DNA of 25,939 nt from a virus. Its lineage: Duplodnaviria; Caudoviricetes. The DNA lies in IMG/VR virus record IMGVR_UViG_3300030330_000338, positions 1 through 25,939 of that record. One strand, 5' to 3'. The number at the start of each line of letters is the position of its first letter. The stretch's first letter is position 1. This document shows positions 1 through 25,939 of this stretch, one piece after another. The notes beneath the pieces were generated by a model, which saw only the letters and a program-made list of their open reading frames with translations, did no database searches and was not told the DNA's origin. The position numbers and the translations under genes are program-made.

Positions 1-2008
1 CTGTTCCATTAAATCCACTTAGACCTCTACCATGTCGCACTCTCAAAGCATCAGAAACACCAGTAGAATTTTTATGAACTGTTACAATCGGGCTAGCAGA
101 AACTTCTTTTATACTTAGTATAGAATCAGGGCTAGTATTATCAGCTCCAATTCCAATTTTTCCATCTGAGGCAATAAAAAATTGAGTTTCTCCAGCACCT
201 GCATTAAATATAGCTAATCCATCTGATAAACCACCATGAACATTTATAGCATATCTTCTAGCATCATTCTCCATTGATATACCTGCTACACCATTTGTAG
301 CACTGTTTTTTATATGTAAAATAGAATCAGGACTGGTTTCCCCAATTCCTAATTTCCCATCACTGGTAAGACGCATTCTTTCTGTATCACTTGTACCAAA
401 TCTTATTGGTATAGCATCAGCAGTTTGTATAAACATCATTGAAGATGCTACACCTATATATCCGTCTTTATCAGTATCAGTTTCGTGAAATAAAGCCATT
501 GGTTGAAGTCCAGCTACATTTATTCCGTGTGCATTACCACCGAAAGCTCCTGCATTAAATGATGTATTACCAATCAACACATTTCCTGAACTATCAATAC
601 GCATTCTTTCTGTATCGTTTGTACCAAATGTTATTGGATACGCTTGCTTGTTAGTAATAGCTAATTGATTATTAACAACACCTTGTATTCTTGCGAAAAC
701 ACCCTCACTTCCTGTAGTTTTAAAGTCTATTATTCCACCAGTTGAATCTGCTAAAGAAGCTACAACATATCCACTAAAGTTTGCAGGTGAACTATCGCCT
801 AAACCTAAATTACCATCACTAGTAATACGCATTCTTTCAGCACTACCTGCACCAAATGCTAATGTATTACTAGCAGGTGCATGAATATATACTTGGTCAG
901 AAGTATTTGTAAAACTCAATTTATTAGTGCCTCTTATTTTTGCAGCACCATCAACAACCAAAAGTTCATCTGGACTAGCTGTTCCTATACCAACACGATT
1001 ATTACTAGAGTCTACAACTAAAGTGCTTGTATCAACTGTTAAGTTGGCTGACATCTTTACATCACCGACTATATCTACGGGCACGGATGGTGAGGCAGTT
1101 CCTAGGCCTACACGAGAGTTAGAGTTATCTACAACAAAAGTGGGTGAGTCAAACGCAACGTCGTGAGATCCTACGGTCAAGGTGCCAGGCATAGTAATGT
1201 TGCCCGAAAGTTTTGCACTAGTTACAGTGCTATCGCTTGGTGTACCTATGTTTACTGGGTTTATTACATAAACTGTTACGCCCCTACCAGCTATAACGCC
1301 TGTAGTTATAGTCAAAGTGTTGTTAGAGATAGTGTAAGCGTCTTGGTCTTGAAAGACCCCATCTACAAAAACTATTAAGTTTGTTTCAGCTGCTGGGGTA
1401 TCAGATAAAGTAAAGTCTGTTTGTGGGCTACCACTTACATCTGCTGCGGTAAAAGAATCTACAGTTAAATTAGAAGACTGTAAATTAATAAGATTATCTA
1501 CTATGACCTCTAGTTTTGTGCCGTTTACAGGAGCTGCATCAAAGGTTAGTGTGTTACTACTAAAGCTGAAAGTATCGTGGTGTTGCATAACACCATCAAG
1601 GAACACCATAGCATTAGCCTCTACACCAGGGTCTATACCTATATCATAACTTGTTGCACCACCAGAAGTGGTTGCATTAAAAACTGTTTGATTTGCAGAT
1701 TTAGCGGCAATGTTTTCTTGGATTGTTTCAAGAACTCCCGCAGTAAGCCTGAGTTCAGCTGCGTCACCCGAGCTGAAAGCCCTAGCCGTAGTGCTTTCTT
1801 GAGCACGAACAATGGTCAAAGTGTTACTTGATCTTGCAGTAACCTTTACTATCTCATTATTTGTACCGTCGTCAAACGTACAGAAGAAGAACTCTCCTGC
1901 AGCTAAGCTTGGAAATACACTACCGTCTGTTACTGTAGCGCTTGTCGCACTATTTGTTAGACTAGACCCAAGCGTTGTTTTGGCATTGTTCTTAAAAACA
2001 ATTCCCAT
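1..2008 (-). CDS. Tail fibre / receptor-binding protein, partial (>=669 aa, runs off the left edge; not in ORF track)
   Basis: Manual translation: ATG at 2008 preceded by AGGAG, and the frame stays open to the window edge. N-terminus MGIVFKNNAKTTLGSSLTNSATSATVTDGSVFP...EIVKVTARSSNTLTIVRAQESTTARAFSSGDAAELRLTAG resembles podophage fibre anchor domains. It is followed by two VFxDGVxQ beta modules and repeated RVGIGTASP / ERMRIxSxGNxxIG fibre repeats. Confidence 0.9.
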   Translation of the reverse strand, partial: MGIVFKNNAKTTLGSSLTNSATSATVTDGSVFPSLAAGEFFFCTFDDGTNNEIVKVTARSSNTLTIVRAQESTTARAFSSGDAAELRLTAGVLETIQENIAAKSANQTVFNATTSGGATSYDIGIDPGVEANAMVFLDGVMQHHDTFSFSSNTLTFDAAPVNGTKLEVIVDNLINLQSSNLTVDSFTAADVSGSPQTDFTLSDTPAAETNLIVFVDGVFQDQDAYTISNNTLTITTGVIAGRGVTVYVINPVNIGTPSDSTVTSAKLSGNITMPGTLTVGSHDVAFDSPTFVVDNSNSRVGLGTASPSVPVDIVGDVKMSANLTVDTSTLVVDSSNNRVGIGTASPDELLVVDGAAKIRGTNKLSFTNTSDQVYIHAPASNTLAFGAGSAERMRITSDGNLGLGDSSPANFSGYVVASLADSTGGIIDFKTTGSEGVFARIQGVVNNQLAITNKQAYPITFGTNDTERMRIDSSGNVLIGNTSFNAGAFGGNAHGINVAGLQPMALFHETDTDKDGYIGVASSMMFIQTADAIPIRFGTSDTERMRLTSDGKLGIGETSPDSILHIKNSATNGVAGISMENDARRYAINVHGGLSDGLAIFNAGAGETQFFIASDGKIGIGADNTSPDSILSIKEVSASPIVTVHKNSTGVSDALRVRHGRGLSGFNGT
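371..838. repeat. Three dispersed direct repeats at exact 228-nt spacing within the tail fibre gene (ERMR motif)
   Basis: acgcattctttc starts at 371, 599 and 827. Segments 371-409 and 599-637 are 36/39 identical. Confidence 0.85.
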
Positions 2009-2029
2009 AAGTAACGTCTCCTATCTATG

Positions 2030-2455
2030 TTAGCTAACTGTTACTGTCCAGGTAATTGTCATTGAGTCATTAGCTCCTTTGTTAACAACAGAAAATACGG
2101 TTCTACAAAGCATAGTACCACTAGAAGAAGCGTTAAATAACCCCGCTTCTGTAACAGCACCTGTACCAGTACCAGCAGCAAAAGTTGCTACATAAGTTAC
2201 AACAGCACCAGATACACTAGTACTTGTTAGAGATACCCTACCAAGCTGAGTGCCTAATGCAGTTTGTGAAGCTGCTGCCGCAGTTGACCCACTACCAATC
2301 GCCATGTGTGACATAGCAGTTGCAGAAGCGTCTTTCATACGGGAAGCAACATACCCTTTTCCAGCTGTAACAACTAAGTTATCGACTTCTTGTACAGTCT
2401 CACCATTTAAGGCTATCTGTAATTTACCCTTTAGTTTTAAGTCGTCATTAATCAT
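2030..2455 (-). CDS. Tail-associated protein, stand-alone tail-collar/fibre N-terminal-like domain (141 aa)
   Basis: GGAG SD upstream. Motifs NLVVTAG, MAIGSG..TAL, VTEAGLFN...GTML resemble DUF3751/tail-collar-type domains. Lies among tail genes. Confidence 0.65.
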   Translation of the reverse strand: MINDDLKLKGKLQIALNGETVQEVDNLVVTAGKGYVASRMKDASATAMSHMAIGSGSTAAAASQTALGTQLGRVSLTSTSVSGAVVTYVATFAAGTGTGAVTEAGLFNASSSGTMLCRTVFSVVNKGANDSMTITWTVTVS

Positions 2456-2467
2456 ATTAGCTCCATT

Positions 2468-3835
2468 TTAATTTAAAACACTAGTATTTAAGCCAGCTGT
2501 ATTCAGCACGCTTCCGCCACCGGAAACAAACAGAATTTGAACTGACTCAGTTATTGTAGCACTATCTGTAAAAGATGTGTCAAAAGATAAACCCAAACTT
2601 TCTGAGAGGCTGGGTGTATCAGCAAAGGGATCTACAGGCCCTATTGCTAAACTTGGTGAGTCTGAAAGGCTAAAAGTATCTGCAAAAGCCGAATTTTCGC
2701 CTACAAAATTAAAAGAAAGGCTTTCTGATATAGAAATCGTGTCTGTTATGGCAGGCTTGGTTATAGAAAACACGGGAACATCTGTTACACTAAACACGTT
2801 ACTTTTATTTAAACCTGATTCAGTAGCTAAATTATCTTCTGCACTAGCTAAATCATCTAAAGCATAAGCATCTGTAAAAGTTCTTTGATAAGCAACAGCC
2901 CTAGCTAGGCTTTCTGCTATAGTAGGAGTGTCAGAAAGCGGTCTTTCAAAGCTTTTTGCTGGTACATCTAACATCAACATATCCCCAGCAGCTCCTATAT
3001 TAGCTTGCCCACCCATGCCAGAGTGATTCGTGCAATAGTAATATAACGTACTAGGTGTAGACCCAGTTACTTGTATGCGTGTGTACGCACCCGAAGATCC
3101 TGGAGTGCCGTTTGTGGTAACATTAGTTGTATAAGCAGAGCCCCCGCTATGTGTACCATTAGAGGTAGTAGACAACCGGAGTGGGTGATTATTATTACTA
3201 GAATCAGATTGGTCAAACGTGTAAGTAGCACCTACTTTAAGATTTACAGTAGCTTGTTGTGTGCCATCTATAACATACTTATTACCACTTCCGGTACTGA
3301 CTACAGTTACCGTAAATGTTTGATCTGTAGCGCTTGCGTCGTCAACAGCTTTACCCACATCTTTTGCATCAGACTCAGATATAGTCGTGGTATCAGCTTT
3401 ACTTAGCCCTACAGACAGAACTTCAGAATCACTAAAACCGTAACTATCGGCAAGATCTCTAAAATATTGTACTGTTCTATTAAGTTCTTCAGTTACCGAG
3501 GCAGTATCTGCAAGTGCTTTGTCTAACGCTTTAGCTAATTCTTCACTGACTATTGGCGTGTCGCTTGCAGCTTTGCCAAAGTCGAATACGTCCGAATCAG
3601 TAAAACCAAAAGATTCTGCGTTAGGTGAGTTGTATTGGGTGCTAAAGTAAAGGTTTTTGGTGTCTGCATCTATAAAGACGTCTGCAGCAGTAAGTTGTTG
3701 AAATGCAACGATTTGTTGCATGTCGATAAATTGTACTGTAGTTTTTAGGTGCTCAAATAAGTTTACAGCTTCTGTAGAATCTGTCTGTATTACCAGCTTT
3801 ATTTGCTGGTAGTCTACTGTAAACTTGAATGCCAT
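2468..3835 (-). CDS. Acidic Ser/Thr/Asp-rich repetitive virion/tail protein with inserted cupredoxin-like domain (455 aa)
   Basis: Repeated ~19-20 aa units (e.g. ASDTPIVSEEL, LADTASVTEEL, LSDTPTIAESL, FADTPSLSESL) flank a domain at about aa 173-276 with HP...LYYYCTNHSGMGG. Start overlaps the upstream stop (TAATG). Confidence 0.7.
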   Translation of the reverse strand: MAFKFTVDYQQIKLVIQTDSTEAVNLFEHLKTTVQFIDMQQIVAFQQLTAADVFIDADTKNLYFSTQYNSPNAESFGFTDSDVFDFGKAASDTPIVSEELAKALDKALADTASVTEELNRTVQYFRDLADSYGFSDSEVLSVGLSKADTTTISESDAKDVGKAVDDASATDQTFTVTVVSTGSGNKYVIDGTQQATVNLKVGATYTFDQSDSSNNNHPLRLSTTSNGTHSGGSAYTTNVTTNGTPGSSGAYTRIQVTGSTPSTLYYYCTNHSGMGGQANIGAAGDMLMLDVPAKSFERPLSDTPTIAESLARAVAYQRTFTDAYALDDLASAEDNLATESGLNKSNVFSVTDVPVFSITKPAITDTISISESLSFNFVGENSAFADTFSLSDSPSLAIGPVDPFADTPSLSESLGLSFDTSFTDSATITESVQILFVSGGGSVLNTAGLNTSVLN

Positions 3836-4209
3836 TAATCAAAGTCGTCACGTACTTTAAATTTTATTAGATCTTGTACTGTTTGTATGTTTCCGTCTGA
3901 CTTTGTAAATTCAATTTCTCCTTCAAAAGTACCTGCAGTTGTCCATGTTCCTGATGGAAATATTAAAATACAAGTGCCTGCACTAGGAGCAGAAAGTGTA
4001 GCTGTAATAGTAGATAACACAGTTGTTTTTCCTACTTCTCTTATTCTTAACTTTACAGCACCACCAGTTAAGTTTACTGCAGCCCAAGTCGTGCTATCTT
4101 CTGGATCTAATGTTTTTCCAGAGGCAGCAGTATTGCTGTCTTTCAAGTTAAAAGTAAGTTCAGGGAGTGTATCTCCTACTACTAATTTTATTGTGTCTGA
4201 ATATGCCAT
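3835..4209 (-). CDS. BppU-N-like (Ig-fold) tail/fibre attachment protein (124 aa)
   Basis: Pattern IKLVVGDTLP..FNLKD...VNLTG..VKLRIR...AGTFEGEIEF...G.IQTV...FKVR is typical of BppU N-terminal-like phage proteins. First gene of the tail cluster. Confidence 0.6.
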   Translation of the reverse strand: MAYSDTIKLVVGDTLPELTFNLKDSNTAASGKTLDPEDSTTWAAVNLTGGAVKLRIREVGKTTVLSTITATLSAPSAGTCILIFPSGTWTTAGTFEGEIEFTKSDGNIQTVQDLIKFKVRDDFD

Positions 4210-4217
4210 AATTAATT

Positions 4218-7200
4218 TTACCTTCCTAATGCTCTAGTGTCGAGTTGACTATATATTGGCATAAAGTCAGCAGCACGCCAATCCCAAGTAACACCATCAT
4301 AAAGTCTTTCTGCTGTAGGTCCTAAAGGTGGTACCCAAAAAGGTTTTCCATATCTATGGCTCTCTAAAAATATAGGCATAGCTAAGGATGCTGGGCCTAA
4401 CATACCACTTCTGTCTAAAACTTCTGTCCAATATTGCCCTGGTGTCATACTATCGGTTCTATAATAATCTACTCCTGGGTCATCCGGTGATATACCGGGT
4501 AGTGCCCAAGCTAAACTAACTTTAAAACGTTCTCTTATTTCCCAACCTAACATAGTTATAGGTATTAACATACCTGCCATTATTACCATAGGCATAATAG
4601 CTGCTCCTGCATTTTTTCCTTCTACAAAGTTACGATGTGTTTCTTTTAAAGTTGGGAACACTATTGTTTTACCATATGCATAAAAGAAAGATTTAAGTTG
4701 CCATACTAAAGCCCATCTAGGATCGTTTGCATAGGTAGGTCTTTGTGCAGGATTCGGTCTAACAATAGATTCATCTACAAATTGTATTAAGGCTTCATTA
4801 ACACTTTGTAATTGTGCTTCTGTAGCTTTACCTTTTTCCCAAGCTAAAATTTCATCTGCAGTTACATTTAGTTCTCGCAAATACCCTATAGAAGTTTGAT
4901 CTCCAGTTTTTGCTTTTTGTGCATGGTTACTTAAAAATTTTTGTGCCATACCAGTAGCAAACACCCTAGTAAATCTAGTATAAGCTTCTAAACCAGTTAC
5001 TCTAAACCACCAATCTGCAATATTTTTTGAAGTATTATTTATAAAGTCTGTTTCTCCTGCAAAAATAAAGAAACTAGACATTGCATCTGTTCCTATTGCG
5101 CCTATATCTCTCGCTATATCAGCCGCTTCTGTAGGGTTTTTTATCATATCTTTTACAACATCAGCTATATCAGTAACTTTATTAGTGCCTCTAGACCTAA
5201 GAATAGGCCCAGCTGTATCTTGTAGAGAAGCGATTACAGTCATACCCAGTAAAGTAACTATATTTAAAACCAACCCAACGTTATTAGCAGCTTTTAAAAA
5301 TCCGTTTGTTATAGGAGGGATTTTACCAAACATGGAGTCTATTATTTTTCTTGCTTCTTCTTGTTCAGCTTCTGTTAAAGTACTAAGTAATTTGTTTAGT
5401 TCTTGTGTGCCACCTTTTCTTTCAAACTCAATCTTAAGAGCTAATTTATCCATATATTTTTTTATGGACACTTCAGGCTCGTCCATAAGATTACGGTCCA
5501 TAAACTCATCGTTAGGTATTTGTTTAAATAGTTTTTTCCTTTTTTGCATCACCCCAACTTCTATTTCATCTTGCGCAGTAAATTCTATATCTCCATTACC
5601 TTTACGCACTAGTTCTGCAATAGCGTTATCAATTTCTGATATTGGTTCATTAGGGTTATATTCAATTAACAACGCTCTTAAAGCAGCTTGTTTTTGTGCA
5701 TCCCCCGCAATTTCATGAATAGCTATGACACGGGGAAAGAAGTTTTTCCTTTTATCTACGCCATATTGTTTTAAATTAAGCTCGTTATATAGTTTTTCTA
5801 AATACAGTCTTACTTGTTTTGCTTTAGGGCTTAACTGTGCTGTAGGTGTTTTTTCTCTAGCCGCTTCATTTAAAATAGTTCTTTGTTCTTCAGTAAACCT
5901 AGAGTAGAAAAACCCGTCTTTTACTCCAAGTATTCTTGCTATGTCTGTTAAATATCTTTGAGCTCTAGCATTTTTTAAAGTAAACAAACCTGCTGTACCA
6001 CTAGCACTTTTTGTTCTTGGGTCTAGTTGGAAGAAGTCTGCTAATTGCTCACTAAAGTGTCTAAGTCTAGTATCTGCAGTCAACAATATTTGACGTAACC
6101 ATTTTGGCATGTTTTTACCAGAAAATATTTTTCGTACCTGTTGTAAAGCTTTAGTTAATTGTTTGTCCGTAAACGTTTGAGGCCCAAGAACAGACTCTAT
6201 ATTGTTTTCTATTTTAGCTTTCACTTGCCAAGGTATCCTGTTATGGACTTTGTTACCATCTCTTATATCGGTTACGACTTGTTCTATATAAGATTGTGCA
6301 GTTTCATTAGATTGATACCTAAATCTTTGTTGAGGGGTTATAGTGTTGTATAAAGCTATTAAGTTTTTAATTAATCTTTTAAACCATCCTTTTGTAGCAC
6401 CATTCATACTTTCATAATTTTTTAGTGTAGTGTTTGTGTCGCCTATTGGTACTTTTAATTCTTTTTTCAATGCTATAGAAAATTGATCTGCCATCCAATT
6501 GTTAAAGCCACGTTCATCATCAGTGTAAATGTCTGGAGAATTTTTGTCTTTTCGTACTTTGTTATATTCTTTTAATAGTGCTTTTCTTGTAGCTCCTACT
6601 TTTAAAGAAAAATCTAACTCTTGGAATATAAAAGAATTACCAAGTTCTTTTAATAAGGCATCAAAATATTGCCCATCAGTTAACTTTGTACTACCTTTGA
6701 TTAATATTACATCTTTACTAGAATATTTAATTGTAATTGCGTCTTTAAATGGGTCAATTAATAACTTTCTTCTCATATCGTTAAAAGTCGTTTCATCTAT
6801 ATTTAACTTCTCAAAATTAATAGGCCCAGATAATTCTGGTTCTGCATCTAAAATTACAAGATTAGTAGATAACCCTAATTTTCTAGCAGCAGCTATTATG
6901 TTATTTGTAATTTGTTTTCTAAAAGCTCTTTTTGCTCTTGTGGGAACATTTCTTATTAAGTTCCCTGGATCCATTAAAGCTACTAATTCATAAATATTGT
7001 TAAGTGTTTGTCTTCCATATTTAATATATTCATCTTTACTAGGTTTTCCATCTTTCTTTTTATCTGGGTATCTAACTTTAGGTCTATTCCTATCCCCAAG
7101 TATTTTGTCTTGTTCTTGTAAAAAAGGATTTGCCTCCTCAGCAAAAGTTCTACCTTCATCTCTAAGTACTGGGTCTTCACTTGCTCTTCTTGAGACAAGC

Positions 7201-10200
7201 TCTGGATCCCCTACCTCTAAACTAGATACAAATTCGCCAGTATCAGATCTAAAATCTCCCTTATCCATTTGCCTAGCTTCTTCTTTAACAGCTAATCTAT
7301 CACCAAAAAACCCTATTTCTCTGCTATATAAAACACTATTAACATCGTTTTGTTTTACTCGTTCTCTTACCGCCTGTTTATCTATAGCATTTCTAATAGA
7401 TATAGCTGCTCGTAATATAGAATGGGCTTGCGAGTTTGTTGACCTTAAAAACCTACTAAAAACTTTTGCTCTTTTGTCCTCTGCTTCACTAATTCCTTGT
7501 TCTTGATCTCTTTTAAACCTAAGATCGCTACGGGGAGAACTTAAAAGTTGTGTTTCTTGCAGTCTTCTTGGTGCAAATTTAAAATCTACAAAACTTTCTA
7601 ATATGTCTATAAACTCTTCTAATTCTGAGTATTTCATTTCAGCAAAACTTTCTGGAAGACCCTCTTCAAAACCATTTTTTTCTAAAAAAGGTTTAAGAGT
7701 ATTTTCAAAAAAATCTTCGCCCTTAACTGAAAAATCTTTTCTACGTACATCTGGTACTAATTTACCTAACGGGGTCTCAAGACCAATAAATTTATTTCTG
7801 TTATCTATTAAAGCATTAGCAGAGCCAGATGTTCCAAAAGCTTTATTAAGTTGGGCTTTAGAAAAATTTTCTATGTTAGTTCTTAAAACACCAGAGTTTG
7901 GGTCGTCCATTATTTCTGTTATCGCTTTACCTAAATCACGTTGTCCTACAACTACAGTCTTATCTGGTAAAAGATAAGTATTAAAGTTTTTTCTAGGGTC
8001 TCGTGAACCGGCTAAAATCAAACCACCTTGGTTCTTGTCAATATCTACTGCACTTCTTTCTGTAAGCGTGTCAGGATCTGCTAGCTCTTGTTCTGATAAG
8101 ACCGGAAAGTATTGGACTAATATATTATTTTCTGTTGCGTACTTTATAAAATCAAGAAGAGCAGATACTCTTTGAGCTTCTCCGTCTTCTAACTCATTAA
8201 AATCTCTAATACCTTTTTCTTTTGCAATGGTAGTAAACCCTTCTAATATAACTGAAATATCTACCACACCACCTGGCCTTTTAGATGGTACGTCTGGCAT
8301 TCTAACTTTAAATCTATCTTTCTTTTCTACTTTAACAAGGAGCGGTTTATTTTTGTATCTGTTTTTTGCTTGTTGCACTAAAACCCTTACATCATTACCT
8401 ATATCTCTAAATCTACTAGGACTAGTCCCTAAAAACTGCAAAGCTTGCTCTTGTTCGGGGCCGAACTCAACTAATACATACTTTCTATTAGGTTTTATAG
8501 GTGTTTTAGGTTTTTCTTGTACCTCTCTGTATTGTTCTAAAGTAATTCCTAGTTCAGCAGCTTTTTTTAAATCAGGTATATTAGCGGTGTCTACTATTCC
8601 TATAAAACCTGTCCCCTGTGTATTGTCCTGCAAGGTTTTTTGCCTAGCAAGAAAATTTTCTATTAAGCCTTTAGAATAGAATTTACTTGATTTATTAAAA
8701 GTAGCTAAAAAGTTTTCATTTATAACAGCCTTAGCTGCGTCTAAATCTTTCTGTTCTGCTTTTTTATCTTTTTCTCTTATTCTCCAACCTATACTTTCCT
8801 CGTGTGCTTTTAATTCTTCATTATATTTTTTCACCAGTTTTTTATTTTTTCTTTGTGCTGGAGATAAAGGTTTTGGTTTTGGTTTAAATATCTCTGTGTC
8901 TAAATAAGGGTTTTGAATTGTGCCTGTTTGTCCTTTTAAAACAGGTTCGTCTTGTACTGCTGTTTCTCCTGGTCTTACCTTTGCTCTAGTTTCTGCACTT
9001 CTTGCTTTATATTCTTCTAAAGCAGCGTCAAATTGTTCTTTATTCTCAAACTGGTCTTTTCTTGGTTTATCTATGACTGAAGTTCTTAAAATTTCAGCTT
9101 TTGGAACCATTTTAAATTTCTTTGGGTCTTGAGTTTGCCCAGCTAAACTATCTTCTATAGAATCTCTAGCACTAACGGGGGCTGCACTTTCTATAATTTC
9201 TGCAATATTGGTAAGCACTTCGGCAGAAGTTCCTACAGAGTCTGCCTTCATGTTTTCTAACATTTGTGTTTGCGCCGAGTTTAATACTTGGTTTTGAGGT
9301 TTTTCTATTAATTTTGATAGAATTTTAGTGTAACTTGCATTTTCTTCTTTTGTTAAAACTTCACTTCTTATTTTTTGTATTTCTTTACCAGTAGGTTTAA
9401 AAATTTTATCTAAGTCTTGAAGTTGTATTTTTTTACCTTTTGCTTCATTTATGTTAGCTTGTCGTGCAGCATTAGCTATTTTGTTGTTTGCTCTCGTAAA
9501 TTCTATTAGTTCTCTGTAAGTAATATTTAAACCTATTTCTTTTAAATACTGATCAAGGCCTTGTTCTTGCAACTGTTCGTCTTTAGTCTGACCTAATTTT
9601 CCTTCTCCAAGAATTCTACCTTCTAATATTTCTAATGCAGTTAATGCTCTTTCTATTGGGTCAATTCCTTCAGAGGCAGCCCTTTCTGTCCCCCCTTCCA
9701 TTTCAACATCACTTAAATCCTCATCTTCCGCTGTTTTTTGGTTTTCATCTCTTTGTTGAAAAGCAAACATTTGGGGGCCTTCGGTTTCTCTATCAAATCC
9801 TGTAGTTTCTCTTATGTTTAAACCTTTTTTTCTGTATTCTAAATGTTCGGCTAAATTTTGTGTAATGACTTCATACCTTTGAGGATCTAACTTTCCTTTA
9901 ATAAACTCCATTACAGCTTCAGCATTTTCAACTCCTGTTTTACCATTTTCCTCTGGAGTGATAGATTCTGCTGATTGGTAATGCACTAGTTCTCCAGTTT
10001 CTTTGTCTAAAAGTCCTACCACTGCATCATCCCCTGGTTTTCTACCTCTAGAATATATTAAACCTTCTGACGCTAACCAGTTTTCTCTCATATCTGTGTT
10101 AAAAGGATCAGCGTCCATCATGTTTGCAAGAGATTCTGCTTTTTGAGGGTTAGTTGTAAAGTAAGCCCCAGTAGGAGTAGCTACAGTATATAAATTTCTG

Positions 10201-11687
10201 TTTCCATATTTTTCTTCTAGTTTTCTTTGTACTTTTTTATACTCTGCTTCACTATCTATATCTACAAATACGCTGTCTTTGTTTGATTTATTGTTAAACA
10301 TAGTATCAAATTGCGCTTCTATTGCTTTTGCACGTTCTTTATAAACTCTACCTCTTTGTGCAAATCCCAACCTTTCATCATATTCAGCTTCTAATTTATT
10401 AAAATCTATAGCTCTGTTTGATAGCTCTCTAACTTTGTTAGTTACACCTGTAACACTACCTGCACCTGCACCAACTCCTATACCTCCAAAGAACCCAGCA
10501 AATAAAGCGTTTAATCTATCTACTCTTGCGTTTGCCTTCGTGTATTTGTCATCAATACTAAATTTTTGTTGCACGGATAGTTCTTCTTGTAAACTTTCTG
10601 CAAGACCTTCAGAAAGACCAGTAGTAAAACTTATAGTGCCTAAATCTTTAAAAAAACTAGAACCAGCAGCACGTTTAAATTTAAAAGGGTCTTTATTAGC
10701 AAGTGTTCTTCTCCCACCTTTTCTAAGTTGATTTAAAAGAGTTGCAGCTACGGTAGCTTCTGCTCCTACCCCAATAGCCCCAAAAACTGAACCCTGTAAA
10801 ATAGAATCTATTGCCCTAGCGTTACTAACCCCAACTGGTCCCTGATCAGCATAATCGCTCATAGCTATACCAGTACCTATTCTTTGTTCTTGCCCAAAAG
10901 CTCCTAAAATCGCCCCTTGTTTAAATCTTCTACCTTTTATTTGAGATCGCATAGCTGGATAAAGAACGTTGTCTAATATCTCTTGTTCAGACATGCCATA
11001 CTTTTTATTTGTTTTTTGTTTTATTTTAAATGGGGGTTTTTTACCTCTGGATTTTGCTACTGCGTTTTTGTACGCTTTCTCAATTAAATTTTCTGCTTGT
11101 TCTTTTCTAAACCCTTTTTCTGCTAATCTTTGTGGCAGTTGTTTTAATGCTTGGCCTCCTCCAGCACGAATTGACCCATATAATGCTAAAGCCGGTGCAG
11201 TTGCGGTGCCTCCACTTAAAATACTAGCGCCAGTAATTGCACCACCTACCGTAATAGCTTCTGTCAAACTAGCTGCTAAAGAAGGTATGAATTGCCCTGT
11301 TGCAGAAGCAAACTGCATAAAAAAACGGTCAGCGGTAGGTTCATCTAGGAAAGTCTCAAAAGACTCCATATCCTGTAGATATAAACCAGACTCAGACTCA
11401 AAAACATCTGCTTCTCCTAAAAAGTTAGCAGCTGCAACATCATCGCCTCTTAAAGTTTGAATTGCTGCTCGGAAGTTTTTGTTTTGAGCTCTTACATTTG
11501 CCATACCAGAATTTATGCCGGCAGTAAGGGCGTCTATGACACCATTAATTCGTCTTGGTTCTGGTTCGTTTGTTCGTACTCTTTCGCCCCCTATGGTTGA
11601 AATGGGGTCTCTGAAAGTATCAGAAGGTTCTAGTTCTTCTCCACCTACGCCAAGTCGACGTTTTAATTCTTCTTCTGATATAGCCAT
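4218..11687 (-). CDS. Giant putative internal virion / DNA-ejection protein (2489 aa)
   Basis: Long uninterrupted ORF, last of four putative ejection genes. It has Gly/Ala-rich hydrophobic segments near the N-terminus, a charged middle, and a C-terminal region with RPTYANDPRWALVWQLKSF and hydrophobic helices (LVLNIVTLLGMTVIASL, AAIMPMVIMAGMLIPITMLGW). Position and size are analogous to podophage gp16-like proteins. Confidence 0.75.
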   Translation of the reverse strand: MAISEEELKRRLGVGGEELEPSDTFRDPISTIGGERVRTNEPEPRRINGVIDALTAGINSGMANVRAQNKNFRAAIQTLRGDDVAAANFLGEADVFESESGLYLQDMESFETFLDEPTADRFFMQFASATGQFIPSLAASLTEAITVGGAITGASILSGGTATAPALALYGSIRAGGGQALKQLPQRLAEKGFRKEQAENLIEKAYKNAVAKSRGKKPPFKIKQKTNKKYGMSEQEILDNVLYPAMRSQIKGRRFKQGAILGAFGQEQRIGTGIAMSDYADQGPVGVSNARAIDSILQGSVFGAIGVGAEATVAATLLNQLRKGGRRTLANKDPFKFKRAAGSSFFKDLGTISFTTGLSEGLAESLQEELSVQQKFSIDDKYTKANARVDRLNALFAGFFGGIGVGAGAGSVTGVTNKVRELSNRAIDFNKLEAEYDERLGFAQRGRVYKERAKAIEAQFDTMFNNKSNKDSVFVDIDSEAEYKKVQRKLEEKYGNRNLYTVATPTGAYFTTNPQKAESLANMMDADPFNTDMRENWLASEGLIYSRGRKPGDDAVVGLLDKETGELVHYQSAESITPEENGKTGVENAEAVMEFIKGKLDPQRYEVITQNLAEHLEYRKKGLNIRETTGFDRETEGPQMFAFQQRDENQKTAEDEDLSDVEMEGGTERAASEGIDPIERALTALEILEGRILGEGKLGQTKDEQLQEQGLDQYLKEIGLNITYRELIEFTRANNKIANAARQANINEAKGKKIQLQDLDKIFKPTGKEIQKIRSEVLTKEENASYTKILSKLIEKPQNQVLNSAQTQMLENMKADSVGTSAEVLTNIAEIIESAAPVSARDSIEDSLAGQTQDPKKFKMVPKAEILRTSVIDKPRKDQFENKEQFDAALEEYKARSAETRAKVRPGETAVQDEPVLKGQTGTIQNPYLDTEIFKPKPKPLSPAQRKNKKLVKKYNEELKAHEESIGWRIREKDKKAEQKDLDAAKAVINENFLATFNKSSKFYSKGLIENFLARQKTLQDNTQGTGFIGIVDTANIPDLKKAAELGITLEQYREVQEKPKTPIKPNRKYVLVEFGPEQEQALQFLGTSPSRFRDIGNDVRVLVQQAKNRYKNKPLLVKVEKKDRFKVRMPDVPSKRPGGVVDISVILEGFTTIAKEKGIRDFNELEDGEAQRVSALLDFIKYATENNILVQYFPVLSEQELADPDTLTERSAVDIDKNQGGLILAGSRDPRKNFNTYLLPDKTVVVGQRDLGKAITEIMDDPNSGVLRTNIENFSKAQLNKAFGTSGSANALIDNRNKFIGLETPLGKLVPDVRRKDFSVKGEDFFENTLKPFLEKNGFEEGLPESFAEMKYSELEEFIDILESFVDFKFAPRRLQETQLLSSPRSDLRFKRDQEQGISEAEDKRAKVFSRFLRSTNSQAHSILRAAISIRNAIDKQAVRERVKQNDVNSVLYSREIGFFGDRLAVKEEARQMDKGDFRSDTGEFVSSLEVGDPELVSRRASEDPVLRDEGRTFAEEANPFLQEQDKILGDRNRPKVRYPDKKKDGKPSKDEYIKYGRQTLNNIYELVALMDPGNLIRNVPTRAKRAFRKQITNNIIAAARKLGLSTNLVILDAEPELSGPINFEKLNIDETTFNDMRRKLLIDPFKDAITIKYSSKDVILIKGSTKLTDGQYFDALLKELGNSFIFQELDFSLKVGATRKALLKEYNKVRKDKNSPDIYTDDERGFNNWMADQFSIALKKELKVPIGDTNTTLKNYESMNGATKGWFKRLIKNLIALYNTITPQQRFRYQSNETAQSYIEQVVTDIRDGNKVHNRIPWQVKAKIENNIESVLGPQTFTDKQLTKALQQVRKIFSGKNMPKWLRQILLTADTRLRHFSEQLADFFQLDPRTKSASGTAGLFTLKNARAQRYLTDIARILGVKDGFFYSRFTEEQRTILNEAAREKTPTAQLSPKAKQVRLYLEKLYNELNLKQYGVDKRKNFFPRVIAIHEIAGDAQKQAALRALLIEYNPNEPISEIDNAIAELVRKGNGDIEFTAQDEIEVGVMQKRKKLFKQIPNDEFMDRNLMDEPEVSIKKYMDKLALKIEFERKGGTQELNKLLSTLTEAEQEEARKIIDSMFGKIPPITNGFLKAANNVGLVLNIVTLLGMTVIASLQDTAGPILRSRGTNKVTDIADVVKDMIKNPTEAADIARDIGAIGTDAMSSFFIFAGETDFINNTSKNIADWWFRVTGLEAYTRFTRVFATGMAQKFLSNHAQKAKTGDQTSIGYLRELNVTADEILAWEKGKATEAQLQSVNEALIQFVDESIVRPNPAQRPTYANDPRWALVWQLKSFFYAYGKTIVFPTLKETHRNFVEGKNAGAAIMPMVIMAGMLIPITMLGWEIRERFKVSLAWALPGISPDDPGVDYYRTDSMTPGQYWTEVLDRSGMLGPASLAMPIFLESHRYGKPFWVPPLGPTAERLYDGVTWDWRAADFMPIYSQLDTRALGR

Positions 11688-11689
11688 AT

Positions 11690-14600
11690 TTAATCAACGT
11701 ATAAACCTGCTGTCCCAACAACTTCTGGTATTAGAGCTAGTATTGTTCTCCTATCTTGTGGGTCTGGAAAAGCTCTTCTAAATTCTTCTGCAGGTAATGT
11801 ATTAATATATTGAACCTCGTTTGGATCTTCAAAAGTAAGTTTATCTATATAAGGGTCTCCATTCTTATCTAATTTAACGTTAGCCCTAGCGGTGTGCATG
11901 AGACTACTTACGGTTCCTGGAGGTAAACGATCTCTACCACTGAATATTCTAGTGCCCATAAATCCACCTTTTTCATCCTTTCCATGCACTAACGTTAAAG
12001 ACATTAATATGTCGCCTGTTGCATATATTAGCGCTCTTTTAGCGGTAGTACTTAAAGGAGGACTAAATTGATATTTACCATTTTTTAATATTACTTCGGT
12101 TGGACCCCCTTGCCTACTCCCTGTTTGTGAAATTTTAGTAAGTAAAGCTCTGTAATTTCTTGAAGCTTCTCCTTGATTAGAGTTATATACGCTTTGCATT
12201 TGCATTCTTGATGTGCCGTCAAAGTTAGCATATAAATTTATCGCTGAATCCCCATTAATGAATTCTTGAAATTCTGCCGCTTTCTCTGAAGCATATTTTC
12301 CAAACGTTTGTTCTAAAAGCTCGCGTTCATATTTAGTCGACTCTATAAACTCTAACTCAAACTCTGCATCCCCTCGTTGTATCTGATGTTTAGCTTCTAC
12401 TGTTAAAAAAGGATGTCCTGTAAAAGCTGTATTCATATTTTGTTGAAGGGCATTATCAAACGTAGTAGAGTCTGATGCCATTGCTGTTACCCCTAATACA
12501 GCTTCAAATAAAGATAACCCTATAACCGGATCAAAATGGGGTAAATTATAAAGGTCTGGCTTATCAGCTGTTACGTTATATTTTATTAAACCTGCTGCTA
12601 TTTTATCGTAAGTAGCTGGCGTAAGAAGATTTCTAATTTGGTCTTCGTTGTCAGATAGATATTTTATTATTTCTGCAGTTGAAGCAAAGGACCCATCTTC
12701 ATTTGTCGGTAGTTTTAAAGTTGGTATTTCTTCTACTCTTGTAGTGTTTTCTGGAAATGTTGGACCGCCAGAAGAAAGAATAGAAGGGGTTATTGTACCT
12801 TGTTGCACAGCACTAATTACTGTATCTAGTTCATCATCTGTAATAGTTTGTGGTGTAGCCCCTTCCCATCTTGCACGGACTTTATCACGAACTTCAGCAG
12901 CAGAAGCATTTTCTCCGGCAGCTTTAATGCTATCATTCATATACCAAAGAAATAATTTATCTTGGGTTTCAGGTGTAAATAAAGTATCACCTGTTATACC
13001 TAATTCATCAAACCCACCTCTGTTTTTAATATCTCTTAGTGTAGCACCAACAAATTGATACTTACCTACTGGGGTATGAACTTTACCTTCATCGCTTTGG
13101 CCTTTAGACCAGTTAGCATATTCACCATTTATTTTTACAAACTCTAATACTTGGTCCATAGTGCTTTCTGTAGCTTTAAAATCAAACTCATTGTTTTGTG
13201 ATTGTTTCCATAAGGCATCAGGATTATTAGAACTTTCAGCCATTGTTAACTTATCAATAGAATTCATAACTGGACTTAAATTAACATTTTGCGCCGCTGC
13301 AGGAGAAACGTTAACTCCAGATAAAATTGGATTTTGTCTATTAAGAGTATTTAAATCGTTTTCTAAATTTTCTAAATCGGCTCGTAGTCCTACTTTACGT
13401 TGTTCTGGAACTTTTGGGTTATCTAGTTGAGCTTGAATATTTTTTATTTGTGTTTCTAAATTAGTTTTAGGCTGTGTAAAACCTACTCTTCTTAAAGCTT
13501 CATCATCTTCAATTATCTTATCTTTTACATATTGTGCGTAATCATATATATCTTTTTCTGCTCTTGATTTTTCTGCGCGTTTTTCTGCTAAAAGTTGGCC
13601 TACAGTAGTTTCGCCTTCAAGATCTGTCGGCCTTCCTGTAATTGTTAAGCTAGTTCCTGTAACCATACTCCTACTTCTAGTGCCTGGTATAACTTCATTT
13701 GGATCTCTTTGTTCTAAATCTGCTATCTCACTAGTTAAAGTGGTTATATTTGGAGGGGGGCCATTGGTAGTAAAACCCTCATAATTTATATCACCACCAT
13801 AAGCTTCAGGATAGAGACCTTGTTCTAAAAGCTTAACATCCGAAATGTTTGTTTCTAAAGGCATGTTGTTTTCATAAGCGCCTATAATTTCATTAGCAAG
13901 ACTTAAAGACTGTCTGTATTGGCCCATAGAAGTATTAGAAGTCCCTGTGGGTAACGAACCTCTATCCCCCCTGGCTATAATAGTTTCTTTATCAACACTT
14001 CCAAATGCTTTTGGAATAGAAGAATCTACCCTATCAAATAAAGTATCATTCTCAGTTATCCTGTTATATATTTCTTCGTCTTGTTTAGCGTCTATAGCCT
14101 CTTGTAAAGGAGTCCAAAGCTCATTGTTAAGTTCTAAAGCTTCTCCTGGAGTTAGTAAGTTGTTATCTACATCATCGTCAAACTGCTTAAATACATCGTT
14201 AAAATTAACTGAATCTCTTCTTTGTTCTTCAAGTTGTAGTCTTGCTCTTATGTCAGGGAGTATGTCTGACTTACTACCTGCCTCTAAATTTTTAGTAAGA
14301 GCTAAATTAAAAGTTTTGTAAGCTCCTTCGGCATCTGTAAATAATATTGGAGTAGTAGGATCGTTATTTCTAAATATATTAAAAGGAGCAATGCCCCCTC
14401 TTTTGTTTTTATTTAAAGCGTGTATTTGACCAGTATCTCTATCTATTAATACTCCTACTGGAATGCCCCTTTCATTTCTTCCACTTTCTACATCATTGTA
14501 ACTAACTATACTAGAACTAGAATCCATAAGTTGTAATGCGTCATCCATATTTTTTATAAAATAGAATTTATGTTTAGTAGGATCGTTTTGGCTCATTACC

Positions 14601-14884
14601 CCATTTTTATAAGGTTCTAAGGCATCATAATCTTCAGCTTGCATGCCTCCTTTGTTAACAGTTATTTCTTCTCCTTTATCATTAAGTTTTGTGTATTCAA
14701 ATTTTAAACCGTGTTGTCTATAAAAATTGTCATAGTCCATGGTGCCATATACACCATCACCTATTTTTGTGTAAGTTACATAGTCGCTGTATATAGTATT
14801 AATATCGTCAGCTTCTTCTCTTTTTAAATCAGCCTGTCTGTCTGCTAATCTTGATGCTGCTGATAATCTAGTTAATGCACTCAT
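11690..14884 (-). CDS. Putative internal virion protein with lambda-R-like lysozyme / lytic transglycosylase domain (1064 aa)
   Basis: Motifs AES (E550), VGKYQFVGATL and FTPETQDKL at about aa 540-680, preceded by a coiled-coil-like stretch. ATGA-coupled to the upstream gene. Confidence 0.75.
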   Translation of the reverse strand: MSALTRLSAASRLADRQADLKREEADDINTIYSDYVTYTKIGDGVYGTMDYDNFYRQHGLKFEYTKLNDKGEEITVNKGGMQAEDYDALEPYKNGVMSQNDPTKHKFYFIKNMDDALQLMDSSSSIVSYNDVESGRNERGIPVGVLIDRDTGQIHALNKNKRGGIAPFNIFRNNDPTTPILFTDAEGAYKTFNLALTKNLEAGSKSDILPDIRARLQLEEQRRDSVNFNDVFKQFDDDVDNNLLTPGEALELNNELWTPLQEAIDAKQDEEIYNRITENDTLFDRVDSSIPKAFGSVDKETIIARGDRGSLPTGTSNTSMGQYRQSLSLANEIIGAYENNMPLETNISDVKLLEQGLYPEAYGGDINYEGFTTNGPPPNITTLTSEIADLEQRDPNEVIPGTRSRSMVTGTSLTITGRPTDLEGETTVGQLLAEKRAEKSRAEKDIYDYAQYVKDKIIEDDEALRRVGFTQPKTNLETQIKNIQAQLDNPKVPEQRKVGLRADLENLENDLNTLNRQNPILSGVNVSPAAAQNVNLSPVMNSIDKLTMAESSNNPDALWKQSQNNEFDFKATESTMDQVLEFVKINGEYANWSKGQSDEGKVHTPVGKYQFVGATLRDIKNRGGFDELGITGDTLFTPETQDKLFLWYMNDSIKAAGENASAAEVRDKVRARWEGATPQTITDDELDTVISAVQQGTITPSILSSGGPTFPENTTRVEEIPTLKLPTNEDGSFASTAEIIKYLSDNEDQIRNLLTPATYDKIAAGLIKYNVTADKPDLYNLPHFDPVIGLSLFEAVLGVTAMASDSTTFDNALQQNMNTAFTGHPFLTVEAKHQIQRGDAEFELEFIESTKYERELLEQTFGKYASEKAAEFQEFINGDSAINLYANFDGTSRMQMQSVYNSNQGEASRNYRALLTKISQTGSRQGGPTEVILKNGKYQFSPPLSTTAKRALIYATGDILMSLTLVHGKDEKGGFMGTRIFSGRDRLPPGTVSSLMHTARANVKLDKNGDPYIDKLTFEDPNEVQYINTLPAEEFRRAFPDPQDRRTILALIPEVVGTAGLYVD

Positions 14885-15429
14885 ATTAAAAACGACGCCA
14901 GTATTGACGCTCCCATTCCAGCCATTTGTGATGCATACCCTGCTTTAGCCTGTTTGTATGCGCTTCTTCTTTGCGATGCTCCTTGCGCCGCTGTACCTAA
15001 ACCCTCTAATGCTCTGGCATTCACACCTTGTCCAATACCTATTATTTCTTGCATTAGTGCTTGGTTTATTTGTGATTGTTGGACTCGTGCGTTATTTGAT
15101 ACGTCTGTAAGCGATAGAGCTTCTCCTCTTTGAGCGGCTCTAGCTGCCTCTCTTTGTTGTGCTGGGGTTTGTGCCCCTCCATATCTTTCTAAAGCTCTTC
15201 TTCTTGCTCCTGCTGCAATACGTGCTTGACGTTCTGCATTTCGTCTAGAACGACGTATCAAACTATCATCATTTACCATTCCAAGTAATCTGTCTTCAAA
15301 AGCTTGGAAATTGCCAATATAATCGTTGTAATCTTGTTGTAAAATATCAGCAAAAGCTCTATCTGGATCTTGAACATCTGGCAGGTTAGCTGCAACGTTT
15401 GTAGTATTATGTCCTGGATAATGTGCCAT
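14881..15429 (-). CDS. Putative small ejection / DNA-transfer protein (182 aa)
   Basis: Ala/Gln/Arg-rich helical composition with a hydrophobic C-terminus (MAGMGASILASFLI). GGAGG SD. Position precedes the large internal proteins. Confidence 0.55.
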   Translation of the reverse strand: MAHYPGHNTTNVAANLPDVQDPDRAFADILQQDYNDYIGNFQAFEDRLLGMVNDDSLIRRSRRNAERQARIAAGARRRALERYGGAQTPAQQREAARAAQRGEALSLTDVSNNARVQQSQINQALMQEIIGIGQGVNARALEGLGTAAQGASQRRSAYKQAKAGYASQMAGMGASILASFLI

Positions 15430-15431
15430 TT

Positions 15432-16076
15432 TTAACCTCCTGGATTATAAATATTACCTAAATTACCGCCAGTTATTTTGCCACCTTTAAAAACACCACC
15501 AAAAACTGCACCTAAAGTAGTACGTAGCCCGCCAGTGCCCATTGTAAAACCTGCGCCTTCTAAAGCTTTTACATCTTGGAAGTTAGACCCCATTTGTTTA
15601 CCTAAAATAGTACCTGCTTTTATTAATCCAGATGTTCGTGTTTGTTTAGCTTTTGCTTTTGCTAGTGTTTCCGTAGTAGCAATTTTAGAAGCTTGTGACA
15701 AACCAGAAGCAGTTTGTGTAGCCATTTGATTTGCCATTTTTATACCTGTAACTTGGTCAGATCGTGCAGCAGTCAAACCTTGAGTGGCTGCTTGTAACTG
15801 TTGCGCAGAGGCAGCTGCAGCTAAATCAGCTTGTGAATCTACACTTTGCACTGCTCTTAAGGTTGGCCTATCAGTAAGAACCTGCATAGTATCAGCTTGT
15901 GCTCTGCCTTCAGCTACTGCTTGTAAAGACCCTTCGTCTTTAAAAGCTCCTTTTACATACTCTTGTAATACAGGAGAAAACTTTTCTCTAAATCGTTTTT
16001 TATCCTGCATAGCTATAGCTGCATTTATTTTTTCTACCGGACTTGCCTTGTATTGAGATGATTTTGGTTTACTCAA
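15432..16076 (-). CDS. Putative small ejection / DNA-transfer protein (214 aa)
   Basis: Ala/Gln-rich helical body and Gly-rich hydrophobic C-terminus. AGGAG SD. Position analogous to the small ejection proteins of podophages. Confidence 0.55.
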   Translation of the reverse strand: MSKPKSSQYKASPVEKINAAIAMQDKKRFREKFSPVLQEYVKGAFKDEGSLQAVAEGRAQADTMQVLTDRPTLRAVQSVDSQADLAAAASAQQLQAATQGLTAARSDQVTGIKMANQMATQTASGLSQASKIATTETLAKAKAKQTRTSGLIKAGTILGKQMGSNFQDVKALEGAGFTMGTGGLRTTLGAVFGGVFKGGKITGGNLGNIYNPGG

Positions 16077-16503
16077 CTTTTCTCCTGTAAATTCGTGTGT
16101 CTAAAGTCCAACCGTTTTTAACCGCGTACGATTCAAATCCAGGGACATTTGATTGTGCTTCTATAAATTTACAATCTAGTTCTTTTGCCACACTTTCTAT
16201 CCACTGTTCATGAGCTATCCACTGATGCCCACCTATATTATAAGTATACGCTAACCACATATACAATGTCTTGTCTTTTGTGTATCTATCTACTTCTATA
16301 GTAAATACCAAAAAACCTGTTGGAGAGGTAAACAGAAAAGCTCTTTCGTTTACACACTCACTATAAACATCTTCTGGAATAAAGGTTAGATTAGGATTAT
16401 CTTTTAAAATATCAGTTATACCAACTTTTATAACATTCCAACATTTCCGTATGTCAGTATAAACTGGTAACTCAATAGTCGATCTCCTTTCCGTATCTTC
16501 CAT
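16069..16503 (-). CDS. GNAT-fold-like virion assembly protein (144 aa)
   Basis: Strong AAGGAGG SD within the upstream gene (32-nt overlap). Pattern GFLVF...LYMWLAY...IESVAKELDCKFIE..S..PGF....KNGW resembles the acetyltransferase-like proteins found between adaptor and ejection genes. Confidence 0.55.
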   Translation of the reverse strand: MEDTERRSTIELPVYTDIRKCWNVIKVGITDILKDNPNLTFIPEDVYSECVNERAFLFTSPTGFLVFTIEVDRYTKDKTLYMWLAYTYNIGGHQWIAHEQWIESVAKELDCKFIEAQSNVPGFESYAVKNGWTLDTRIYRRKVE

Positions 16504-17146
16504 AGCGCCTCCTTGGCTTACCTATTCCTTTGTATCTTACTGTTCGTTTTACACCTAGATCTCCGCCTCTTGCACGAAGTTCTGCTTGTTGTATTTCTTG
16601 ATTGAATTGCAATAGATACTCTCTAGCAGCATTTACATCTGTCCATTCTCTGCTAGGCATTCGTAACAATCTATATAAAGTCCCATATATAATCCCGTCT
16701 CTATAATCATTAGAAAAAGTTGTATCTATATTATTGCTTGTTCTTGTTGGTTTTAACGCTAAGCTTGCAATAATTTCTTTACCTCCGCTTGGGACTGGTA
16801 CTAACCAAAAAGTAGTAGGGGATTTTTGCAGATACACATGTGGTTGTCCTGTTCTATCTCTCCAGTCTGGGTAATTGTATTCCAAACTTCTAGGGCTAAT
16901 AGGGTCCATGTCTCGACCGTCATGGGTCATATGCAAAATTTGATGCACTGCAGTTCCTACAGGAATGTCAAAATCATATTCGAAAACTCCTGATACAGTA
17001 GTAAAAGGGTCCATGTCATGTATATAGGCTTTAGATCTTTCACAAAGCTCTATAGTTGTAGAACGTAAATTAGACTCTACCAAAGTGTCTGGGCACATTG
17101 GTACGTAAGGTAAGATTTCTTTTACTAAGGAAGAGAAGTTAGCCAT
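16472..17146 (-). CDS. Head-tail adaptor / tail tubular-A-like protein (224 aa)
   Basis: ILPYVPMCP..LV...LR...IELCERS and LALKPTR...YRDGIIYGTLYRLLRMP.REWTD...A patterns. Position downstream of the capsid gene. Confidence 0.65.
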   Translation of the reverse strand: MANFSSLVKEILPYVPMCPDTLVESNLRSTTIELCERSKAYIHDMDPFTTVSGVFEYDFDIPVGTAVHQILHMTHDGRDMDPISPRSLEYNYPDWRDRTGQPHVYLQKSPTTFWLVPVPSGGKEIIASLALKPTRTSNNIDTTFSNDYRDGIIYGTLYRLLRMPSREWTDVNAAREYLLQFNQEIQQAELRARGGDLGVKRTVRYKGIGKPRRRYGRYGKEIDY

Positions 17147-17148
17147 GG

Positions 17149-17859
17149 CTAACGCCCGGTAGGTGCCATAACTGGAGCAGGTTGAGCGTTATCAGCATTT
17201 GGACTAATTAAATTTGATGCTCCTGCTCCCTGTCCTAAGCTAGCAGTAAATAACTGATAGTGTTGCCCTGCTCTTTGTTGGTTGCCTGCATATTCTGCAT
17301 CTTTTAAGTATGCTCTAAATAAAACATAGTCAACTATTGCGTTGCCATACGTATCATCTAAATCTATGGTAGCACTAGTATTGCCTAAGTCTGTAGGAGA
17401 TTTAGAATATACGATTTCTACGAACGCATTACCAGCTACTCCTGGATACACATAAAATCGTCTTGGGTCATCTTCATCAAATACATAATGTTTAACATTC
17501 GTGCCGTGTGCAGCATCTCCAGATACAGATGGATTGTTCCAATCTGGTTCTTGTGTATTGAGAATATCAACACTTACTAATCTAATTGCTCTGGCTCCTG
17601 TAGCACCACCAGAAGCATCAGACATATTTCTAGTTACTTTAATTAACCGTAACCCTTCAGTAGGTAACGATTGTAAAGTACCCGTAACTAATTGTATGTT
17701 TGCAGTTTTTGATGAGGCTTCAGGCCTAAAGTTTACAATTTCTCTTTGTGCATCGTTTATGTACCTAAGCAATTCTGCTTCTGGCCATCTAACACTGGTT
17801 GTGTCTTGCAGCGTGTCTTGTACTCTAGTTATTAAATTAGCGCCTGTGAGTGTACCCAT
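17149..17859 (-). CDS. Head-tail adaptor protein, DUF6682-like (236 aa)
   Basis: LQDTTSVRWPEAELLRYINDAQREIVNFRPEA, FYVYP and NAIVDYVLFRAYLKDAEYAGN..RA..HYQLF match my recollection of this phage adaptor family. Confidence 0.75.
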   Translation of the reverse strand: MGTLTGANLITRVQDTLQDTTSVRWPEAELLRYINDAQREIVNFRPEASSKTANIQLVTGTLQSLPTEGLRLIKVTRNMSDASGGATGARAIRLVSVDILNTQEPDWNNPSVSGDAAHGTNVKHYVFDEDDPRRFYVYPGVAGNAFVEIVYSKSPTDLGNTSATIDLDDTYGNAIVDYVLFRAYLKDAEYAGNQQRAGQHYQLFTASLGQGAGASNLISPNADNAQPAPVMAPTGR

Positions 17860-17867
17860 GTTTTATC

Positions 17868-18227
17868 CTATTGTGCAGCTTTTATCTCTTCTATTAAAGT
17901 TGCTTTCTTTTTTCTTCTATCAAGCTCAATACCAATTGTACGGCCGTATTCTTCTAATTGAATTTTGGTCATAGAATCAATATCTACAGAAGTTTCTTCT
18001 ACAGCTATTTCTTCTACAACTGTTTCTTCTACAACTGTTTCTTCTACAACTGTTTCTTCTACAGGAGCAGGGGTTGAAACCTCTCCTTCTTGTACTTCTG
18101 TGCACCCTGCTTGTAAACATAATAATCCTAAATCGTGTCCAACCTGTCTAGGTTCTCCAGCTTTTAAATGTATAACTGCTCCCCAAGTTGAGGCCACTGA
18201 TTTATCTTCGTTTGAAATAATCCACAT
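17868..18227 (-). CDS. Small acidic protein with VEET repeats and C-terminal HeH/Rho-N-like domain (119 aa)
   Basis: AAGGAG SD. C-terminal DSMTKIQLEEYGRTIGIELDRRKKKATLIEEI fits a helix-extension-helix pattern, commonly encoded just after capsid genes. Confidence 0.65.
   Translation of the reverse strand: MWIISNEDKSVASTWGAVIHLKAGEPRQVGHDLGLLCLQAGCTEVQEGEVSTPAPVEETVVEETVVEETVVEEIAVEETSVDIDSMTKIQLEEYGRTIGIELDRRKKKATLIEEIKAAQ
17994..18062. repeat. In-frame 15-nt tandem repeat (VEETV units)
   Basis: ttcttctac at 17994, 18009, 18024, 18039 and 18054. Three perfect ttcttctacaactgt units span 18009-18053. Confidence 0.9.
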
Positions 18228-18242
18228 AATTTTTCACTCCTT

Positions 18243-18273
18243 AAATATGGGTGGTCATTAATAACCACCCATA
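18243..18273 (-). terminator. Stem-loop after the capsid gene; probable leaky intrinsic terminator
   Basis: Perfect 10-bp inverted repeat tatgggtggt (18246-55) / accacccata (18264-73), followed on the minus strand by only TTT and then the next SD. Confidence 0.65.
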
Positions 18274-18286
18274 AAATATACCACAA

Positions 18287-19444
18287 TTAATATGCAACAT
18301 CTAACGCAATAACACCAAAGTCTTCATTCTGACCTGTTACGTCTGAATGATACAAAGGCTTCTTGAGTCCAAATATTTTACCAATTGAAATACCATTTTG
18401 GTTTCCATAGTCAAATGTGTCTTCAACTATTTCAGGAATACCAATATCAGCCATCGCTAATGCTTGTGCGCCTGCAAAGATACATCTTGAATAATCTACA
18501 TCTGCATTTGCGCCGCCTTTAAAACCAGCAGCTCCTGCATTTGATGATGTGCCACTTGTAGCACCAGTAGTATTAAACACGTGTCTAAACTCGTGAATCA
18601 TAATACCGTCAACCATTAGACTTGATGATCCAGAGAACAAGCTTGATTGTGGTCCTCTGATTCCAGCTTGTCTTACGTTAGCAAGAAAATCTGAATCAAG
18701 TTTAAGGTCAGCCATAACTTGTGGAGTTACGAAAAGATGGAACATCTCGTCATTACCCGCACCTCTTAGGCCTCTGATGTATTGATCTTTAGCATAAGCT
18801 TTTAAATCAACAATGGTTTTATAGCTAAGTTTGTCAGCTGCTGTCATAGCAGTAACATCTCCGGCTTGTAAAGTAATGTTACCACTACCGTCAACGTCCA
18901 CTCTCTTATGTCTATTAGAGGTTGGAGCACTTACAGCACTTGAAAACTCTAAGTCGTTTAGATTTTGCCCTGAGTTCATTGATGGTCTTAATGCACCATT
19001 GTTCTTAAGGTTATATCCTATTCCACTTAAAGTGAGAAATGCTAATTGGTCCATTCTGTCAGCCATTGCATATGCAAGTGCGTCTCTTGAATGTTCCCTA
19101 AAGTTTACAACTGACTTTTGATCTGCAAGTCTACCAGATAATCTGTTTGCAAATCTTAGTTGGTCAATTGTTACGACGATATCGAAAGCTCTTAGTGCCT
19201 CTTCGTTACCTTCTAAAGTATTGTCTCCAACGATACCATCACCAGTCATATCGGCTAAAAGTGTTAATACAGCTCTAGCTCCTTTTTCTGATTGAGTAAG
19301 TTCAGATATAACCTGAACCATAGCATTGGATCCGCTACCTGCGAATTGGTTGACGAAGGACATATTTCTAGCGACACGCCAAAAATCACGCGACCAGATA
19401 GTTAATTGTTCACTGGTCAACGAAGCAAAATTAGTATTTGCCAT
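18287..19444 (-). CDS. Major capsid protein, N4-gp56 / DUF4043-like (385 aa; start revised from 19462 to 19444)
   Basis: AAGGAGA SD sits just upstream of ATG 19444 (MANTNF). Motifs ELT.SEKGARAVLTLLAD, LEGNEEAL, IDQLR, NFREHSRDALAYAMADR.DQ, GAQALA.AD and EDTFDYGN. Follows portal and scaffold. Confidence 0.9.
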   Translation of the reverse strand: MANTNFASLTSEQLTIWSRDFWRVARNMSFVNQFAGSGSNAMVQVISELTQSEKGARAVLTLLADMTGDGIVGDNTLEGNEEALRAFDIVVTIDQLRFANRLSGRLADQKSVVNFREHSRDALAYAMADRMDQLAFLTLSGIGYNLKNNGALRPSMNSGQNLNDLEFSSAVSAPTSNRHKRVDVDGSGNITLQAGDVTAMTAADKLSYKTIVDLKAYAKDQYIRGLRGAGNDEMFHLFVTPQVMADLKLDSDFLANVRQAGIRGPQSSLFSGSSSLMVDGIMIHEFRHVFNTTGATSGTSSNAGAAGFKGGANADVDYSRCIFAGAQALAMADIGIPEIVEDTFDYGNQNGISIGKIFGLKKPLYHSDVTGQNEDFGVIALDVAY

Positions 19445-19464
19445 GATAATTCTCCTTATCAAAG

Positions 19465-19640
19465 TTGTTTAAACCAGTCGTCTTTTGGAGCGACTACCTA
19501 TCCGTATACCCACTGTCGTAGGGGGAACGCTCTCGTTACTTACGGATCACGAATCCGGTTAGTTTAACGCCTTAACAGGCGAAAAAACGATTTTTTACAG
19601 GAACGACCCTGGCAAGATATCGCTCTTGCGTGCGAACTTG
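19465..19640 (-). ncRNA. Candidate structured RNA / capsid mRNA leader (unassigned family)
   Basis: Only long intergenic gap in the window. It has at least seven short inverted repeats, four of them abutting over 19568-19629, two longer-range pairings, and 16 CG dinucleotides counted in ~175 nt of an AT-rich genome. Confidence 0.6.
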
Positions 19641-19643
19641 TTT

Positions 19644-19656
19644 TATTTATACCACA
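19644..19656 (-). promoter_or_regulatory. Putative extended -10 promoter TGTGGTATAAAT upstream of the capsid leader
   Basis: TGTG-G-TATAAA lies 2 nt after the scaffold stop and just before the structured region. The same TGTGGTATA 9-mer recurs 1 nt after the capsid stop (18277-18285). Confidence 0.45.
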
Positions 19657-19658
19657 GT

Positions 19659-20684
19659 TTATCCGAAATCTCCACGCATTCTTTTTAAAGTTTCTGCAGG
19701 TAAAGCATCAAACTCATCAACAGACATGTTATTTATATCTACTTTTGTGTCTATTTTATTTTTACCTTTCATAGCAGGTGGTTGTTTTTCAGCTGCTTCT
19801 AATTTTTTAGTGTTGTTTACTACTTGTTTCTTTTTAATTATCTTTTTAGCAGTTTCTATTTTTTCTGAATCTGCTGTATTAGGTTTACCCATAATTAAAT
19901 TTACAGATTTTTGTAAAGCGTCTGCTCCAGTATAGCCCTGTACCATATAAGCATCTCTTAGTTCTAAAACTTCGTTTGTCTTGTCTTGGTTAAAATTAGG
20001 ATCTGCTTGGTTAAGTTCAGGATATATAGCTTCTAGTTGAGTAGCTTTTGTTTGTAAATCAACCATTTCTTGGTTTTGTGTAACTGTTTGGCCCATTTTT
20101 GCTTGTACTTCAAACATCATTTGTTGTCTTTCTGCATCTCGTATTTCAGAGCGTACTTGTGTGGCTTTGTCAGTATCACCTTCTAATAAAAGAGTTTGAT
20201 ATTCTTGTTCTTTAGCAACAAAATCAAATTCTGGAGCTTCTTTTACATCTTCTACTTTTGGAGCGAGCGCTTCATCTAATCTTTTTTGTAAAGCTTTTTG
20301 TTTTTCTAATACTTGGTCAAACCTAGATTTAGGTATCATAGGCTCCTTTGGTGTCGATCCGTCAGTTCCTTCCTCAACTGTTTCCTCAGATTGTTGTGGA
20401 CCTCCCTCATCTTCTGCCAATACTGTTTCTTCTCCTGTATCTTCTGCGACTGCAGGTTCAGGTTCAACTTCTTCCTCTTCAAGTTCCTCTTCAGGCTCTT
20501 CTGATGATTCTTCTTCAGCCTCTTGTTCTGATTCTTCTTCAACTTCTGTTTCCTCCTGTTCTTCCGTTTCAAAGTTCATATCTACCTCGAAGCCTTTTCT
20601 ATCTTCTTCGGTCTTTGGATCTGCTCCAGGCATTCCGTCTAACACGATTTCTTCTGGATTTGTTTTATCTTCTTTCTTAGCCAT
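19659..20684 (-). CDS. Capsid scaffolding protein (341 aa)
   Basis: Between portal and capsid genes. Very Glu-rich N-terminus, MIPKSRFDQV motif, coiled-coil-like middle, and C-terminal INNMSVDEFDALPAETLKRMRGD helical hairpin. Confidence 0.8.
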   Translation of the reverse strand: MAKKEDKTNPEEIVLDGMPGADPKTEEDRKGFEVDMNFETEEQEETEVEEESEQEAEEESSEEPEEELEEEEVEPEPAVAEDTGEETVLAEDEGGPQQSEETVEEGTDGSTPKEPMIPKSRFDQVLEKQKALQKRLDEALAPKVEDVKEAPEFDFVAKEQEYQTLLLEGDTDKATQVRSEIRDAERQQMMFEVQAKMGQTVTQNQEMVDLQTKATQLEAIYPELNQADPNFNQDKTNEVLELRDAYMVQGYTGADALQKSVNLIMGKPNTADSEKIETAKKIIKKKQVVNNTKKLEAAEKQPPAMKGKNKIDTKVDINNMSVDEFDALPAETLKRMRGDFG

Positions 20685-22810
20685 TATTCAGTACCTCCTG
20701 TGGGTTTGTCTAAGTTTTTCATTGCTTCAGTAGCCATCTTAGCTGCTGCTGCGGTGTCGCTTTGTTCTTTACGCATATCGTTTGTCAGTGCTGACAACTT
20801 CTCACGTAAGGTAAGCTCTTCACGTTTTTGTTGTAGTTTACTTTGTAATTCAGCAACCTTCAACTGTGGTTCTTGTGAAACTTGTTCTGTTTTAGCAGCA
20901 TTTAAAGCTGCAGCAGTTTGTAGGTTAGCTACTTCTGCTTCTAATTTAGCTATTTCAAGCTGTGTTCCTCTAATTTGTGATTCCATCTGGAACTGTTGTA
21001 ATTGCATTTGTTCTTGTGTTGGCGGAGCAGTTCCTTCCATTTGTCTAATTCTATCGGCTACATCTGCTTTACGTGATAAATGCGAATACTCTACTATCAT
21101 GTCATTTGGTATTGGCACTCCAACTTGTCGTAGGGCTATAGCCTCTGCAAATTGCATTTCATCAAAGTTATCTCTAGCAGGAGCAGAGGATACTACTACG
21201 TCATATTCTCCTAGCTGTAAATCATTTATAACTTGTCCTTCCGGTGTCATTACGTTTACACGTAGTGGTGTTCTAGGTTTATATGGATCTTCTTCATCTG
21301 TTATTTGTAAAACTCTTTCTTCTGTATAAAAAGTTTGTACTAATTTTAAAATAGATTCTGCTAGGTATTGTCTAGTTTTAGCTAAGTTAGTAAGAGGCAC
21401 TTGCAACATTGTAGAGCCCCTATTTTGTTTAGCATTTATAGCTACTCCAGAAACTTCAGGGCTATCCATACCTAACATGGCGTCAGAAATACCACTTATC
21501 TCTTTTATATTGTTGGCTGCTTTTTGTCCTAATCTGTCTAATCCCGTAGGTATTTGGTTAGGAGGTATTTTAGCTGGGGGAGTTGACCCACGGTTAAATT
21601 CTAATACTAATCCTGTTTCTGCTCCATGTTCTTCTAAATCATCTGCAGTCATGCCTGCAAGAGAACCATTTTCTACGATCCAACCACTATTAGCAGTTGT
21701 ATTAACTATGTGTAACTCTTGTGACGTAATTTTATTTAACTGTTCTTGTGGTGATAAAAGGTTTCGCACCATTCCAAATGGTTTGCCTCTACGAAAATAT
21801 GGAAAATAAGGCACGATTGTAAACTGTGGATATGGAGACCAGTCATCAAATAAAACAACTGTATCAGCTGTTACAGTCCATCTAACTTTTCTCATAAGTT
21901 TAGTTGTTATTTCTAGTCCAAACTGATCCGCAAAGTCTTCTCTTTTCTTTTTACCCCACGCATAAGGAACTTCTCTCATGTCTCCAGTTACTACATCTAC
22001 ATAGTACATACACTCTTTGAGTCTGTAATATTGTCTTTCTATAACTCTTATGGCCCTTAACATACGTGCGTTCTCTGGATCACCAGGAAACTGTTGTCCG
22101 TAATTGTATTCGTCTGTATCTCCATATCTTTCTTCTTCAAACTCCATGGAATCAGCGCCCATAGTATTTCCTGTTTCTGCCAACATTCTTAACTTATCTG
22201 CTTTTTGTTGGCCATACGTTTCTTCTATTTCATCTAGACTCATCCATTTGCTTTCGAATATTTCATTCCAAGTTTTTGGGTCGTAATGTTTTGCATCCGG
22301 GTCAATAAGTATGTCTATAGGGTCTTTAGCTTCTATTTTTACTTCGCCCATAAGATGGTCGTCAAAATCTATTCTTACATCAAAGTATCCCCTGTCTTGA
22401 ATAAGACCATCAGAAAAAACCTGTCCTTCTACCCAATCTAATTTATTATTGTCTGCTATTTGTTGGTAAACCTTAGTAAGTACATCAGCTATTTCTTGGT
22501 TACCGCCGCCTCTAGGTTTAAACTGAATATCTGCTTTTTTTGTGCTTTGTTCTCCGAGCACTGCATTAATCGTAGGTAGAATAGTGTTTATTGTTAGTGC
22601 GGGCCTGCCTTGGTCATCGAGTTCTTGCATATCAAACTCGTCCCACTGATCTCCTCTGTAGTACATGTCACATTTTTTAGCCATTTGAATATATTCTTCA
22701 TGGCCATTGTCTCGAGCTCTTGTGTAACATTCCCATTGGCTTTTTGCTAAGGCGAGTTCTTCGGCTTTATTTAAAGTCTTTTTTAATTTTTTTCTTTTAC
22801 TATACGCCAT
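20684..22810 (-). CDS. Portal protein, P22-like (708 aa)
   Basis: YYRGDQW...GRPALTIN.ILP.IN.VLGEQ, FSDGLIQDRGY, FTIVPYF, GMVRNL..PQ..LNK, SGVAI..KQ..G, GEYDVVV and a Gln-rich C-terminal barrel coiled coil. Directly follows terminase. Confidence 0.92.
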   Translation of the reverse strand: MAYSKRKKLKKTLNKAEELALAKSQWECYTRARDNGHEEYIQMAKKCDMYYRGDQWDEFDMQELDDQGRPALTINTILPTINAVLGEQSTKKADIQFKPRGGGNQEIADVLTKVYQQIADNNKLDWVEGQVFSDGLIQDRGYFDVRIDFDDHLMGEVKIEAKDPIDILIDPDAKHYDPKTWNEIFESKWMSLDEIEETYGQQKADKLRMLAETGNTMGADSMEFEEERYGDTDEYNYGQQFPGDPENARMLRAIRVIERQYYRLKECMYYVDVVTGDMREVPYAWGKKKREDFADQFGLEITTKLMRKVRWTVTADTVVLFDDWSPYPQFTIVPYFPYFRRGKPFGMVRNLLSPQEQLNKITSQELHIVNTTANSGWIVENGSLAGMTADDLEEHGAETGLVLEFNRGSTPPAKIPPNQIPTGLDRLGQKAANNIKEISGISDAMLGMDSPEVSGVAINAKQNRGSTMLQVPLTNLAKTRQYLAESILKLVQTFYTEERVLQITDEEDPYKPRTPLRVNVMTPEGQVINDLQLGEYDVVVSSAPARDNFDEMQFAEAIALRQVGVPIPNDMIVEYSHLSRKADVADRIRQMEGTAPPTQEQMQLQQFQMESQIRGTQLEIAKLEAEVANLQTAAALNAAKTEQVSQEPQLKVAELQSKLQQKREELTLREKLSALTNDMRKEQSDTAAAAKMATEAMKNLDKPTGGTE

Positions 22811-24445
22811 TTATGCACTCATAGCCGTTTTCTTTTTCGGCCCCTTTGCTATATATCTTAACCTATCACGCCAAGAAGGTATATGCTCTGGCGCTTCATA
22901 AAAAGTTGCGTATTCTGTCATCATTAAACCAACCCAGGCCAAAGCGTCAACTTGGTCATCATGCACGCCATTAGGAAAACGCAAAAGTTCAGCAACCAGG
23001 GTGCTTGTCCATGCGGCATTTTCAGGTATAAATACTCTGCCCTGTTGCATTCTGCCTTGTATAGCTCTTGCTCTTGCTTCTTTATCACGTCGCCCTACTT
23101 TTAAATCTTTAAAATATGCTGAATGTAATTTACGTTCTGATACCCTTTTTTGTAGAAAAGGCCCAATAGCCATTTCTATGTGACTTTTTTCTATGCCCAC
23201 TATACCAGGCCTCCACTGTTCATAAAAGTCTAATATTTTTTCTACTAATTCGTACCCGTCGTATTTGCCCCGAACAAGATCTACCACGAACATATTATCG
23301 TATTCATCAATACCAACTGTTATACCAACAGAGTAGTCGTTTCTATCTCTCTGTCCGATTGCTAAGTCCCAAGCGGTATAGTACCGTAACTTATCATACT
23401 CTATATCTGGCTCATCAAAATACTGAATCATGTCACGGGTAAAGTAATCACCATCATCTGACACAGGGTTTTGTTGATACAAAGCAGTCCAATCTCTAGG
23501 CCCGATAGCTTTTTGTATCATTTCTAAAGATTCGTGGTTATAACGCTCAGGGTGTAATGGTTCACCTTGTTTTCTAAACTCTTCATCTTCTTCTGCAATA
23601 GCAGGATATTTAACTACTTCCCAATCATCTGCACCATTTTCACCAGCCATTAACAACCGGCCAGCTAAATCATCATCATGCCACCTGGTTAGAATGACTA
23701 GTATACCTCCACCCGGGGAAAGCCTAGTATAAGCAGTAGAGGTATACCAGTCCCACGTGGCCTCTCTGTTATTTTCAGACTCTGCGTCTTCTCGGTTTTT
23801 AATAGGATCGTCGATCAGTAACACGTGCGCACCTTTACCGGTAATACCACCACCAACACCAGCTGCTACATAACCACCGCCTTGGGTAGTTTGCCAAGAC
23901 TCTACTGACTGTGAATCTTTGTCGAGGCGCGATTTTTCAAAAATAGTCTTATATGTAGGTTCTCTTAGCACTTGTCGTACTTTTCTAGAGAAACTCATCG
24001 CCAAAGAGCCCGAATACGAACAACTTATAAACTCATGGCCTGGATTACGGCCTAAATGCCAAGCAGGGAAAGCAACACTGGCTAAAGTACTTTTGCCGTG
24101 TCTAGGAGGCATAAATAGCATTAATCTAGGTGATTTTTTCTCTGCAACGTCTTGACTGAACTTTTCTAACCTTTGACATATGTCTTTGTGCACCCAACCA
24201 GCTTGATAATCAGGGTTAAACTTCTCAACAAAAGGTAACATACGTTTTCGTGCTAAAATACGCATTGCCAGTTCTTGTTCTGCCCGTATTTGACCTTTAT
24301 CTTGCTTTTTTTGTTGTTTTTTAGGTTCGGGTAGTTGTTCTGCCTCATCTGCAGCACAATACACGCATAACCCTTTAGGTAATACGAGGTTATCTGCTAA
24401 AAGTTTCTTACACTTATAGCATTCTATCTTTGGAATGTTTGTCAC
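22811..24445 (-). CDS. terL: Terminase large subunit (544 aa, GTG start)
   Basis: Walker A MPPRHGKS, GVGGGITGKGA, Walker B LLIDDP, coupling motif LTRWH, and nuclease motifs AWDLA and FPNGVHDDQVDA. Confidence 0.95.
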   Translation of the reverse strand: MTNIPKIECYKCKKLLADNLVLPKGLCVYCAADEAEQLPEPKKQQKKQDKGQIRAEQELAMRILARKRMLPFVEKFNPDYQAGWVHKDICQRLEKFSQDVAEKKSPRLMLFMPPRHGKSTLASVAFPAWHLGRNPGHEFISCSYSGSLAMSFSRKVRQVLREPTYKTIFEKSRLDKDSQSVESWQTTQGGGYVAAGVGGGITGKGAHVLLIDDPIKNREDAESENNREATWDWYTSTAYTRLSPGGGILVILTRWHDDDLAGRLLMAGENGADDWEVVKYPAIAEEDEEFRKQGEPLHPERYNHESLEMIQKAIGPRDWTALYQQNPVSDDGDYFTRDMIQYFDEPDIEYDKLRYYTAWDLAIGQRDRNDYSVGITVGIDEYDNMFVVDLVRGKYDGYELVEKILDFYEQWRPGIVGIEKSHIEMAIGPFLQKRVSERKLHSAYFKDLKVGRRDKEARARAIQGRMQQGRVFIPENAAWTSTLVAELLRFPNGVHDDQVDALAWVGLMMTEYATFYEAPEHIPSWRDRLRYIAKGPKKKTAMSA

Positions 24446-24447
24446 AC

Positions 24448-24543
24448 TTAATATTTATAAGTTTTTTTAGTTTTTTTCTTCTTTTTAGCCGATTTTTTCA
24501 TTTTTTTCATCGGTTTTTTAGAATATCCTTTACCATATCCCAT
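24448..24543 (-). CDS. Lys-rich micropeptide, 31 aa: MGYGKGYSKKPMKKMKKSAKKKKKTKKTYKY (not in ORF track)
   Basis: Manual translation. AAGGAG SD upstream of the ATG. Fills the gap exactly and stops 2 nt before the terL GTG. 15 Lys, no acidic residues. Confidence 0.75.
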   Translation of the reverse strand: MGYGKGYSKKPMKKMKKSAKKKKKTKKTYKY

Positions 24544-24558
24544 ATTTTTACTCCTTTT

Positions 24559-24843
24559 TTAACATTTCCACCTTCTTCTAGCCTGTCTTAGCCTAGAATT
24601 TGGATTTTTTGCTGCTTTTGGGAACTTTTTCATCTGTCCTGCGCTTCTTGCGCAAAAAGATTTACGTCTTTTAGCTGCTTTTGAGCCTTTTTTGACTTTC
24701 CCTGTTACTGCTCCTTTAAGTTTTGATCCTGGATTCTTCCTTCTGTAGGCTCTTATACCTGCTCTAGTCATTCCAGCGCCTTTTTTTGTTGGCCTAAAAT
24801 TCTTTTTGTTTCTTTTAGGCATATTATCTCTTTTTCTTGGCAC
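24559..24843 (-). CDS. Highly basic small protein, DUF6321-like (94 aa)
   Basis: GTG start with AAGGAG SD. 36 K+R versus 1 acidic residue. Motifs GMT.AG..AYRR.NPGSKLK, RRKSFCARS.G and SRL.QARRRWKC are recognised from aquatic phage small proteins (family name from memory). Confidence 0.75.
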   Translation of the reverse strand: MPRKRDNMPKRNKKNFRPTKKGAGMTRAGIRAYRRKNPGSKLKGAVTGKVKKGSKAAKRRKSFCARSAGQMKKFPKAAKNPNSRLRQARRRWKC

Positions 24844-25144
24844 GGGTTCTCCTTTTTACTGCAGGTTTTCTCTTCCTGACTATGGTTTTTACGTTGCGTG
24901 GTTTTCCGCCTGGATTACCTGCCGCACGTTTTCTTTTAACTGCACTTCGTCTTTGAGCCGCGGTCATAGACCTAGCTTTAGATCTTGGCACGCATTTTGG
25001 GTATTTACGTTTACTTTTACCCTTTGCGGACTTTCTACCACAAGGTTGAAACTTGCCTTTCTTCTTTGGTGCGCCTATGTCGACCCAGTCACCTTTTGGT
25101 CCCTTTCCGAACCAAGCAGTAAGACCGCCAGTAGGCTTAGCCAT
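24824..25144 (-). CDS. Highly basic small protein (106 aa)
   Basis: 39 K+R versus 2 acidic residues. Motifs GGLTAWF...DWVDI, PCGRK and YPKCVP. Start overlaps the upstream stop (TAATG). Confidence 0.75.
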   Translation of the reverse strand: MAKPTGGLTAWFGKGPKGDWVDIGAPKKKGKFQPCGRKSAKGKSKRKYPKCVPRSKARSMTAAQRRSAVKRKRAAGNPGGKPRNVKTIVRKRKPAVKRRTRAKKKR

Positions 25145-25326
25145 TATCTATATCCGCCGCCGCGTTTTTTATAAGTTCTAACTAACCAACCATTGGCGTA
25201 TGCCGAAGGATAGACCTTAAACTTCCGTTTAGCTTCAGCTTTTACCCTCGCATATAGAGCTGGGTTAGTTGGGGTTGCTCCTTTTCTCTTACTAGTCTTT
25301 TTCTTACTTTTTCTTTTTGCTGGCAT
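25144..25326 (-). CDS. Highly basic small protein, DUF5872-like (60 aa)
   Basis: AGGAGG SD. 20 K+R versus 1 acidic residue. Motif PTNPALYARVKAEAK...YPSAYA.GWLV..YK.RGG.Y (family name from memory). Confidence 0.75.
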   Translation of the reverse strand: MPAKRKSKKKTSKRKGATPTNPALYARVKAEAKRKFKVYPSAYANGWLVRTYKKRGGGYR

Positions 25327-25426
25327 TTTTCCCTCCTGTTGGAATAGATTTATATTTATTCATTTTCTTTGCAAATTTTTTCATATTGCTAGGGTGGGGG
25401 GCATTGATACCGTGGGTGCTTTTCAT
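25304..25426 (-). CDS. Lys-rich micropeptide, 40 aa: MKSTHGINAPHPSNMKKFAKKMNKYKSIPTGGKNASKKKK (not in ORF track)
   Basis: Manual translation. ATGA overlap with the lipoprotein stop, GAGG upstream. Bridges the gap to the next gene. 12 Lys, no acidic residues. Confidence 0.55.
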   Translation of the reverse strand: MKSTHGINAPHPSNMKKFAKKMNKYKSIPTGGKNASKKKK

Positions 25427-25704
25427 TTGATATCCTCTTCCTCTTCCTCTTCCTCGCCTTGAAGCTCGTTAGTTTGGTCATCAACTTCTTCTACAACATT
25501 ATCAACAACATCACCTGTTGACTCTGCTACAGTATCAATAACTCCGCTAACATCTTCTAAAGCTGAAGTAGTTATAGCGCCTGCTGTTTTAACAGTTGAA
25601 TCTATAACACTTGTTGTTAAATCTTTACCACCATCTATAACAGCACCTACCGTAGCACACGATGCTATAAAAACTGATACCAATACAAATATAATATTTT
25701 TCAT
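25423..25704 (-). CDS. Small acidic lipoprotein with 11-residue repeats (93 aa)
   Basis: AAGGAG SD. Signal peptide MKNIIFVLVSVF followed by lipobox IAS-C16. 22 acidic residues including a poly-Glu tail. Confidence 0.75.
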   Translation of the reverse strand: MKNIIFVLVSVFIASCATVGAVIDGGKDLTTSVIDSTVKTAGAITTSALEDVSGVIDTVAESTGDVVDNVVEEVDDQTNELQGEEEEEEEDIK

Positions 25705-25721
25705 AGTTTACTCCTTATATA

Positions 25722-25802
25722 TTATTTTTTCTTTTTGCCCATCTTTTTCTTTTTAGATTTTTTACCGGACATCTTCTTTGGGGGTTGATTTATACAATGC
25801 AT
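25722..25802 (-). CDS. Lys-rich micropeptide, 26 aa: MHCINQPPKKMSGKKSKKKKMGKKKK (not in ORF track)
   Basis: Manual translation. TAATG overlap with the upstream stop, AAGGA upstream. Ends just before the lipoprotein SD. 12 Lys. Confidence 0.6.
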   Translation of the reverse strand: MHCINQPPKKMSGKKSKKKKMGKKKK

Positions 25803-25939
25803 TATTTCTTTCCTTTTCTTTTTACGCCTCTACCTTTTAAGATATCAGCAAAGGTTACTTTTCCATCTCCAGTTAAGTCAGGAAATTTTTTTCCTTTTTT
25901 CTTTTTCATTTTGCGTTTAGTAGCTTTCGCCTGCTGTGC
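25802..25939 (-). CDS. Basic small protein with EF-hand/dockerin-like loop, probably 5'-partial (not in ORF track)
   Basis: Open to the right edge: ...AQQAKATKRKMKKKKGKKFPDLTGDGKVTFADILKGRGVKRKGKK*. An internal ATG at 25909 lacks an obvious SD. Confidence 0.65.
   Translation of the reverse strand, partial: AQQAKATKRKMKKKKGKKFPDLTGDGKVTFADILKGRGVKRKGKK

Follow-up and report, generated by a model that had tools for sequence, protein, structure and literature searches.

The gap between the genes for a putative scaffolding protein and the major capsid protein carries a conserved structured RNA element on the minus strand of the window, i.e. the whole stretch of 25,939 nucleotides analyzed here. 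Based on the comparison of homologous loci, the element is predicted to consist of six abutting compact H-type pseudoknots (PK1 to PK6, 19635-19476, minus strand). It likely forms the 5′ leader of the capsid message and probably acts in cis on capsid expression. As its function we propose, with a probability of roughly 0.45, a decay barrier: located at the 5′ end of the capsid mRNA, the six-pseudoknot chain would block scanning by RNase E and thereby give the message a long life, and capsid protein would be made in excess of other head proteins.

The virus record comprises 25,939 bases and is 43% complete. The minus strand carries podovirus head and tail genes, including those for terminase, a P22-like portal, the putative scaffold and the major capsid protein. 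The putative head scaffolding protein gene (19659..20684, minus strand; 341 aa, acidic N-terminus, C-terminal RGDFG) was assigned by its place between the portal and capsid genes. Profile searches against Pfam, PHROG and NCBIfam gave no match to its product, and the nearest Pfam-bearing ESM cluster, PF09306 Phage-scaffold (37% of members, score 0.92), serves as a lead only. The major capsid protein gene (18287..19444, minus strand; 385 aa) matches PF13252, phrog_334 and TIGR04387, the last one with 61.5 bits at a cut-off of 60. Its product is 51.6% identical to the capsid protein of the Kochitakasuvirus Pseudomonas phages KPP25/phiR18, and among solved structures, PDB 26DE (E 1e-118), reported to stem from Kochitakasuvirus A1002 (PMC13730344), is the closest. 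In the mechanical list of open reading frames, the capsid gene starts at TTG 19462; the ATG at 19444 has a ribosome site, the Shine-Dalgarno-like AAGGAG (19452..19457, minus strand), and agrees with the starts of homologues. About 1000 IMG/VR stretches, forming a large aquatic phage group, match the capsid patterns, and marine metatranscriptome contigs contain pieces identical to the window. GTDB matches to marine MAGs were not taken as host identification.

Elsewhere in the window, two huge virion-type genes (4218-11687 and 11690-14884; 2489 and 1064 aa) are almost without family matches. Upstream of the terminase gene, three small, strongly basic ORFs are located (24559-25326, minus strand; DUF6321, phrog_23735 and DUF5872), possibly encoding nucleic-acid-binding proteins and thereby candidate ligands; in many loci of the more distant group B defined below, similar-looking basic genes separate the scaffold gene from the capsid leader.

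With 214 nt, the scaffold-capsid gap is the largest of the 18 intergenic gaps, ahead of those with 113 and 96 nt, in agreement with the initial annotation, which had noted that space is reserved here in a tightly packed window. Its count of 16 CG dinucleotides in 19465-19640 was reproduced as well. The base composition predicts 9.8, and in 147 tiles of 176 nt located elsewhere or overlapping this stretch, the count is at most 11 in 145 cases and reaches a maximum of 12.

Fold and covariation of the predicted array

Homologous loci were collected by a capsid search, which yielded 80 close loci, 69 of them with a complete gap of 203-219 nt. Once duplicates and loci whose flanks were too short had been removed, 56 sequences (group A) remained for a structure-blind alignment (A1). 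Group B consists of 59 more distant leaders with a capsid identity of about 71-76%, for which a structure-blind alignment was used as well (A3). A further alignment (A2) and the covariance model R1 were seeded from 40 hand-picked rows. A scaffold-capsid fusion by readthrough or frameshift was rejected, as none of the 69 loci has a capsid frame that is open across the gap and the gap lengths fall into all three modulo-3 classes (7/29/33).

The six-pseudoknot structure pairs 94.8% of the 2673 cells in A1, and 25 of 48 pairs show double changes; for A3, the values are 94.8% of cells and 32 of 44 pairs. Slid controls reached 28-44% paired cells across the alignments and 31-43% on A1. One of five measures, the number of further pair types, was not above shuffles in A1. 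In a tree-aware G-test of our own implementation, modelled on R-scape, 10 of 48 structure pairs were significant in A1 and 12 of 44 in A3, including crossing pairs of PK1 (E 0.0014), PK3 (E 0.0003 and 0.04) and PK4 (E 0.004, group B). A stricter all-pairs test was passed by nested pairs only, with 3 of 4 and 6 of 6 matches lying within the structure; the outsider belongs to PK5 and varies as A-A/U-U/C-C. Double compensatory events in the crossing helices, counted on an independent capsid-protein tree, amounted to 9 for PK1, 28 for PK3, 4 for PK4, 2 for PK6 and 1 each for PK2 and PK5. On this sequence evidence, the crossing helices of PK1, PK3 and PK4 are well supported, that of PK6 moderately and those of PK2 and PK5 weakly; the latter two are the least secure because of their one double compensatory event each.

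In PK1 (19612..19635, minus strand), stem S1 UCGC/GCGA (99.5% of cells paired) crosses S2 GCAAGA/UCUUGC (99.7%), and one crossing pair has eight independent double changes. PK2 (19588..19611, minus strand) is built on S1 CAGG/CCUG (99.6% paired, 4 of 4 pairs compensated), and its loop CG pairs with a CG past the A-rich loop. This 2-bp crossing core was misaligned by MAFFT in A1 (60.8%) and therefore recounted by anchoring, which gave 115 of 115 leaders, three CG/TG calls being false anchors; the sole double change is CA/UG in two leaders (L068 and L069). PK3 (19558..19581, minus strand; S1 CGCC/GGCG crossing S2 GUUA/UAAC; 97.3% and 96.8% paired) resembles the 5′ module of the Rfam motif GP20-b; its 28 double changes are spread across three crossing pairs, and a compensated change at 19579/19570 was found in a near-identical contig. 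PK4 (19533..19557, minus strand; S1 CGGA/UCCG crossing S2 UCGU/ACGA; 97.8% and 94.6% paired) resembles the 3′ module of the same motif.

PK5 (19509..19529, minus strand; S1 CGU/ACG crossing S2 CCC/GGG) is of the same module type as PK1 and has the weakest crossing helix. Its stems are paired in 99.4% and 98.8% of cells, yet nearly invariant in group A; S2 is compensated in group B, and the single double change lies in S1. Positions 19522 and 19512 (A1 columns 154 and 162) covary as A-A/U-U/C-C in group A and pair in the standard way in group B, the former possibly as a non-canonical pair or by shared ancestry. PK6 (19476..19503, minus strand; S1 GGA/UCC crossing S2 AGUCG/CGACU; 100% and 93.2% paired) shows two double and 12 wobble-type changes, and none of its crossing pairs was significant in the tree-aware test; the module is missing in three leaders (L089, L129 and L153). 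CG steps begin and end the first stem in 110, 64, 114, 105 and 111 of 115 leaders (PK1 to PK5). A-rich loops follow this stem, and the CG excess of the gap results from these CG steps at the ends of most stems. Both the CG steps and the UAA loops are near-invariant across leaders, and no spacer is present between PK1 and PK2 or between PK3 and PK4 in 115 of 115 leaders.

The initial annotation had drawn a different fold, a two-domain multi-hairpin structure with a long-range kissing loop. Every sequence listed there sits where it had been placed, and the general view of a compact conserved RNA with pseudoknot contacts was borne out by the homologues. The drawn fold itself pairs 82.3% of cells in A1, with three helices at 60-75%. 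Among the 56 homologues, GCAAGA/TCTTGC (99.7%), CAGG/CCTG (99.6%) and AGTCG/CGACT (93.2%) hold, as do four of the five pairs of CGCCT/AGGCG, the remaining one not. The A6/U6 hairpin (74.8%), the closure of a domain by TTAAAC/GTTTAA (63%) and the CCTAC/GTGGG stem (60.4%) are unsupported; the two partners of AACG/CGTT (85.8%) are better explained as pseudoknot strands. Of the two proposed loop contacts, that of GCGA with TCGC was right: TCGC is located immediately upstream (19635-19632), and the variable pair reads C-G in 33 and U-A in 19 sequences with zero mismatch. For the kiss between loop GTCGTT and ACGAC, 92.9% of cells pair, but covariation is absent, and in L068 and L069 the contact is broken and the local partner compensates. 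Thus, the homologues favor six local H-type pseudoknots in series over the two-domain fold with its kissing loop. Single-sequence nested folding, suggested as a check, gave values like those of shuffles (z −1.20 for the minus and −0.83 for the plus strand), which is expected as nested folding ignores crossing helices; another suggested check, covariation in homologous loci, nonetheless revealed strong compensatory pairing.

A pseudoknot-chain finder applied to the window sequence alone recovered all six modules and one extra module over the ribosome site (z 4.6; 0 of 150 shuffles as high). This is a consistency check, since its limits were chosen with the module shape already known. The opposite strand scores lower. 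A minus-strand RNA is further favored by the ratio of 151 G-U to 33 A-C cells. A single-stranded DNA structure or a DNA protein-binding site would also account for a CG-rich, conserved, non-coding stretch; with this ratio, the lower score of the opposite strand, and a strand and position that suit an mRNA leader, such a DNA element is very improbable.

The strands of PK5 and PK6 allow an alternative. The PK5 strand fits its pseudoknot loop in 108 of 115 leaders and an alternative partner, the ACG before PK6, in 106 of 115; RNAalifold proposes this alternative helix, which would break PK6. The ACG (19506-19504) is nearly invariant, although the six-pseudoknot model leaves its A and C unpaired, and in the alternative fold it could pair with the PK5 strand. 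One may thus imagine a translation enhancer or switch, in which the array recruits 30S or protein S1, or in which PK5 and PK6 refold and the GGAG of the ribosome site becomes base-paired to the CUCC of the PK6 loop. Protein S1 is reported to bind and unfold an H-type pseudoknot (PMC7038950), CUCC occurs together with the GGAG site in 82 of 115 leaders, and the helix that would break PK6 fits almost as often as the pseudoknot. However, where the loop reads CCCC, CACC, UACC, AUCC or UGUC, the ribosome site is unchanged and often the 5′ partner changes instead (GGGU with CCCC in 13 of 13, GGUU with CACC in 5 of 6 cases). Moreover, four leaders keep the pseudoknot partner only versus two keeping the alternative only, PK6 is missing altogether in three leaders, and a strong Shine-Dalgarno sequence is already there, so that we regard this explanation as rather unlikely. 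A conserved anti-Shine-Dalgarno switch was rejected, as covariation between the PK6 loop and the ribosome site is absent.

Position on the probable capsid message

Before PK1, a predicted extended −10 promoter element, TG-G-TATAAA, was found (19646..19654, minus strand). In group A, the best −10-like hexamer precedes PK1 by 10 nt in 44 of the 56 leaders, and the TG extension is present in 48 of 56. In group A, the box is without a −35 element and lacks the −7 T in most leaders; TTG-type −35 boxes occur in 27 of 59 group-B leaders. A consensus promoter scan of the window did not list the site at 19646..19654. From the position of the box, we infer a transcript start 1-4 nt before PK1. At the other end of the array, an A/U-rich unstructured linker (19458..19475, minus strand) precedes the ribosome site. 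The ATG follows the end of PK6 at a distance of 28-34 nt in group-A and 25-63 nt in group-B leaders, and the array never extends over the ribosome site; many group-B leaders have an additional hairpin between the two.

A terminator-like hairpin with a T-rich tail follows the capsid stop codon (18246..18271, minus strand). Within 110 nt past the capsid stop, the raw count of such hairpins is 38 among 54 loci of group A and 38 among 58 of group B (76 of 112 in total). In group B, inspection of the flanks showed other genes between scaffold and array in 25 of 59 loci, adjacency in 10 and absence of the scaffold gene from the flank in 24, and the array stays with the capsid gene where other genes part the scaffold from it. 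The connection to the scaffold considered in the initial annotation is therefore weak. The −10-like box, the closeness to the start codon, the travel with the capsid gene and the hairpin after this gene make the array the likely 5′ leader of the capsid message.

As a nascent-RNA antiterminator of the kind of HK022 put, the array might enable the polymerase to read through the long late operon. Its promoter-proximal place and about 16 kb of co-oriented structural genes downstream would suit such a task. The hairpin right behind the capsid gene in 76 of 112 loci and the occurrence of related modules in phages of distant hosts speak against it, and we consider an antiterminator improbable.

One contig from an RNA library covers 19370-19511 with zero mismatch and runs from PK6 into the capsid coding region; the contig alone is no proof of one transcript, its ends or levels. 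Three RNA runs from a single study have coverage, at 95% likeness, in 4, 2 and 6 of 30 bins, chiefly within the capsid gene, while run X24 covers 29. As the runs had been picked by means of the same region, gaps over the scaffold gene and PK1-PK4 were not counted as evidence. A joint in an RNA contig skips 19495-19583 at a depth of 2. No terminator was detected after the array on the minus strand of the window, none is conserved there in group A, and no further copy of the element exists in the window or record.

These data also bear on a free or processed structural RNA for head assembly or packaging, which the initial annotation had offered in loose analogy to the phi29 pRNA. The compact conserved fold would be compatible with such a role, the self-complementary CG cores could pair between molecules, and some group-B leaders possess an extra hairpin after PK6. 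In contrast, a terminator after the array is neither present in the window nor conserved in group A, the RNA-library contig bridges PK6 and the coding region, and the covariation indicates local partners. A free RNA is thus quite improbable. Of the initial interpretation, the conserved, compact, pseudoknot-bearing RNA matching no Rfam family at threshold stands; the two-domain fold and the kissing loop are unsupported, and a free pRNA-like RNA is unlikely.

Occurrence among relatives and the decay-barrier proposal

The finder was applied to 179 distinct leaders with 12 shuffles each; upstream terminators can raise its scores. A z above 2 was obtained for 55 of 55 leaders with a capsid identity of at least 78%, 51 of 56 in the next class, 49 of 62 at 40-65% and 1 of 6 below 40%, compared to 5, 4, 5 and 1 coding controls in the four classes. 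The arrays of the distant leaders (40-65%) are shorter and reshuffled. Model R1 gave 18 matches at E ≤ 1 on 94 distant loci, all within or overlapping the capsid leader. The leaders of KPP25, phiA008 and AP1 were unmatched by R1 at E ≤ 1; they have finder z values of 2.1, 3.2 and 2.8 and fewer modules. For LASTA, BcepIL02, Itty13 and Eline, the finder was not above shuffles. These four phages carry an annotated CsrA-like regulator immediately upstream of the capsid gene (LASTA, L272; BcepIL02, L274; Eline, L275; Itty13, L278) and perhaps use a different post-transcriptional control. Tandem pseudoknot candidates were also seen in the capsid leaders of Rhizobium phage RHph_Y1_10 (L277:1000-1100, z 4.3) and Paracoccus phage KLEP18-1 (L086:2380-2460, z 1.9), cultured alphaproteobacterial phages with a capsid identity of 24-31%.

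A pattern scan for PK3 in part of IMG/VR yielded 120 loci, for which 51 downstream proteins were scanned. Thirty loci precede a gene of the capsid family of the window, 15 a phrog_194-type scaffold gene and one a gene of another capsid family; many of the remaining matches probably arose by chance inside genes or are located before acidic proteins without assignment. Tandem PK3-type modules in two or three copies were noted at L323:660-780 and in L324 (both upstream of an unassigned acidic protein), at L302:700-810 (upstream of a scaffold) and at L312:660-790 (upstream of a 27%-identical capsid).

The intergenic PK3-pattern matches that could be assigned to a head-gene family all precede scaffold or capsid genes, which would suit a translational operator. 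Cooperative binding of free scaffold or capsid protein to the repeated pseudoknots would extend into the A/U-rich tail and shut down translation of the capsid gene, in the way that gp32 acts on the T4 gene 32 mRNA. The CG and UAA motifs, which hardly vary, point to a binding partner, autoregulation of the P22 scaffold has been published, and Bcep22-like relatives have the CsrA-like gene immediately upstream of the capsid gene. The layout, too, is that described for T4 gene 32, where the ribosome site lies in an unstructured A+U-rich stretch behind a pseudoknot (PMC3014915). On the other hand, similar modules occur before proteins of different families, so that a single ligand is hard to name, the number and order of modules vary, and the array is often parted from the scaffold gene. 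The operator, although less likely than a decay barrier, is still a serious rival. As the PK3-type motif is also found before unrelated head genes, a host-directed or intrinsic task is favored.

The decay barrier would be such a task. The proposal starts from the observed sequence, position, conservation and compensatory pairing and adds the supposed place at the 5′ end of the capsid message and a slowed decay. A promoter just past the scaffold stop codon would start the transcript a few bases ahead of PK1. PK1-PK2 and PK3-PK4 would stack without spacer into rods of about 16 base pairs (about 45 Å by estimate), and these coaxial rods would hinder the 5′-end-dependent scanning of RNase E, or of RNase J in hosts possessing it. 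The A/U-rich tail would keep the ribosome site open, and the hairpin after the capsid gene would close the 3′ end. RNase E scanning is reported to be impeded by H-type pseudoknots inserted as obstacles, an effect that is proportional to their coaxial length, levels off above about 50 Å and is not seen with stem-loops or kissing loops (PMC9943677). A decay barrier would explain why pseudoknots and not hairpins are used, the promoter-proximal place, the variable module number and the use before unrelated head genes; if the barrier were additive, shorter, reshuffled arrays and the loss of PK6 would be allowed.

Several observations argue against this proposal. The composition of an obstacle matters little according to the same source (PMC9943677), and the near-invariant CG steps and UAA loops may signal specific recognition, although tertiary A-minor packing would be an alternative cause of their conservation. 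Given the plateau of protection, fewer than six units might suffice for a barrier. The barrier offers no explanation for the conserved AC before PK6, the promoter-like box is without a −35 element and in most group-A leaders without the −7 T, the crossing helices of PK2 and PK5 have 2-3 bp and one double change each, and the leaders of KPP25, phiA008 and AP1 are not found by R1.

Comparison with known systems

A search of the leader against Rfam gave no family at the gathering threshold, in line with the initial annotation, which had recognized no known family. For GP20-a (RF02991, cut-off 47.2 bits), the only match has 11.6 bits and lies inside the portal gene; CbSR14 appeared only at E 9.4, and DUF2815 (RF03084) reached 18.7 bits at a cut-off of 41.2 (E 0.75), with one module only, covering PK6 and the ribosome site. 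GP20-b (RF03003, cut-off 36.2 bits) did not match the leader of the window. When five group-B records were searched with GP20-b, the only matches at E ≤ 10 in three of them fell on PK2 or PK3-PK4 (7.2-14.8 bits); since 9 of 14 control genomes also match at that level, the signal lies in the position and not in the score. Among 40 scanned PK3-pattern loci, the scaffold leaders L386 (52.8 bits), L280 (49.2) and L316 (37.5) exceed the GP20-b cut-off, and L280 and L316 can be parsed as two tandem pseudoknots, one PK3-type and one PK2/PK4-type module. PK3-PK4 has the order of GP20-b, with GCC...GGCG-UAAAA followed by a stem with a CG/GC loop and UAAAA, and both elements stand at the front of phage head genes. 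They differ in that GP20-b, a cis-regulatory candidate, has two modules, is drawn with two hairpins only in the Rfam model line and precedes PF06810 GP20 scaffold genes, whereas the array has six modules and precedes a PF13252/TIGR04387 capsid gene. The array is thus not a member of GP20-a, GP20-b or DUF2815, yet is built like GP20-b. GP20 is not named in the main text of Weinberg 2017. In two loci (L352 and L372), a GP20-type pseudoknot leader lies directly behind a tRNA gene, so that tRNA processing may generate the 5′ end of the leader.

No description of such a pseudoknot array was found in the open-access literature. The element DNAVirus_3698 (85 nt, 180 sequences, marine and freshwater) is listed with two covarying bases and with 37 copies located at most 25 bp upstream of capsid_maj_N4 genes (Fremin 2023; PMC10690425). 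Compared by its published description, it is likewise aquatic, located upstream of the capsid family of the window and about half as long as the array, and it may be a fragment of the six-pseudoknot element. The leader of T4/T2 gene 32 also contains an H-type pseudoknot with stacked stems and an A+U-rich stretch after it, and the message is described as unusually stable (PMC3014915). However, that leader has one pseudoknot, which is bound by the gene's own ssDNA-binding product (PMC3014915), whereas the array has six and is followed by a capsid gene. The engineered RNase E obstacles were single viral or telomerase pseudoknots in a reporter 5′ UTR, as far as described (PMC9943677), while the array is natural and has six in series.

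Several small pseudoknots in series are known from tobamovirus 3′ UTRs and from tmRNA; the former are eukaryotic viral 3′ UTRs and the latter acts in trans, in contrast to a phage 5′ leader. Phages need far more capsid than portal or tail protein, and to our knowledge few cases of post-transcriptional means for this excess are known. The six-pseudoknot leader offers a concrete candidate mechanism in a large aquatic phage group with cultured relatives (KPP25, phiR18, A1002, phiA008 and AP1), and it ties the Rfam motif GP20-b of unknown function to the module grammar of the array. If the barrier is real, it would represent a natural case of the blocking of RNase E scanning by pseudoknots, so far seen via engineered inserts, and a compact mRNA-stabilizing part. 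More tentatively, phages of distant hosts might share CG-framed mini-pseudoknots, two to six per leader, which armor the 5′ end of head-gene messages against host decay, with GP20-b as the two-bead member. The six-bead array would then be the largest one here, set the stoichiometry of the capsid protein and constitute a bacterial counterpart of the nuclease-resistant RNAs of viruses.
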